This document shows positions 1-64,000 of a DNA stretch of 64,000 nt, piece after piece. The notes beneath the pieces are model-generated. The model saw only the letters and a list, made by a program, of their open reading frames with translations. It did not search any database and had not been told where the DNA came from. The DNA is from a virus (Duplodnaviria > Caudoviricetes). Location of the stretch: positions 10,758 to 74,757 of IMG/VR virus record IMGVR_UViG_2724679353_000001; one strand, given 5' to 3'. Numbering within the stretch: position 1 is the first letter of the stretch; every line of letters starts with the position of its first letter. The position numbers and the translations under genes were made by a program.

Positions 1-174
1 ATCGGAAAGTGACTGGGCGATACTGGGTAACGCCGTTTCAATCGTCACGGTACCGATTCGCAAATCTTTGAGGATGCCCGCCAGCAAAGGCAGCAACTTA
101 CGAGACACTTTCAACTGCGCAAATACGTCGAGTTTCTGAGAGCGGTACTCGATACCTTTAATCGTAAATTCCAT
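1..174 (-). CDS. Probable tail assembly chaperone (runs off window start)
   Basis: Read by eye as MEFTIKGIEYRSQKLDVFAQLKVSRKLLPLLAG; directly follows the tail tube gene. Confidence 0.55.
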   Translation of the reverse strand, partial: MEFTIKGIEYRSQKLDVFAQLKVSRKLLPLLAGILKDLRIGTVTIETALPSIAQSLSD

Positions 175-184
175 TAATTACCCC

Positions 185-628
185 TTAAAAAGTACCCAGC
201 AGTTGGTCAGCCTTAATGACATCAAATACCCACGGCACCAGTGCGCCGTCTTTAGCATTATTGAAATCTGGCTGCTTTTGAAACGCACAGCCGCGCGCAG
301 CTAATGTGTCACCGCTGGCAGTATTGCGAATAAGAATGATGTTATTACCCCATGTCGCGCTCGATTGAGATTGCGTGTTATACATGACTGATAATTTTCG
401 ATTAACCGGGCTGGTTTTCAGTAAGTTAACTGTCACTGTTCCGCCGTTCCCCGCGTGGAGGCTATGCATGCCCTCTCCATCTGCACCAATAGTCATGGTG
501 TTTTTATTCTCAACCATTGATACGGTTATGCCTTCCTCGGCGACGGCGGCGCCATAACCCAGATCGAATGAACCGCCCACACCAGTAATAGAAGCGGTAA
601 TGTCCATAAAGCTATAAGTGTTTGACAT
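185..628 (-). CDS. Tail tube protein (DUF3277-like)
   Basis: 147 aa after the sheath gene; TYSFMD...GADGEGMHSL pattern. Confidence 0.75.
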   Translation of the reverse strand: MSNTYSFMDITASITGVGGSFDLGYGAAVAEEGITVSMVENKNTMTIGADGEGMHSLHAGNGGTVTVNLLKTSPVNRKLSVMYNTQSQSSATWGNNIILIRNTASGDTLAARGCAFQKQPDFNNAKDGALVPWVFDVIKADQLLGTF

Positions 629-639
629 TTATCAGTTCC

Positions 640-2115
640 TTAGCGGTTAACATTGATAATGACATCGGCGTAATGAACGGCGCCGGCCAGTTTGATTGCA
701 CACTGCATCACCGGCGCTTTACGCCCTTCACGGTCAGCCTGCGCCTGTGATGCCACTGGCGGTGCGTAGACGTAATAACCCTTGGTCAGAGTGTCGCCGG
801 TTTCCAGCACGCCGAAGCTATCACCGCCCCACACACCCGGAGCCACCAGCGCATTAGTCACCGACTGATCAAATGATTTCTCTACATTGGTCAGTAAGCG
901 AGTTACACCGGCGTCTGTCTGTGGAATTTTGGTGGTGCTGGTATACAGCAGGTTATAAAGGTTGTTCTGTACGTAGTTCTGCAACCAATCGAGGCCGTGG
1001 CGCTCATCGAAGAAATCACCATTGCACATCACACCTTCCTGAATAATGGCCGTGTCGTTGTCGTAATTGACAAACACATTGCAATTCTTCGCTTTCAGCG
1101 CATTGGCTTGCGACTGGGTAAGTGATTCGGCAGTAATGCCAGGCTGTTGTTTAAACTTCAGCGTGATGGTGGTGTTATTGCCGTTAAAATTCACGGTAAA
1201 GGCACGACCAAAGATAGAGGCGACAGCGTACGGGCTTGCACTGGAATACTGCACCAACGTACGAGCATAGTTCGCAGCCTTAAGCTTACTGGCGATATCG
1301 GTATCAATATCCGCATCCAGCGCCGGAGTCACTTGCGTGGTGTGTCCGTAAATCCGCGAAACATCATCACTCTGGATAAACGAGGCAATACTGATCACGT
1401 CTGTATCGCTTAATGATGGGTCGGCAATAACCAGCCCATACCAGCGGGTAGACATGTCAGCCAATTTATAAATGCATGCCTGAATAGTTTCACTCGCCAA
1501 ACCTTGAACCGGCAGCGCACCAGCGCTCTCAATCAATCCCATCAGTACAGAAATATCGGTACCGGTGGTATTGGCAGAACCATAACCAACCGCCGATGCT
1601 GCACCCGTGGTTTTGGATGTGATGATGAAGCGAGAACCATTCCAGATAACGGTTGCAGTGGTGAGTTTGTCAGCCACGCGCGCGGCAACACCGTTTAGAT
1701 TGGTTTCCGCTGACCAGTCAACACCGGTTACTGTCTTGACCGTGCCATCTACCGTGATTTTCATCGAACCATCTACCACGGCGGTAAAGTTAGCCATAAG
1801 CTGCTGAGTTGGGTTCAAAATCGCCCCCCGCAACAGTCCGGCTGCATCCTCTCTCACCCAGCGGCCGACATAGGAATCAATCGGTTGTGGGGATTGCTGA
1901 TAATACAAATTAGCGGCTTTATACTCGGGCGCATCCAGACCAAAGTCAGATGCGATATCTGTCGCGCTTGAATAGCTGCGCAGACGTTCGTGAGCATCGA
2001 TAACAGGCGACGGGCCAACCACCAGCAGGGAACCAAAGTTCCGCGCCATAGCAGCACGCACAGCCATATTCACCGTCACATTGACGATGTTAGAAACAGG
2101 TAATCCCTGCGACAT
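640..2115 (-). CDS. Tail sheath protein (DUF3383-like)
   Basis: 491 aa; [27 protein letters not shown] and AGAVH motifs. Confidence 0.85.
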
Positions 2116-2117
2116 GG

Positions 2118-2660
2118 TTATTCTCCGAAGAATTTAACGGGGGCGGAGGTCAGCGATTTAATGCCGTACTCGCGGATCACTTTGCGGCGCAGGATTACGG
2201 TAATGTCATACCGCCGTACCCACTGGTTATTGATGAGTTCGGGGACGTTATACATTTTCCCGCATTGCCAGAGCGTGAGGCCGAGGCGCTTTAGCTCATC
2301 ATTGTTTTGTGAGATGAATATCCCGGCACGAAAGCGTGTAGCTGTTTGCTGCCCGGCTGGACCATAAAAACAACATAAAATATTTAGGCTTTCATGATCC
2401 CATTGCTGGCTGCTTTCCTCCCCCGCAATAAGGGCGGGGTAAGCGTCCTGATTAAAGTCCGATATGCTAAAGCCACACCAGGTGGTTCCGTTTTGGGGTA
2501 TCTGCGTTTGTGGATCAGTCATACGGGGAAAAACCATCTTGGCCGGTAATCCTGAGACCGCCCTGATCCACCTACTGATTTCCCGCTCCAGTTCCTCATC
2601 GTAGAGAGGCGGCGGCCCTGTTGGTGTCAGGTAGCCCGCCGTTGTGCTGTCGTTACTCAA
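2118..2660 (-). CDS. Tail terminator/neck protein
   Basis: Between head-tail adaptor and sheath; probable TTG start at 2660. Confidence 0.55.
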
Positions 2661-3039
2661 TCGGCGTTCCTCCGTCAAAGTCCATCAACTCGCAGTGGGC
2701 TTGGACAAACCCAGCACCATACGCGGTATAGGGATCGACAAAGGTCACTCGGTATTTTCTGCCTCGGTATGTAACCACGTCAGCATCAAGCCCTGGTTGC
2801 CCTTGGGTAAGCCGGAACTGAGTCACAATGAGAATGGCCCCGTTAATGTTCTGTCCCGCCTGCATGCGCTTGGCTTCCAGTGACCGGTCAACCGTCACAA
2901 CACCGCTAAAAGGGGTATCCTGTGGTGTATTTGTCGTGAACCCATCATCATCAACCGTTTGTAGTTGTCGATGGCATACCAGCGTGGTGTCTACGAAGTC
3001 CGGATCAAGAAGTACTTCTGTGACATCAAGAAATGGCAT
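2653..3039 (-). CDS. Head-tail adaptor
   Basis: 128 aa, beta-rich, in the neck gene cluster. Confidence 0.6.
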   Translation of the reverse strand: MPFLDVTEVLLDPDFVDTTLVCHRQLQTVDDDGFTTNTPQDTPFSGVVTVDRSLEAKRMQAGQNINGAILIVTQFRLTQGQPGLDADVVTYRGRKYRVTFVDPYTAYGAGFVQAHCELMDFDGGTPIE

Positions 3040-3545
3040 TACTTACTCCTTACAACGTAGGTGATTGAACGTAAAAGGAATCCATGAGCGTAGAGCGGTT
3101 TTTCACCGGGGATACCCTGCGCCCGTCTATTTTCGAGTGTTTTCTCTGATAGTGGATGCAGTCTGTCACCGTCTCCGATCACCTTTTTCGCCGCATCACG
3201 GGCAACCATCCCCGCCTTTTCCAATTCACGCTTAGCCGCATCCTGCTTACCCTCAAGTGCCAACTCTGCGGCGGCTTTCAGGTGTCCGGTAGTGATCTCC
3301 TGTGAATCTTCAATGCCCATATCCAAGAACGGGCGAGGCTCTAGTGTGACAGTCTGACCGCCAATCTGTATCGTGGCCCCTGTGGATTGCAGATAGCCAA
3401 TTTCTGCGTTGTTCAGGGTTTCCCCTTCCTTTCGCGTCGCATTGGCCTCTGGAATTCCCACCAGCACATCCATTTTTGAAAGGGCGCGTAGAGAGGACAA
3501 AACAGACTCGGCATTGTCCTTTCTGACCTTAATCCCGCTTTTCAT
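3039..3545 (-). CDS. Neck/virion morphogenesis protein
   Basis: VLVGIP...NAEIG...PRPFL...PL pattern; probable start MKSG. Confidence 0.6.
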   Translation of the reverse strand: MKSGIKVRKDNAESVLSSLRALSKMDVLVGIPEANATRKEGETLNNAEIGYLQSTGATIQIGGQTVTLEPRPFLDMGIEDSQEITTGHLKAAAELALEGKQDAAKRELEKAGMVARDAAKKVIGDGDRLHPLSEKTLENRRAQGIPGEKPLYAHGFLLRSITYVVRSK

Positions 3546-3949
3546 AGGATTTGCCTTCCACCCGCGCCAAACATCGACCACCACCAGAAAAACTCGCGGC
3601 CATAATCGGTGTTATTCCAAAAACCGGCGTCAGGATTAATGATGCCTGAGACGTCATAGCTGACGCTGACCTTATCAACCGACTTGGATGTCGCCACACC
3701 ACCACCGGAGGTATTTACGCCCCCCAGTGCTGCTGATGCTGTGCGCTTACCTCGTAATTCAACGTAATGCGCCGTCATTAACTCAGCCAGATAGACAAAC
3801 TTATCCCCAAACCTATCTTGATCCAGAAGGTCATCAGCCATGCTGAGGTAAAAGTTTATTGAGGTGTTGGGGTAGCGGGTTTCGTCAGTAAATTCGGGGA
3901 AACTGGCGCGGAACTGATCACTTGTTGGCAGTAGACTGTTTCTTGGCAT
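3542..3949 (-). CDS. Head-tail connector (DUF4054-like)
   Basis: FRASFPEF...AHY...SVSY...TDYGREF. Confidence 0.75.
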   Translation of the reverse strand: MPRNSLLPTSDQFRASFPEFTDETRYPNTSINFYLSMADDLLDQDRFGDKFVYLAELMTAHYVELRGKRTASAALGGVNTSGGGVATSKSVDKVSVSYDVSGIINPDAGFWNNTDYGREFFWWWSMFGAGGRQIL

Positions 3950-4301
3950 TTGCGGATTCCTTCACGGCTTCTGCTGTCGCCTCATCGCCGTCACCTGATG
4001 TGGGTTCGCTAACGGTTAGGCTTAATACCTGTGCTTTCAGACTGGTGATTTCGTCGTCCTTTTCTGCCACCTGTGCTTTCAGACTGGTGATTTCGTCGTC
4101 AAGCAATTTGACTCGCGCAACCAGATCGAGGTTTTCTACCTCTTTAGCAAGGTCGGATTCATCGAGCGGTTTGGCATAGGCGCTAAATGCCCAGTGTTTT
4201 TTCACCTCGTCAGAAAATCCATCGTGGATGCCGGGGGTTAATGTGTAATTAGAACCATCAGCTAGGTTAAGAACCGAATGACCCGATACGATATATTTCA
4301 T
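3918..4301 (-). CDS. Virion-cluster protein with a duplicated coiled-coil segment
   Basis: Follows the capsid gene; DDEITSLKAQV occurs twice. Confidence 0.6.
   Translation of the reverse strand: MKYIVSGHSVLNLADGSNYTLTPGIHDGFSDEVKKHWAFSAYAKPLDESDLAKEVENLDLVARVKLLDDEITSLKAQVAEKDDEITSLKAQVLSLTVSEPTSGDGDEATAEAVKESANAKKQSTANK
4027..4100. repeat. 32-bp direct repeat with 42-bp period, in frame
   Basis: acctgtgctttcagactggtgatttcgtcgtc at 4027-4058 and 4069-4100. Confidence 0.9.
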
Positions 4302-4339
4302 TTCAATACTCCATGAAAGGCGGGTTTCCCCGCCACAAA

Positions 4340-5287
4340 TCAAGCTGCTGGGACATCCAGGTAAGCGATGGTGTTCGAATATGGAGTTTCAACTTGCCCC
4401 AACTTGCCGTAGTACACAGTAAGCTGTTGCATACCACGATACTCAAGTGGGGTGCTCAGCAGCGGAACCATTGGGAAACGAATATATTTTTCGTCTTGTG
4501 TGTACGCAACGATACGATTAGCGCCACCAGCGCCACGGCCATTGGCAAATTTCATGGAGACGATCTCCAGCGGAACCCCGTTTTCTTGGAACGCGATGGT
4601 GTTGATTTTCACGTATTCAAGAACAGAGATATTCCCTGCGGAAGAAACCTTTTTGCTTGCCAGTAACCCGAATAAAGCCGGGGCCAGACCCAACTTGCTC
4701 GGGCAGACCGCATAACCAGACCGCACCCATCCGTCAGTAAGTACCAGGTTAATATCCTGAACAATCACATCTGGATCGGTCGTTGCAGTCCAGGGCGCAG
4801 CAGCAGAAATAGCAGCGATGGATGGAAGGTTTAACAACCCCGGAACACCGATTTCTGTATCACCAATATAAACCTGCTCATCAGTGTCCATGTTCCATTT
4901 AAGGCGCATCCCTTCATACTTCTGCGTATCAACTGGACGCCCAACCTGTTGCGCTGAGGCGAGTTCCAAAACAGTCCAACTCACCTCTTGCCCCCATGGG
5001 GTTAGATTGTTACGTGTTGGAGTGATATCAAGATTCATGCCCGGAATAGCGGTTGAGTTTTTCCCCAGCCAGTTTTTACCGGTCGGATTTGGCCCACCCA
5101 CGCTAGCAAAGTCGGTGTTGGTGAAAGATGAAACTTCATCAGCGATAGAGATATCACTGCGTAAAGGCATGTCACGCGACCACTTCACAGAGGTTAGTGG
5201 CATGTTCAGTGTTTGATCCATGCGCTCCAGTTCGCCAATCAGGAACGTACCGGATGAATCGATAGTAGCTCGGTCAATTGTAAACAT
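4340..5287 (-). CDS. Major capsid protein (DUF2184-like)
   Basis: 315 aa; ELERMDQTL, ELASAQQVGRP, YIGD...GLLN. Confidence 0.85.
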   Translation of the reverse strand: MFTIDRATIDSSGTFLIGELERMDQTLNMPLTSVKWSRDMPLRSDISIADEVSSFTNTDFASVGGPNPTGKNWLGKNSTAIPGMNLDITPTRNNLTPWGQEVSWTVLELASAQQVGRPVDTQKYEGMRLKWNMDTDEQVYIGDTEIGVPGLLNLPSIAAISAAAPWTATTDPDVIVQDINLVLTDGWVRSGYAVCPSKLGLAPALFGLLASKKVSSAGNISVLEYVKINTIAFQENGVPLEIVSMKFANGRGAGGANRIVAYTQDEKYIRFPMVPLLSTPLEYRGMQQLTVYYGKLGQVETPYSNTIAYLDVPAA

Positions 5288-5297
5288 TAATTATTCC

Positions 5298-5801
5298 TCA
5301 AATATTGAAGGCGATTTCAAGACGCCCATCAGCATCACCCGGCCCCATCGCCTCTGCGGTAGTCAGTTGCGGTGTGTTTGTGTCGGTTGCATCCTGAACA
5401 AGAACAAAAGAACCAACCGGGCTTTGTGTGGTGCCAGCCGCAACACGCACATAAATTGGTGCGCCTTTTTTGGCAGTAGTAGCGTTACCCGCAGTGATCT
5501 TCACGCAGACATAACCACGCTTCAGATTATCGCCGACTGGGTTTGCGTTAACTTTGAGATACGCAAGGTCAGCTTGAGAGGTGATCGGGAAGGGGCGAAT
5601 AAAAATACCTTTCACCAGATCAATAGTGTCACCACTTTCAAGCGGGACAAATTTATCGTCCACGTATTTACCCGATAACCCGTAGTCGCTAAACACCTTT
5701 TGGTTATTCAGCGTTACCGGCTCGATGGTCGATTCACGAGGACGAGTGACTGCCCCGGCAATGCCCATAGGCATCCGGTATGTATAAGCATTTCCAGACA
5801 T
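5298..5801 (-). CDS. Capsid decoration/cement protein
   Basis: 167 aa between protease and capsid; RGYVCV motif. Confidence 0.65.
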   Translation of the reverse strand: MSGNAYTYRMPMGIAGAVTRPRESTIEPVTLNNQKVFSDYGLSGKYVDDKFVPLESGDTIDLVKGIFIRPFPITSQADLAYLKVNANPVGDNLKRGYVCVKITAGNATTAKKGAPIYVRVAAGTTQSPVGSFVLVQDATDTNTPQLTTAEAMGPGDADGRLEIAFNI

Positions 5802-5811
5802 GTTTATTACC

Positions 5812-7077
5812 TTATTTGTTTTTGGCCCAGTGAGCAGCGTAGATTTTATTCAGCTCTGCCGGAGAGGCGTGTTTTGTATTAACCGCACCGTCTACCGTGT
5901 GAAGTGACTGTGGAGTGATTTGGTTTTTAGCTTTATTCAAAGCTGCCGCGCCATTGAAAACTGCATCTACAGTGGCTTTCGGTACCTTGGCGTAATCCTG
6001 AATGCCAAACGATTTCAAGTAGGCGCTATCACCCGTACGGATCGCGTTGTTCAACACCTGACGTTTCAATCCTTTATCACCCGTTGGTTTGAAACCAGGA
6101 CAAATAATTTCAGCATCAGAGATGATATTTCGGCGATAGGCAGCATCAGCGGTGACTTTCGCGTCCTCTTCCTTATCTTCATCAGCCGTTAACACGTCAG
6201 GATCGGGTTCTGAATCCGTGGTTTTCCCTTCCAGCGCAGCAATACGTGCAATTAAAGCCTGCGCCCATGCGGGAACATCTTCATCACCCGTTTTGTTCTC
6301 GGGTTCAGGTGCGTTGTCCGTAGTGGTGCGTTCTGTTACGGGTAGCGCTGTAGCCTGTGACGGTACGTTAATGTTAATGGTGTGACCGGGGATTGAATTC
6401 ATGCCATCAGAAGGCATATCCGGCGCTTCGTCGATAAGCTGTTGTAACGCAGCTTCATCTTTGGTTTTAATGGCTTTCGCCAGATTCTTAAGCCATGACA
6501 TTGTAGGCTTCTCCTTTTTGATGTTTGGGGCTGAATCCCCGATAGCACAACGGACACCGGCCCGACCGCGTGGAATGCCAGCAGCCAGGTGGTTTCCTGT
6601 AATTTGGTATTGATTGCCCTTGCCAGGGGCGATTTGTTCATACAGCGCGTCATAGCCACAACTGACATCGGTCAGCCCTGAATTAACGGCATCAATGGCT
6701 TCCTGACGCTTGATCAGCACGTCAGCCAGCAGCAGGTCTGATTTATCACCAGTACCTCTGCGTACGTTCTGAATGTGTCCGTGGGCCAGTTCAGAGAAGT
6801 TGGAAGGGTTAACGAAAACGATATTGCCCTCATCGTCCTCTGGATGTCCCAGTGTTACTGCGACACCTTCAAAGCTGGCTATCGTCTCTGGCGCAAACAC
6901 TTCATCTTCAGTGCGATACACCAAAACCGAACCATCCGGCCCCGGAATAAGATCAACCTCTTCCGGTCGGTACCTTTGTGTGCCTGTTCGCGCAATGGCT
7001 ACGTCTTTGCATAGCAGTGAGCCGTCAGCCTGAAGAAATCGTGTATTACCCAGTTTGGCAGTGTAGAAATATCTCAT
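5812..7077 (-). CDS. Prohead protease/scaffold (DUF2213-like)
   Basis: IARTGTQ, VTLGHP, VSCGYDA, GNHLA...GRAG; acidic scaffold-like C-terminal half. Confidence 0.85.
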   Translation of the reverse strand: MRYFYTAKLGNTRFLQADGSLLCKDVAIARTGTQRYRPEEVDLIPGPDGSVLVYRTEDEVFAPETIASFEGVAVTLGHPEDDEGNIVFVNPSNFSELAHGHIQNVRRGTGDKSDLLLADVLIKRQEAIDAVNSGLTDVSCGYDALYEQIAPGKGNQYQITGNHLAAGIPRGRAGVRCAIGDSAPNIKKEKPTMSWLKNLAKAIKTKDEAALQQLIDEAPDMPSDGMNSIPGHTININVPSQATALPVTERTTTDNAPEPENKTGDEDVPAWAQALIARIAALEGKTTDSEPDPDVLTADEDKEEDAKVTADAAYRRNIISDAEIICPGFKPTGDKGLKRQVLNNAIRTGDSAYLKSFGIQDYAKVPKATVDAVFNGAAALNKAKNQITPQSLHTVDGAVNTKHASPAELNKIYAAHWAKNK

Positions 7078-7102
7078 GTGTTACCTGCTAAATTACGGGC
7101 AT

Positions 7103-7124
7103 AAAAAAAGCCGCCTAAGCGACC
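7103..7124 (-). terminator. Intrinsic terminator inside the late operon
   Basis: Minus strand GGTCGC-TTAG-GCGGCT followed by a T run. Confidence 0.55.
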
Positions 7125-7338
7125 ATCCAGAAAAAGATAATTGTGCTCATTTAGTGACTTTTTAACATAAAGACCCTTAAGCGCACCGGTGGAACACCTC
7201 TCACTCAGTTAGCGTGATGAGAGGGCCGAAAGTTGGTATTAATTACCGAAAAATGGGGAGATTTCAGCGATAACATTTTGATAACAAATCGAGCTAATGA
7301 GTGTTGAATTAAATTCGATACCGTAAGCCGTATTTTCC

Positions 7339-8067
7339 TCATTTTCTCGGCGCTGGCACCTGCACCTCTGGATGACATTTACAATTAGGCAAACACCCTG
7401 CATGCCCCGTCATACCGTCAAGAGTGGGTGGATTAGCCCAGAGAACAAACTTATCTTTCATTTTTCGGTGAGACTTCCTTGTCCCTGCCCCCTCAATGCG
7501 CCACCAGTAACCCTCCGACCCTACAGCCAGAGCGCGGGCTTGTGTTAGAGCACCTGTGGCCCTGCCTATTTCGGTGCGTGCTATGAGTCTCGCACGGCTT
7601 GCAGCAACATCACCGGACTGCATGATCATCTCGTACAGTTCGTCTGGCCGCTCGCCATTAATCATTGCCTGAATAGCGCGATCCTGAATATCTTTTACCC
7701 GGTCGGCAGCTTCCAGCGGGAGTGACTTCATCAACTGGATTTGCCGATAGACAATATCCTGTGTCACATGACCTATGGGGGTGTTTCCCACCACATCGCG
7801 CAAACCTTCGGAAATCTGTTGCGATACAGATCGCCATTGCTGCCACTCTTCGCGCTCAACTTGCAAAAACATCTTTTGGGCTGCCAGAGCGGCCCAATCA
7901 TCAATAATCTGAGAGTAGTCGATAAGATGAGAAGCAACCGTGTCAGCGCTTGCCTGGGAACCATCGTAAGAGCCAGTTACTATCTGGTTTATCTGGCTGA
8001 CTATCCCCAGTAGGCTTTTGTTGTAGAGGATTTCCGAACGCCGGTGGAGCGCTGGTTTCAGGTTCAT
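7339..8067 (-). CDS. Minor head protein (Mu gpF/SPP1 gp7-like)
   Basis: RARLIARTE and HAGCLPNCKC motifs. Confidence 0.85.
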   Translation of the reverse strand: MNLKPALHRRSEILYNKSLLGIVSQINQIVTGSYDGSQASADTVASHLIDYSQIIDDWAALAAQKMFLQVEREEWQQWRSVSQQISEGLRDVVGNTPIGHVTQDIVYRQIQLMKSLPLEAADRVKDIQDRAIQAMINGERPDELYEMIMQSGDVAASRARLIARTEIGRATGALTQARALAVGSEGYWWRIEGAGTRKSHRKMKDKFVLWANPPTLDGMTGHAGCLPNCKCHPEVQVPAPRK

Positions 8068-9412
8068 CCTCCGACCACTCTTTCTGCGCATTCTCGATGT
8101 CCTCATCTGTTATTGAGCCACCGATGCCGATCACATCTGACAGGTTGCGAAGGTCACTCAAAGCGGCTGAAGGTGACATGCCAACATCACGCACTGCTGT
8201 AGCCAGAGCGGTAGTGACATTGCTTGCCATGGTTGCGCGGTCAGTGTCCGACATTTCCCAGAGCTTGTTGAACTCGAATGAGAAATCATCGGGTAATGGC
8301 TCGCCAAATTGAGAGCGCCAGGTAATATCCAGCAACCAGCGAATGTGACGCCGCAGCCGTCTCTCCTGAAGTGAATTAATCCGGCTGTAGTAGTTTTCCA
8401 AATCACCGTCACCCGTACTAAATCCCGATGGCGATTGACCAAATAAGCGAACTAATGGGATACCCGTTGCGCCAGAAACTTGCTCAGCAAAACGAAGAAT
8501 GACGTCAGCAATACCTGCGAATGAGTAACTGTGCGTTTCAAACTTATCGCTAGCATCCATGATGGTCATGCCTTCGATGGTCTGAAATTCGCGGATCTTA
8601 TCTAGGTGTGTCATTATCGCTTTTTCAAGGTCACCACCCGCCGCCAGCGCCTTTCTTAACCCATCAATACTGTATGTGCGTAAGTGTGCTTTATGGATGA
8701 GTTGCGTAGTGCCTGCTGTAGCGGTATCAAACGCCTGGATACGTTCGAAGATGCGCTCAATAACCGACATTCCCCACCCGTTTTCTGTTATGGACTGCTG
8801 GAATGGTAGTGTGTCGCCCTCCATCCGAATGATGCGGGAATAATGAATCTTCCAGTTGGGTATCCCCTGCTGGCTTGTGACTGTTTTATAGAACCTTGGC
8901 TTGCCGAAGTGAGGCCCATACTCTTTTACCAAATCGTTATATGTAGGCTTGACCATCCAGCGATCAAGGCACATCACACCCTTAAACTGATCTTTAGTGA
9001 TGGTGTCCAAATTCAGCAGCGTTGACATGTCTTGACCGTCAATCATTACCACCAAGAACGCGCCGCCATAGAGCCGAGACCATTTGATTGTGTCGTTCAA
9101 CCCATCCCAAATAGCGGCTGAATCCCAAAAATTTTCGACTTTCCCTTTCTGTCCCGGCTGGAGTTTTGAGTTGATATTGATCCCCTTTCGGGTCATATCA
9201 TCAGCAATAGCATCAACTGCGGCCCCAACCAGAAATGATGAGCGGTAAGCAAATTCCAGTATCACTCTATTGCGAGTGATGTATCCAGGAACATAGGTTC
9301 CCGCTGACTGGATGTTTTGCGTTTGAGCACCAATCTTTGCAGTAAAATTATTGTACCCGTCAGTAGTCCTAACGGGCTTACTCGCGCCGTTTCGGCGATT
9401 CTTACGGGCCAT
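7943..9412 (-). CDS. Portal protein (DUF1073-like)
   Basis: WSRLYGG, GWGMSV and IPLVRLFGQSPSG; follows terL. Confidence 0.85.
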   Translation of the reverse strand: MARKNRRNGASKPVRTTDGYNNFTAKIGAQTQNIQSAGTYVPGYITRNRVILEFAYRSSFLVGAAVDAIADDMTRKGININSKLQPGQKGKVENFWDSAAIWDGLNDTIKWSRLYGGAFLVVMIDGQDMSTLLNLDTITKDQFKGVMCLDRWMVKPTYNDLVKEYGPHFGKPRFYKTVTSQQGIPNWKIHYSRIIRMEGDTLPFQQSITENGWGMSVIERIFERIQAFDTATAGTTQLIHKAHLRTYSIDGLRKALAAGGDLEKAIMTHLDKIREFQTIEGMTIMDASDKFETHSYSFAGIADVILRFAEQVSGATGIPLVRLFGQSPSGFSTGDGDLENYYSRINSLQERRLRRHIRWLLDITWRSQFGEPLPDDFSFEFNKLWEMSDTDRATMASNVTTALATAVRDVGMSPSAALSDLRNLSDVIGIGGSITDEDIENAQKEWSEDEPETSAPPAFGNPLQQKPTGDSQPDKPDSNWLLRWFPGKR

Positions 9413-9436
9413 ATTTCCTCACAGAACATTTTCGAT

Positions 9437-11059
9437 CTAAGATTGTTTACCTATCGCAGCCCAAACATCCATCACAGTGACTTCCATTGGCGCATATAAG
9501 ATCATCGCCGAATCTGCCAGGTTGGGTGACTTGGTGCCGTCAGGTTTTTTATCCACCACAATTTTCCCTACGCCATTAACTGAGTAGGTAGGTTGCGATA
9601 ATTCAGAAGTTAATTTGGTCAGGTTTTTGAGGTTTTTCGGGATAGAGATAATGTCATCAGGATTGAACTCCATGTTCTCTTTAACCGCTCGGTACGTTTT
9701 CTGGAACCGGGTACGCAAACTCCACCAGCCTTGCGCTTTGGCGTTCGCAAAGAAATCCTTGTTAAGCCGCCCCTGTTGACCGTTATCGCCGGGAATGGCC
9801 TCATCATCTGGGTCGGTTACGCCACCACTGCCACGGAATGGTGTGGCGATGATATGCCGTCTGCGTTGTGCCTCACGTTGTTCATTGATAACACGGGCAT
9901 CACCACGCGCACCGGCTCCCAATCCATCGGTATCAAAACGGAAAGTTTCGAGGTTTTGTGCATCGCAAATATCAAAGGCTTTTTGTACGGTACCGAAAAT
10001 ATCATCGCCTTTACCCGACCACTCTTCGATGCTTTCAAGCAAGAAACCGTGACGACCGGCAAAGGAGTTGGTGTCCTTGCCCTCGTCAGCAATATCGAGA
10101 GCGCCTAAGCGCTGGCCAGTTGGCACAATACCCAACACCTCATGCGCGTTGATTGCCGCCTGCACCCATGCGGACGGGATCAATACGCCCTCAACAGAGG
10201 CGCTGTAGTTGATATCAATTTCCTGCGCCACTGTTACCGGATCAAGCTCTTCAACTTGTTTAGCGTACCAAGCGTCGTCTTTGCGCGGATCATCACGCCA
10301 ATGGAACGTAAACACGTCTACCTTGCCGCTGTGTCGGCGCTCGGCAAAGGAATTCGCCATACCATTAGGTGTCGAGATGTCTTGACGGCAGTTTGTCGTT
10401 GCTGAAAGTGAAGCATCAACCAGGTACGGTCGTTCCAAGTGGGAAGATTCATCGACGATGTAGAATGATGTTCGGTCACCGCGCCCTATACCGTCCCCCG
10501 CTTCTCCTGTCATTGCCGACTCAGTTTCAGGGAACAGGATTCTCATGTGTGGGGCGTGAGCCTTCGGATTCCAGCCGCCTCGAAACTCAAAAGGAAGTAA
10601 CCCTACAAAGTTTCGTGCTTTATCAAATAAGGATTTCGGCGATCCGATCTTGTCTACGTATTCTTCTTTACGTGAACCAAATCCAGCAATTATCCCTTTA
10701 TTGAAAAGGCACAATGATGCAGCCATTCCCACAGTCAGCCACGACATTCCCATATCGCGGGTTTTTTCAGTAATGCCGGGCCTCGATGTGCGCCAATGTT
10801 CTATAAACCACTCGATCCACTCTTCCTGCTTTGGGAATAATAAGAACGGGATACGGGCAGGCAATCCACGCTCAACGTTGCGCGGGTCAACTGTCATACC
10901 CCAATCAATGATGAACTGAGCCGGGTTATCTTTGTAGAACGCTTTCATAACCGGCAGTAATTCAGGCTGCTGACGAATGCGCTGCAATCGCTCCATTCGC
11001 CACTCAAAAACCTGCATATAGTCCGGATTTTTGAAGTCAAAAGGGAACGGCAGTGGCAT
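9437..11059 (-). CDS. terL: Terminase large subunit
   Basis: [10 protein letters not shown] Walker A variant, IVDE Walker [10 protein letters not shown] and SPNLADS nuclease motifs; start MPLP at 11059. Confidence 0.9.
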
Positions 11060-11113
11060 AATCTTTTCCTCCTTACAAGGTTTTTGCTTGTTCACAGCTA
11101 AAAGGAACCACAC

Positions 11114-11425
11114 ATGGCAGTTGACGATGAAGTTTTAGCCGCATTATTGGAACGTGACGTATTCGAAGGAAAAGGCGCGGCAGAAGGTATTGCACGCAGT
11201 GGTCGAGACCGAGGATATGCAGCCTTAAGTCAGGCGCAGAAAAATGTCATAGACCCATTAATGACCTTACCATGCGATGGTGTTGAAGATCCCGGCGGCC
11301 ATCATAATGAGTGCACTCATATTTTGGCTGACAATGAGTTGCTTACTGCTATTGGCAGCGAAGGTTACTATGATGCGCTACTCTGTACCGACTGCCGCGC
11401 TGACTATTACGAGTGGTATGAGTAA
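11114..11425 (+). CDS. Hypothetical acidic Cys/His protein, antisense, between terS and terL
   Basis: AAGGA RBS, 103 aa, C...HH..C...CxxC, own terminator. Confidence 0.7.
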
Positions 11426-11435
11426 TTTGCCGTTA

Positions 11436-11460
11436 GTGGGGCTCATAGCCCCATTTTTTT
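11436..11460 (+). terminator. Intrinsic terminator of the 11114 gene
   Basis: gtggggct-cat-agccccat followed by a T run. Confidence 0.8.
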
Positions 11461-11463
11461 AGT

Positions 11464-12486
11464 TCAGCCCATCATTTTACGGTAGGCTTCGGCGGCTTCG
11501 TCTGGGGTCATATTTACCGTCTCAGTTTTAACCGGACCACCATCAGGGCCGCTAATTTCTGTTTTGTTTTTCAGCATACCTAAATGCTGAGCAACCATCT
11601 TTAAAGCCTCATCCTGATTACGGGTAATGGCCTCAATACCAAACTTACCCTCTTTCACTCCAGAGAACAGGCGACGAGCTGCACCGCGCAGATCCCGCGT
11701 ATCGTGAAAGTGAGTACGTCCAACACCCTCACCATTGCATCGGGGGCAGTCAGGGTTAGGATCAAGCGTGGCATCAAAACCGTAACCGCCAACATCTAAT
11801 GGTTCTCGCTTTTTGCTCTCCACCGCTTTCAAGCGGACTTCTTCAAACTCAACAGCATCGCGCCACTGGTACTGATAACCGAATCCCCAGCAATGTCGGC
11901 AACACAAGCGGCGTAGCTCAGTAATTTGGCTGGCATCAGCTGTGGCAATATCCCACCACCATTTCAGTACAGCATCTTGGGTTATTCGGGTGCGCCTTTC
12001 CCTAGCGTCCAATGCGTCGCGAATGGCCCGGCTAACCTTAGCATTCCTGTACATGCGTGAAGCGTTCACGTAAGCCGTATTGCCCTCTCCTTTACCGCCA
12101 GACCTTTTATATGCCGCCGTACTATTCAGGTCGATCAAGTATTCACTCACAAAACGAGCCTGCATATCATTAAGCCCGTACTCGTCAGGGTTTAATATGA
12201 ATTCTGGTTCGTCATTTCCATCTACCAGGTATTCTGAATCTATTTCACTTTCAACGTGAACCGCTGGTTTTCTATGTTTGGTTCGCGGGTTCTTGTTTTG
12301 GTTCGCACTAATTGTCTGCGAACCTACATTATTGCGAACCTGTTCGTGTTTAGGCCATTCATCAGCCTTTGCCCTCTTTCTTACCGCTGTATCACTTACA
12401 CCGTATTTCTTGGCAAGCTCTCTTATGGAAAGAGCGCCGGAACGGTAGTCACGCTCTATGCCTCTCCAGTCAGTGTCTTTTGCCAT
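11464..12486 (-). CDS. terS: Terminase small subunit
   Basis: N-terminal HTH, FVSEYLIDLNSTAAY, CCRHC/CPRCNG, ending EISGPDGGP. Confidence 0.85.
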   Translation of the reverse strand: MAKDTDWRGIERDYRSGALSIRELAKKYGVSDTAVRKRAKADEWPKHEQVRNNVGSQTISANQNKNPRTKHRKPAVHVESEIDSEYLVDGNDEPEFILNPDEYGLNDMQARFVSEYLIDLNSTAAYKRSGGKGEGNTAYVNASRMYRNAKVSRAIRDALDARERRTRITQDAVLKWWWDIATADASQITELRRLCCRHCWGFGYQYQWRDAVEFEEVRLKAVESKKREPLDVGGYGFDATLDPNPDCPRCNGEGVGRTHFHDTRDLRGAARRLFSGVKEGKFGIEAITRNQDEALKMVAQHLGMLKNKTEISGPDGGPVKTETVNMTPDEAAEAYRKMMG

Positions 12487-12549
12487 GATGATCCCTTAGT
12501 GTCATTACGCAGTAACCTTGTTAGGTTGCTCTGTGATGATATTTAGGCG

Positions 12550-12573
12550 TAAAAAAACCACCCGCAGGTGGTT
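12550..12573 (-). terminator. Terminator after the GvpU-like accessory gene
   Basis: Minus strand aaccacc-tgc-gggtggtt-tttt. Confidence 0.7.
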
Positions 12574-12594
12574 CAGTGATTAAATAAAAATTAT

Positions 12595-13026
12595 CTATGA
12601 AGGCATTCCCAAATAGTACCCATCAATTTCTTCGATTTTTATTCGTAACAAAGAACCAGTACGGTAAACTAGGCCTCCATCATTTTTGTGGGTTGCAAAT
12701 TGTTCTAAGTGCAGGAAGTTAAGTGGCAACTCTTTACTATCATTGTCATCTTGGGTGTAAAGTGTTTTACCCGCATTCGAGAAGTATTCAGCCACCTGAA
12801 TCCCAAGACCTCCAGTGCTAGCCAAATTAGATGCTATTGACTTGTAATACTCTTTACCAGAAGTCAAAGTGCCAGAGATAATGGTCCCTTTAATAAATAA
12901 AGTAATAGTTATACCAGCACCTACATTGGCTATACTCGCCAAATACAGCAGATCCGCGTCTTTAATTTTATGGGATATGACGTCTTGAATTTGATTTTCA
13001 TGATTGTCGCCAACAACATTGTCCAT
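12595..13026 (-). CDS. Low-GC accessory gene, GvpU-like protein
   Basis: ITLFIKGTIISGTLTSGKEYY...FLHL...RIKIEEIDGYYLG resembles the GvpU family (from memory). Confidence 0.6.
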   Translation of the reverse strand: MDNVVGDNHENQIQDVISHKIKDADLLYLASIANVGAGITITLFIKGTIISGTLTSGKEYYKSIASNLASTGGLGIQVAEYFSNAGKTLYTQDDNDSKELPLNFLHLEQFATHKNDGGLVYRTGSLLRIKIEEIDGYYLGMPS

Positions 13027-13113
13027 TTTAATCCCCTTAATAAACCTACATCCAGTGCATAGGCTTACATTTATATATGGGTATTTATCTGAATACCAAG
13101 GGGGATTGATTAA

Positions 13114-13302
13114 TTATTCTGCTCTCACGATATCCACATTCGTTATCGTCAGCTTACGGATGCGGCGGGTTGCTTCGCGAGAAATGGCGCTCAGATTCTT
13201 GGGAGTGGCTTTCACCTTTGCATATTTGCGCAATAGGCTATCAGTTACCTCGCTAATCTGTTTCTCAGTGGGTGGGATAATGCTTACCTGTAGCTTATGC
13301 AT
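13114..13302 (-). CDS. Hypothetical basic protein
   Basis: 62 aa with AAGGA RBS, after the spanins. Confidence 0.55.
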   Translation of the reverse strand: MHKLQVSIIPPTEKQISEVTDSLLRKYAKVKATPKNLSAISREATRRIRKLTITNVDIVRAE

Positions 13303-13323
13303 CTGCTGTTCCTTATTTGAGGG

Positions 13324-13584
13324 TTACGTTTTACTCCCTACTCTCTGCCGCCAGTCGATAACCTCATCAAGCCGACCTTTGCAGATTCGTAGTTCCCGCT
13401 TTAATTCCATCGCGTACAACCCGCCATCTCCCCATGTAGTACCGGTAAATTCTGGAACCTCACAAGGGGTAAGCGCTGACTCTGCGGGTAATAATAGGGC
13501 GGGTTCGGTAATGGGTGGTTTAACGGGATTATTCACGCATGACGTTAATGACATCACCAGGCATAGGCTTGATAGCACATTCAT
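13324..13584 (-). CDS. o-spanin (Rz1-like lipoprotein)
   Basis: Lipobox LTSC, Pro-rich, overlaps the Rz 3' end. Confidence 0.8.
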   Translation of the reverse strand: MNVLSSLCLVMSLTSCVNNPVKPPITEPALLLPAESALTPCEVPEFTGTTWGDGGLYAMELKRELRICKGRLDEVIDWRQRVGSKT

Positions 13585-13861
13585 CACTCGCCGCTGCTGC
13601 TTTAAACCGTGCAACCTGTAATTCACTTTCATTGCGTAGTTTCCTTTCGTTCTCAAGCTGACGGGTTGTAGCTGCTCGGTTGGCTGCGTCATTCACCTGG
13701 TATGCATCGATGATGTTGCCGAGGGCTGTGTTTGTGGCTTGCTCATCACTCAGCGCTTTTTCCGCTTTTTGGATATCATTTGAGAGGCGATAACTGTTAA
13801 AGAACAGAGCCGACACAATAACCACCAGCACAGCAATGACTAATCCGATGGCCTTATTCAT
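13529..13861 (-). CDS. i-spanin (Rz-like)
   Basis: N-terminal TM plus coiled coil, after the endolysin. Confidence 0.8.
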   Translation of the reverse strand: MNKAIGLVIAVLVVIVSALFFNSYRLSNDIQKAEKALSDEQATNTALGNIIDAYQVNDAANRAATTRQLENERKLRNESELQVARFKAAAASDECAIKPMPGDVINVMRE

Positions 13862-14387
13862 CCAGCCCCCAGCATGTCAGTTCACTTTCTTGCGCACGGC
13901 GTTCTATCTGCCCGTAACAGTTGTTGGAGCGAATGCGGCAATCTTTCCCGCCGTCCATGATCCAGCGCTTGATCTCAGCACATGCGCCTTTACGGTCGCC
14001 AGCGTTGAGTTTGTAATAAAACGTAGATGGTAGGCATTTGGCAGGGCCAATGTTGTAAGGACAGAATGAAGCTATACCGGCTTTCTGTGGTTCTGTCAGT
14101 GGAACGTGAACATTCCGTTCAACCCAGGCTATGGCAGCGGCTGATTCTTTCTGGTTTAACTTGTCGCATTGAGCGGCGGTAAGTCTCATCCCCATTAGCA
14201 CTGGTTTACCGTCGATATAAGTAATGCCACGACAAATAGTCGGCTTACCCTGCCCATCCCTATAAGCTGAAAGGCGATTCCCCTCTCTCTCATCAAGGTA
14301 GTGATCAAGAATTATCGATGCCGGTGCGCCAGCTAGCACAACACCCAGAACGGTAGCGCTGAGCTTGCTCTTTGTTGATATCGACAT
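13854..14387 (-). CDS. SAR endolysin (lysozyme)
   Basis: Weakly hydrophobic N-terminus; EG...YRD...TIC catalytic pattern. Confidence 0.9.
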   Translation of the reverse strand: MSISTKSKLSATVLGVVLAGAPASIILDHYLDEREGNRLSAYRDGQGKPTICRGITYIDGKPVLMGMRLTAAQCDKLNQKESAAAIAWVERNVHVPLTEPQKAGIASFCPYNIGPAKCLPSTFYYKLNAGDRKGACAEIKRWIMDGGKDCRIRSNNCYGQIERRAQESELTCWGLDE

Positions 14388-14653
14388 TAACGATCCTCCG
14401 ACATCAATATGTGCATCTCTTCATCTGTCAGGTTTTTGTTTTTCCGATTAAGGTACTCTCTGAGGAGTTTTTGCCGCTGGCACTTAAACCACACGCCAGA
14501 AGCGCACCCGATTATCGTGGTGATGATGCCAACGATAATGCCTAAAATCATCCATTCGCTCGGGGCAAGGTAGTTAATCAAACTAAATAAAACTGAGCCG
14601 ATACCGCCGCCATAAGTGGCATTGTCTGCAATCCTCTCCTGCATGTTTTTCAT
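14387..14653 (-). CDS. Pinholin-like holin with dual start (M-K-N-M)
   Basis: Two TM segments; ATG at 14653 and 14644, like phage 21 S (MKSM); paired with a SAR endolysin. Confidence 0.7.
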   Translation of the reverse strand: MKNMQERIADNATYGGGIGSVLFSLINYLAPSEWMILGIIVGIITTIIGCASGVWFKCQRQKLLREYLNRKNKNLTDEEMHILMSEDR

Positions 14654-14679
14654 CCTCACCCCCCGGTACCGGTTGGCAT

Positions 14680-14706
14680 AAAAAAGGCCACGCAAAAGCG
14701 CAGCCT
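14680..14706 (-). terminator. Terminator upstream of the holin
   Basis: Minus strand aggctgcgc-tttt-gcgtggcct-ttttt. Confidence 0.75.
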
Positions 14707-14716
14707 GAAAAAGTAT

Positions 14717-14930
14717 CGCCACTTCTCGCAGTGGCCACGCTCATGCCCTTGAGTCTCTGCCGCCTTAAGCCGCTAATAACCGGTGTTAGTGTGGCTTGCT
14801 AACTGCTTTACCGGTGCGATTTCTCCCATTAACCCTCACCAGTTCGCCCCCAGCTTTTTACCTGAGACTGGCTACCCGCAACTTTGGGTATTCGGGGTCG
14901 CATCATGACTGCGACATATACGTGCGGCCT
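14717..14930 (-). ncRNA. Putative multi-stem structured RNA in the late leader
   Basis: At least five hairpins plus a possible closing helix read by eye; no convincing ORF. Confidence 0.45.
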
Positions 14931-14997
14931 AACCGTTTTGCTACAGCATTTTCCTATCCTCCAGAAATGACAAAGCCCCACCGATTGGTGAGGCCAA

Positions 14998-15032
14998 AAA
15001 TAGAAAAACCCGCACAGATGGCGGGTTTCTTT
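14998..15032. terminator. tR'-like terminator, possibly bidirectional
   Basis: aaacccgc-acagatg-gcgggttt with A/T runs on both sides. Confidence 0.75.
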
Positions 15033-15076
15033 TAATTTCGTCGCTTGCGTGTATAGCTCCGCGAGCTTATGTCTAA

Positions 15077-15104
15077 ATCATATATTTTTTGTTCAAATAG
15101 TCAA
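15077..15104 (-). promoter_or_regulatory. Probable late promoter pR'
   Basis: TTGACT-16 bp-TATGAT overlapping the end of Q. Confidence 0.55.
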
Positions 15105-15665
15105 AGTTTTTTTCTCGAATCTTTTTATGTCTTTATCAAAAGCGTCGCTCATGGGGCGATAAAGCATGTATTCGGCGGTATTAATCCATACATCAATACG
15201 GCGGCGACACGTTGAAATTGATAGGTCTGGGTGCGCTTCCTGCATTTCTTCTGCCATCGTGTAGCGTTTCTTTTTAAAAATATAATGCTGTTGCAGTATA
15301 CCAATTAACCCAGGGGTTGATTGTAGAACCAAGCCAACAACCGAATCCATTAGTAACCCCTCATCATCAGTGCAATAGATTAGATTACTGTGGGCCTTGG
15401 GGTTGTTAAGGTCTCCAAATATCTCGAACAGCTCCTCTCTGGATAAGCCTGATTTTCTCAGTTGGCTAATAGCTGCTTTTAATGCGGCTTTAGTTATTTG
15501 TTGTTTAGCCAATAATCGGGAGAATACCCCCTGAGCACCACCCGTTTTTGCTATGCGAGACCAGCGCCCCCACATCTTCAGTTTACCCTTGAGCCAAATA
15601 AGCTCTAACGTATTTAAGTGTAACTCGTTGCCATCAGCCTTACCGCACGTCGTTGGATAAATCAT
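15093..15665 (-). CDS. Late antiterminator Q-like protein (DUF1133-like)
   Basis: WLKGKLKMWGRWS; directly upstream of pR' and the lysis genes. Confidence 0.75.
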   Translation of the reverse strand: MIYPTTCGKADGNELHLNTLELIWLKGKLKMWGRWSRIAKTGGAQGVFSRLLAKQQITKAALKAAISQLRKSGLSREELFEIFGDLNNPKAHSNLIYCTDDEGLLMDSVVGLVLQSTPGLIGILQQHYIFKKKRYTMAEEMQEAHPDLSISTCRRRIDVWINTAEYMLYRPMSDAFDKDIKRFEKKTLTI

Positions 15666-15946
15666 AATTTCCCTTCCTTTCTCAATATATTCTGTGTGCG
15701 CATAACGCCCTCGGCGTGATATAGCCGTGCCGTGTCACTATCAATTAACCTGGTGCGCCGGTCGCATTCGTCATGGCATGCACTACACCCCCATGCAGCC
15801 TGTTCATCAGATGGTTTGATCCCGGTACCGCAGGTTCCTGCCAGTCGATAATGAGTGAGAACCACAGTTTCAGAGTTGCCATTGCACACACCAGGAATAC
15901 GGATTTGGCACTCACGGCCCCTTGCCTCTTTGCGTAAATTAGCCAT
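15662..15946 (-). CDS. YbcO/DUF1364-like nuclease
   Basis: LRKEARGRECQIRIPGVC...CSACHD. Confidence 0.85.
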   Translation of the reverse strand: MANLRKEARGRECQIRIPGVCNGNSETVVLTHYRLAGTCGTGIKPSDEQAAWGCSACHDECDRRTRLIDSDTARLYHAEGVMRTQNILRKEGKL

Positions 15947-15954
15947 GACACCCC

Positions 15955-16548
15955 CTAAGCCGCGTAGCTCATTAATTGACTGGCAGCGTTCTCCGCCTCA
16001 GATGGATGACTGAATGATTTACTGAGAATGAAAGTCCACAGAACATTCAGCACTGATTTGTATAAATCGTTGAATTCCAGCTCGTCCATTTTCGCGAATG
16101 AAATAGAGCGCGGTTCACGCAGCGTTGAGCCGTCCGGTAATTCGAACAGATCATAATGGCCGGATTCGACAGTTACCCAACGGCGGAAAGCATGGAATGA
16201 TTTTGCGGTAGATAAGTTTGCAGCACGTTTACCGGCTACCAGCGCCAGATAATCGTCAGCTATCTCATAAAGTACGCCCTCATTCCCCACATAGGAAATA
16301 AGTTGGCTTACATAACCGCGCAGGAATTTAAGTTCGAATGGTGATATCGCCCCGCCCTTTGGCTCCCAATATTCAAAGCCTAGGTTGAGCAACGAGAAGA
16401 ATTTACGGTGAAATGGTGCATTACGCACACGTTTGAATTCGCCGGTGACAATAGTCCCCAGCTTGGTGTTTTTAACGAAATCCTCAGCATCCGGCGTGGC
16501 CGGTACTAAGATCCCACCTGTTGATTTAGTAAAACTATACTGTGCCAT
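15955..16548 (-). CDS. DUF1367 (YdfU-like) protein
   Basis: RNAPFHRKFFSLL...PRSISFAKMDELEF. Confidence 0.85.
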   Translation of the reverse strand: MAQYSFTKSTGGILVPATPDAEDFVKNTKLGTIVTGEFKRVRNAPFHRKFFSLLNLGFEYWEPKGGAISPFELKFLRGYVSQLISYVGNEGVLYEIADDYLALVAGKRAANLSTAKSFHAFRRWVTVESGHYDLFELPDGSTLREPRSISFAKMDELEFNDLYKSVLNVLWTFILSKSFSHPSEAENAASQLMSYAA

Positions 16549-16673
16549 TTCCGCCCCCGGATGTATGGCACAGCAGCACGATATTTAGGTTGTCGGGTGT
16601 TCAGTCCGACACTCAAAATGATAATATACCCAAAAGTAAGGATTACACTAAAAGAAAATATTAATTTTTCGCT

Positions 16674-17168
16674 TCAGTGGCTATTAATTCTTGCTAACTC
16701 TATCTGTAAATTAAGTATAGAATCATTAAATCCCTCTCTGAAAGAAATACTCCCCTCTAGTCTTGAGCCTATCGATTTGTTTTTTAAGAGCATTACACCT
16801 ACGGATGAAATATTCCTATTTACACATAAACAAGTGAAATTTGCGTACCCATCAATGTAATTACCCTCAATAGTATAAATAAGCCTATTTTCTAATCCAT
16901 CCCTTAACCCATTAAGTTGCAAATTCCCTGATATTTTATGTGCTTTTTGCTTTATATTAAGATAGACCGTTGTTATCGTTTCCCCCATCACTCCATTAAT
17001 TTCGAATTTTTCTTTTGCACTAGTGAACCACTCACCGTCGATAATGGCCCCCCTATACATAACTTGCTCATAAAAAGGAATTAGCCACTTTGTAAAAAGG
17101 ATTTTTATTAAAAAAATTAGGGAGGTAGTTACTACCCCAGAAAAAACTCCTATTATAATTTCTAGCAC
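16674..17168 (-). CDS. Low-GC accessory gene: N-terminal TM plus beta-rich domain
   Basis: AT-rich; TM followed by IDGEW and alternating beta strands. Confidence 0.65.
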   Translation of the reverse strand: MLEIIIGVFSGVVTTSLIFLIKILFTKWLIPFYEQVMYRGAIIDGEWFTSAKEKFEINGVMGETITTVYLNIKQKAHKISGNLQLNGLRDGLENRLIYTIEGNYIDGYANFTCLCVNRNISSVGVMLLKNKSIGSRLEGSISFREGFNDSILNLQIELARINSH

Positions 17169-17206
17169 TTACATGCCCTCGTTAAAAATTCCCATATATC
17201 ATAATA

Positions 17207-17560
17207 CTATATCGTTAACTTAGTCTCATGCCACCCAAGAGTTTGCCAGCATTTACTTTCACCGATAAATGCACAGCCTTGACTATCACCGGGCAAAGCA
17301 TCACCACACTTACCGCATTTGCGTCCGGATTGCTCTTTGAGCTGCGCCTGTAGCTCTGCGTTATCTTTTCGTATCAGCATGGTGATGTATTCGTCCATGT
17401 CATACGGATCACGCTGCGGGCGACGTAAGGCGCAGTTCTGCTGTAACATTTCTTTTTCTTGCTGATCTATTGTCGCTATTAATTTATAGCTTCCACTATC
17501 TCGCTCTTTCTGACGCTGTAGGCGTTTACGGGCCGCAGCCCGTTCTTTGGTATCAGTCAT
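17207..17560 (-). CDS. Hypothetical protein, basic N-terminus and C-terminal Cys cluster
   Basis: RKRLQRQ...CGKCGDALPGD...CWQTLG; homologous to 38325..38681. Confidence 0.75.
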   Translation of the reverse strand: MTDTKERAAARKRLQRQKERDSGSYKLIATIDQQEKEMLQQNCALRRPQRDPYDMDEYITMLIRKDNAELQAQLKEQSGRKCGKCGDALPGDSQGCAFIGESKCWQTLGWHETKLTI

Positions 17561-18393
17561 GCAGATGCTCCCGTTTATCAATGTTAGGGCTGAACCATAG
17601 GCATTCTATTTTGGTGACCGTGCCGCCCATACCAGCGCTGGCCTGTGCTGATTTCGTTTCCTTACGCCATCCGGCCAGCATGTCGTTATACAATTCGCTG
17701 TCATAACCAGAAATGATCGACATCCCTTTCAATTTTCTGACCGGCTCGAGTAATTCAATATGGTCTTGCTCGGTCATTTCGTGGCGATATGAATAACCGG
17801 TTGGTTTCCAGCGTTGGCGCGTTTCTGGTAAATATGGCGCATCAATGTAATTCAAAGTGTTATCAGTATCATGATCCAGTAACACCTGAACGGCTGGGCG
17901 GTTCTCTATCAACACACCAAGTAAACGCGAACCAATGGCAGCTAAATTATCAGGATAAGACGCCCATAACTGCTGGGCTGTCGAATATTCTCTTTTGGTA
18001 TCAGTCCTAAACCCTGATTTATTGGCTGTGGCCGACGCTGAACTAAATCCCATTGTGGCCTTAATTACCGTCCTGCGGGCCTGTTCCAATTCATCATCAA
18101 TAGGCTCATAGGCAAAGTTAAACTCTTCGCGGCTATACGGTGTCAGTACACATAAATCACGTAACCGTATATTCATTACTGGATCTTGCAGCACTCGGAA
18201 TAGGTTCACGATTTCGCCATCAAGATCATTATAAACCTCCGCGTGGGAGCGGGCCTTTCTCAATAGAACGGATGCCGCCCCCCCCGAACGGCTCAACATA
18301 GCAACGGTGAGCAGGGAAAAAACTGGTTATCCATTTCGCTAATCGGAATTTTCCGCCGTGATATCTGATGACCGGATGTTTTATCTCTAACAT
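17553..18393 (-). pseudogene. D12/Dam-class DNA adenine methyltransferase frameshifted at a G8 tract
   Basis: 5' frame MLEIKHPVIRYHGGKFRLAKW...YVEPFGG; 3' frame AASVLL...EVYNDLD...DAPY; G7 at 18278-18285 would join them. Confidence 0.8.
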
Positions 18394-18734
18394 CAGTTTC
18401 CCTCCTGCACAAAAAAACCAGCGGCTTGAATAGCCCCATGAACTACAACTATTGGAATTACTTTGGCATCAGGCATAAATTCAGATGCAGCCGTGATGCC
18501 TATATTTGGCAACACGATAGGCTGGCGTAGCTTCTCTTCTACTGCATTATATTTCCCCTGCCACTCCAAACACTCCCGCTCGTAGTGCTTTGCTGTACGC
18601 CGGTTCTTATTGGCTGAGGCCACCAGCTCCGCTATACGATCAGCTATGCTGTTAAGCACCTCACTTTCACGCGGTTCTACTCTCTCGGCCGCTGAACGAA
18701 TTGCAGCAATCATGCCATCGGTTGATATATTCAT
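18393..18734 (-). CDS. Hypothetical phage protein
   Basis: 113 aa ORF with RBS, coupled to its neighbours. Confidence 0.65.
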   Translation of the reverse strand: MNISTDGMIAAIRSAAERVEPRESEVLNSIADRIAELVASANKNRRTAKHYERECLEWQGKYNAVEEKLRQPIVLPNIGITAASEFMPDAKVIPIVVVHGAIQAAGFFVQEGN

Positions 18735-18982
18735 TTGGTCTCGCCTCTGTGGTCTCTGCGGTCGCGCCAGTAATTTAAGCGCTCTTTAAAAAATTCCCGG
18801 TAATGCACCGGCACCCGTTCAATCGCTTCAAGTACCTGAGCGCGGTTGGTCCTGCGCTCGTACAGGTTTTTGATTAAGCCGCTGGCTCTCAAATCAAGAT
18901 TTAGCTTTTCTTGGTATTCCTGAGGCCAGAGGCAAATGTTGTACGGGAGTCCGGGCGGGAGATAATCCGATTGCCCGGTCAT
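18731..18982 (-). CDS. Hypothetical phage protein
   Basis: 83 aa ORF with GGAG RBS. Confidence 0.65.
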   Translation of the reverse strand: MTGQSDYLPPGLPYNICLWPQEYQEKLNLDLRASGLIKNLYERRTNRAQVLEAIERVPVHYREFFKERLNYWRDRRDHRGETK

Positions 18983-18986
18983 GGTA

Positions 18987-19367
18987 TTAACTCCCCATGC
19001 CTACCGTGCTCATCAGTTGATTTATTCGGGATACTCGCAAGCAGTACGCCAGCTCCTTGTCATCAAATGGCATTCTGGCGGGCTTGGTTCGGGGTTCGCT
19101 TTTGTTGCGTTTTACTTGCGTGTCAGAGAATCGGAAAAAATCCTCTGAGATACTGTTGAGGGTGTATTGAGTCTTTCGACCATTGCGGCGGGTAATGTCT
19201 GCGTGGGGTGATCGAACCATACCCTGCACTCGGTAGCGCAAAACGCTAATCGGCATTTCAGCATTAGGAAATTTTAAAGTAATAGCCTCGATAATCTGGC
19301 TGTAGTTCATGCTTTGGCCCAGCATAACCTCTGCCAATTCACGGGTAGTTAGTTCACGTTTTTTCAT
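18987..19367 (-). CDS. Hypothetical protein, possibly winged-helix
   Basis: 126 aa ORF after the helicase. Confidence 0.6.
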   Translation of the reverse strand: MKKRELTTRELAEVMLGQSMNYSQIIEAITLKFPNAEMPISVLRYRVQGMVRSPHADITRRNGRKTQYTLNSISEDFFRFSDTQVKRNKSEPRTKPARMPFDDKELAYCLRVSRINQLMSTVGMGS

Positions 19368-19411
19368 GGTCTTGCCTCTTTTGGGGTGACTTAAGCGCTG
19401 GTCAGGCGCGC

Positions 19412-20785
19412 TTAAAATTTTGGTGTTGAATAGTGTTTTTCTTTGGCCGGTGGCCTTGATGCCTCTTTTGCCATTCGGCTGGCTTCTTTTGCCACCAGTT
19501 GATCCACCGGTAGAAAGTGGCCGTTTTTAAATTCCTGATAAACGGTACCAGGCTCGCCAAATCGGTTTTTGGTTACTATGGCCTCAGCAAATCTTGCTGC
19601 CGGACTATCTGCGTTATAAACCGCTTCTCGATACAGCATGATGATGCTGTCGGCGTCCTGCTCGATTGAACCTGAGTCCCTGAGGTCGGAACTGATTGGC
19701 CTGCGGCTACCTGGTGGCCGTTCATCCACTTTTCGCGACAACTGGCTCAGTGCAAAAATCGGGGTATTTATCCGACCGGCCAGCGTTTTTAATCCGCGTG
19801 AAATGATGCCGATAGACAGGTCATTACGCTCCGCCTTTGGCTTGGTAATCAGGCCAAGATAATCAACCATCACCATTCTCAGCTTTGGGTACCGGCGCTT
19901 GTGCGTTTCTGCGATAGCCCGTATCTGATCGATGGTTAGCTCACTGGCATCAACGATCCAAATATCACGACCATTCAATGCCTGTAGCGCGGAGTTAATA
20001 CGCGCCCAGTCCTCATCACATAACGTTTTAGGGTCGCGTAATTTAGACACTGGCAAGTTACCAGCACCGGCAACGGAACGTTCCACCATCTGTAGGGAAG
20101 CCATTTCCATGCTGAATATCAGCGCACCACCGCCGTTCTGTGTAGCACCCTCAACAATCTTTAATGCAAACTCAGTCTTACCCATACCCGGCCGACCAGC
20201 GATGACAACCAAGTCCTGAGGGTTAAAGCCGCCCGTTATTGCATCCAGCTCGACAATGCCGGTACGCAGGTTCATTGACTCAACTTCGCCATTCATCCGC
20301 TTATCTAGCGTATCCATGAAGCCGGGCAACAAGTCATTTAGGTGAACAGGGATGATGCCGCCACTGTCTGCCGTCATATCGATCAGTTGTGTTACCGCAC
20401 CCTGTATCACCTGATCGCGCTGTTCCTGATTGTTAGCCCCTCGGATGCCATCAGCAGCGGTCTGGAATAATGCGGTCATAGTTCGGCTGTACCAGGTCTT
20501 ACGGGCATGCGCGGCATAGCCTTTTAGGTTCGCTACGTTTCCCGGCATACGGACAATTTCAGACAGAGTGGCCAGACTATTTCCGCCCAACGCCTCACTG
20601 ACAAACAGGACATCGATCAGCCCTTTAGTCAGTGCCTGCTTTTTAATTTCCGCATACGCAGAACGGTATATTCTTATGCTGAATGCTTCCTCTGGTAGCG
20701 TGGCTATTACCTCCAGCGCATCAGGGGTAGAGCCGCCATAGAGCAGACCAGATAAAATTGCCGCTTCCAATTCTTGAGGCTTCAT
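19412..20785 (-). CDS. dnaB: DnaB-like replicative helicase
   Basis: AGRPGMGKT, FSMEM, VDYLGL, LSQLSR, DLRDSGSIEQDAD. Confidence 0.95.
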   Translation of the reverse strand: MKPQELEAAILSGLLYGGSTPDALEVIATLPEEAFSIRIYRSAYAEIKKQALTKGLIDVLFVSEALGGNSLATLSEIVRMPGNVANLKGYAAHARKTWYSRTMTALFQTAADGIRGANNQEQRDQVIQGAVTQLIDMTADSGGIIPVHLNDLLPGFMDTLDKRMNGEVESMNLRTGIVELDAITGGFNPQDLVVIAGRPGMGKTEFALKIVEGATQNGGGALIFSMEMASLQMVERSVAGAGNLPVSKLRDPKTLCDEDWARINSALQALNGRDIWIVDASELTIDQIRAIAETHKRRYPKLRMVMVDYLGLITKPKAERNDLSIGIISRGLKTLAGRINTPIFALSQLSRKVDERPPGSRRPISSDLRDSGSIEQDADSIIMLYREAVYNADSPAARFAEAIVTKNRFGEPGTVYQEFKNGHFLPVDQLVAKEASRMAKEASRPPAKEKHYSTPKF

Positions 20786-21822
20786 AGCGCACCATCACGA
20801 GTTTTTCTCAAGACTTCCGGTCTCATCAGATAATCGAAATTTGCACACCAGTGCGAACCATCATCACCACCGAAATAATACTCTGACGCACGTTCGCGAA
20901 ATGCCTCGAAGTAGCCCTGGAATGCCTCGAGGTCTTGGGTTTTCAGGTATTGGAGTAATTCGCGGATAGCGTGTTTACGATCCTGATCAATTTCGGCCGG
21001 TGGTAAAACATCGCCGAATACACGGTTATACGCAGCAATGACCGCATCACAATCAATCCGCCCGGCAGACTCAGACCATGCGCTGGCATCAGCCAGATAA
21101 CCATCGAATCGGTTTACACGGCAGATATTCGCAGGTTTGGCATACTTGCCGTTGCGGGGTTTCCAGGTGCTGACCACCCAATGAGTCACCAATTGCAAAT
21201 CAGCCAATGAGTAGGCTTTCCGTGATTTGGTGGCATGCAACAATATTTCGTACGGTCGAGGGTCTTTGCACCGGGTATGGGTGAGTTCGTTGTAATACGC
21301 CAAAGCCCTTTCAGCATCAGCGAGGATGTTTTCCGTTTCCCCTTGAGGGGTAAGGGGTGTTTTATTCTTTGTAGTATTCTTTGTAGTATTCTCTTGTAAC
21401 ATTTGGTCATTCTGACTAGATGTGATCTTGTCATTCTGACCTGCTCCCAATTGGTCATTTTGACCAGATGCATTTGTAGAATTAAGCAACTCCAATTGGT
21501 CATAATTTATCGAATACCACTTAGTGCGGTTATAGGGATCACTGAGTAACACTTTATGTAACTGACCAACTGAAATTAGTTTCATTTCCAGCAGGTTTGC
21601 CAACGTGCGTTTAATCGTACTATCAGACCAAAAGCCTAATTCATCGGCCCATTCAGCCGCCGATTTATAAAACCACTTCCGGCCTTCATGACGGTGATCC
21701 GACCGACATAGCCAATAATGAATTTGCTGAACGAGTATGGCTTCATTGAGGCCAATCTCTTTTGCAAGCGAGGGTAGTACTTGCAGCGGAGGTTCATTAA
21801 TTAACAGCTTGGAGCTATTCAT
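20782..21822 (-). CDS. Replication initiator (O-like)
   Basis: SLAKEIGLNEAILVQQIHYW N-terminus, internal iterons, upstream of dnaB. Confidence 0.85.
   Translation of the reverse strand: MNSSKLLINEPPLQVLPSLAKEIGLNEAILVQQIHYWLCRSDHRHEGRKWFYKSAAEWADELGFWSDSTIKRTLANLLEMKLISVGQLHKVLLSDPYNRTKWYSINYDQLELLNSTNASGQNDQLGAGQNDKITSSQNDQMLQENTTKNTTKNKTPLTPQGETENILADAERALAYYNELTHTRCKDPRPYEILLHATKSRKAYSLADLQLVTHWVVSTWKPRNGKYAKPANICRVNRFDGYLADASAWSESAGRIDCDAVIAAYNRVFGDVLPPAEIDQDRKHAIRELLQYLKTQDLEAFQGYFEAFRERASEYYFGGDDGSHWCANFDYLMRPEVLRKTRDGAL
21363..21465. repeat. Replication origin: three iterons at 24-bp spacing plus an AT-rich 12-bp repeat
   Basis: ttggtcattctgact 21403, cttgtcattctgacc 21427, ttggtcattttgacc 21451; tattctttgtag twice from 21363. 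Confidence 0.75.
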
Positions 21823-21824
21823 CT

Positions 21825-22049
21825 TCAAACCCCCAGCGCTTCCGCTATTTGCCGACAGGCAGACTGATAATCGTCGGGCGATAGATTTAATTTACGCAGC
21901 TCTGTTTTTTTCTGTTCGTACTGCTCCCAGATACTCATAGCGGCAACCAGGCGCCCTTCAAAAATTGGCGCAACATCAGCTTTGCTGGCTGGCTGTCCGT
22001 TCAACATGAACCCGTTGCAGTACGTGATTTTATCGATAGATGTAAGCAT
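21825..22049 (-). CDS. Hypothetical phage protein
   Basis: 74 aa with GAGG RBS. Confidence 0.65.
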   Translation of the reverse strand: MLTSIDKITYCNGFMLNGQPASKADVAPIFEGRLVAAMSIWEQYEQKKTELRKLNLSPDDYQSACRQIAEALGV

Positions 22050-22065
22050 TGGTCTTGCCTCTGTT

Positions 22066-22530
22066 TTATACGGTGGTCAGCCGTTGGTGTTGTGGTCTGA
22101 TTGCGTGAAGTGCCGCAACAGCGCCCGATATTCTTTGTGACATGTCACAGCCATCTAATAGAACCGCGCTAATTGCTGCGGCAAACTCTCTGCTGGCAAT
22201 CGAAACCAAATAATTAACGGTCTCGCCATTCACTCTGGCCCGCCGTTCTGCCGGGAGCGCAGCTTTAAGTACCGGTGATAATTCCAAGACCTTTCGCATT
22301 GATGCTTTTGAATCCCCGCGCAGCCAACGAAATAACTGCTGCCGGTTGTTGTTGATAGACTTCCAATCAGCGTTGCCCTGCTCGTCTTCAATGGGAGTGA
22401 GGCGTACTGAATCCGTATTGATACTAAGCAAGAAAAACATTCTGCTGATCTCGATAGCTACATGCTCCTGCCCCCGTTCTGCTGCCCATGCCTGTACTTC
22501 AGCTTTAAGGGCGTTAACTTGTTGTTCCAC
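22066..22530 (-). CDS. CII-position regulator (YdaT-like)
   Basis: Follows cro; AWAAERGQEHVAIEI...NRQQLFRWL. Confidence 0.7.
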   Translation of the reverse strand: MEQQVNALKAEVQAWAAERGQEHVAIEISRMFFLLSINTDSVRLTPIEDEQGNADWKSINNNRQQLFRWLRGDSKASMRKVLELSPVLKAALPAERRARVNGETVNYLVSIASREFAAAISAVLLDGCDMSQRISGAVAALHAIRPQHQRLTTV

Positions 22531-22567
22531 GTTGCGTCTCCTGTCGCAGGAAATTGATTATTGATAA

Positions 22568-22822
22568 TCAGATTTGTGTGTGGGGTTTGTTTAGACTAAC
22601 TTCAGGTTCCGGATGCGGAAATAAGTCAGGTAAATCAGGGCGAACTTGATGCGCTTGTACCTCACCATTGGTAGCTTCAACGAGGAATTTAACATTTCTC
22701 GGGGCTACCTTTGCTTTGCCGCATAACCATTTTTGAACGGCCGCCTGAGTAACGCCGCATGCCTCCGCTAGTCTCTTTTGAGTGCCAACAATTTGAATTG
22801 CCGTCTTAATTACATTATCCAT
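22568..22822 (-). CDS. cro: Cro-like repressor (YdaS family)
   Basis: GTQKRLAEACGVTQAAVQKW...RPDLPDLFP; divergent from cI. Confidence 0.85.
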   Translation of the reverse strand: MDNVIKTAIQIVGTQKRLAEACGVTQAAVQKWLCGKAKVAPRNVKFLVEATNGEVQAHQVRPDLPDLFPHPEPEVSLNKPHTQI

Positions 22823-22826
22823 TTCA

Positions 22827-22917
22827 ATCACCTTTGTTGTATTTAATTGCAAATATACAACCAAGGTTGTTTTTAAGCAACAACAATAGTGATTTGACCG
22901 GGTATAACTAAGGTTGT
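22827..22917. promoter_or_regulatory. OR operators (434-type ACAA-N6-TTGT) and pR
   Basis: ACAACCAAGGTTGT 22857, ATAACTAAGGTTGT 22904, weaker sites at 22827 and 22880; minus-strand TTGCTT-17-TATATT. Confidence 0.8.
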
Positions 22918-22934
22918 ATTTTGCGAGGATGGGA

Positions 22935-23648
22935 ATGACACTTGCACAAAGATTGAAAGTAGCCATGAAGGAATCTGGGCTAACTCAGGCTGCACTAGCT
23001 GAGAAGGCTGGAGTTTCACAAGCTGCTATTCAAAAAATAACATCCGGTAAAAGCCAGAGCACCACTAAGCTACTGGAAATTTCCCGCGCACTCCAGGTAC
23101 GCCCGGAATGGCTTGGAGAAGGGATTTTGCCGATGAAAGAATCGACTAAAACAATAAATCAGGAATCAAATATTCCTTCTGAGAATGATTGGGGGAATAT
23201 TATACCTTGGGATAGTCAGTGTCCAATTCACGAAGACGAGGTCGAAGTGCCATTCTTACGTGATATTGAACTTGCTGCCGGTGATGGTAGCTTTTGTGAT
23301 CAAGACTACAATGGTTTTAAACTTCGCTTTTCGAAATCGACCTTGCGGCGAGTTGGTGCTCAGAAAGAGAATGTCATTTGCTTTCCAGCCCATGGAAATA
23401 GCATGGAGCCGATTCTACCAAACGGTACGACAGTAGCTGTTGATTGTGCAAATAAAAAAATTATCGATGGTAAAATATATGCAATCAATCAAGACGGATT
23501 AAAACGTCTTAAACTTTTATATCGTATGCCAGGAAATAAGCTAAGTATCCGCAGCTTTAATAAAGCCGAGCACCCAGATGAAGATGCTGACGGAGAAACC
23601 GTAGAAATTATTGGCCGCGTGTTTTGGTGGTCAGTTCTGGATTATTGA
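22935..23648 (+). CDS. cI: CI repressor (434-like HTH plus S24 autopeptidase)
   Basis: HTH LTQAALAEKAGVSQAAI; AAG cleavage site; GNSMEP Ser and LKLL Lys. Confidence 0.95.
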   Translation: MTLAQRLKVAMKESGLTQAALAEKAGVSQAAIQKITSGKSQSTTKLLEISRALQVRPEWLGEGILPMKESTKTINQESNIPSENDWGNIIPWDSQCPIHEDEVEVPFLRDIELAAGDGSFCDQDYNGFKLRFSKSTLRRVGAQKENVICFPAHGNSMEPILPNGTTVAVDCANKKIIDGKIYAINQDGLKRLKLLYRMPGNKLSIRSFNKAEHPDEDADGETVEIIGRVFWWSVLDY

Positions 23649-23715
23649 TAGCTCTAACTTCTAAGTAGTCCAATGAGGGTAGGAGTGTCACTCAACCTAA
23701 GAGTTAAAGGAAAAT

Positions 23716-24872
23716 ATGAAGATATTCGCTGAGAAATTAAGAGCGCACTCTGATCACGTAAAAAAAGTAAGCCATCATTGTTCTACCGAAGAAACGACTA
23801 AACAAGCATTAATATTGCCAATGTTAGATATTCTTGGCTTTAACTCTTATGACCCAACGAAAGTTAAAGCAGAATATGGCGCTGATTTCCCTGGTGTTAA
23901 AGTAGGTGAACGAGTCGACTATGCCCTATTTTGCCATGGTGTTCCTGTCATGTTTATTGAGGCCAAGGGCTATAATCAGAAACTTGATAACCATTGCCCT
24001 CAGCTTTCTAGATACTTTAACGCGACACCTGAGGTCACTATTGCAGCTATAACTAATGGCACCCATGGCGTTTCTTTACCGACCTTAAGCAAAGAAATAT
24101 TATGGATGCCTCTCCATTCCTACAGATTGATGTAGATGAAGCATCGGACTCTGATGCTCATCAGCTATATCAATTCCGTCACGACCAGTTCCAACCAGAA
24201 GCACTTCGAACCTTAGCTGAAGAAAGCATATACTTATCAGCATTTACTGATGTTATCAGTGATAGTTTAAGGAATGTTGATGCTGATTTTGTCCGCTATG
24301 TTGCAAGTCGCTCTAGCGTACAACGACAGTTGAACCAAAAGTTTCTCGACACAATTACACCACTAGTAAAAATGGCAGTAGAACGAGCTGTTAGTGCAAT
24401 GGTAGTTTCTGGGCTATCAATGGCTTCCAACAAAGACAAAGATGTTGAAGTCTCACTAGCACCAGAGCTGAAAAAAATAGATGAAACAGCGTCAGTCGTG
24501 GATCCTGAAAATTCAAATATAGTTACTACGCATAACGAAAGGTTATTTTTTAGTAATATTCAACTATTACTTGGTGAACAGGCTGATATTTCAGCAAAAG
24601 ACACAGCCAGTTATTACAATATTCTTTGCCAGGGAAAATCAAACCGTTGGGTTGTACGCTATTTTGATAGTAAACAGCGACCATCGATAATTTTACCAAT
24701 TGAATTAGATGAAAAAGCTATTGCAGAAGTTGAGCGAGCGGGACTTGAGCTAGCTCCAGGCAATCAAATTATAATAGATCGCCCTGAAAATATTTTGCGA
24801 TTATCCGGGCTAATCTTGGATTCATACAATTACTGTATGGACGATGATAATTTCAGAAACAAGAAAAAATAG
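23716..24872 (+). pseudogene. HsdR_N-like PD-(D/E)xK nuclease protein split by a frameshift near 24064
   Basis: EETTKQALILP...RVDYAL...FIEAK...TNG, then WRFFTDL continues in another frame into the 24102 ORF. Confidence 0.75.
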
Positions 24873-25041
24873 TAATCCATTTCCTGCCCCTTCTCATTGG
24901 AGGGGCGCATACATGAATCCCTACGTCATAAACGCCTACCTAAATTCAGCCTTCATTACTTGATTAACCTCTAAAAAATTCAAAAAAGCACAACCAAACT
25001 AAAGCTAAGAAAACACAAATAAAACCAATGCGCCATAAAAT

Positions 25042-25083
25042 ACAACCAAAGTTGTTGACACAAATACAACTAAAGTGTTTAAT
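25042..25083 (+). promoter_or_regulatory. pL promoter with OL operators
   Basis: TTGACA 25055-17 bp-TTTAAT 25078; ACAACCAAAGTTGT 25042 and ACAACTAAAGTGTT 25066 match the OR sites. Confidence 0.85.
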
Positions 25084-25231
25084 TGTTTTCATCAACACGG
25101 CACAGCAGCCGATGCGAACAGGCAGGACGCCCACGAAGTAGCTGCCGGTGGCATACGAAACACCGGATGATTCGCAATTTAGGTTTAGTACGTTCTGACA
25201 GCCCGGAAAGACGGCACCAAATTACAGACGT

Positions 25232-25259
25232 AAAAAAACCCACCGAAGTGGGCTTCTTT
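25232..25259 (+). terminator. tL1-like terminator
   Basis: cccac-cgaa-gtggg followed by cttcttt. Confidence 0.6.
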
Positions 25260-25375
25260 ACCCCGGATCACCGACCAAAGTTAACCGGGAATTGCTAACG
25301 GGGACCAACCCGTTAACAGAGGCAAGACCAACGGCTTACGCCACCAATCTTACAACCAGTATATCAGGAGTTGCT

Positions 25376-25711
25376 ATGACAGCACTACAGATAACCACCA
25401 CGCTCTATATCCATGTTAATCCGCATTCAGCATTGAAAGATAATCGCTTTATCGTGTGTACCTGTGACATGTCACAGTCCGCGCCAGCCTATGCGTTACT
25501 CGAAACCCGCGAAATCACGTTGGCGTTCGACGAACCCGATCCATTTGAAATCATCGGTAAGCAGGTTGATTCACTACGCGCTCAGAAAGAACGTGTCGCG
25601 GCGGAATCATATCGGCATCAGTTGCTTATTGATGATCAGATTCAGGCGTTGCTCTGCATCGAGCACACCATGCCAGCAAACGTCTCTGACGATAGCGACA
25701 TTCCTTTTTAA
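25376..25711 (+). CDS. Hypothetical early protein
   Basis: AGGAG RBS before ATG 25376; ends in DSDIPF, like the SSB C-terminal tail. Confidence 0.7.
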   Translation: MTALQITTTLYIHVNPHSALKDNRFIVCTCDMSQSAPAYALLETREITLAFDEPDPFEIIGKQVDSLRAQKERVAAESYRHQLLIDDQIQALLCIEHTMPANVSDDSDIPF

Positions 25712-25766
25712 TTAGCCCTACATCAAAGACCAAGATCCGCTTAAAAACCAAAGAGGCAAGACCAAC

Positions 25767-27968
25767 ATGACTGTATTTATTTGCTTATTCAAGCCGAAAA
25801 AAGCGGCCGTCAAAAATGGGGCTATCCCACTGGTTATAGCGCTGGAGGCCATTAATAAGAAAATGGCATCCGCACTGGCCATCGCTAAATTGTGGGAGGC
25901 CTACCCCGCCGCTGGCGATAACTTCGCTGATCCGAAAATCTGTGAGGATTCAGTCGGGCAACCGCGCCCTGTGGTCGGTGAATTCGACGAACAGTTCGCC
26001 CAGGAGAATACTTTTGATGGCAAAGTATGGACGCCAAATACCGCGGCATCGCCAGAAGATGAGGACGATAACGACGGCGACGAACAAGGTGATGATTCTG
26101 GTTTAGTGAACTACGCCAAGCTGGGCATCGATGTCAAAGTTGGCAAAATCCTAATGTATGACTTACGTGACATCGATACGCACGAACTATCACTGGTATA
26201 TGACCTGGTTAACGACGATGAGGGCGATGCCGGGCTACGTTCCATTATAACCGCATTAGCAGGCATACCGGCTATAGGGGCAATGTACCAAGAATCGGTC
26301 AAAGAGCTGATCGACGCTATCAATGTGAAATTCCCGAACACACCTCAATTCCCAGAAGTTCGAAAATTCGCTCAAAAATGGGTTGATGAACCCAATAAGC
26401 GGGACGAGTTAACCGGGACGAAAAAAGTCACCCGCATAGATACACCGGCCCCTGATGCGCCAATTAAACGCAGCTTTGAACACACATATAAAACGCTTGA
26501 TCTCGAAGTTGCTCTCGCCTTGGTACCGGCTGATTTTAACTGCTGGGAAATCCATTCAGCAGAAATGAAGCAAGCAAAAGAGTTGATGGACAGTAATGAT
26601 GATGCCTGGCGCAAATGGTCAACCGAATTACGCGTTCGTAGCGATGCGTTGTCTATTCCGCGTGAAACCATCTTTGAGATCATTCGCGTGGGTAAAAAGA
26701 AACCTATCTTCCTCACCAATGCCGCCGCCAGAAAAGAATTTATCGCACAATGTATCGCCGCCAAAGGGCCGCAGCCTGCGGTTAAAAATTTGGGTGACGG
26801 TAAGTTCTCTATTGATGGTCTGATCGGTGGTGAACCCCAACCGGCGGCAAATAGTGAAACAAAACTGGCTCTGGTTGCTAATTCTGAACCAAAAACTGAA
26901 ACAGAACCGCCAATTGTTGCAACAGAACAGGAAAAACCCGTACAGGAACCCATCACCGATAACACCGCTCAACAGGCTAAAGAGACGTTGGATCAGTTGG
27001 GTTATGGCGTTTATGCATCGGTTGATGAGAAGCCGGCAGAGGTTATTGAGACGACGCAACCAAGCACGGTTGCTAGCGTAGAAGTTACTGTTGATGAGTT
27101 CCAACACCGTGCCGGGTTGATTGAACAAGAGATTGCGCAGAAGTCCCCTCAGGAACAAGAAAACCTGCATATTTGGAAATCGGTACAACGCACCGACCCG
27201 CGCTTTACCAAACCTGTAGAGGGCGCGGGATATGTCGCTACCAGCATTAACGCTGAATATATGTTTATGCGGGCCACGGAAGTATTCGGCCCCATCGGTG
27301 AGGGTTGGGGCTATACCATTCTTGAAGAAAAGATGCTGCCAGGCGCGCCAATGTCCGAGGCTATTTACGACGATAACAAGAAATACATTGGCAACCGGCT
27401 TATTCGTGATGCCGATGGCACATTGATATGCGAACAGAATCACTCAATCAAAATTCAATTCTGGTATTCAATGGAGGGAGAAATACGTGGCGAGATCGAA
27501 AGCTACGGAGCCACCCCTTACATGTATAAAACCAATAAAGGAATTAAGGCTGATAACGAGGTAATCAAAAAAAGCCTCACGGACGCCATTAAGAAAGCGC
27601 TATCTATGCTGGGCTTTAGCGCTGACGTATGGCTCGGCATGCACGATAACCCCGAATATATGGCAGAAAATAACATTGAGTTTGCTATTAAAAATGCCAG
27701 TGAAAAAGCCGGTGACTCAGTACGTCTGCGCAAAGAGCTGGATGATAAATTAACCAAAGTCGGCAATACCATTTCGAATGCCGTCACCACCAATGAAGTG
27801 AATAAGATATATAGCACCATTACGCGAGAAATCGACGTACACCGCAAAGATGCCGACGCCAAAGCTGACAAAGAATACGCCAACTACCTCAAAAGCCGCC
27901 TGCTTGCATTACATCGCTTAACCGAACAACGGGTTGCCGAACTTAACGCACAGGAGCAAACAGCATGA
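25767..27968 (+). CDS. RecE-like N-terminal region fused to a Rad52/Sak-like annealing domain
   Basis: KPKK..K.GA and TLDLEVALAL (RecE-like N-part); RATEVFGPIGEGWG...KKSLTDAIKKALSMLGF (Rad52/22-like). Confidence 0.65.
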   Translation: MTVFICLFKPKKAAVKNGAIPLVIALEAINKKMASALAIAKLWEAYPAAGDNFADPKICEDSVGQPRPVVGEFDEQFAQENTFDGKVWTPNTAASPEDEDDNDGDEQGDDSGLVNYAKLGIDVKVGKILMYDLRDIDTHELSLVYDLVNDDEGDAGLRSIITALAGIPAIGAMYQESVKELIDAINVKFPNTPQFPEVRKFAQKWVDEPNKRDELTGTKKVTRIDTPAPDAPIKRSFEHTYKTLDLEVALALVPADFNCWEIHSAEMKQAKELMDSNDDAWRKWSTELRVRSDALSIPRETIFEIIRVGKKKPIFLTNAAARKEFIAQCIAAKGPQPAVKNLGDGKFSIDGLIGGEPQPAANSETKLALVANSEPKTETEPPIVATEQEKPVQEPITDNTAQQAKETLDQLGYGVYASVDEKPAEVIETTQPSTVASVEVTVDEFQHRAGLIEQEIAQKSPQEQENLHIWKSVQRTDPRFTKPVEGAGYVATSINAEYMFMRATEVFGPIGEGWGYTILEEKMLPGAPMSEAIYDDNKKYIGNRLIRDADGTLICEQNHSIKIQFWYSMEGEIRGEIESYGATPYMYKTNKGIKADNEVIKKSLTDAIKKALSMLGFSADVWLGMHDNPEYMAENNIEFAIKNASEKAGDSVRLRKELDDKLTKVGNTISNAVTTNEVNKIYSTITREIDVHRKDADAKADKEYANYLKSRLLALHRLTEQRVAELNAQEQTA

Positions 27969-28465
27969 GCAATACAGCCATCGCATTAGCCGCAGACCTT
28001 TTCAAACTGCAACAATTAGTTGAGTCCTCAGAGGAACTCACGCCAGAAATGATCGCCGATACGCTAGAGGATTTAGAGGGTGCTTTGGGGGATAAGCTGG
28101 ATGCAACCTATGTCTTTGTTCGCAACCTTGAAGGCCAGGCTAAGACCTGTGATGAGGAAGCTAAACGCCTGGCTGAGCGGAAAAGGTCATTCGAGAATCG
28201 GGCCAAATCGATCAAACAGTATGTCCTTAACTGCTTATTGGCCGCAGATAAGAACACACTTAAAACACCGTATAACACATTCACCGCGCGTAAAGGTGTG
28301 GCCAGTGTGGTGATCGACAATGAAGACTTATTGCCCAGTGAATTGGTGACAGTGCAAACCATCGTAGCGCCCGATAAAAAGGCCATCAAGGAAGCCATAG
28401 AAAATGGTGTTGATGTTAAAGGTGCGCATATTGAGATAGGCAATCGTAGCCTGCAGGTTCGCTAA
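27965..28465 (+). CDS. Siphovirus Gp157-family protein
   Basis: Coiled coil plus PDKKAIKEAIENGVDVKGAHIE. Confidence 0.85.
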   Translation: MSNTAIALAADLFKLQQLVESSEELTPEMIADTLEDLEGALGDKLDATYVFVRNLEGQAKTCDEEAKRLAERKRSFENRAKSIKQYVLNCLLAADKNTLKTPYNTFTARKGVASVVIDNEDLLPSELVTVQTIVAPDKKAIKEAIENGVDVKGAHIEIGNRSLQVR

Positions 28466-28510
28466 TTTCATCCCGCCCCAAACCAACGGGGCATTACTGA
28501 GGCAACACCC

Positions 28511-28693
28511 ATGCTAAAGCGTACTCACAAACGCGGTGAAAAGTCCTATATCACGCTCCCCGATGGACGAACGGGAACTATCCACACCGATCGCCGTTGT
28601 GATGTTCACTACGATTTTCCGGTAGATGTTCGAATTAGCAGCACTCAACCGCAAGAAGTCGCTGAAAAGTTGATTTTGCATAATCAGAAATAA
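28511..28693 (+). CDS. Divergent CsrA/RsmA-like small protein
   Basis: 60 aa; MLKRTHKRGEKSYI...HYDFPVDVRI aligns by eye with CsrA MLILTRRVGETLMI...GVNAPKEVSV. Confidence 0.5.
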   Translation: MLKRTHKRGEKSYITLPDGRTGTIHTDRRCDVHYDFPVDVRISSTQPQEVAEKLILHNQK

Positions 28694-28742
28694 TCAACCC
28701 GCCCCGCTAGCATGGTGGTAATCCAACACCAGGGAAACCACT

Positions 28743-28949
28743 ATGCAGCCATGGCAACCGGGCAAGCGCCTATTAACCGACTTCGATATTAAGATCGGCA
28801 AGTTATCAGCCAGTGTACGGAAACAACAACTCACCGACCACGATATACAGCGGGCCTGTTCTGCGACCGACAGAGCTATAACCCAAATGATACAGGGGCA
28901 AGACCATGAAAAACGACCACGACATAATCACCAAAGAGGAGATGATTGA
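28743..28949 (+). CDS. Hypothetical protein
   Basis: 68 aa ORF in the early-left operon. Confidence 0.55.
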   Translation: MQPWQPGKRLLTDFDIKIGKLSASVRKQQLTDHDIQRACSATDRAITQMIQGQDHEKRPRHNHQRGDD

Positions 28950-29142
28950 GTTGACCGGTCATCACTACAAAACCAAACAATGTGACTCTTTACGCCGCTC
29001 GGGGATCTTTTTTATCCGACGTCCGGACGGACACCCGAAAACCACTTGGGGCCATTTTTTGAATCCAGTCAGTTTGCGCGGTAAGCCGCTGGAGCCGGAA
29101 AAAGAAGAACCCAATTTCGAGGCCATGAACAGTGGCCGGTAA
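28906..29142 (+). CDS. xis: Excisionase (DUF4224-like)
   Basis: ITKEEMIELTG...Q...L...GIFF...DGHP; overlaps the int start. Confidence 0.75.
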   Translation: MKNDHDIITKEEMIELTGHHYKTKQCDSLRRSGIFFIRRPDGHPKTTWGHFLNPVSLRGKPLEPEKEEPNFEAMNSGR

Positions 29143-30148
29143 ACGCAAGAACGCCGCCGATAACTGGATGCCCTCACGGGTATTCCGTGGCCCCAGTGCT
29201 TATAACTTCAAACACCCGGACGGACGCACGATTAGACTGTGCGCACTTAACGCTACACAGGCAGAAGTCTGGGTTCATTATGAGAAGTTCATTAATGAGA
29301 AAAAAGACAAATCAACGTTAAATACCTTAGTTGAGTCTTTTTTCCGATCCGTTGATTTCATTGATCTGGCAACCGAGACACAAAAAGACTATCGAAAATA
29401 CGCCTCAAAATTATTACCGGTTTTCGGTGCCATGCACCCCGATAATATAAAACCTGAACATGTCAGAAAGTATATGGATAAAAGAGGGTTGAGCAGCAGG
29501 ACACAGGCAAACAGGGAAAAAACGTTTATGTCGCGGGCCTATAGATGGGGATATGAACGGGGATTAGTGAAAGGCAATCCCTGCAAGGGAGTTAAGCAAT
29601 TTAAAGAGGAATCGAGGGAACGCTATATTACAGATGAAGAATATAACGCTTTATATCAGACTGCACCCGACATCGTACGAGCAGCAATGGAAATAGCGTA
29701 TCTGTGTCTGGCGAGGCAAGCCGATGTGCTTTCATTGCGCAAGGATCAATTTAGAGAATCGGGGATATATATCAGGCAGGGTAAGACAGGGGCAAAACAA
29801 ATCAAGGAATGGTCACAGCGCTTACGTGACGCTATCGCACTGGCAGAATCCCTGCCCTTACAACCCGGTATCAGCAGTGTATACATCATCCGCCAACGCA
29901 CCGGACTGCGGTATACGCGCGACGGCTTTAATAGCCGATGGCGCAAGGCCAAAGAAGCAGCAAAAGAGGCACACCCTGAATTGGATTTTAATTTCACCTT
30001 CCATGATCTGAAAGCCAAAGGTGTTTCTGATCTTGAGGGTTCACTCAGTGAGAAGCAGGCGATATCAGGGCATAGAAATATGGGGCAAACGGCGCGATAT
30101 GACCGGAAAATAAAAGTTGTGCCGGTGGTAGGCAATCAGAAGAAGTGA
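29132..30148 (+). CDS. int: Tyrosine integrase of prophage 1
   Basis: ARQADV (R), KTG, FHDLKAK, SGH...TARY. Confidence 0.95.
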   Translation: MAGKRKNAADNWMPSRVFRGPSAYNFKHPDGRTIRLCALNATQAEVWVHYEKFINEKKDKSTLNTLVESFFRSVDFIDLATETQKDYRKYASKLLPVFGAMHPDNIKPEHVRKYMDKRGLSSRTQANREKTFMSRAYRWGYERGLVKGNPCKGVKQFKEESRERYITDEEYNALYQTAPDIVRAAMEIAYLCLARQADVLSLRKDQFRESGIYIRQGKTGAKQIKEWSQRLRDAIALAESLPLQPGISSVYIIRQRTGLRYTRDGFNSRWRKAKEAAKEAHPELDFNFTFHDLKAKGVSDLEGSLSEKQAISGHRNMGQTARYDRKIKVVPVVGNQKK

Positions 30149-30175
30149 TTTTTTATGCGTTAGCTGGATTTTATG

Positions 30176-30207
30176 TTCCTAACGCATCTTCCTAACATCT
30201 TCCTAAA
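30176..30207. repeat. Probable arm-type integrase sites of prophage 1
   Basis: ttcctaa three times in tandem between int and the att core. Confidence 0.6.
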
Positions 30208-30291
30208 TGTGATTTCAGGCACAAAAAAAACCCGCCTCACGGCGGTTAACGACATACTCATACTACTTTGTTTTACTTATACTATTTTCCA

Positions 30292-30345
30292 TGGTGCCCG
30301 GGGCGGGACTTGAACCCGCACAGCCATAAGCCGAGGGATTTTAAA
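30292..30345 (-). tRNA. 3' half of tRNA-Leu(UAA), leuZ-like: att core at the prophage junction, not an intact tRNA
   Basis: Minus strand TTTAAAATCCCTCGGCTTATGGCTGTGCGGGTTCAAGTCCCGCCCCGGGCACCA; the 5' half is absent. Confidence 0.9.
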
Positions 30346-30365
30346 AATTTGATGCTACTTTTTAA

Positions 30366-30396
30366 AATCAATAAGTTAAGTGTATTCAATAAGTTA
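30366..30396 (+). promoter_or_regulatory. IHF site(s) in the att arm
   Basis: AATCAATAAGTTA matches WATCAANNNNTTR; near-copy ATTCAATAAGTTA at 30384. Confidence 0.6.
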
Positions 30397-30462
30397 TAAA
30401 TGCGCATGTTTAGCTATATTTGCGCAGGGTTTGTTTTTGCTGCCACTAAAATTCACTATTTA

Positions 30463-31467
30463 TCATTCAATAACTAGCTTGTCGTAGGGGTTTAATGCGA
30501 TGGCCGCATCCAAGTGGTTAGGGGCAAAATGTGCATATCTCATCGTCATTAAAATAGTGCTATGACCAAGAATTTGTTGCAGCACTAAAATGTTTCCGCC
30601 GCCCATCATAAAGTGACTAGCAAAGGTATGTCTGAGTACGTGTGTGCGTTGCCCTTTAGGCAACTCAATAGCCGCCCTTTTCAATGCATGTTTAAATGCA
30701 TCATAAGATGGAGTGAATAAAGCGCCGCGATTTTTTGGTATACGCTTAAATAGTTTTTCAGATATCGGTACGGTTCTGTTCTTTTTGCCCTTAGTATTAA
30801 TATAAGTCACACGGCTAGGCAATATCTGCGACTGTTTCATATCCTGCGCTTCTCCCCACCTAGCACCTGTAGCCAAGCAGAGGCGAACGATAGTTCCCAA
30901 ACTTTTATTTTCCGAATCATCACAGGAGACTAAAAGCCGCTTGATTTCATCTTGGGACAGAAAGGCCAGTTCTTGATCGCCCTCGCTAAATTGCCGGATA
31001 CCATCAAGCGGGTTACTTCCCTCCCACTCACCAAGGCGTTTTAATTCTGAAAATACAGCATGTAGGTATGATTGTTCGCGGTTAACAGTGGCTTCTTTTA
31101 CAACAGTACGTCCTTTTGCTTGCCATTCACCATTCAGCCGCCGTTCCCGATAAACAGCAAACATATTTTTATCGACATCTGCCGCTAAGGGTTCCCCCAT
31201 TCGCTCGCAAATAGCCAATAATTTAGTTTTACGGGACTCGCCAGAAGATAGGGTCTTACCGTGCATTTCATACCAGCGCTCAACTAATTCATTAAGTGTT
31301 ACCGCACTAACACCCAGCCCCGTATCTTGCTTATTCACCATCATGCGGCGTTCGTATGAAAGTGCTTCGCCTTTAGTGGCAAATTGTTTACGTATCCGTT
31401 TACCGTCACGGCCATAAGGGAAGCATTGGCAAAGCCATTTTCCTGAAGGGAGCTTACTAACTGCCAT
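30463..31467 (-). CDS. int: P2/186-type tyrosine integrase
   Basis: TGARWGEA, TKGKK, HVLRHTFASHF, LGH...TMRY. Confidence 0.95.
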   Translation of the reverse strand: MAVSKLPSGKWLCQCFPYGRDGKRIRKQFATKGEALSYERRMMVNKQDTGLGVSAVTLNELVERWYEMHGKTLSSGESRKTKLLAICERMGEPLAADVDKNMFAVYRERRLNGEWQAKGRTVVKEATVNREQSYLHAVFSELKRLGEWEGSNPLDGIRQFSEGDQELAFLSQDEIKRLLVSCDDSENKSLGTIVRLCLATGARWGEAQDMKQSQILPSRVTYINTKGKKNRTVPISEKLFKRIPKNRGALFTPSYDAFKHALKRAAIELPKGQRTHVLRHTFASHFMMGGGNILVLQQILGHSTILMTMRYAHFAPNHLDAAIALNPYDKLVIE

Positions 31468-31847
31468 CAGTCCTGCACCCACTTCATCATAATCATTAGC
31501 ATCATGGCGGTTGATTTAACACTTTGATTAGTAAAAATTTCTTTATTCTGAATTGGATCTGATTCTGGGGCAAAAGCATCATCAAGCTGTTTAGCTAGTT
31601 CACTCGCGTAAGGCTTAAAATCATTTACCGATTTTATTTTCCTATTAATCTCAGGCGCTAATAGCTCTTTGCTGTATACCCCAGCGATAAAGTCAGCACA
31701 AGTTGCAAGTTTGTTTTCCGGCGTGGCTGTCTGCCATGTAAGCGCATTGGCTTCATGCAGGGTTCCTCCCGCATACCAATTTTCAGCAAATGCGTTATTT
31801 GTGAATAAGGCAAAAATAAGAAACGTCAGTGACAATATCTTTTTCAT
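31467..31847 (-). CDS. Secreted/periplasmic protein in the immunity operon
   Basis: Signal peptide MKKILSLTFLIFALFTNNAFA; stop overlaps the int ATG. Confidence 0.8.
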   Translation of the reverse strand: MKKILSLTFLIFALFTNNAFAENWYAGGTLHEANALTWQTATPENKLATCADFIAGVYSKELLAPEINRKIKSVNDFKPYASELAKQLDDAFAPESDPIQNKEIFTNQSVKSTAMMLMIMMKWVQD

Positions 31848-31915
31848 CGCTAGCCCTCGATAAGGTTAAGAAGATAATTAATTAAGTATCACAATGTAAA
31901 TAATTTGAGCTTAAG

Positions 31916-32554
31916 TTATTTACTAAATGTAACTATTAAAAAAGAAATTAAAAAACCTGAAGCAAATACACTCCCAGAAAATATCGGGTAGTGGCGAAAT
32001 AGTTGCTGCCACGATAGGCGTTTTTCTGAGAGCGTCACTGTCGAAGAAGTTGCCTCTAAATATTGCTTTTCATCCAGCCACGAGAGAGCCTGTTGTAATT
32101 GCAAGCGCGTTAATTCAGTTAAACGCCCTGAACCAAACTGAATATGACAATATCGAATGAGTTGCTGCCTTTCCGATTCTTGTTGGGTATTTTTCAGGAG
32201 CAAATGTATTAAAGACTTGCTCGCCTCTTTCTCGCAATAACGATCACGTAAAGCCTGAAGATAACTATATGCAGCCTGATAGTGACTTACTGTCATTTCC
32301 TCAATGCTGCTAACACCAATCTCAGCATGAACCTTTTGCCAGATTGAAAACCCCTCTTCATGCCCGGTCTCAATAATTTCTTTTACTAGCTGATTTAACT
32401 GTTTTCGCTGTGCGGGTACTAGCGGGCGATTATCTATCTCTGTTGTAGGGATGGCGATATTCACAAAATCCCGACTAATGAAATTATCCGCAGTGATATT
32501 TTTCTCATGAAAATCACGGCCCGCCACCCTATTTTTCTCACCACTAGTCTCCAT
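31916..32554 (-). CDS. Flk-like protein with C-terminal membrane anchor and N-terminal AGRDF motif
   Basis: PLVPAQRKQL...IWQKVHAEIGV and QFGSGRLTELTRLQLQQAL resemble Flk repeats (from memory); hydrophobic C-terminus. Confidence 0.6.
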   Translation of the reverse strand: METSGEKNRVAGRDFHEKNITADNFISRDFVNIAIPTTEIDNRPLVPAQRKQLNQLVKEIIETGHEEGFSIWQKVHAEIGVSSIEEMTVSHYQAAYSYLQALRDRYCEKEASKSLIHLLLKNTQQESERQQLIRYCHIQFGSGRLTELTRLQLQQALSWLDEKQYLEATSSTVTLSEKRLSWQQLFRHYPIFSGSVFASGFLISFLIVTFSK

Positions 32555-32572
32555 GCCTACCGCTCTCCCACT

Positions 32573-32965
32573 TTACTTTTTGTTCTCGTGAAAATCTCTA
32601 CCAGCGATCCGCTGACCGGTACCACCTGTAACCTTAACTGTTGTTCCTGACTCAGGAGGATTACCCACGCTTAGTGCGGCAAATACAGCTTGCTTAACTG
32701 CAAGAGGCGCAGAACGGTAATAGCTGATCAGCTCCTCCTCATCCTTTGTTAGCGCCGCCACGGAACGAACACCTGTGACAACGAATTGAACATCAACACC
32801 CACTCTTGAAATAGCCTCAAGGTAGAGAGCATCAGGCGCACGTCCCCCTTGTTCGTACTTAAGCTGTGCTAATTTTTTAACGCCACCAATCTCGCCAAAG
32901 GCCATTTGGCTAAGACCAATACGTTCTCTTTCCTCTCGAATCCGCTCACCGATATTTGAATGCAT
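32573..32965 (-). CDS. Immunity repressor (XRE HTH, no peptidase domain)
   Basis: IGERIREERERIGLSQ...YEQGGRAPDALYL; divergent from the early operon. Confidence 0.85.
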   Translation of the reverse strand: MHSNIGERIREERERIGLSQMAFGEIGGVKKLAQLKYEQGGRAPDALYLEAISRVGVDVQFVVTGVRSVAALTKDEEELISYYRSAPLAVKQAVFAALSVGNPPESGTTVKVTGGTGQRIAGRDFHENKK

Positions 32966-32975
32966 ACAAAAACCC

Positions 32976-33004
32976 TTGACAGATATTCATTTGAATACCA
33001 AAAT
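32976..33004 (+). promoter_or_regulatory. Early promoter with palindromic operator
   Basis: TTGACA 32976; TATTCA-TT-TGAATA at 32984-32997 in the spacer. Confidence 0.6.
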
Positions 33005-33042
33005 ACAACTCACAGACACTTAGTGGATCACAATATACCATT

Positions 33043-33234
33043 ATGAAACAAGTCGAACATGATCAACGCTCGCGATTACCGAAAGGAATCGCCTCAAAAA
33101 ATCCTACCCCCATGCGTTTATCTGATGGTGAACGCTCTGAATTAGAAGCACTTGCAGCAAAAGAAAGTCGTTCAATTTCCAGTATGGCCCGCCTAGTTTA
33201 TTTGCGCGGTATCGCTGCTATTCAGGCTGATTGA
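33043..33234 (+). CDS. Ribbon-helix-helix regulator
   Basis: PMRLSDGERSELEALAAKESRSISSMAR. Confidence 0.7.
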   Translation: MKQVEHDQRSRLPKGIASKNPTPMRLSDGERSELEALAAKESRSISSMARLVYLRGIAAIQAD

Positions 33235-33246
33235 TAAGGGGAAATT

Positions 33247-33450
33247 ATGGGTAATGTCACCATTAATATCACCGTACCCACGGGCTATGTCTCTCTGAAA
33301 GAGTATGCCGTAATGACTGGTATCCCTTTCGCTACCTGCCGGGGAATGGTGCGTGATGGCCGGATTATTATTCGTCCGAAAATTAAGGCTGGTGACAAAG
33401 TTGAAGTTAATTTGGTCGCTATGTTGAAAGATGCCATAGCCAATAGTTAG
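33247..33450 (+). CDS. Cox/Apl-like regulator and excisionase
   Basis: YVSLKEYAVMTGIP...IRPK...VEVNLVA. Confidence 0.75.
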   Translation: MGNVTINITVPTGYVSLKEYAVMTGIPFATCRGMVRDGRIIIRPKIKAGDKVEVNLVAMLKDAIANS

Positions 33451-33461
33451 GGGAAAATACA

Positions 33462-33668
33462 ATGTACGCCTTAACCATTATTAGCCGCCATTCATCTGCC
33501 TACCGTGGCTTTGTAATTACTCATCGCCCAAGAACAGTTATTAACCCTATTGCTCGTTATGAAGTATTTCTGGGTGAACAATCTTTCGGTTTACTTGACG
33601 CCCAAGCACTTGCAACGGGCTTTATCGATCAGTTGTACACCGAACGTGAGACGGGAGTAGCAGCATGA
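33462..33668 (+). CDS. Hypothetical early protein
   Basis: 68 aa ORF coupled to the next gene. Confidence 0.6.
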   Translation: MYALTIISRHSSAYRGFVITHRPRTVINPIARYEVFLGEQSFGLLDAQALATGFIDQLYTERETGVAA

Positions 33669-33979
33669 AATCACCTTGCCTACAGATAGCTAACGCCATA
33701 CTGCAAACACACAGTGCTGATATGGCCGAGTTAATCAATCGCTCAGTAGGGAAAAATGGAATTTATTCATTAAGAGAAAATCTCCACGCCCGCGAGAAAA
33801 AAGCTATTACCAGCAATACCATTGCGGGCTTAAGCATGATTACCGCCATAGCGTGGCAGTTAGGTGAGAACGAATTAGCCACTTTCCATCAACTGAATGC
33901 CGCAACGCAGCAATTTCGTGAGTCAGGCGTAATACCTCAATTTTTCAATGAAGAGGTGCTGACATGCCGGGGCAACTAA
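33665..33979 (+). CDS. Hypothetical early protein
   Basis: 104 aa ORF with GGAG RBS. Confidence 0.65.
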   Translation: MKSPCLQIANAILQTHSADMAELINRSVGKNGIYSLRENLHAREKKAITSNTIAGLSMITAIAWQLGENELATFHQLNAATQQFRESGVIPQFFNEEVLTCRGN

Positions 33980-34116
33980 TTGAATTGACCGGAGGGGCAT
34001 TAGTCATGCTGATAGTGCTGGTCTGGATTGCAGTGTTGTCTGTCCGCGCCGTAATTCGTGATCACCGCCACCGCACCAGTATCAAAAAAGAAGTAGCACG
34101 CAAAGCGCGTCTGTAA
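33964..34116 (+). CDS. Small single-TM protein (50 aa, not in the ORF track)
   Basis: GAGG RBS; MPGQLIELTGGALVMLIVLVWIAVLSVRAVIRDHRHR... Confidence 0.55.
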   Translation: MPGQLIELTGGALVMLIVLVWIAVLSVRAVIRDHRHRTSIKKEVARKARL

Positions 34117-34156
34117 GTTTAAACCGCATTAATTGTTCTCCCGTGAGGTGCGAATA

Positions 34157-34462
34157 ATGGAGCAAATAAATACCGATGAATCACCACTCGCAATGCAGGA
34201 ATGGAATCAAAAAGTAGGTTTACGGCATTTAGACCGCATAAAGGAACTATTTAAAAAAGATCCAGATGAAGAGTTTGAGCGACGTTTGGAATCATTAAGT
34301 CGGGGAAAAACCAAAGGAATTATTTATTATGCAGCAGGGATAAAGAAAGACAGTCACGAAAGAAAATTTCGTGAGTTGGAATATCACGAAAGAAAAGCAG
34401 TGCGTAAAGCTGCTTTGGATTTATGGGTTGATTTAAATTCAATTCCAAAAGACTTATTATAA
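34157..34462 (+). CDS. Hypothetical P2-like early protein
   Basis: GAGG RBS before MEQ. Confidence 0.6.
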   Translation: MEQINTDESPLAMQEWNQKVGLRHLDRIKELFKKDPDEEFERRLESLSRGKTKGIIYYAAGIKKDSHERKFRELEYHERKAVRKAALDLWVDLNSIPKDLL

Positions 34463-34539
34463 ATAACTTTTAGCGGGTTATTAAATATGGCGCATTTATC
34501 GCGTCGGGATTCCTATTATCTAAAGTTAAGGACTCGAAT

Positions 34540-34737
34540 ATGACGAGTAAGAAAATTGAAAACGCTGATTTACTCAATGATGCCCTGATAAATGAACGTA
34601 GGAAACAAGCAATACTGACCTCTGAGCTTCTGGAAAATCTGGCGAATGTCATTATTGCTCGTGCTTTATGCGTTAAAGAATCGGTGGAATTGCTGCGCCA
34701 GGAATCCGATAAAATCCAAAACCAAATAAATGAGTAA
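34540..34737 (+). CDS. DUF2732-like protein
   Basis: ESVELLRQESDKI pattern; typical position upstream of dam/A. Confidence 0.6.
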   Translation: MTSKKIENADLLNDALINERRKQAILTSELLENLANVIIARALCVKESVELLRQESDKIQNQINE

Positions 34738-35569
34738 GCGGCCGATGACAATAAATCGCTCCCCGCTGAAATGGGCAGGTTCAAAGGCTCGTATTATGCC
34801 AACCTTACTTCAACATTTGCCAACCGGTAAACGACTGGTAGAGCCGTTTGCTGGTTCCTGTTCTGTAATGCTGAATACAGATTATGATGAATATTTGATA
34901 ACGGATATCAATGATGATCTGATTAACTTCTATGAAATCGCCAAAAGAGAAACGAGCGACTTAATCAATGTAGCTTCCTCACTGTTTCTTACGGCTAATT
35001 CCCACGAACAATATTATATTTTCCGCAAAATATTCAATGCACGAAACCGTGATGATATATCCAGAGCAGCAATCTTCCTTTACCTAAATCGCCACTGTTT
35101 TAATGGTATTTGTCGCTATAACCAACAAGGGCAATTTAACGCCCCCTATGGCAAGTACAAAGCGCCCTATTTCCCCGAAGCCGAGATCCGTTTCTTTGCT
35201 GAAAAATCCAAGAAAGCGACCTTCTTATGTTGTGATTTTTCCGAAGCACTGGAAATGGCTGTTGCGGGTGATGTGATTTATTGCGATCCGCCTTATATCC
35301 CAGTATCCAGCACTGCTGAGTTTACCCATTATCACACCGATGGTTTTAGCGCTGATCAGCAATTTCGTTTAGCCCGCCTACTGGCAAGGGCCGCTGAAAA
35401 TGGTTGTCACGTTGTTGCATCCAATAGTGAAACCCCTATCACCCGCGATCTCTATAGCCGCTACACTCTCCACTCGATTACGGCTCCGCGCTCTATCAGT
35501 TGTAAAAGTAATGGCAGAAAAAGCACCGGGGAAATTATTGCGACGATTCCGGCACAATTAGATGAGTGA
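34730..35569 (+). CDS. dam: Dam-family DNA adenine methyltransferase
   Basis: PLKWAGSK, LVEPFAGS, YCDPPY. Confidence 0.95.
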   Translation: MSKRPMTINRSPLKWAGSKARIMPTLLQHLPTGKRLVEPFAGSCSVMLNTDYDEYLITDINDDLINFYEIAKRETSDLINVASSLFLTANSHEQYYIFRKIFNARNRDDISRAAIFLYLNRHCFNGICRYNQQGQFNAPYGKYKAPYFPEAEIRFFAEKSKKATFLCCDFSEALEMAVAGDVIYCDPPYIPVSSTAEFTHYHTDGFSADQQFRLARLLARAAENGCHVVASNSETPITRDLYSRYTLHSITAPRSISCKSNGRKSTGEIIATIPAQLDE

Positions 35570-38117
35570 GCGCGCTAGTAACCTCATGGCTCCCACATCA
35601 CCGCTGCCTTATCCGGGCAGCGGTGATGTTTCTATTAAATGGGCATATCCGTGGAATGCCCCTCGCCCCGCGATTGGTGGCTACCAATCTTTAGCGCCGG
35701 TCGCCGTGGTAGAGAAACCAAAATCGCACCCACTGGTTATTCGCTATATAAAACGCCTGAATGCACTGGGCTATACCGAACTACGGGAGCCTAATCAAAC
35801 CTTGCTCAAGATGCGTAGGGAGCGCTCCGAGCTTGAACGCGCAATCTACTTCCGCGATAAACAGCAATGGGCGGATTCACCACAAGGCATAGAAGCCCGT
35901 ATTGACGAGCAGCCTATTTTTATTAAGTCTCACTTTCAAAATAAAATTAGATGGTTACGTGAAAATCATGGCGATAAACATACCAATGCATTCTTAACCG
36001 GCACCGGCAAGAATGCATTGGTACGTCTGGATACCGTGCGTGAATATCAGGGCGTTAGCCAAGGACATATTTCTGAGCTAATGGCTTATTTTCAGGGTAT
36101 CTATAGCCACCTTGCCGAACTGAGCAAGCGCCGGGTTAAGTCACTGGCGAATGATGTTGCTGGCCGTATCAATGAGATGTTCTGCACTGAGGTATCAACA
36201 CCCACCGAAGAAACGCGCACATTATCTGATGCCGAGCTATTGACCATTTATCGCAATATTGCGCTTGAGGTGTGGTCTTTGCGGGTCAGGCCGCCGCACT
36301 GGCGCGAGTTGGGGCCGAAGCCCAACCAACCAGATGAGCCAGTGGATCGCACGATTTACTATTCCGCTATTGCCCGATTGATAAACCCCGACTGGTGGGA
36401 GCGTAAATTGTGGCGGCTGCGTAATGATTGGCGAGAGAGTCAGTTACGCGCCGCAGGCATGATCCACAAACGGGCCGCACCTTATGTCAGCAAAGAAGCA
36501 TTGGCCGATTGGATAGAGCAAAAACGCCGCAACCGTGAATTCTTCAAGCGGCATGAATTGATTGATGATGAGGGTAACACCGTTTCTTTAGAGGCAATGG
36601 TGGATGCCAGTATCAGCAATCCGACTATTCGCCGTCATGAGTTAATGGCACGCATGAAAGGGATCGAACTGGTCGCGCAGACGCGTGGTGATGTTGGGGT
36701 GTTTTACACCATTACTTGCCCGTCTAAATACCACGCCAACAACCAAAGCGGCCACGCTAACCCAAAATGGAATCACAACACGCCACCACAGGCGCAAGCC
36801 TATCTTACAAAGTTGTGGGCTAACATCGGTTCAAAACTGGGCCGTGAAAATCTGCGCGTTTATGGTTTTCGTGTTGCCGAGCCGCATCATGACGGTACAC
36901 CGCACTGGCACTTACTGCTATTTATGAAACCGCAAGAACGCCACGCCATCACTGAGATTATGCGCGCCTATGCCGTCAAAACTGATCGCGCCGAATTAGG
37001 TAAGCGCACCAGCGCCCGGTTTACCGCTAAGCGGCTGGATCCTAAGAAAGGCAGTGCTACCGCCTATATCGCTAAATACATTAGTAAAAACATTGATGGT
37101 TACGCGCTGGATGGCGAACTAGACCATGAAACCGGCAAGCCGCTGAAAGAAACGGCCCGCTTCGCTATGGCTTGGGCGTCACGCCACCGTATCCGCCAAT
37201 ATCAGCCAATAGGCACGCCACCGGTTACCGTCTGGCGGGAGCTGCGCAAGCTGAGTAATCAACTGGTCACTACGCTCAAGATTTCCGGCACCTATCAGCG
37301 CGGTAAGCCGTTATTAGTCGATCCGGCAATGGATGCCGTCACCGCCGCCGCAGATGCGGGCTGCTTTGCTACCTACATCATGAAGCAAGGCGGCGTACTG
37401 ATCCCGCGTGAGGATTACACCGTGCGCATTGCCTATCAGGACAATGAACAACCCAACGCCTACGGTGAAATCACCGAAAAGATTTTCGGCATCTATTCCC
37501 CGCTGTTAGGGGAAGCATCCCGCATTTGTACCCGCTTAAAAAGCTGGAAGATTGTCGCCTGCAAAAAGGCGAAACCCGCCGTTGCCGTGGGGGTTGATGT
37601 TTTTCAGGACGGCCCCGCCGTCCCTTGGAGTTCTGTCAATAACTCTCCGCTAGAACAAAAAACAAGCGAACCGGATGAGGTAATAGACAGAACATTAGAA
37701 GAAAAAATAATCGATTTCACCGCGATCACCGATGCAGAACGCCGGGCCTTGCTTCGCAGGATAAAAAGCGCGCCTGTAACAACAGTTAAAACTAACGCAT
37801 TGACGCTAGCCGAGGAATTGTCACGCCAAGCATCAGCCGAAAAAGCCGCTCAACGGCGAGAAAAAACCGCACGGCTGGCACCTGTGACAACAAAAATCCG
37901 CGATTTTGCGGAGTCAATTGGACTTTCCATCAGCGAACAGCAGGCGCAATCACTGGCTTGCGGCGCAACGTTGACCATCGGCGGCCAGAACTGGCGGGCA
38001 AGAGAGGATTGTTGCTTGTATCAGTGCCAACCAACCACCGGCCAACGGGCATTTAGCGTGATGAGCCGGGTAGCAAGATTACGAGAGGGAATAATCAGTG
38101 AAAGCCACCAACATTAA
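35562..38117 (+). CDS. A: P2 gpA rolling-circle replication endonuclease
   Basis: FYTITCPSKYH, EPHHDGTPHWH (HUH), YIAKYISKNIDG. Confidence 0.95.
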   Translation: MSERASNLMAPTSPLPYPGSGDVSIKWAYPWNAPRPAIGGYQSLAPVAVVEKPKSHPLVIRYIKRLNALGYTELREPNQTLLKMRRERSELERAIYFRDKQQWADSPQGIEARIDEQPIFIKSHFQNKIRWLRENHGDKHTNAFLTGTGKNALVRLDTVREYQGVSQGHISELMAYFQGIYSHLAELSKRRVKSLANDVAGRINEMFCTEVSTPTEETRTLSDAELLTIYRNIALEVWSLRVRPPHWRELGPKPNQPDEPVDRTIYYSAIARLINPDWWERKLWRLRNDWRESQLRAAGMIHKRAAPYVSKEALADWIEQKRRNREFFKRHELIDDEGNTVSLEAMVDASISNPTIRRHELMARMKGIELVAQTRGDVGVFYTITCPSKYHANNQSGHANPKWNHNTPPQAQAYLTKLWANIGSKLGRENLRVYGFRVAEPHHDGTPHWHLLLFMKPQERHAITEIMRAYAVKTDRAELGKRTSARFTAKRLDPKKGSATAYIAKYISKNIDGYALDGELDHETGKPLKETARFAMAWASRHRIRQYQPIGTPPVTVWRELRKLSNQLVTTLKISGTYQRGKPLLVDPAMDAVTAAADAGCFATYIMKQGGVLIPREDYTVRIAYQDNEQPNAYGEITEKIFGIYSPLLGEASRICTRLKSWKIVACKKAKPAVAVGVDVFQDGPAVPWSSVNNSPLEQKTSEPDEVIDRTLEEKIIDFTAITDAERRALLRRIKSAPVTTVKTNALTLAEELSRQASAEKAAQRREKTARLAPVTTKIRDFAESIGLSISEQQAQSLACGATLTIGGQNWRAREDCCLYQCQPTTGQRAFSVMSRVARLREGIISESHQH

Positions 38118-38328
38118 TTACACCGACACCATTTGCACATTATTAACCGATGAACAGCAGGTTGCTCAAATGCTGGGTGATGCATGGAATCAATACTTAC
38201 TGCTTCCGATTGAACATCCATCTGAGCGTGATGAGTTCTGCCGAGCCATTCATGATTGCCAGAGAATCATATTAGCCCGCCCGGCAATTCGTGGACTGGC
38301 GGAAAAAGGTTCGGGGTACAAAAAATGA
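38098..38328 (+). CDS. Hypothetical protein
   Basis: 76 aa; LPIEHPSERDEFCRAIH. Confidence 0.7.
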   Translation: MKATNINYTDTICTLLTDEQQVAQMLGDAWNQYLLLPIEHPSERDEFCRAIHDCQRIILARPAIRGLAEKGSGYKK

Positions 38329-38681
38329 CAACAGCAAGCGAACGTAAACGCGCCCAGCGCCAACGCGATAAAAAATTTGGCATAACTACTCTTACTCTGC
38401 GTTTGGATGCGCAGGAGTTGGCTATGGTGCTGGAGGGATGCGAACAGCGCCGCATTGCTCGCCAGCCTTATGAGGTGACCGAGTATTTAACCAGCCTAAT
38501 TCGCCAGGATAATAAGCTACTGCATAAACAACTTACCGAATTGAGGAAAAGTAGCTGTAAGCGGTGCGGGGATACGCTGCCAGGTGATAACGCTGGTTGC
38601 TGCTTGCAGGGGGATTCGGAGTGTTGGCAGACATTGGGGTACAGGCGATTGATGTTGGATACATTCAATTCATCTGGCTGA
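38325..38681 (+). CDS. Hypothetical protein, homolog of 17207..17560
   Basis: ERKRAQRQR...CKRCGDTLPGD...CWQTLG. Confidence 0.75.
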   Translation: MTTASERKRAQRQRDKKFGITTLTLRLDAQELAMVLEGCEQRRIARQPYEVTEYLTSLIRQDNKLLHKQLTELRKSSCKRCGDTLPGDNAGCCLQGDSECWQTLGYRRLMLDTFNSSG

Positions 38682-38941
38682 TAACTGTATAAAAAAACAT
38701 GTTTTTATTGTGGCATTAAATGTATTAACCGTTGCTTCACCTGACGGAATACTGTGGTGGAGCACGATTAAATCTGACAGTCGGTTAAGATCGGGGTGCG
38801 GATGTACCTCTGTTTGAGATACACAAGAGTAAAATATTTTTAACGCCTCATATAGTTAAATTAATTACATCTAAAGGATTAATTTCCATGGTGGAATAGT
38901 GGTAATATATGTGGCTATTCCTCACATTTATAGGACAGGGT

Positions 38942-39883
38942 ATGAGTAAAGAAACTTTAGATACAGCTCATGCAATTTTGGAATTAAAACAACCAGTTGG
39001 TATTTTTAAGGACTATTTATTTCCTATAAGTATGTCACTTTTCTCTGCACTTGTTGGTGGTTCTGTTGCATTGATAATTAACGCAAAACAGGATATACGA
39101 AGGTTAGAAAGAGAGAAGTTTTATAATGCCAATCGTCTTATTTTTAATGTTTTTGAAGGTCTTGGAAACCTAGTTACAATTAAGTCAAATTATTATGAAT
39201 TAAACTCTGACAATCCTTACCTTCGTGTTTTTGAGTTTCCTGAAATTCTAATAAACTGTCACCCAATTAATATTGATCTATCAAATTATGCTTTTATTCG
39301 TGATACTCAGACTTGTAATTTTACATTATCGGAAAAGCTGTTGCGTTATTTTTTTAACAGGTTATTAAGGAGACCTTTCAAGACACCAAGTAAAGAGGAG
39401 TTAGGTAAAACATGGCGCAATTTATCTAGAATTGGCGCAATGTTATCTAACTATAATACAATCCTTCATCATATTGAAAAACGTAATAAACTTGATGATG
39501 TGGCGCGCGAAAAGTTGTTAACTTACCTTGAATCTCATCCACCCAAAAGTGAAGAAGCATTAACAGCCGCTTTTCAGGCATGTTTAGGTAAAAAACAATC
39601 TCTAAATCTTATTGATTTAACTGAGTTAACAATATCACTTATTGACCATGTTATATTAGAAATGGATAGTTTTATTAAAGACTTTCCCAATATAGCAGAA
39701 AGTAATATTGAATTATCCAAAGTCGAAATGAAAAAAAGATTAATGAGAGTCCATAATGATCGTCCAATGTATATTCAATGTTTGAAGCCGCTGCTAAAAC
39801 CTAACTTCGCTGAGCTTGCAGTAACTTTCGGCCAAAGCTTAAAAACAATTGAACACAGATATACACTATCACAATGGTACTAA
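38942..39883 (+). CDS. Low-GC accessory protein with N-terminal TM
   Basis: AT-rich ORF in the A-to-Q cargo hotspot. Confidence 0.75.
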   Translation: MSKETLDTAHAILELKQPVGIFKDYLFPISMSLFSALVGGSVALIINAKQDIRRLEREKFYNANRLIFNVFEGLGNLVTIKSNYYELNSDNPYLRVFEFPEILINCHPINIDLSNYAFIRDTQTCNFTLSEKLLRYFFNRLLRRPFKTPSKEELGKTWRNLSRIGAMLSNYNTILHHIEKRNKLDDVAREKLLTYLESHPPKSEEALTAAFQACLGKKQSLNLIDLTELTISLIDHVILEMDSFIKDFPNIAESNIELSKVEMKKRLMRVHNDRPMYIQCLKPLLKPNFAELAVTFGQSLKTIEHRYTLSQWY

Positions 39884-40253
39884 TAGTTTATTAGATTAAA
39901 TAATATTAACTTAGGTACTAAGATGCATAAAATTATTGTGTGGTTTTATTAGCTCTTAGGTTGAATCTAAAATTATATTAAGAATGGTGGAACTATATTT
40001 AATGAAGTGAGGAGTATCGCAAGCTAAAAAATGCGTGAATCCAGAATTGGCTTGTTACCGCATCGTAGGACAAGGGTATGGCATTAATCTGAACTATTTC
40101 TCGATCGCAGCAATGAGCGAAAAACGGACCTAATATTGTGTGTGTTAATCAATAGGGAGTCAGTCATTCCAGCCACAACCCTAAACAGCTTTGACCTCAG
40201 GCCCCCAATTGAAAGCTAGCATCCATTAGCCTCATACTAGGAGTTAAGCATAA

Positions 40254-40952
40254 ATGGGGGGTTCTAAAAAACGTCCTAACAGGAATATTAATCATATGAA
40301 AGTAAAGTACTTGTATGGAAAATATGAGTTTCTTGCTGAATTAATTGAGGGTAGATCGGGTATTCGCTTCAGTGATCTAAGTCACTACTCCAGATTAGAA
40401 AATGAAAAGATGCGGGATGATGAGATGAATAAAGTATTCATCCCGAGAAAAGAAGAATTAATCATTGAAATCAACGGATATCGACTCGACAACAATGATT
40501 TTGCAAGCGACCCTACATTCAGCGTTACACCGAGGCATTGCTACTGCCTTTGCATGAGCAACACAGGAAATAATGAAGGACTTTACCGAGATTTTAAAGC
40601 CGATACATGCATAGCATTCCATGTAGATGAGTTAGAAAAACGCATAGCTACTAGCAATGAAAAATTCAAAGGCTCCCATATTGTAGGCAGTGACATCACT
40701 TACTACGACCAAAAGACACTGCATGGGTTAGATAAATCTCCTGAAAAGCTAGTATTTTATAAGCCTGATTTTTTTGCACATGAGTCAGAGTACAGAATTG
40801 CATGGTTCTATCCTCTGAATAAGACTGGATTCTTATCTGATGGCAGAACAATACCTTTCCGGTTTGAAAATGAATCATCCCACCTGTTTTTCTTCCACAA
40901 AGAGAAAAGTTTTATTACAGACTGCATAGTGGATGTGTACAGGAAAAGCTAG
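40254..40952 (+). CDS. Low-GC accessory protein, weakly DUF2971-like
   Basis: CYCLCMS...YKPDFFAHESEYRI; start may be 40296. Confidence 0.7.
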   Translation: MGGSKKRPNRNINHMKVKYLYGKYEFLAELIEGRSGIRFSDLSHYSRLENEKMRDDEMNKVFIPRKEELIIEINGYRLDNNDFASDPTFSVTPRHCYCLCMSNTGNNEGLYRDFKADTCIAFHVDELEKRIATSNEKFKGSHIVGSDITYYDQKTLHGLDKSPEKLVFYKPDFFAHESEYRIAWFYPLNKTGFLSDGRTIPFRFENESSHLFFFHKEKSFITDCIVDVYRKS

Positions 40953-41059
40953 CTAAAGGCTGATTATAAGATGCGTAACGCCATTTAAGCCGAAAAAATC
41001 TGAGTACATGCGTTTATGGGGGGTAATGCCACATATGTGGATACATGACGTTGCCAACC

Positions 41060-41095
41060 GCCCCCCGTTCCGCGCGCTCCCCCGCCCGCGCTTTG
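41060..41095 (-). other. Probable cos site
   Basis: GC-rich GCGCGGGCGGGGGAGCGCG (minus) resembles P2 cos GGCGAGGCGGGGAAAGCAC at the expected position. Confidence 0.55.
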
Positions 41096-41436
41096 TGTGA
41101 CTAAATATTCAGTTTTTATGCAGTTAGAAAAATGCTAAAAACCCAGTATTGGCGCGGCTTAGATAATGATTAAGGGGTGAATAGAATGATGCGGATTGTT
41201 GCGTCTTGAACTTGCAGGGCTGTAGTGGCCAGCTTACTAAACAATTTGAGTAATTATCACAGATTTTCGAGGTGGCCGTAGCGGCTTGCTCTTTTAAAAT
41301 CGTGACATGGCACAGAAACAAAATCAAGAGCCTTGTGACATGTCACAGAAAGGAAAATCCGTGGGATGTGACAGGCAGTTCGGGAACACTTAGTATAAAA
41401 TGTTGGGCAATTATTATTTTAAAAGGAATCTGACAA

Positions 41437-42123
41437 ATGGCATCAATACTCTTTTCACTTTTAGGTGTACTTATAGGAACTATTGTACCTTTTGTTGTTT
41501 ATCGACACACGGTGTGGAAAGATAAATACAAATTGGACATCGAATTAATTTCTGAGTATGAAAAAAAACCATGTAATAAATATCTGGTTGAAAAGCTGTT
41601 TTTCTGGTTAACAAGAGCGCAAGGTGTCACATTTAATGAAATTTGTTCATTATTAAACTCACAACATCCATCAAGATCTGTCTCGTTTTTTGAAAGTGCA
41701 CGGTGTTATTTAAAGACTTGCCATATAATCAATGAAAATTCCGCCGTATATGCAAAGGGTTTTGAATCTAAAAGAGAGAGGATATTCCAAAAAACAAGTT
41801 ATGTTGTTTTATATCTAATTAGTTGTTCTGTACTCGTCACTGCTTACACATTCATAACCAAAAATAAAATAATAGCCAATGCAGATATTTCTTACTCAAA
41901 CCTAACTTTAATTAATGAAAGTGGAAGTATTATACTTTGGGTGTTTTTATCACTTCTCTTTCTTGCGATTGCATTTCGCAGTTTATCTATTTGGAACAGC
42001 ATTAATATGGCTGAAAAATTCATCGAATACTTCAACAACCAGCCCAATGAACTTCACAGCCCTATCGAGAATGAATCACCTATCAGCACAGAGCTTGATA
42101 GCGCTGAAACATCCCCGAACTAG
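41437..42123 (+). CDS. Low-GC membrane protein (about 3 TM), convergent with the portal gene
   Basis: AAGGA RBS; three hydrophobic segments; stop abuts the Q stop. Confidence 0.75.
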   Translation: MASILFSLLGVLIGTIVPFVVYRHTVWKDKYKLDIELISEYEKKPCNKYLVEKLFFWLTRAQGVTFNEICSLLNSQHPSRSVSFFESARCYLKTCHIINENSAVYAKGFESKRERIFQKTSYVVLYLISCSVLVTAYTFITKNKIIANADISYSNLTLINESGSIILWVFLSLLFLAIAFRSLSIWNSINMAEKFIEYFNNQPNELHSPIENESPISTELDSAETSPN

Positions 42124-43164
42124 TTAGCCCGCAGAAACCAATAAATCATAGGGGCGGAACCTCACCACTTCCTCCCCAACCCAGTCATTAATTTCCATCA
42201 GTCGCTCTTGCAAGGGGGCCAGTTCGTTGATGGCAAATACCCGTGCGGCTTTTTCCACATCACCAAAGCCGCCGGTGTTATTGGGTAAAATACCCATCAG
42301 TTGCGGTGGTACTCGCTGCATAGCGAGCTGGTCGTCGCGGGTGACATTCTTAATGCTGGCAAACTCATCTTTAGCCGCCACTTCTGCCAGTGGGATCACT
42401 TGTATCCCATCCTTTTTACCGGCTGGGGCGTACATAAACAGATTGCGGAAATTGCCCGGCCCTTTGGACTCTTTTAGCGCCTTGCGTAAGGCGTCGATAT
42501 CCTCCTGTTTGTGGGCGGCGTCGTTCATATACAGGATAAATCCGGCGTGACTGCCATTCAGGTAATATTTGCGGCGAAAGAGTGTTGCGGCTTCATTCAG
42601 CCAAGTGGAGTTTAGCGAGGCGAGATATTCAGGAACGCCGTAGATCTCTTGGTTAATATCTGGGTCTAGCAGGTGAAAAACGCTATTTGCTTCAAAAGGG
42701 TGTGGGTTGGCATAGGATGAGACATACCAATAGGTGTCCGCCTCCACGCCTCGGCGGGGGTATTTGGCCGGGCTGGGTACCAGTTTCATGATGCCGCCCA
42801 GCCGATTATAGCGGGCCTCTAAAAACGAGTTGGCGAATACCAAAAAATCCAGCGCATAGCGGCTAAAATCTTGCTTTGAAAGCAGGCGGTGCGGCTCAAA
42901 CAGGCTAACCAGTACATTACGTTTCATATAGATAGGCGAGCTGTGATGCACTGCCGCACGAAAGGATTTAGCCAGACCATTAAATGATACCGGCGGTTCA
43001 TACCAGCGATCCATCACTGCGCATTCCAGATAATCCAGAATATCGCGCCGATCCATCATCGGGATCGGGTCGTCAAAAGTAAACGCCTCAGCTTGTGGGG
43101 GGCTATTGCTCGCCATAGCTGTTGTCACCTTGGCCGAGCGGGTTTTCCTGTTGCGTTTACTCAT
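42124..43164 (-). CDS. Q: Portal protein
   Basis: WYEPPVSF.GLAK, QEIYGVPEYL, KGPGNFRNLF. Confidence 0.95.
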   Translation of the reverse strand: MSKRNRKTRSAKVTTAMASNSPPQAEAFTFDDPIPMMDRRDILDYLECAVMDRWYEPPVSFNGLAKSFRAAVHHSSPIYMKRNVLVSLFEPHRLLSKQDFSRYALDFLVFANSFLEARYNRLGGIMKLVPSPAKYPRRGVEADTYWYVSSYANPHPFEANSVFHLLDPDINQEIYGVPEYLASLNSTWLNEAATLFRRKYYLNGSHAGFILYMNDAAHKQEDIDALRKALKESKGPGNFRNLFMYAPAGKKDGIQVIPLAEVAAKDEFASIKNVTRDDQLAMQRVPPQLMGILPNNTGGFGDVEKAARVFAINELAPLQERLMEINDWVGEEVVRFRPYDLLVSAG

Positions 43165-44927
43165 TAATATATCTCCATCACACTGGTGTTATTGCTGTTA
43201 ATGCCCTCAAGAGGCTCATGGAATAAGGCGTGCATAATGGCCCATGCCACGTCGCCGTGGCTGACGTCTTTGGAGCGGTCAGTGACAAAGGTGGCGTTGC
43301 GGCCAGTGGCGGTCATGGTTTTGCGGATCGACATAAACGCGGTGGCGATATCAATGCAGCCTGCATCAAACTCCAGGCGGCCGCCCTGAATAATATTTTT
43401 GGCCTTATAAATCAGGTCAGCTTTCATTTCTAAGCTGTAGTGAATGGCGTTCACCGCCGGGAAGAATTGCCGTACTAATTGCGTCACGGAACGGCCCAGA
43501 CCGGTATCATCAATACCGATATAAGTGACGTTATAGCGCTCGGTGATCTTTTTGATATTGCTGGCCTGATCGGCAAAATCCATCCCTTTCCACTGGTGGC
43601 GCTCCAACACCCTGAACTTACCGCCTGCCACCACTGGCGGCGCAATGACGGCGCAACCGGCACTATCACCGGTGCTGGCTGGGTCGTAGCCAATCCACAC
43701 CGGCCGATCGCCAAACGGGCGCAGCGCCAGCAGTTTAACGTCTGTCCATTTTTCCCAGCTATCGACCATACAGCGCTGCATTTCGGCCAGTTTGAATGTG
43801 GAGGTGTTATCGTCAATAAAGCCGCACATAAACAGATTTTCGAAATCTTCCTCACTGTTTTCATTGCGTAATTCATCAATATCAAACAGGTCGCAGCCAC
43901 CTTTCAGTGCATCTTCTATAGTGACAATTTGCCGGTATTGCTTGTCCTCACATAACCGGCCAGCCGCCAATCGGGGATAGCTAACATCAATTTCAATGCG
44001 TTTCTCTTTGGCCTTGCCTTTGTTAAACAGCGTGCCAGCCCAGAACGGGTAAGCCTCATGTGAGGTGCTGGACGGCGTAGAAAAATAGGTGGAGCGGTAT
44101 CTTTTCTGCGAGGCCATGCCCGATGCGGCGCGGCGCAATTTTTGAAAGCCGGGTATCCAAAAATATTCATCCAGATAGAGATTGCCGGGGCGGCCCTGTG
44201 CGGTGCTGGCGTTGGTGCCGAGAAAGTGCATTTCCGCGCCATTGGGTAAAATAATCACCTCACCGCGCAAATCAACATCCACTTGGCGCGCTGCCGCGAC
44301 AATATAGTTTTTAAACTGGTGCGCCTGCGCTTTGGAGGCGGAAACAAACATCTGGTTGCGGCCAGTGTCGAGCGCATCAAGCAGCGCTTCCCATGAGAAA
44401 AAGTAGGTTGCACCGACTTGGCGGGATTTTAAGAAGTTACGAATACGGAAATCAGGCGATAAACCGGCTTCATACCAGTTACGTTGGTAGTCGAACATGG
44501 ATTCATTGAAAATATCTTTCAGCTTGGCAACCTGCGCCTCACTGAATACATTTTTCTGCGCAGCCTTGCGCGTTCCGCTGTTGCGCTTCTCAATATTGGG
44601 ATTGAGATCGGCCTCATTGCCGCTATCATTGTATTTACCAATGCGGGCGTGGCGTTCGGCTTGTCGGCCCAGCAGATCAATCTCTTTGTAATCTTTGGCC
44701 TCCTTGACAGGTTTCATGATCAGGCGGCAATATTCCGCTGCCGTGGTCAGTTGCATCTGATCCAGTGGCCCGTAGGCGTCCCACTTGTCGCGGCGCTTCC
44801 AACTGTGTACCGTGACCGCTTTCTCACCGATCATTTCCGCAATTCGGGCAATGCGCAGCCCTTGCCAGTAGAGATACATGGCTTGACGGCGGGGATCTAA
44901 ATCGGCATTGATAAGAACGCTTTCCAT
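43164..44927 (-). CDS. P: Terminase ATPase subunit
   Basis: KSRQVGAT, LYLDEYFW, IGYDPA, SHGDVAWA. Confidence 0.95.
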   Translation of the reverse strand: MESVLINADLDPRRQAMYLYWQGLRIARIAEMIGEKAVTVHSWKRRDKWDAYGPLDQMQLTTAAEYCRLIMKPVKEAKDYKEIDLLGRQAERHARIGKYNDSGNEADLNPNIEKRNSGTRKAAQKNVFSEAQVAKLKDIFNESMFDYQRNWYEAGLSPDFRIRNFLKSRQVGATYFFSWEALLDALDTGRNQMFVSASKAQAHQFKNYIVAAARQVDVDLRGEVIILPNGAEMHFLGTNASTAQGRPGNLYLDEYFWIPGFQKLRRAASGMASQKRYRSTYFSTPSSTSHEAYPFWAGTLFNKGKAKEKRIEIDVSYPRLAAGRLCEDKQYRQIVTIEDALKGGCDLFDIDELRNENSEEDFENLFMCGFIDDNTSTFKLAEMQRCMVDSWEKWTDVKLLALRPFGDRPVWIGYDPASTGDSAGCAVIAPPVVAGGKFRVLERHQWKGMDFADQASNIKKITERYNVTYIGIDDTGLGRSVTQLVRQFFPAVNAIHYSLEMKADLIYKAKNIIQGGRLEFDAGCIDIATAFMSIRKTMTATGRNATFVTDRSKDVSHGDVAWAIMHALFHEPLEGINSNNTSVMEIY

Positions 44928-45021
44928 GTGAAATAGCCTGTTTTTTTGCTTAATCGCAGTTAATTACCGTTGATTGCAGCAAGGCTACCTATCCGCACCT
45001 CCCCCATCCCGCATTACGCTT

Positions 45022-45039
45022 TGTGCCAGCCATAGCACA
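45022..45039. promoter_or_regulatory. Ogr-binding site of the divergent P/O late promoters
   Basis: TGT-N12-ACA (tgtgccagccatagcaca). Confidence 0.75.
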
Positions 45040-45115
45040 AGAGCGCCTGATTGTTCCGTTTGCCGCCGGTCGCCAACATAGGTCACTACTATCGAATCAG
45101 ACCGGAATCAATCAC

Positions 45116-45928
45116 ATGCCAATATCTAAGTTTTTCCGTGCCGTGGTGGAGGGAGCGACCAGTGATGGCCGCCATGTTCCCCGCGCCCACATCATTGAAA
45201 TGGCCGAAAGCTACAACCCGGCATTTCGTGGCTCGCGTGCCAATCTGGAACATATCAAGAGCGTTTTACCTGATAGTCAGTTCCGCGCCTATGGCGATAT
45301 CACAGCAGCTAAATATGAAGAGATCAGTGACGGGCCACTGAAAGGCAAATTAGCGCTGCTTGTCCAAGTGGATGCCACTGACGATTTGGTGAAACTGCGT
45401 CAGGCGCGGCAAAAGGTCTACTCCAGCATTGAATATATTGAGAAATTCGCGGATACCGGCAAAGCCTATCTGACCGGCATTGGTTTTACTGACACTCCCG
45501 CCTCATTAGGCGCTGAAATGCTGACATTCTGTGCGCAAAGCGAACATAGCCCGCTGGCATCACGCAAAAGTCAGTCTGACGCCATTTTTACCGAAGCTAC
45601 CGAAATCAATCTGGAATTTGAAGCCGAGCAGGAATCGAAAACCAACCTGCTTACCACCATTAAAACCATGTTCACCAAAAAGCAAACCGGTGATGACGCA
45701 CGTTTTAACGATGTGCATCAGGCGGTTGAGTTGGTGGCGCAGCAGGTTGAGGGGAAATTTAGCGCCCTTACCGCGCTGGAACAGCGGTTTTCTGAGCTAA
45801 AAACCGCCAATGATGCGACCCAGCAAGAGCTTGATGAGCTGAAAACCACGCTCAGTAAAACAGATGGCAACTTCTCCCAGCGCGAAAAATCAACCGGCAA
45901 TGACAGCGCCATTCTGACTGATTGCTAA
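45116..45928 (+). CDS. O: Capsid scaffolding protein
   Basis: EGATSDGR...NLEHI...PASLGAE...LTDC. Confidence 0.92.
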   Translation: MPISKFFRAVVEGATSDGRHVPRAHIIEMAESYNPAFRGSRANLEHIKSVLPDSQFRAYGDITAAKYEEISDGPLKGKLALLVQVDATDDLVKLRQARQKVYSSIEYIEKFADTGKAYLTGIGFTDTPASLGAEMLTFCAQSEHSPLASRKSQSDAIFTEATEINLEFEAEQESKTNLLTTIKTMFTKKQTGDDARFNDVHQAVELVAQQVEGKFSALTALEQRFSELKTANDATQQELDELKTTLSKTDGNFSQREKSTGNDSAILTDC

Positions 45929-45964
45929 CTCATTTCGCTTGCTACGTTAAGGATTTAATTTCAC

Positions 45965-47020
45965 ATGAAAAAAACCACCCGATTAAAGTACAACCAGTAC
46001 CGCCAGCAGGTTGCTAGCCTGAACGGTTTGGACAATAAAGAGGATATCAGCGCGAAATTTACCGTTGAGCCGTCCATTGCGCAAAAACTGGAGACCAAAC
46101 AACAGGAGAGCAGTGTTTTCCTGTCCAAAATCAACGTGTATCCAGTGGATGAGAAAGAGGGGGAAAAGGTTGGCTTAAGTATTGATCGCCCGATTGCCAG
46201 CACCACGGATACCTCGAAGCAAGAGCGTGAAGCCTCCGACCCTAGCGGTCTGGATGGGACAAAATACAACTGTACCCAGACCAACTTTGATACCGCGCTG
46301 CCTTATATCAAATTGGATATGTGGGCTAAATTCCCTGATTTTCAAACCCGCATCCGTGATGCCATTGTGAAGCGTCAGGCGCTGGATCGCATCATGATCG
46401 GCTTTAACGGCACTCATCGCGCGAAAACCTCCGATCATACCGTCAATAAACTACTGCAAGACGTCAACATTGGTTGGCTGCAAAGTATTCGCGACGATGC
46501 CCCAAGTCAGGTGATGGATAAAGTGGTCGATGAGCAAGGTAGCGTGATTTCGGCAAAAATCCGCATCGGCAAAGGCGGCGATTTCCACAATCTGGATGCG
46601 CTGGTGATGGCGGCCACCGATGAGCTGATCCAACCGTGGTTCCAAGAGGATACCGAACTGGTGGCGATTGTGGGCCGTCAGTTGTTGGCGGATAAATATT
46701 TTCCGATCGTCAATCAGGAGCAGCCCAACAGCGAAGCGCTGGCGGCGGATTTAATCATCAGCCAAAAGCGTGTTGGTGGTCAGCCCGCCGTGCGCGCGCC
46801 CTCTTTCCCGGCGAATGCCATCCTTATTACTCGTCTGGATAACTTGTCTATCTACTGGCAAGACGGCACCCGCCGCCGCCACATTATCGACAATCCAAAA
46901 CGGGATCGCATTGAAAACTATGAGTCTGTCAATGAAGCCTACGTGGTTGAAGATTTTGGCTGTGTGGCGTTGATTGAAAACATTGAATTCGGTGATTTTT
47001 CCGTTCCGGCTGAGGGTTAA
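45965..47020 (+). CDS. N: Major capsid protein
   Basis: ALDRIMIGFNG, LLQDVNIGWLQ. Confidence 0.95.
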   Translation: MKKTTRLKYNQYRQQVASLNGLDNKEDISAKFTVEPSIAQKLETKQQESSVFLSKINVYPVDEKEGEKVGLSIDRPIASTTDTSKQEREASDPSGLDGTKYNCTQTNFDTALPYIKLDMWAKFPDFQTRIRDAIVKRQALDRIMIGFNGTHRAKTSDHTVNKLLQDVNIGWLQSIRDDAPSQVMDKVVDEQGSVISAKIRIGKGGDFHNLDALVMAATDELIQPWFQEDTELVAIVGRQLLADKYFPIVNQEQPNSEALAADLIISQKRVGGQPAVRAPSFPANAILITRLDNLSIYWQDGTRRRHIIDNPKRDRIENYESVNEAYVVEDFGCVALIENIEFGDFSVPAEG

Positions 47021-47026
47021 TCCATT

Positions 47027-47683
47027 ATGAGCAACCCTGTCCGCCGCCATCGGCTATTTGTGGCGGCTCAGCAATCGGATTCACTGAGCGAGGCGGCTAG
47101 CCTGAGCCATGCCAGCAACTACGAGCTGTTGTTATTCAAGTTGCAACAGGATATGGCCCAATTGGGCCGTATTGAGTCGATCGCCCGTAAAGCCGAGGTT
47201 AAGCAAGGCATGTTGCCCACCTATCAGCCGTGGGTGGCGGGTGTGCTGGCGAAAGATAGCGGCGAGCAGGATGACATTCTGATGCGCATGTTGATTTGGC
47301 ATCTGGATGTGGGCGATATCACCCGCGCTCTGGATATTGCGGAGTATGCCATCAAGCATGATTTGGTGACGCCGGATAGCTTTAAGCGCACCACCGCGTG
47401 CCTGATTGCCGAGGAAGTGGCCGCCATTGCACAGCGCACCTTGACCGACCAAAAACCGCTGGATACCCCGCAGCTATTACGCGCCCAGCAAATTCTCACC
47501 GGTCAGGACATGCCAGATATGGTTTGCGCCCGCCTGCTTAAGTTTGTGGGTTATGCCCTGCGTCAGGACGCCGACAACGTTCTCGCACTGGCTAACCTGA
47601 AAACGGCGCTGCAACTGGACGATAACAGCGGTGTGAAAACCGATATCAAGAATCTTGAGAAGCTGATTAAAGCCGCCTCATAA
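47027..47683 (+). CDS. M: Terminase endonuclease subunit
   Basis: QDDILM...W.LDVGD...GVKTDI; follows N. Confidence 0.9.
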   Translation: MSNPVRRHRLFVAAQQSDSLSEAASLSHASNYELLLFKLQQDMAQLGRIESIARKAEVKQGMLPTYQPWVAGVLAKDSGEQDDILMRMLIWHLDVGDITRALDIAEYAIKHDLVTPDSFKRTTACLIAEEVAAIAQRTLTDQKPLDTPQLLRAQQILTGQDMPDMVCARLLKFVGYALRQDADNVLALANLKTALQLDDNSGVKTDIKNLEKLIKAAS

Positions 47684-47781
47684 CCTTACGCCCCGGCGAG
47701 GGCGGCACGCTGACTAACCCAGAATATTGATTACTCTGGCAAAGCCAACGTCCACCGCCCGTTTATTTTGCGAGTGTCAGC

Positions 47782-48273
47782 ATGGAAATCGTGATCAACG
47801 GCAATCAAAAACCAGAAGCGCCAGAACCGGTGGAGCCAATGGAAAGCACGGTTATCAAAAATGAGGGTTTCTGGCCGGATATCGATCTGAAACAGTACCG
47901 TGAAGAGTCGCGCCAAGACGGCACTCTCACGCAGCCGCGTGTTATTGAGGCGGCGCTGTTTGCCATCAATGAGGTCAATAATCGGCTGACGCTCTGGCGC
48001 TTAACCCAGCAACAGCGGGGCTACCTGTCACTGGCTGAGGTACCGGCGGAAAAACTGAACGAAGAGAGCACCCGTATTCAGTTGTACCGTACGGCGGTGT
48101 TTTGCCTGATGCAAGCCCGTTTAACTGATCGTTTTCGCGGTTTTGATACCACTGGCGCGGGCGGCAAACGGGCCGATTCACTGGAACCCACTATTGATAA
48201 TTTGCGCCGTGATGCTGCGTGGGCGATTAACGATATTCAGGCGATCAACCGCATGACGGTGGAGCTAATTTAA
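47782..48273 (+). CDS. L: Head completion protein
   Basis: FWPDIDL...RDAAWAI...VELI. Confidence 0.9.
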   Translation: MEIVINGNQKPEAPEPVEPMESTVIKNEGFWPDIDLKQYREESRQDGTLTQPRVIEAALFAINEVNNRLTLWRLTQQQRGYLSLAEVPAEKLNEESTRIQLYRTAVFCLMQARLTDRFRGFDTTGAGGKRADSLEPTIDNLRRDAAWAINDIQAINRMTVELI

Positions 48274-48476
48274 TGCGCATTCTGGCCCAGCAGTACGACA
48301 CCGTTGACGCCATGTGCTGGCGCTACTACGGCCGCACCGAGGGGGTGACAGAAAAAGTGCTAGCGGCCAATCCGGGATTATCTGCTATCGGGCCAGTGTT
48401 ACCGCACGGTTATCCGGTGGAGATGCCCGAAGTCAGCGCCGCTGTCACCACGCAAACCCTGCAACTTTGGGACTAA
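48273..48476 (+). CDS. X: Tail protein X
   Basis: DTVDAMCWRYYGRTEG...ANPGL...LWD. Confidence 0.92.
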   Translation: MRILAQQYDTVDAMCWRYYGRTEGVTEKVLAANPGLSAIGPVLPHGYPVEMPEVSAAVTTQTLQLWD

Positions 48477-48506
48477 TTGCACAATTCCCCATAGGGGGTA
48501 ACGGAT

Positions 48507-48893
48507 ATGAAAATGCCAGAAAAAGATCCAAGTTGGATAGGTGCGCTATTGGACTTTTATTCTACTCACTCCACGACAATAAACGGCTTTCTAGTCGGTT
48601 CCATTGTGGCGTTTCGGCGCGTGATCTGGGGGGGTGGTAAGTTGCGCGAAGGCATTGGTGAGGGGGTGGTGTGTGGGCTGGTCGGCGTCAATATCGGCCC
48701 GGTCATCTCCCCGATGCTGATCCGCGCCATTGATGCCATTCCGTGGCTAAACGGCGCGTTAACCGAAGTTGCCGCCGGAAAAGTGGAAATCTTTATCAGC
48801 TGCTTGATCGGGCTAATCGGCTTGCAGGCTATCCGTGAGTTGGTGTTTAAAATTGTTAACAAAAAGGCGGGAACCTCTGATGCCAAACCATAA
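48507..48893 (+). CDS. Holin (lambda S-like, MKM dual start)
   Basis: Three hydrophobic segments; precedes the endolysin. Confidence 0.75.
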   Translation: MKMPEKDPSWIGALLDFYSTHSTTINGFLVGSIVAFRRVIWGGGKLREGIGEGVVCGLVGVNIGPVISPMLIRAIDAIPWLNGALTEVAAGKVEIFISCLIGLIGLQAIRELVFKIVNKKAGTSDAKP

Positions 48894-49275
48894 ATTTATC
48901 TTCGGCAAGGCCAGCGAAAGCAACCTGAACGGCGTACATCCTGATTTGGTCAAAGTGGTGCGCCGCGCGCTGGAGCTGACCCCGATTGATTTTAAAGTGA
49001 TTGAGGGCCGCCGCACACTGGAGCGCCAGCGCGAATTGGTCAAGGCCGGAGCCAGCCAAACCCTGAACAGTCGCCACTTAACCGGCCATGCGATCGATAT
49101 CGTACCGCTGCCAGACGGTAAGGTCAGTTGGGAGTGGAAATATTTCTACCCGATGGCCGATGCGATGAAACAGGCCGCCGCCGAGCTGGGGATCACCGTG
49201 GAATGGGGCGGTAACTGGACCACCTTTAAAGACGGCCCGCATTTTCAATTGCCTGCCCGTCAATATCCGGGCTAA
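48880..49275 (+). CDS. Endolysin, M15 (L-Ala-D-Glu) peptidase
   Basis: EGRRT, SRHLTGHAID, DGPHFQL. Confidence 0.9.
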   Translation: MPNHKFIFGKASESNLNGVHPDLVKVVRRALELTPIDFKVIEGRRTLERQRELVKAGASQTLNSRHLTGHAIDIVPLPDGKVSWEWKYFYPMADAMKQAAAELGITVEWGGNWTTFKDGPHFQLPARQYPG

Positions 49276-49279
49276 CACC

Positions 49280-49705
49280 ATGCCACTCTTCAACACCGCC
49301 CCGCTCGCATGGGCGATTACCGCCGCCTTACTGCTTGCCAGTGGCGTACAGACCTACCGCTTGTCTGAGGCTCGGCAAGTGGTGATTGACCAGCTGGCAG
49401 CCGAGGCGGCCAGCAAAAACGGCCAGCTTATCGCGCTGGCACTGACCGCCAATGCCAACAATCAGGCGCAGGCACGATTGCGCCAACAGGTTGCCAGTAC
49501 GGATCAGTTGTTGGCGCAACGCAATAGCCAAATCAAGAGGTTATACCGTGAAAATGAAACCTTACGCCGCTGGGCTGATGCTCCCCTGCCTGATGATATT
49601 ATCCGGCTGCGCCAGCGACCTGCCTTTACCGGGGCCGCAGATTACCGCCAATGGCTGTCCGAAGGTCACAGCCTGCCTGTTTCCGGCAGCCAGCCCGCGC
49701 ACTAA
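49280..49705 (+). CDS. lysB: i-spanin LysB
   Basis: TM plus coiled coil; ENETLRRWADAPLP. Confidence 0.9.
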   Translation: MPLFNTAPLAWAITAALLLASGVQTYRLSEARQVVIDQLAAEAASKNGQLIALALTANANNQAQARLRQQVASTDQLLAQRNSQIKRLYRENETLRRWADAPLPDDIIRLRQRPAFTGAADYRQWLSEGHSLPVSGSQPAH

Positions 49706-49817
49706 CGGCGATTTGAATGACGACATTGACCAGCTAGAGGCGGCTTTGCACGCCTGCGCGGCGCAGGTTGATACTGTACTGGCTTGCCAGCAAGGGGCAG
49801 CCAATGTTAAAGCCTGA
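49548..49817 (+). CDS. lysC: o-spanin LysC
   Basis: Lipobox LSGC; CPKVTAC...TNGDL. Confidence 0.85.
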   Translation: MKMKPYAAGLMLPCLMILSGCASDLPLPGPQITANGCPKVTACLFPAASPRTNGDLNDDIDQLEAALHACAAQVDTVLACQQGAANVKA

Positions 49818-50271
49818 TTCGCTGCGCACCGCCATTTTAAAGGCGGTGCCGTACATCAAGCAAAACCCAGACTGCTTACATGTCTTTATTGATAAAGGGG
49901 CGATTATTGCCACGCTGGCCCCGTCATTATCGTTTGAGTATCAGTACACCTTAAATCTGGTGGTGACCGATTACGCTGATAGCATTGATTTGATTGTGGT
50001 GCCGATCCTGCATTGGTTGCGCACTAACTAGCCGGATATTATGGCAAATCCCGATAAGCGTCAGGATGGTTTCACCTTTGAAGCCGACTATCTGGATAAT
50101 AAGGTTTGTGATATCAGTTTCGACATTAAACTCACTGAGCGAACCATTGTTAAGGAGCAGGACGGAACGTTAACCGTGACACATATGGAAGAGCCGGTGC
50201 CGCCGGAATATTTTGTCAAAAGTTACAAAGTGAATGTTGACGGTAAAACCGTGGCGGAGTGGGCCGCATGA
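49804..50271 (+). pseudogene. R: Tail completion gene R with an internal amber stop
   Basis: MLKPDSLR...WLRTN*PDIMANPD; TAG at 50029-50031 and the frame continues. Confidence 0.85.
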
Positions 50272-50714
50272 ATGACCTGCATGAGCTAGACCAAACCCTA
50301 TCAATTTTACTGGCGCAATTATCCCCACAGGCGCGTGGTGCGTTTATGCGTCAGGTATCCAAAGAGTTACGCCAGCGCCAGCAAAAGCATATTCAGGCAC
50401 AGCAGAACCCGGACGGCTCACCCTTTGTACCGCGCAAGAAGAAACGCCGCGATAAACAAGGCCGCATCAAGCGCAAGATGTTTACCAAGCTGCGCACCGC
50501 CCGTTATATCAAAAATGAATCCAACGCCGATGAGGCCGCCGTCACCTTTAGCGGTAAGGTCAATAATCTGGTGCGAGTGCATCACTACGGCTTGCGGGAT
50601 AAAGTCACAAAAAACGGGCCAACGGTGAAATACGAGCGCCGCCAGTTGCTAGGCTTTACTGACGGCGATAGTGAATGGATTGGGGATCTGGCGTTGGAGT
50701 GGCTTGGGAAGTAA
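50268..50714 (+). CDS. S: Tail completion protein S
   Basis: QQNPDGSPFVPRK, MFTKLR, VHHYGL, RQLLG. Confidence 0.9.
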   Translation: MNDLHELDQTLSILLAQLSPQARGAFMRQVSKELRQRQQKHIQAQQNPDGSPFVPRKKKRRDKQGRIKRKMFTKLRTARYIKNESNADEAAVTFSGKVNNLVRVHHYGLRDKVTKNGPTVKYERRQLLGFTDGDSEWIGDLALEWLGK

Positions 50715-50716
50715 TT

Positions 50717-52258
50717 TTATCTATTACTGTTAAATGAAGCTATTTCCTTATTCACAATTTTATCAATCCTATTATTGATTTCATTGATAGTATTGCTGCC
50801 TAGCCCATCTTTAGTTTTTTGAGAGGCAAATACGCGGATAAAGAATTTTATATGATGATAAGATTTTAAAACATCTTCATAATCGGACAGCTTAATGACA
50901 TCATAACTATTCTCAGGCTTTTTCTTTAAAATCCTTGCATCACTTTTCTCAATATCTTTAAAATTATCCTCCATTTGAAAATCTAGCGCCCACTGCTCTC
51001 CAGAAAAATGCTCACTTAATACATCATTTATTAGTTTTGTTAGCTTTGTTTTTAATTTTTTACATTCCACATCGAATATATTTAAATTTGAAAATGTATG
51101 TTTTTTTTCATATATTTTTTTCCAAACATTTCTTTTAATAACATCATCAATAATATTATTGGCTGGTTCTCCTTTTGTTTTTTCTAATAGGTGAGCTAAG
51201 AACTTTTGATCTGAATGAAGTACGTAGAAATTTTGCATATTTTCAATGATAGTATTTTCATCTTTCAGTTCAATTGTATTTTGTAGCTTTGCTATTTCAC
51301 ATGCTTTATTTAGCATGGCTGATAATGCTCTATTGGTCTTATGAAAATAAACTTGGCTATAAAGACTACTTCTAGCATTAGTAAATTCCAATATGGAGTC
51401 CAATCCACTTTCTTTATAGGCTAAATGGACACGATCATTTATTTTTACAGGGATAAATGACATTAATAATCTTCCATAATCATAAATGCCATATTTTACA
51501 CCTGAAAAATAGCTATCCCTTAATAAATAGTCCATTCTATCTGCATCGATGGGTGAGGATGAAATGATTGAGCCTAATAAAGGATAAATATTTGAATTAC
51601 TTGGTTCATCTTTAAATTTATATTTTTTCTCAACAATTTTTATAATACTATCTGTACTTATTGATTTTATATTGTCCTTGTAAATTTTATCATCATCTAA
51701 TTCACTATCCTTTTTTAAATCCTCGATTATTTTTATGATAAAAATACAGGATACTTGTTCATGCGTTAATATATCATCATCAGCATCAGCATCAAGGGAT
51801 AGTATTCTATCATACTTCTCTTTTTCTTCATTAGTGCACTTATCTCTAAAGTCTTTTTTTTGCATTGCGAAACTATCAAATTGATGAGCTAGAGGGCCAT
51901 GCCCTACATCATGTAGTAATGCAGCGATACGAAGTTCTTGAATAGTGTTACTTTGCAGATCTTGGATATCTAAATATAAGGTTACGTTTTCTTTTTTTCT
52001 CACATATATGGATGCATTTAATTGCATGGTTTTTATTATTTCGTATGCTAAATGCATTACACCAACAGAGTGCTCAAATCTTGAGTGCATAGCTGATGGA
52101 AATACTTTATACAAAAACGTATTTTGTCTAACATCTCTTAATCTTTGGAATAAAGGGTGATCTATTATTTTTTTTTCAAGTTTAGTAATCCTGATAACCC
52201 CATGGATTGGATCAAGAAACTTGCCTAAAAGTAGCTCTTCAAAATTACTCAGTCCCAT
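50717..52258 (-). CDS. HD-domain phosphohydrolase (SAMHD1/dNTPase-like), low-GC accessory gene
   Basis: DPIHG, FQRLR..RQ, HSRFEHS, LLHDVGHGP..H, HE, DADRMDYLLRD; probable start MGLS with AAGGA RBS. Confidence 0.9.
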   Translation of the reverse strand: MGLSNFEELLLGKFLDPIHGVIRITKLEKKIIDHPLFQRLRDVRQNTFLYKVFPSAMHSRFEHSVGVMHLAYEIIKTMQLNASIYVRKKENVTLYLDIQDLQSNTIQELRIAALLHDVGHGPLAHQFDSFAMQKKDFRDKCTNEEKEKYDRILSLDADADDDILTHEQVSCIFIIKIIEDLKKDSELDDDKIYKDNIKSISTDSIIKIVEKKYKFKDEPSNSNIYPLLGSIISSSPIDADRMDYLLRDSYFSGVKYGIYDYGRLLMSFIPVKINDRVHLAYKESGLDSILEFTNARSSLYSQVYFHKTNRALSAMLNKACEIAKLQNTIELKDENTIIENMQNFYVLHSDQKFLAHLLEKTKGEPANNIIDDVIKRNVWKKIYEKKHTFSNLNIFDVECKKLKTKLTKLINDVLSEHFSGEQWALDFQMEDNFKDIEKSDARILKKKPENSYDVIKLSDYEDVLKSYHHIKFFIRVFASQKTKDGLGSNTINEINNRIDKIVNKEIASFNSNR

Positions 52259-52456
52259 AGTTACTTCCTTATTAAATTTATAGTTATCAATTTTAATTAT
52301 TAGCTTGATAACATTATTGAGGTGAAACCATCTGCTCATCAATTGAGCGGTTAATTACAATTAAGCATAGGTAATGTAACTATAACTTACAGATTGTAAA
52401 AGATAATAAAATACTAACCAGTAACAATAAAATATTCTCCATTAGTGTATTTCCTT

Positions 52457-52474
52457 TGTGCCATCCCTCACACA
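52457..52474 (+). promoter_or_regulatory. Ogr-binding site of the V promoter
   Basis: tgtgccatccctcacaca = TGT-N12-ACA. Confidence 0.8.
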
Positions 52475-52520
52475 AAACCCATCACATGCCGCGCGCGCCC
52501 GTAGGCGGCACACTGGCCGC

Positions 52521-53156
52521 ATGAATATCCTTATTGCTGGCCTTAAACGCCTGTTGGCTAACATTATCCGCATTGGCATCGTCTCAGACGTCGATCTTGC
52601 TAACGGATTGTGCAGAGTCAAGATAGGCAACCTTGAAACCGATTGGCTCAATTGGTTAACCCTGCGCGCCGGTCGGGTGCGTTTTTGGTCTGCGCCATCA
52701 AAAGGTGAGCAAGTGATGGTACTCAGTATTGGCGGTGAACTCACCACCGGCTTTGTGCTGCCTGCCATCTTTTCGGATGCCAATCCAGCGCCGTCACAAT
52801 CAGCGGATGGCATGGTGATCACCTTTCCTGATGGTGCGCGATTTGAGTATGAGCCGGAAACCAGCCACCTAGCGGTAACCGGAATAGCCACGGCAGTGAT
52901 TGAGGCCAGCGAGGCAGTCACTGTCACCGCCCCCAATATCACCTGTACTGCCTCGGTCAAAATCACACTGGATACACCAGAAGTGGAATGCACCAATAAC
53001 CTGACTACCGCCACCTTAGAAGTGAAACAAGGCGGCAAAATGAGCGGAAATATTGAGCATTCCGGCGGCCTGTTCTCATCCAATGGGGTGGTGGTTGATA
53101 AGCATGACCACGGCGGCGTGCAGCGTGGTGGCGATTGGACTGAGGGGGTTAAATGA
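52521..53156 (+). CDS. V: Baseplate spike
   Basis: TDWLNW...RAG...PSKGEQV; C-terminal HDH. Confidence 0.93.
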   Translation: MNILIAGLKRLLANIIRIGIVSDVDLANGLCRVKIGNLETDWLNWLTLRAGRVRFWSAPSKGEQVMVLSIGGELTTGFVLPAIFSDANPAPSQSADGMVITFPDGARFEYEPETSHLAVTGIATAVIEASEAVTVTAPNITCTASVKITLDTPEVECTNNLTTATLEVKQGGKMSGNIEHSGGLFSSNGVVVDKHDHGGVQRGGDWTEGVK

Positions 53157-53509
53157 CCAGCGATAAATATAGCGGTATGAACCGCAACACTGGCTTGCAG
53201 ATCGACGATATTGACCATATTCGCCAATCAATCAGCGACATTCTGACCACGCCGCAAGGCACGCGGGTGATGCGCCGTGATTATGGCTCACTGTTATCCA
53301 CCCTGATCGACCAGCCACAAAATCCCGCTCTGCGCCTCAAAATGATGGCGGCGGTGTATGGCGCGGTGATGCGCTGGGAGCCGCGTGTGACTTTAAATGC
53401 CATCAGTATCACCACCCAGATTAACGGCCAGATGATAGTGGATCTATCCGGCAGTCGCACCGATAGCGATAGCCGGTTGAGTTTGGTCGTACTACTAGGA
53501 GGCCAATAA
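53153..53509 (+). CDS. W: Baseplate protein W
   Basis: HIRQSISDILTTPQGTRVMRRDYGS. Confidence 0.93.
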   Translation: MTSDKYSGMNRNTGLQIDDIDHIRQSISDILTTPQGTRVMRRDYGSLLSTLIDQPQNPALRLKMMAAVYGAVMRWEPRVTLNAISITTQINGQMIVDLSGSRTDSDSRLSLVVLLGGQ

Positions 53510-54417
53510 TGGCAATCATTGATTTAAGCCAGTTACCGGCCCCGCTGGTGATTGAGTCACTGGATTTTGAAAGCCTGTTTGCCATACGCAAAGAGGAATT
53601 TATCGCCCTATATCCGGCTGACCAACAAGACGCCGTGCGCCTAACGCTGTCATTTGAGTCGGAACCCATAGTGAAACTGTTGCAGGAGAGTACCTACCGT
53701 GAATTGCTGTTGCGTCAGCGTGTCAATGAGGGGGCGCAGGCGGTGATGGTGGCTCATGCTATCGGCAGTGATTTAGATCACCTCGGCGCAAACAATGGTA
53801 TTGCGCGGTTGACCATCACAGCGGCCAATCCAGACGCCATCCCGCCCACTGCCGCAGTGATGGAGTCTGACGACGATTTCCGGGTGCGTATCCCGCAGGC
53901 TTTTGAGGGCTTGAGCGTGGCCGGGCCAACCGGCGCTTACGAATATCACGCTCGTAGTGCGGATGGCCGGATTGCTGACGCCTCCGCCATTAGCCCGTCT
54001 CCCGCTTGCGTTACCGTTACTGTGCTCTCTCGCGAGGGGAACGGCGTAGCCGCACAAGATTTATTGGATAAAGTTTTTACCGTGCTGAATGATGAGAACG
54101 TGCGCCCGGTGGCTGATCGGTTAACCGTCAACTCCGCCGATGTCGTGGAGTATCAGATTGACGCCACGCTCTATTTTTATCCGGGGCCGGAAGCCGAGCC
54201 GATTCGCGCCGCAGCCGAAGCCCGATTGCAAAGCTATATCAGCACCCAGCGCCGGTTAGGCCGCGATATTCGTCTATCAGCTATTTATGCCGCGCTGCAT
54301 GTTGAGGGGGTGCAACGGGTGGAGCTGGTCGCGCCGCTGGCGGATGTGGTGCTGGATAGAACGCAGGCCGCTCACTGCACCGGTTATACCTTGACGGTGG
54401 GCGGTTCCGATGAATAA
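53509..54417 (+). CDS. J: Baseplate protein J
   Basis: IDLSQLPAP, SVAGPTGAY, VRPVADR. Confidence 0.95.
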   Translation: MAIIDLSQLPAPLVIESLDFESLFAIRKEEFIALYPADQQDAVRLTLSFESEPIVKLLQESTYRELLLRQRVNEGAQAVMVAHAIGSDLDHLGANNGIARLTITAANPDAIPPTAAVMESDDDFRVRIPQAFEGLSVAGPTGAYEYHARSADGRIADASAISPSPACVTVTVLSREGNGVAAQDLLDKVFTVLNDENVRPVADRLTVNSADVVEYQIDATLYFYPGPEAEPIRAAAEARLQSYISTQRRLGRDIRLSAIYAALHVEGVQRVELVAPLADVVLDRTQAAHCTGYTLTVGGSDE

Positions 54418-55018
54418 GCGCTTATTGCCAGTTGGCTCTACCCCGCTGGAGATCGCCGCCGCACAAGCCTGTGCACGTATGGCAGATATTGAGGTGCCAT
54501 TAAGCAAACTGTGGAACGCCGATACCTGCCCGCTGGCATTGCTGCCCTATCTGGCGTGGGCGTGGTCAGTGGATCGCTGGGATGAAAAATGGCCGGAAGC
54601 GACTAAACGCTCAGTGGTGAAAGCCGCTTACATCGTGCATAAGCGCAAAGGCACTATTGGCGCGATTCGGCGTGTGGTGGAGCCGCTCGGCTATTTGATT
54701 AAGGTGATTGAGTGGTGGAAAACCAACGAAGCTCCCGGCACTTTTCGTCTGGATGTTGGCGTGCTGGAGACCGGTATTACTGAGGAGATGTATCAGGAGT
54801 TGGAGCGGCTGATTGATGATGCCAAGCCGTGCAGCCGCCATCTGATCGGCCTGTCGATTAATCTCGATGTAAACGGAACGATCCCCATCAGCGCCGCCAG
54901 CTATGACGGCGACGAAATGACCATTTACCCCTATCTACCCGAAACCATTACCGTCAGCGGCCAAGGCTATTGCGGCGGCGTGGTACATCTGATTGATGAT
55001 ATGAGAGTGAACCCATGA
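54410..55018 (+). CDS. I: Tail protein I
   Basis: LLPYLAWAWSVDRWD, HKRKGT. Confidence 0.95.
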   Translation: MNKRLLPVGSTPLEIAAAQACARMADIEVPLSKLWNADTCPLALLPYLAWAWSVDRWDEKWPEATKRSVVKAAYIVHKRKGTIGAIRRVVEPLGYLIKVIEWWKTNEAPGTFRLDVGVLETGITEEMYQELERLIDDAKPCSRHLIGLSINLDVNGTIPISAASYDGDEMTIYPYLPETITVSGQGYCGGVVHLIDDMRVNP

Positions 55019-56466
55019 CAGTGAAATATTTTGCGCTACTGACCAATTTGGGGGCGGCCAAGCTGGCAAACGCGGCCGCTCTCGGTACCCCATTACAGAT
55101 TACACAGATGGCGGTGGGGGATGGCGGCGGTGTATTACCCACCCCTAACCCGGCACAAACTCAGCTTTTGGGTGAAAAACGCCGCGCCGCATTGAATTCA
55201 TTGAGTATTGATGAGGCGAATAGTAGCCAGATTATCGCCGAGCAAGTGATCCCCGAAACGGATGGCGGTTGGTGGATACGCGAAGTTGGCCTGTTCGATA
55301 AAGACGGTATTTTGATCGCCATTGCCAACTGCCCGGAAACCTACAAGCCCCAGTTGCAGGAGGGCAGCGGCCGTACGCAGACCGTGCGTATGGTGCTGAT
55401 TGTTAGCAGTACCGAAGCTATCACGTTAAAAATCGATCCGTCGGTAGTACTGGCAACGCGTCAATATGTTGATAAAAAGGTGGATGATAAGGCGATTGAG
55501 GTTAAGCAGTACGCCGATAAGTTGCTGGCTGATCACGAAAAGTCACGCAATCACCCGGACGCATCGTTAACCGCCAAAGGTTTTGCAAAATATAGCAGTG
55601 CCACAACCAGCGATAGCGAAGTGTTGGCCGCCACACCGAAAGCAGTTAAAACCGTAGCGGATAATGCAGCTAAAGCATTAGATGACCACCAAAAAGCAGA
55701 TAACCCACACTCGCAATATTTGCAGATGGGGCAATTAACCGGCGTAGTTGGCACCGCACGTAATGCCCGAATGAGTGTGACAGTGGCATCAGCAACAGCG
55801 ACATTCACAGCGGAGGAATTGATTGTTCAGGCGGGGCTGGGTTGGCTTCAGTACAAATTAGCTGGATTTAATAAATCAGTTAATTTGGGGATTACTGGTG
55901 CTGGCGGCATGGATACAGGGAGCGCCCCGGCAAATGGATTTGTTGCGTTGTATGTCATTTACAACCCAACCACGCAGGGAAGCGCGCTGCTGGCCGTGAA
56001 TGCCACATCGACAGTTGCGCCAGAGGTATGTGTGGGTGTAATGCCTACGGGCTATACGGCCTCGGCACTGGTGTCGGTATGGGGAATAACCTCATCATTA
56101 TTCAGAATTGGTTTTCAATCCAATCGGCACATCGCAATCCCAACCACTAACATTTATTCAGTGTCTGGCGGAACAGTAACGCAAACAGTGTTAGGTGTTT
56201 CACCGGTAGCCCCCCCTAATGCCAAACAAATTGATATTGCCATTACCGCAAATGAAACCGTCGCGGGTAACGGTGTGGCGCTGAATATTGCCTCATCTAC
56301 ATCAGGTATCGGGCAGTTTGGCGCAGTTTCAACCGTTACAGGGCAAACAGCAACTGCAATTACCACCGGCACGCTGGCATTAATAGAAAGTCAGCGTCTT
56401 TACTTTTCAATGTCTAACACCAACCCCGGCACCTACATCATTGCAGGCCGAGGTTATAGCCTTTAA
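55015..56466 (+). CDS. H: Tail fibre
   Basis: P2 H N-terminus MAVGDGGG, GGWWIRE, AATPKAVK; divergent C-terminus. Confidence 0.9.
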   Translation: MTVKYFALLTNLGAAKLANAAALGTPLQITQMAVGDGGGVLPTPNPAQTQLLGEKRRAALNSLSIDEANSSQIIAEQVIPETDGGWWIREVGLFDKDGILIAIANCPETYKPQLQEGSGRTQTVRMVLIVSSTEAITLKIDPSVVLATRQYVDKKVDDKAIEVKQYADKLLADHEKSRNHPDASLTAKGFAKYSSATTSDSEVLAATPKAVKTVADNAAKALDDHQKADNPHSQYLQMGQLTGVVGTARNARMSVTVASATATFTAEELIVQAGLGWLQYKLAGFNKSVNLGITGAGGMDTGSAPANGFVALYVIYNPTTQGSALLAVNATSTVAPEVCVGVMPTGYTASALVSVWGITSSLFRIGFQSNRHIAIPTTNIYSVSGGTVTQTVLGVSPVAPPNAKQIDIAITANETVAGNGVALNIASSTSGIGQFGAVSTVTGQTATAITTGTLALIESQRLYFSMSNTNPGTYIIAGRGYSL

Positions 56467-56476
56467 GGGGAGAATC

Positions 56477-56662
56477 ATGCTTGTTCAATTTTCCGATGCA
56501 AAGAAAACACGCGTTATTGCTTATCTGGCGGGGCCGCAAGACCCCGATTATTTCCCCCATCAAGGAGAGATAGACACTGATGATCCTATGTGGGCGGCCT
56601 TTTATGACAAAGTACATATGTGGATGGATGGTTTGCCGGAGCCGGTGACACCTCAGAGCTAA
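56477..56662 (+). CDS. Short tail fibre assembly-like protein
   Basis: GGAG RBS; position of P2 G. Confidence 0.6.
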   Translation: MLVQFSDAKKTRVIAYLAGPQDPDYFPHQGEIDTDDPMWAAFYDKVHMWMDGLPEPVTPQS

Positions 56663-56729
56663 AATAGATGGCCGCTAATTTTGGCGGCCATCTATGAGGC
56701 ATCTAGTACCGTAATAATTAATTCTCTCT

Positions 56730-56747
56730 TGTGCCACCCCTCACACA
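56730..56747 (+). promoter_or_regulatory. Ogr-binding site of the F promoter
   Basis: tgtgccacccctcacaca, one mismatch to the V-promoter site. Confidence 0.8.
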
Positions 56748-56818
56748 ACCCCCACCCACTGCCCCGCGCGTAGTTATCCGGCATCATAGCGAATGAACGC
56801 TTAACCGGAGAAAACCGT

Positions 56819-57994
56819 ATGTCTGCAACCGATTACCACCACGGTGTGCGCGTCATTGAAATTAGCGAAGGCACTCGCCCGATCCGCACTGTCAGTACGG
56901 CGGTGGTCGGGATGGTTTGTACCTCCGATGATGCTGACGCCACCCTGTTTCCACTCAATACCCCGGTATTACTCACCGATGTGCTGGCCGCCAGCGGCAA
57001 GGCCGGTGAAACCGGCACATTGGCCCATTCACTGGATGCTATCAGCGACCAAACCAAGCCCGTGACTATTGTTGTCCGAGTGGCGCAGGGTGAAACCGAA
57101 GCCGAAACCACCTCCAATATTATCGGCGGCTCCACGCCAGATGGCCGCTATACCGGCATGAAAGCGCTGTTAGCGGCACAGGGTAAGTTTGATGTTAAAC
57201 CGCGCATCTTGGGGGTGCCCGGTCATGACACCAAAGCGGTTGCTACTGAACTACTTGCCATAGCTCAGAGCCTACGAGCCTTTGCCTACATCAGCGCCTA
57301 TGGCTGTAAAACCAAAGAAGAGGCTATTATCTATCGCGATAATTTCAGCCAGCGTGAAGCGATGGTGATTTGGCCGGATTTCCTCAGTTGGGATACGGTC
57401 ACCAATGCCGAAACCACCGCCTTTGCCACCGCCCGCGCACTCGGCTTACGCGCCAAGATTGATAATGATGTTGGCTGGCATAAAACCCTGTCTAACGTCG
57501 GGGTGAATGGCGTCACTGGCATTAGCGCGGATGTGTTCTGGGATCTGCAAAACAGCGCCACCGATGCCAATTTGCTTAACAGCAAAGATGTCACCACGCT
57601 GATCCGCAAAGATGGCTATCGCTTTTGGGGTTCCCGCTCCTGTTCCGATGATCCGCTGTTTGCCTTTGAGAACTACACCCGCACCGCGCAGGTACTGGCT
57701 GACACTATGGCCGAGGCCCATATGTGGGCCAACGATAAGCCGCTTACCCCGTCACTGGCAAAAGACATTATTGAGGGTATTCGCGCCAAAATGCGCGAGC
57801 TGAAATCATTGGGTTATCTGATTGATGGCGATTGCTGGTATGACGACAGCGTCAACGATAAAGAGACCCTCAAAGCGGGCCGCCTGTTTATTGATTACGA
57901 CTATACCCCGGTGCCGCCGCTGGAGGATTTAACCCTGCGCCAGCGGATTACGGATCGTTATCTGGCTAATTTCGCCGCCGCCGTTAATAGCTAA
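56819..57994 (+). CDS. FI: Tail sheath
   Basis: [29 protein letters not shown]. Confidence 0.95.
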
Positions 57995-58005
57995 GGAGCT
58001 TAATC

Positions 58006-58521
58006 ATGGCATTACCACGCAAACTTAAGTTCCTGAATGTATTCAATGACGGGAACAGCTATCAAGGGGTGGTTGAGTCCATCACCTTGCCCAAACTCAG
58101 CCGCAAATTTGAAGAGTTTCGCGGTGGCGGGATGAACGGCAGCGCCAAGGTTGATTTGGGGCTGGCTGATGGGGCGCTAGACGTTGATTGGACGCTGGGC
58201 GGCATAGAGTCCGAAATCTACAAACAGTGGGGCGTGACCAAGGTCGATGGGGTGTTACTGCGCTTTGCAGGTTCCTATCAGCGCGATGATACCGGCGAAA
58301 CCCACGCGGTAGAAATTGTGATGCGCGGCCGTCATGAGGAAATTGACGGCGGCGATAGCAAGCAAGGTGATAACACCACCACCAAGATTTCCACCAAAAA
58401 CACCTACTACAAATTGACGTGGGACGGCGAAGTGCTGATCGAGGTCGATATTGTGAATATGGTCGAAATGGTCAACGGCGTTGATATGCTAGAAGCCCAC
58501 CGCCGCAATATTGGCTTGTAA
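58006..58521 (+). CDS. FII: Tail tube
   Basis: MALPRKLK...RGGGMNG. Confidence 0.95.
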   Translation: MALPRKLKFLNVFNDGNSYQGVVESITLPKLSRKFEEFRGGGMNGSAKVDLGLADGALDVDWTLGGIESEIYKQWGVTKVDGVLLRFAGSYQRDDTGETHAVEIVMRGRHEEIDGGDSKQGDNTTTKISTKNTYYKLTWDGEVLIEVDIVNMVEMVNGVDMLEAHRRNIGL

Positions 58522-58597
58522 CATGGCGGAAGCCATCGCGTGGATAATTTCGCACCTAATTTCATTTTTTATCTTTTACTTTATTTGGAAAGTCATC

Positions 58598-58948
58598 ATG
58601 AAAGACGCAAAAACAACAGAGACCGGCGCGGAAATTGATACTGTCGCACTGGAGCAAGACAAATTTAATGTGATCACGTTGGATGTGCCTATTGTCCGGG
58701 GTAATACCACTATTACCGAAGTCACGGTGAATAAGCCCACCGCTGGCGCATTGCGTGGGGCCAAGTTGCAAGCGCTGTTAGATACCGATGTTGATGCATT
58801 GATCCGGGTGTTACCTCGCATCACTACCCCCAATCTGACCGTGCCAGAAATCAGCAACCTTGATCCGGCTGATATCTACGCACTGTCTCAGGCACTGGCG
58901 CTTTTTTTCTTGCCGAACTCGGTCAAGTCCGACTTCCTGAACGCTTAA
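58598..58948 (+). CDS. E: Tail assembly chaperone E
   Basis: KPTAGALRG...VLPRITTP. Confidence 0.9.
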   Translation: MKDAKTTETGAEIDTVALEQDKFNVITLDVPIVRGNTTITEVTVNKPTAGALRGAKLQALLDTDVDALIRVLPRITTPNLTVPEISNLDPADIYALSQALALFFLPNSVKSDFLNA

Positions 58949-59082
58949 CGGTTGACGATTTGGTAGCGGATATCGCGGTCACCTTTCACTGGCCGCCATC
59001 CGCCACCGATCCGATGACTGTCGGCGAGCTTTTAGAGTGGCGACATAAAGCCATTATCCGTAACGGGGGCAGTGATGAGTGA
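58903..59082 (+). CDS. E': E' extension reached by programmed -1 frameshift
   Basis: T TTT TTC slippery site at 58903-58909; -1 frame reads LTVDDLVADIAVTFHWPPS...LLEWRHKA to TGA 59082. Confidence 0.85.
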   Translation, partial: FFLAELGQVRLPERLTVDDLVADIAVTFHWPPSATDPMTVGELLEWRHKAIIRNGGSDE

Positions 59083-61990
59083 TAAGAACCTCCGCTTGCA
59101 GGTTTCTTTAAGCGCCATTGATAAAGTTACCAAGCCATTTAAATCTATGTTGGCCAGCAATAAAACGCTGGCCGCTTCCATTAAAGCAACGAAAGACCAA
59201 CTCAAACAACTGGATGCACAATCTGGCAAAATTGAGGGTTTTCGTAAGAATAAAGTGGCGGTTAATGGTACCGCTCAGGCACTGTCCGCTGCCCGAGATA
59301 AAGCGCGCCAGCTTGCCACCGAATTAAAAAACAGTGCCGCCCCCACCGCTAAACAGGCGAAAGAGTTTAAGCGCGCCAGTGAAGAGGCCGCCAAACTAAA
59401 GCAAAAATACCATGACTTACGTACTGCGCTGCATACCCAACGCACCGCATTGCAAAGCAGCGGCATTGCCACCAATCGATTAGGTCAGGCGCAGCGATCC
59501 CTTAAAGCCAATATCACCAGCACCACCGCCGCACTGACTGCGCAACAGCGCCGATTAGAACAGCAAGCCCAGCAACAACAGCGCCTCAGTGCCGCCCGTA
59601 ATCGCTTTGATAGTAGCAACCAACGCAAAGCCATTGCCGCTGGATTAGGTTACACCTCGCTCTCCACTGGCCGTGCGATGGGCCGAGGGATAGCCGGAGC
59701 GCTGCATGTTGGCTATGAGTTTGACGGCATGATGAGTAAAACTCAGGCCGTGACCCGTATTCCTGATAAAAACGCAGCGGATATGCAGGCGATGCGCCAT
59801 CAGGCCCGCACCTTGCCACTCTCCTCTAAATTTACCGATCTGGAAGTGGCTCAAGGGCAATATTTCCTTGGTCGCACCGGTTATAGCCCGAAGCAGGTAT
59901 TAGGCGCGATGCCGGGGATGCTGAATCTGGCCGCAGCCGGAGATATTGATCTCGGTACTACCGCCGATATCGCCTCCAATATTCAAACCGCGATGGGGAT
60001 CCCGGCGGAGAAAATGGATCGGGTGGCCGATGTGCTTACGGCGTTATTCACCCGCAATAACGTGGATATCCCGATGTTGGGCGAGTCTATGAAGTATTCC
60101 GGGGCCGTTGGCCGCGACGACGGTCAAAGTCTGGAAACCGTGGCCGCCTCTACCGCCATGCTGGGCAGCGCCGGTATTCAGGGCAGCCAAGCCGGTACCA
60201 CTATGCGCAGTATCTTAAGCCGCATTGGTGGCTCCAGTACGGTTAAGGATTTAGGCGTCAAAACTGCCGATAAAAACGGCAACATGCGCGATATGGTTGA
60301 TATTCTTAGGGATATTAATGACAAAACCGCCAAGATGGGCAACGTTGAGCGCGGGGCTATTTTTAAAAGCATTGCCGGTGCATATGCTGTCACTGGCTTT
60401 AGTGTATTGATGCACGCTGCCGGTAATGGCTCGTTGGATAAGATGCGCGGCAAGCCCGGAGAGTATGACGGCGAGGCGGCGCGGGTAGCGTCAACCATGC
60501 TGGATAACCTCAAAGGTGATATGACCATTCTGCACGCGGCGATGGAGAATATCAGCGTTGAATTATTTGAGAAAAATAATGATTGGTTACGCTCTGCCGC
60601 CAAAGGGATCAGCGAGTTTATGCACGGTGTGGCTGAATTCCTGAAAGCACACCCGCAGGTCAGTACCGCGATAGTGAAGATAGGTACCGTAGTGGCTATC
60701 ACTACCGCCGCATTTGGCGCGCTGGCTATTGCTGCCGTGGGTATTTTGGGGCCGTTTGCCTTATTGCGCTTCACCACCTCGGTATTGGGCATTCGCTTAC
60801 TGCCTCGCCTGTCGTTGGGCATGTCCAAACTGGCAAGCACTACCCCTATCACCACCCAACAGATCGGCAACTTTAGCCGCTCACTGCTTACTCTGTCTAA
60901 AAATGGCGGTCAGTCGGCGATTGCCACCCTTAAAGGGCTGGGTAATGGTCTGGTTAATGTGGTGCGTTCGCCGGTTAAATCCGGTATCAGCGGTTTTAAA
61001 ATGTTGGGTAATGGCATTAGCTGGCTGGCTAAATCTCCGCTTAAATTCCTGCGCTTTGCCCTTGGTGGTCTGGGTAGCGTTTTCGGCATCTTAATCAGCC
61101 CGATTGGCCTGATTGGTGCGGCCATCGTTGGCGCTGGCTTGCTGATTTACAAGTATTGGCAGCCAATTAAGGCATTTCTCGGTGGCGTGGTGGATGGCTT
61201 TATGCAAGCCGCCGCCCCGATTAGAGAGGCGTTGAAACCGCTGGGGCCGGTGTTTGATTGGATTGGTGATGCGGTTAAAAACGTGTGGAGCTGGTTTAAA
61301 AAGTTACTGGAGCCGGTGCAATCAACCACTGCCGATTTAAACAGCGCCGCCAATGCCGGTAAGTCTTTTGGTCAGTTTCTGGCCGATGGCATTGATTTGG
61401 CAATGACCCCCCTCAAGGCGCTGATTTCATCCATTAAGTGGGTATTGGAAAAGCTGGATGAGGTGAAGCAGCGCTCCGAGAAAACCCGCGAACTGGCGCA
61501 AATGAATCCGGCGGTAGCCGCTGCCGCTGGCAACTACGGTATCACATGGAAGCCCGCGCCAAAGGGCAACAGTGCCGCTGATATCGCGGCTAAATATACC
61601 GGTGAATATGATAACGGCGGCACTATCCCGTTAGGTAAATTCGGTGTAGTCGGTGAGCATGGCCCTGAAATTATTAACGGCCCGGCGCAAGTCACAGGAC
61701 GCCGCAATACGGCGGCAATGGCGGTTGCGGCTTCCATGTTATTCAGTGGCTATCAGGCCGCCGCCGCACCGCTGCACCCCTACAGTTTGCCTGCGTCACA
61801 ATATCGCAGCGGCCAGACCAGCAACCCACAGCAAAATCAAACCAGCCATGCCGCGCCAATTATCAATATTTATCCGTTACCACAGCATGATGCACAGGAT
61901 ATTGCCCGCGAGGTGGCCCGCCAACTGGCGGCCTACAACAGCAGGGAACAGAGTAAATCAAACCGTAGCTATCAAGACCATGACGACTAA
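59075..61990 (+). CDS. T: Tape measure protein
   Basis: About 970 aa, Ala-rich; follows E/E'. Confidence 0.93.
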   Translation: MSDKNLRLQVSLSAIDKVTKPFKSMLASNKTLAASIKATKDQLKQLDAQSGKIEGFRKNKVAVNGTAQALSAARDKARQLATELKNSAAPTAKQAKEFKRASEEAAKLKQKYHDLRTALHTQRTALQSSGIATNRLGQAQRSLKANITSTTAALTAQQRRLEQQAQQQQRLSAARNRFDSSNQRKAIAAGLGYTSLSTGRAMGRGIAGALHVGYEFDGMMSKTQAVTRIPDKNAADMQAMRHQARTLPLSSKFTDLEVAQGQYFLGRTGYSPKQVLGAMPGMLNLAAAGDIDLGTTADIASNIQTAMGIPAEKMDRVADVLTALFTRNNVDIPMLGESMKYSGAVGRDDGQSLETVAASTAMLGSAGIQGSQAGTTMRSILSRIGGSSTVKDLGVKTADKNGNMRDMVDILRDINDKTAKMGNVERGAIFKSIAGAYAVTGFSVLMHAAGNGSLDKMRGKPGEYDGEAARVASTMLDNLKGDMTILHAAMENISVELFEKNNDWLRSAAKGISEFMHGVAEFLKAHPQVSTAIVKIGTVVAITTAAFGALAIAAVGILGPFALLRFTTSVLGIRLLPRLSLGMSKLASTTPITTQQIGNFSRSLLTLSKNGGQSAIATLKGLGNGLVNVVRSPVKSGISGFKMLGNGISWLAKSPLKFLRFALGGLGSVFGILISPIGLIGAAIVGAGLLIYKYWQPIKAFLGGVVDGFMQAAAPIREALKPLGPVFDWIGDAVKNVWSWFKKLLEPVQSTTADLNSAANAGKSFGQFLADGIDLAMTPLKALISSIKWVLEKLDEVKQRSEKTRELAQMNPAVAAAAGNYGITWKPAPKGNSAADIAAKYTGEYDNGGTIPLGKFGVVGEHGPEIINGPAQVTGRRNTAAMAVAASMLFSGYQAAAAPLHPYSLPASQYRSGQTSNPQQNQTSHAAPIINIYPLPQHDAQDIAREVARQLAAYNSREQSKSNRSYQDHDD

Positions 61991-62001
61991 GGAGCAATAA
62001 C

Positions 62002-62466
62002 ATGATGATGGCATTTGGGATGTTTGTCTTTATGCTGCAAACCGTCCCCTACCAAGATTTTCAGCACCAAATGGCATGGCGTCACCCGTCAAATGCGCGT
62101 ATTGGCTTGCGGCCTATCAGTCAATTTTTAGGGCCAGATGAAGAATCCATTACCTTATCCGGCGTGTTATACCCAGAGTTGACCGGGGGTAAAGCCTCGC
62201 TCATGGCCTTGCAGTTGATGGCTGATACTGGCAAGGCTTGGTCATTGATTGAGGGGAACGGGGCGATCCACGGCATGTTTGTGATTGAGAGTCTGAGTCG
62301 TGGCAAAAGTTTTTTTTTCCGTGATGGCTCGGCGCGTAAAATTGAATTCACGCTGACGTTAAAACGTACCGATGAATCATTAAAAGAGATGTTTGGTGAT
62401 TTATCTCAGCAATTTGACGATATCGCCACTCAAATATCGGACACCGCCAGCGGATTATTATCATGA
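62002..62466 (+). CDS. U: Tail protein U
   Basis: MMAFGMFVF...ITLSGVLYPELTGG. Confidence 0.93.
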   Translation: MMMAFGMFVFMLQTVPYQDFQHQMAWRHPSNARIGLRPISQFLGPDEESITLSGVLYPELTGGKASLMALQLMADTGKAWSLIEGNGAIHGMFVIESLSRGKSFFFRDGSARKIEFTLTLKRTDESLKEMFGDLSQQFDDIATQISDTASGLLS

Positions 62467-63569
62467 CGATGATAGATAGCCTGTTAAATAACGGTCATAA
62501 CGCACCGGATTATTCTATTACCGTGGATGGCATTGATAAAAGCGGCGGCATTAAAAAGCGGTTGATGTCGTTAACTTTGACCGATAATCGCGGCTTTGAA
62601 GCGGATCAGCTTGATATTGAACTGGATGATTCAGACGGTAAATTAGTGCTGCCCCGTCGCGGAGCAAAAATAGCGGTGGCGCTAGGTTGGCAAGGGGCGG
62701 CGTTGATTAATAAAGGCATATTCACCGTAGATGAAATAGAGCATAGCAGCGCACCGGATAAGCTGACGATTCGCGCCCGCAGTGCGGATTTTCGTGAAAC
62801 GCTCAATATTCGCCGTGATCACTCTTACCATAAGACCACTATTGGCGGGGTCATTAAAATAATTGCCGAACGCAATAAACTCACGCCAACACTAAATAAA
62901 GCGATGTCTGATTTAGCTGTTGACCATATAGACCAAACCAACGAATCAGACGGTAATTTCATTACCCGGTTGGCGAAACAATATGGCGCTATTGCCGCGG
63001 TGAAAAATGGCAATTTGTTATTTATTCGTCAGGGCCAAGCGAAAACCGCCAGCGGTAAACCGATTCCGGTGATGAGCATTATCCGCAGCTTGGGTGACGG
63101 CCATCAATTTAGTATGGCTGACCGAGGCGCTTATACTGGCGTGGTAGCGAACTGGCTCAACACCCGCACCACCGAAAAACCAGTAGTTAAGGTAAAGCGA
63201 AAACGCAAATGTAAGGCGACCACTACCGCCAAGCCCAAAGAGCCAGAAGAGAAACAGGGTGAATATCTGATCGGTACTGATGAGAATGTGCTGACCTTAC
63301 GCACCACTTACGCCAACAAACACAATGCACAGCGAGCGGCTAAATCGAATTGGGAACGGCTGCAACGGGGCGCGGCGAAATTCTCTATTCAGCTTGCAAA
63401 GGGGCGCGCAGATCTCTATCCCGAAGTACCAGTTAAAGTGACCGGATTCAAAAAGCAGATTGATGAAGCTGATTGGACATTGGTCACTGTGACCCATTCA
63501 GTGAGTGACAGTGGTTTTACTACTGCGCTGGAGCTAGAGGTGAAAATAGATGATTTGGATATGGAATGA
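62463..63569 (+). CDS. D: Tail/baseplate hub protein D
   Basis: LTDNRGFEADQL, HIDQTNESD. Confidence 0.95.
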   Translation: MTMIDSLLNNGHNAPDYSITVDGIDKSGGIKKRLMSLTLTDNRGFEADQLDIELDDSDGKLVLPRRGAKIAVALGWQGAALINKGIFTVDEIEHSSAPDKLTIRARSADFRETLNIRRDHSYHKTTIGGVIKIIAERNKLTPTLNKAMSDLAVDHIDQTNESDGNFITRLAKQYGAIAAVKNGNLLFIRQGQAKTASGKPIPVMSIIRSLGDGHQFSMADRGAYTGVVANWLNTRTTEKPVVKVKRKRKCKATTTAKPKEPEEKQGEYLIGTDENVLTLRTTYANKHNAQRAAKSNWERLQRGAAKFSIQLAKGRADLYPEVPVKVTGFKKQIDEADWTLVTVTHSVSDSGFTTALELEVKIDDLDME

Positions 63570-63643
63570 TGATTTTTAATCAATAATCACGCATAATTAT
63601 CATTAATACCGACCATAGTCGGGATGATACCGGAGTCCGGATC

Positions 63644-63859
63644 ATGTTCAATTGTCCTTTATGCCTCAGCGCAGCCCATACCCGCAGCAGTAGCCAAATC
63701 ACCATCGAAACTAAAGAGCGCTATCACCAGTGCATTAATGTGAATTGCGGCCATACCTTTGTGACGATGGAAAGTTTTATGCGTTCAATATCGAAGCCCG
63801 GCGAGATTAACCCGGTGATGCCTCACCCGCAAAGTGGCGGTCAGGGGGTCATGTTCTGA
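63644..63859 (+). CDS. ogr: Late activator Ogr (zinc finger)
   Basis: CPLC..AAHTRSS...ERYHQC.N.NCGHTF. Confidence 0.95.
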   Translation: MFNCPLCLSAAHTRSSSQITIETKERYHQCINVNCGHTFVTMESFMRSISKPGEINPVMPHPQSGGQGVMF

Positions 63860-63891
63860 CGGCTGAAAATAAATTTATCTGCCCTGCTCTC

Positions 63892-63914
63892 ATCCCGCTT
63901 TTGCGGGATTTTTT
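63892..63914 (+). terminator. Terminator after ogr
   Basis: atcccgc-tttt-gcgggat-ttttt. Confidence 0.85.
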
Positions 63915-63932
63915 ATGGCAGCAAAAAAACGA

Positions 63933-63969
63933 TGCTGCCACCCTGCTGCCATTTTGCTGCCACTTGCCA
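63933..63969. repeat. Probable arm-type sites of the P2-like integrase
   Basis: TGCTGCCA three times; one more copy at ~30438 on the other prophage end. Confidence 0.7.
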
Positions 63970-64000
63970 AATCTCAGGCACAAAAAAACCCCCCCCCCGC

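What the first reader, a model, noticed from the sequence alone, without database searches (positions are those of the whole stretch)
31467..32965. Candidate amyloid-like signalling switch in the P2-like immunity operon: repressor and Flk-like membrane protein share an RxAGRDFHE motif
Seen: the repressor ends TTVKVTGGTGQRIAGRDFHENKK. The next gene, 18 bp downstream, starts METSGEKNRVAGRDFHEKNITADNFISRDFVNIAI, which holds the same motif plus a second pseudo-repeat. The codons differ (cggatcgctggtagagattttcacgag vs agggtggcgggccgtgattttcatgag), so the match looks kept at protein level rather than freshly duplicated. The second protein has a C-terminal TM anchor. A signal-peptide protein follows, coupled to int. 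The repressor has no S24 peptidase, and I see no tum-like antirepressor after A. Known: a short motif shared by the C-terminus of one protein and the N-terminus of its neighbour is the architecture of amyloid signalling pairs (HET-s/NWD2, bacterial BASS motifs). Inference: a periplasmic sensor and membrane transducer could capture or polymerise the repressor through this motif, giving SOS-independent, envelope-triggered control of lysogeny.
Basis: partly seen in the sequence, partly recalled or inferred. Interest (0 to 1): 0.88.

Follow-up and report, generated by a model that had tools for sequence, protein, structure and literature searches.

The report
Phage repressor matched to membrane partner
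A prophage repressor ends in a short motif that is repeated at the start of the neighbouring membrane protein, and the two copies change together across many phages, which points to an undescribed way of coupling the lysogeny switch to the cell membrane.

Summary
The 130-aa XRE repressor (32573-32965, -) ends ...QRIAGRDFHENKK. The next gene, 18 bp downstream (31916-32554, -), starts ...NRVAGRDFHEKN and ends in a membrane anchor.

The match is far above chance and is kept at protein level only: 478 shared residues in 46 pairs use the same codon 208 times, against 208.6 expected.

Most importantly, the pairing is general. In P2-like and Mu-like phages of Yersinia, Klebsiella, Pectobacterium, Pseudomonas, Burkholderia and Ralstonia, the repressor tail and the N-terminus of the downstream membrane protein carry the same motif. 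The motif itself differs between clades (25 tail classes; own versus permuted partners, 0 of 10,000).

Both motifs lie in predicted disordered termini. The partners differ in architecture (Flk_N tail-anchored, Flk_N plus a periplasmic domain, or 2-TM hairpins), but nearly all keep the motif and a membrane segment.

Amyloid-type assembly is plausible but untested.

My best reading is homotypic motif pairing that docks the repressor to a cognate membrane partner. I found no description of this in print.

The parts
30212..30236 (.). Probable prophage attachment repeat, left copy. The right copy is at 63971-63995.
   Evidence: A 25-nt direct repeat, 88% identical, 33,759 nt apart. It brackets int through the structural genes.
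30463..31482 (-). Tyrosine integrase, last gene of the immunity-side operon.
   Evidence: Pfam Int_N 2.4e-31 and Phage_integrase 4.3e-24. PHROG 1.
31467..31847 (-). 126-aa protein with a hydrophobic N-terminus. It is variable cargo and not a conserved part of the pair.
   Evidence: PHROG 23065, unknown function. No Pfam or PADLOC hit. This slot holds different genes in related loci.
31916..32554 (-). Partner: 212-aa Flk_N-family tail-anchored inner-membrane protein.
   Evidence: PHROG 5825 at 3.3e-85. PF27202 Flk_N. AF2 mean pLDDT 76.
31928..31984 (-). C-terminal transmembrane anchor of the partner (residues 191-209).
   Evidence: Hydropathy 1.99 over 19 residues. AF2 helix 190-211. F197 and G200 are invariant in 26 homologues.
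32039..32446 (-). Helical cytoplasmic Flk_N domain of the partner (residues about 37-172).
   Evidence: NCBIfam Flk matches residues 37-165. AF2 helices 47-172 with pLDDT 82-93. No PDB fold match at E <= 0.001.
32450..32476 (-). Second pseudo-repeat of the partner (S27-I35, SRDFVNIAI).
   Evidence: Read. N32 is invariant and I33 nearly invariant. MAFFT aligns it with the single motif of non-enterobacterial partners.
32504..32533 (-). N-terminal motif of the partner (N8-E17, NRVAGRDFHE).
   Evidence: N8, G12, D14 and E17 are invariant; R9, R13 and F15 are at least 90% conserved in 26 homologues. The segment is predicted disordered (pLDDT < 50).
32573..32965 (-). Immunity repressor candidate: XRE HTH, two helices and a disordered tail.
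   Evidence: PHROG 8 at 8e-11 and PHROGs 4 and 2328 'transcriptional repressor'. AF2 helices 5-64 and 74-100, tail pLDDT about 51. It is divergent from the Arc-like and Cox-like genes.
32585..32614 (-). C-terminal motif of the repressor (Q118-E127, QRIAGRDFHE), followed by NKK.
   Evidence: A121 and G122 are at least 90% conserved in 65 homologues. 72 of 113 located tails carry an AG[RQ]D-type motif and 97 of 113 end in basic residues.
32976..33004 (+). Promoter-like site for the divergent early (lytic) operon.
   Evidence: TTGACA-17-CAAAAT, 10 of 12 matches. This is a consensus match only.
33043..33450 (+). Early genes: Arc-like RHH (33043-33234) and Cox-like excisionase/repressor (33247-33450).
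   Evidence: PHROG 3431 at 2.9e-25 and PHROG 575 at 1.1e-24.

Best explanation
This is a cognate two-protein module of temperate phages. The immunity repressor has an XRE HTH, a helical pair and a disordered Gly/Asn/Ser-rich tail that ends in Lys/Arg. It is co-transcribed with an inner-membrane protein whose disordered cytoplasmic N-terminus carries the same short motif.

I propose that the two motifs pair directly and in register (homotypic, parallel beta stacking). The partner would then dock or capture repressor molecules at the membrane and so set or switch the pool of free repressor. That would give a LexA-independent, membrane-linked input into the lysogeny switch.

The motif differs between phage clades. 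It would therefore act as a specificity code that keeps co-resident prophages from cross-talking.

**Shown:** the motif pair, its protein-level conservation, its co-variation, disorder of both termini, and a membrane segment in nearly all partners.

**Inferred:** physical binding, in-register geometry, the effect on repression, and the direction of that effect (induction versus buffering).
For: 1. **The pair is conserved.** In 12 genome loci with context, a tail-bearing repressor sits directly upstream of the Flk_N gene in 12 of 12. Both motifs are intact in 11 of 12.

2. **Co-variation across classes.**
- Among 66 unique repressor/downstream-ORF pairs from 98 loci, tail and N-terminus are similar at z >= 3 in 54. 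In 50, no shuffle out of 300 reached the observed score.
- Across 25 non-redundant tail classes, the own-partner score sum is 996 against 616 +/- 48 for permuted partners (0 of 10,000). The own partner is the best match in 9 of 25.
- Examples: KS5 gp11/gp12, phiE255 gp46/gp47, RsoM1USA, L064, L067, L083, L090.

3. **Fine-scale co-variation within the AGRD class (34 unique pairs).** Total identity is 318 against 291 for permuted partners (0 of 2000). The aromatic position after RD matches in 25 pairs against 15.2 (0 of 2000).

4. **Protein-level selection, not gene conversion.** Same codon at 208 of 478 identical residues, with 208.6 expected.

5. **Similarity rather than complementarity.** This is what in-register stacking needs. 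The repressor body is conserved across classes (20 invariant columns) while the tails are unalignable. That argues against the body being the class-specific receptor.

6. **The partners' common features.** Their architectures differ (Flk_N plus anchor; Flk_N plus TM plus periplasmic Cys domain; 2-TM hairpins; a Zn-ribbon plus 2-TM protein). Even so, 62 of 66 have a membrane segment.

7. **Disorder and composition.** Both motifs lie in low-confidence, unstructured termini. Tails are G 16%, N 9.5%, S 10% and L 0.7%.

8. **No alternative induction route seen.** No S24 domain, no LexA box in the prophage and no DinI/Tum-like hit.
Against: - No binding was tested.
- Repressor and partner are co-expressed from one operon, so simple constitutive sequestration would undermine repression. 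A trigger or a stoichiometric argument is needed and none is identified.
- Type A and type C partners have almost no periplasmic part with which to sense anything.
- 12 of 66 unique pairs show no significant similarity:
  - two Pseudomonas Mu-like loci (L014, L088), where the downstream gene is a secreted protein. In the complete Komp_PAO1_1 genome, from which L014 comes, no partner is found anywhere;
  - two repressors without the Gly/Asn-rich tail motif (L094, L095);
  - one frameshifted tail (L025);
  - one decayed symbiont copy (L011);
  - L017, L045, L058, L080 and L092/L096, which are weak or need gaps.
- So the tail can exist without a partner, and a prophage can persist without the tail.
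- The permutation tests do not correct for shared ancestry.
- That the 130-aa protein is the immunity repressor rests on position and family, not on experiment.
Confidence: 0.5

Rival explanations
1. Competitive mimicry. The partner's N-terminus imitates the repressor tail, and both compete for one third site. That site could be a protease or adaptor that reads the tail, or a tail-docking surface used for repressor oligomerisation. The partner would then act as a decoy or gatekeeper without the two motifs touching each other.
For: - Mimicry also predicts similarity and co-variation of the two motifs.
- Tails end in Lys/Arg-rich termini in 97 of 113 cases. This is reminiscent of C-terminal protease tags (recalled, not tested).
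- Tails exist without partners in L014, L088 and L099, so the tail has a function of its own.
Against: - A host factor would not drive different motif classes among phages of one host genus. Pectobacterium, Serratia and Pseudomonas each show several classes.
- The repressor body is highly conserved while the tails diverge, so it is a poor class-specific receptor.
- Type C partners lack the Flk_N domain, so that domain cannot be the common receptor either.
Confidence: 0.2
2. Defence or abortive-infection effector. As in NLR/Bell or NWD2/HET-S pairs, the repressor (or its release from DNA) templates the membrane protein into an active, membrane-damaging form. The module would then kill or arrest the cell, or exclude superinfecting phage, rather than regulate lysogeny.
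For: - The C-terminus/N-terminus motif architecture is the same as in amyloid cell-death pairs (Dyrka et al. 2020 preprint, passages read).
- All partners are membrane proteins. Some are small 2-TM hairpins.
- The module sits in the lysogen-expressed operon next to a variable cargo slot. In L007-L009 that slot holds a PADLOC candidate (PDC-S48, 1.4e-8).
Against: - No PADLOC model matches the partner or its relatives.
- The conserved soluble Flk_N domain resembles no pore former or enzyme.
- Host Flk is an inhibitor of a secretion switch, not a toxin (passages of PMC13344023).
- Here the motif-bearing 'sensor' is a DNA-binding repressor with no NTPase.
Confidence: 0.12
3. No functional coupling. 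The two proteins carry the same motif for independent reasons, for example a common localisation or folding signal. Adjacency would then be only operon history.
For: - No interaction data exist.
- Some tails lack partners, and one partner persists beside a frameshifted tail (L025).
Against: - Independent use does not predict class-by-class co-variation of the two copies within each phage.
- It does not predict the strict adjacency in 12 of 12 genome loci.
- It does not predict retention of the motif on partners of unrelated architecture.
Confidence: 0.08
4. Chance resemblance, or the neutral remnant of a recent local duplication.
For: The motif is short: 9-12 residues in the window.
Against: - z = 9.9, with 0 of 300 shuffles reaching the score.
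- The motif is invariant or nearly invariant in both families.
- Synonymous sites are fully randomised: 208 against 208.6.
- The same relation recurs in many unrelated motif classes.
Confidence: 0.02

Closest known systems
Amyloid signalling pairs (fungal NWD2/HET-S; bacterial BASS motifs in Bell/NLR pairs, Dyrka et al. 2020)
   Same: - A short motif at the C-terminus of one protein and the N-terminus of the protein encoded by the adjacent gene.
- Several unrelated motif families that co-vary within pairs.
- G/N/Q/S-rich, Leu-poor segments outside the folded domains.
- One partner is membrane-directed.

   Different: - No NLR/STAND NTPase, Bell or HeLo domain, and no Pfam RHIM, HET-s or PP match.
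- The carriers are a phage repressor and a Flk_N or 2-TM membrane protein.
- The hosts are unicellular Proteobacteria and their phages. BASS was reported mainly in multicellular Actinobacteria and Cyanobacteria (abstract and passages).
- The preprint contains neither 'phage' nor 'HTH' (0 occurrences each).
- Fibril formation is untested here.
- The BASS logos are in figures and supplements that I could not see.
Flk (Fluke/RflH) of Salmonella and E. coli
   Same: - Homologous Flk_N helical domain (NCBIfam NF007987, E 7.7e-16, residues 37-165; PF27202).
- A cytoplasmic protein held by a single C-terminal membrane anchor.
- It acts as a membrane-anchored inhibitor of a cytoplasmic switch.
   Different: - The score of 58 bits is far below the 353-bit equivalog cut-off.
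- The partner is 212 aa against 333 aa.
- Flk-type sequences (26 of the 150 best representatives) start MQP... with a Pro/Gly-rich N-terminus and lack the motif. The profile match starts only at about position 27.
- Flk has no repressor neighbour, and it acts on flagellar type III export.
Membrane sequestration of transcription factors (anti-sigma factors; Mlc held by PtsG) - recalled, not from a call
   Same: A regulator is co-encoded with, or controlled by, a membrane protein that holds it away from DNA. Some partners have a periplasmic domain (type B).
   Different: Those systems use complementary folded interfaces, not identical short motifs on both proteins. No proteolytic cascade components are encoded next to the pair.
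Phage antirepressors (P22 Ant, 186 Tum, Gifsy antirepressors; RstC, which aggregates RstR of CTX phage - the last recalled, not from a call)
   Same: - Non-proteolytic inactivation of a repressor that lacks an S24 domain.
- Weak PHROG hits of the Flk_N region to Ant families (phrog_245 at 3.3e-5, phrog_2127 at 3.2e-5) and of KS5 gp12 to ORF6C (E 0.046).
   Different: - Known antirepressors are soluble and are expressed from separately controlled (often LexA-controlled) promoters.
- Here the candidate is membrane-bound and sits in the repressor's own operon.
- It shares a motif with its target.
Lambda cI-rexA-rexB immunity operon
   Same: A repressor is co-transcribed with a membrane protein in the lysogen. 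RexA and RexB were reported to modulate the lysogenic-lytic transition (title and abstract of 10.1101/2021.04.19.439022, seen in the listing).
   Different: There is no sequence relation and no shared terminal motif. RexB is a polytopic membrane protein and RexA is a separate soluble sensor.

Membership tests
Amyloid signalling motif pair (BASS / HET-s type) | The same short motif at the C-terminus of one protein and the N-terminus of the adjacent gene's product | tested here: met
   in the window z = 9.9; 54 of 66 unique pairs have z >= 3.
Amyloid signalling motif pair (BASS / HET-s type) | Motif families diversify but stay matched within a pair | tested here: met
   (996 against 616 +/- 48, 0 of 10,000). 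(318 against 291, 0 of 2000). (codons random). Shared ancestry is not corrected for.
Amyloid signalling motif pair (BASS / HET-s type) | The receptor is an NLR/STAND NTPase (NB-ARC or NACHT) carrying the N-terminal motif | tested here: not met
   Pfam scans of the window proteins and of 9 diverse partners show no NTPase domain. The N-terminal motif sits on Flk_N or 2-TM membrane proteins.
Amyloid signalling motif pair (BASS / HET-s type) | The effector carries a Bell/HeLo-type domain, or the motif matches Pfam RHIM, HET-s or PP models | tested here: not met
   No such Pfam hit at E <= 0.1 or E <= 1. The G-phi-Q-phi-G core named is not the conserved core here.
Amyloid signalling motif pair (BASS / HET-s type) | The motif forms cross-beta fibrils and templates its partner | not testable with these tools
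   This needs ThT, EM, ssNMR or prion assays.
Flk (NCBIfam NF007987 equivalog) | Whole-protein score above the curated cut-off | tested here: not met
   58.3 bits against a cut-off of 353.
Pfam PF27202 Flk_N domain family | Flk_N domain present | tested here: met
   A precomputed PF27202 annotation is on all 120 listed homologues. The Atlas cluster is 100% Flk_N at score 0.96. The model is not in the local Pfam copy, so I did not score it myself.
Tail-anchored membrane protein | A single hydrophobic helix at the extreme C-terminus, with the rest cytoplasmic | tested here: met
   Hydropathy at residues 191-209. AF2 helix 190-211. Topology is inferred.
P2-type immunity repressor (C-like position, XRE HTH, no autocleavage) | HTH DNA-binding domain; gene divergent from the cox-like early operon and upstream of int | tested here: met
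   PHROG 8 at 8e-11. AF2 five-helix N-domain. Gene order. The Pfam HTH_3 score of 16.8 is below the cut-off of 23.
LexA/CI-type autocleaving repressor | S24 peptidase domain | tested here: not met
   No Peptidase_S24 hit. The protein is only 130 aa with a disordered tail.
Phage antirepressor (Ant / ORF6C) | A significant match to antirepressor families | tested here: inconclusive
   phrog_245 at 3.3e-5 and phrog_2127 at 3.2e-5 over residues about 38-158. ORF6C at E 0.046 in KS5 gp12. No fold match.

The most novel reading that the evidence does not exclude
Temperate phages of Proteobacteria use a prion-like cross-beta switch to control lysogeny. Repressor tails and the N-termini of their membrane partners would co-polymerise by templated in-register stacking. 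A nucleation event at the membrane would then flip the cell cooperatively and irreversibly from repression to induction (or to cell death).

The many motif classes would be immunity-specific 'seeding codes' that prevent cross-seeding between co-resident prophages.

This would extend amyloid signalling from NLR immunity in multicellular microbes to viral gene regulation in unicellular bacteria.
Probability: 0.25. Interest if true: 0.92.

Novelty: new variant of a known kind. Interest (0 to 1): 0.8.

Why it matters
How P2-like and many Mu-like prophages that lack a cleavable repressor are induced is largely unknown.

A conserved, co-varying coupling between the repressor and a cognate membrane protein gives that question a concrete, testable handle. 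It suggests a LexA-independent, membrane-linked input into the lysogeny decision.

It would also be the first matched-terminal-motif pair outside NLR/effector immunity systems. And it suggests a possible prophage link for the poorly understood flagellar regulator Flk.

The motif classes could serve as orthogonal, genetically encodable protein-docking tags.

Tried and rejected
Nothing was folded and I made no substitute attempt.
- **Fold search** of the partner model against PDB found nothing at E <= 0.001. The best hit had E 0.89. Short local hits to 80alpha Sak and the Red-beta C-domain are not significant.
- **Fused repressor-partner proteins.**
  - The 'longer' search found one 242-aa protein. 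It is a repressor with an unrelated N-terminal extension, probably a mis-called start.
  - In the 150 best Flk_N representatives, the match always starts within the first 71 residues.
  - This is weak evidence that no fusions exist.
- **Partner elsewhere in Komp_PAO1_1:** none found.
- **RNA evidence.** Contigs of two RNA libraries from one study cover a close relative's repressor and partner. One 1608-nt contig spans 31942-33450. Contigs cannot show transcription, strand or operon structure, so this supports nothing.
- **PADLOC:** no hit for the partner, the 126-aa protein or two other partner types.
- **Pfam on 9 diverse partners:** nothing above threshold.
- **A partner-centred scan** of viral contigs with a diverse alignment failed because no block was conserved enough.
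- **Literature searches** found no description of the pair:
  - amyloid signaling + prophage + repressor, 0 papers;
  - listing, and passages of two of its papers;
  -, and the KS5 paper passages, which only annotate gp11 'repressor' and gp12 'membrane protein';
  - (listings only);
  -, a motif-string search that returned only typographical noise.
- **Limits of the library.** Subscription journals are not in it. Supplements were closed, so the BASS pair tables could not be checked.
Full report
**1. What is in the window**

The region lies at the left end of a P2-like prophage of about 33.8 kb. A 25-nt direct repeat at 30212-30236 and 63971-63995 brackets it.

On the minus strand, one gene string runs as follows:
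- a 130-aa repressor candidate (32573-32965);
- an 18-nt gap;
- a 212-aa protein (31916-32554);
- a 126-aa protein with a hydrophobic N-terminus (31467-31847);
- the integrase (30463-31482), whose start is overlapped by 16 nt.

Divergently, behind a promoter-like site, lie an Arc-like RHH gene and a Cox-like gene. An A-type replication gene follows further on.

The repressor ends ...GGTGQRIAGRDFHENKK. The next protein begins METSGEKNRVAGRDFHEKN..., followed by a weaker second copy (SRDFVNIAI).

**2. More than chance, and kept at protein level**

The tail against the N-terminus scores 56 by Smith-Waterman, z = 9.9. None of 300 shuffles reached it.

In 26 homologues of the 212-aa protein, N8, G12, D14 and E17 are invariant, and R9, R13 and F15 are nearly so. 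Of 113 repressor homologues whose tail could be delimited, 72 carry an AG[RQ]D-type motif.

Over 46 unique pairs, the two motif copies share 478 identical residues. They use the same codon 208 times, against 208.6 expected from the codon usage of the two genes. Synonymous sites are fully randomised. Selection on the peptide maintains the likeness, not recent duplication or gene conversion.

**3. The decisive result: the two motifs co-vary**

Genome loci (13 loci, 12 with upstream context) show a tail-bearing repressor directly upstream of the Flk-like gene in 12 of 12. Both motifs are intact in 11 of 12.

Repressor-centred loci came from viral contigs (445 relatives found, the best 80 kept) and from annotated phages. 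They show that the repressor family carries many unrelated tail types. In each case, the N-terminus of the gene immediately downstream carries the same type:

| Phage or locus | Repressor tail | Partner N-terminus |
|---|---|---|
| Burkholderia phage KS5, gp11/gp12 | ...QNFEGASIGQQVTGDV... | MNQKFDGEIGQVAGGDV... |
| Mu-like phiE255, gp46/gp47 | ...QVFHGSVGQAV... | ...QEFNRSVGQAI... |
| L064 | ...KQVFHGAVSGGVAARDIINN... | MQEFQGNVDGGVAGRDIVNQ... |
| L067 | ...PQIFNGDISGQFAGNQIINN... | MRQEFNGTAQGQFSSRDIINI... |
| L090 | ...TQHINSSGGQVAGRNIINK... | ...TQEINRNDGQVAGRDINNY... |

In numbers:
- 98 loci gave 68 unique tail/N-terminus combinations, 66 of them with a downstream ORF. Of these, 54 have z >= 3, and in 50 no shuffle out of 300 reached the score.
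- After reduction to 25 non-redundant tail classes, the summed own-partner score is 996 against 616 +/- 48 for permuted partners (0 of 10,000). The own partner is the single best match in 9 of 25.
- Within the enterobacterial AGRD class (34 unique pairs), own pairs share 318 identities against 291 for permuted pairs (0 of 2000). The aromatic residue after R-D (F, Y or I) matches in 25 pairs against 15.2 expected (0 of 2000).

These permutations do not correct for shared ancestry. The class-level signal, however, spans motifs that cannot be aligned with one another.

**4. The exceptions**

Twelve of the 66 unique pairs fall below z = 3:
- L014 and L088 (Pseudomonas Mu-like): the downstream gene is a secreted protein. 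In the complete genome of phage Komp_PAO1_1, from which L014 comes, no partner occurs anywhere.
- L094 and L095: repressors whose C-termini lack the Gly/Asn-rich motif.
- L025: a frameshift replaces the tail.
- L011: a decaying insect-symbiont copy. The partner has lost its N-terminus and the repressor motif reads AGNNF.
- L017, L045, L058, L080 and L092/L096: the likeness is visible but needs a gap or is weak.

So the tail can exist without a partner, and a prophage can persist without the tail.

**5. Anatomy of the two proteins**

*Repressor (AlphaFold2, 65-sequence alignment, mean pLDDT 82).*
- A five-helix HTH domain (residues 5-64).
- Two helices (74-100), including the near-invariant APLAVKAA segment.
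- A tail (101-130) with pLDDT about 51.
- Tails are 16% Gly, 9.5% Asn, 10% Ser and only 0.7% Leu. In 97 of 113 they end in Lys/Arg.
- There is no S24 peptidase.

*Partner (26-sequence alignment, mean pLDDT 76).*
- Residues 1-40 are unstructured, with pLDDT < 50.
- A helical domain at 44-172 has pLDDT 82-93.
- A terminal helix at 190-211 coincides with the hydropathy peak.
- The helical domain is Pfam Flk_N (PF27202). It matches NCBIfam Flk at E 7.7e-16 but far below the equivalog cut-off.
- It has no significant PDB fold neighbour.

*Partner architectures across loci.*
- A: Flk_N plus a C-terminal anchor.
- B: Flk_N plus a long helix, a TM segment and a small periplasmic domain with two conserved Cys (Burkholderia, Ralstonia and others).
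- C: short proteins with a 2-TM hairpin. One of them has a zinc ribbon.

The common features are the matched N-terminal motif and, in 62 of 66, a membrane segment. Flk_N is detected in 55 of 66.

*Breadth of the family.* A profile search of 1.84 billion representatives found 349 Flk_N clusters at E <= 0.001. Of the 150 best, 107 start with such a motif by my own regular expressions. Another 26 are Flk-proper-like (MQP..., Pro/Gly-rich, 330-490 aa) and lack it.

**6. What does not belong**

The 126-aa signal-peptide protein is cargo. The slot between the partner and int holds unrelated genes of 73-291 aa, or nothing, in the 12 related loci. Only L001 shares the window's type. One alternative cargo matches a PADLOC candidate.

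**7. Mechanism**

Partners that evolve to resemble each other, rather than to complement each other, have two main explanations:
- the motifs stack on each other in register, as in parallel cross-beta assemblies;
- both motifs bind one common site (mimicry).

A host-encoded common site does not explain several motif classes among phages of one host genus. The conserved repressor body is a poor class-specific receptor. The Flk_N domain is absent from type C partners.

I therefore favour direct homotypic pairing that docks the repressor to its cognate membrane partner, with confidence 0.5. Mimicry is the main rival at 0.2. An effector or abortive-infection reading modelled on NLR/Bell pairs follows at 0.12.

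The following remain inferences:
- whether the assembly is a small complex or a templated polymer;
- whether capture causes induction, or buffers or localises the repressor;
- what the trigger is.

Co-expression from one operon argues against simple constitutive sequestration.

The prophage shows no LexA box. No DinI/Tum-like domain was found in the five ORFs after the A-like gene. This is consistent with, but does not prove, an SOS-independent route.

**8. Comparison with what is known**

- The architecture equals that of amyloid signalling pairs. Membership fails on the carriers: there is no NLR, no Bell or HeLo domain, and no RHIM, HET-s or PP match.
- The BASS preprint reports such motifs mainly in multicellular Actinobacteria and Cyanobacteria. 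It mentions neither phage nor HTH (abstract and passages).
- A 2025 detection paper does not mention phage or repressor (passages).
- The KS5 genome paper lists gp11 'repressor' and gp12 'membrane protein' without comment (passages).
- Five further searches found no description of a repressor and membrane-protein motif pair (listings only).
- Supplements were closed, so the BASS pair tables could not be checked.

**9. Verdict**

It is a widespread, co-varying and apparently undescribed repressor/membrane-partner module of P2-like and Mu-like phages.

The matched-motif coupling holds. The periplasmic sensor does not. Amyloid behaviour and the direction of control remain open.

Interest is 0.8.

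Noticed in passing
window 28906-30148: A second tyrosine-type integrase ORF (29132-30148, +) follows a small ORF (28906-29142, +). Both lie just outside the left repeat of the P2-like prophage. This suggests two mobile elements in tandem at one site. ARAGORN finds no tRNA in the window.
   Followed up: no
window 30212-30236 and 63971-63995: A 25-nt direct repeat (88% identical), 33,759 nt apart. These are the likely attL and attR of the prophage.
   Followed up: partly
L001-L012, between the partner gene and int: This slot is a variable cargo position. It holds unrelated genes of 73-291 aa, or none. The 291-aa gene of L007-L009 matches PADLOC candidate PDC-S48 at 1.4e-8. It may be a defence or moron hotspot of this P2-like clade.
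   Followed up: partly
L025:2501-2886 (protein P0133): A natural repressor variant (named Yersinia pseudotuberculosis by its source). A frameshift replaces the motif tail and the ORF runs into the partner's start. The partner keeps its motif.
   Followed up: no
L011 (Candidatus Symbiopectobacterium): In a decaying symbiont genome, the repressor motif reads AGNNF, the partner has lost its N-terminal motif, and int is split. Both sides of the pair appear to decay together.
   Followed up: no
L015-L018, L058, L064, L077, L080, L089 (partner C-termini): Type B partners share a small periplasmic segment with two Cys (pattern C-x-F/Y-x-G-x-x-Y/F...G...C), across Burkholderia and Ralstonia phages and unnamed viral contigs. 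The only family hit is a weak DUF1496 match (E 0.13). It could be a sensing domain.
   Followed up: partly
P0276, P0284, P0293 and other 330-490-aa proteins: Host Flk-type proteins form a motif-less, longer minority (26 of the 150 best) of a family whose other members start with a repressor-type motif. Host Flk may derive from a prophage gene.
   Followed up: no
window 34730-35569: A 279-aa ORF in the early operon contains a DPPY motif typical of Dam-type adenine methyltransferases. I read this in the translation and did not scan it.
   Followed up: no
L015 (Ralstonia phage RsoM1USA): The repressor is annotated only as a misc_feature 'similar to XRE family transcriptional regulator'. An IS (InsA/InsAB') is inserted directly upstream. 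This may bear on the phage's life style.
   Followed up: no
window 38256-38681: The ORF directly after the A-like gene matches PHROG 536 'transcriptional regulator' (5.9e-39) but no Pfam family. It sits where phage 186 carries tum (position recalled, not from a call).
   Followed up: partly
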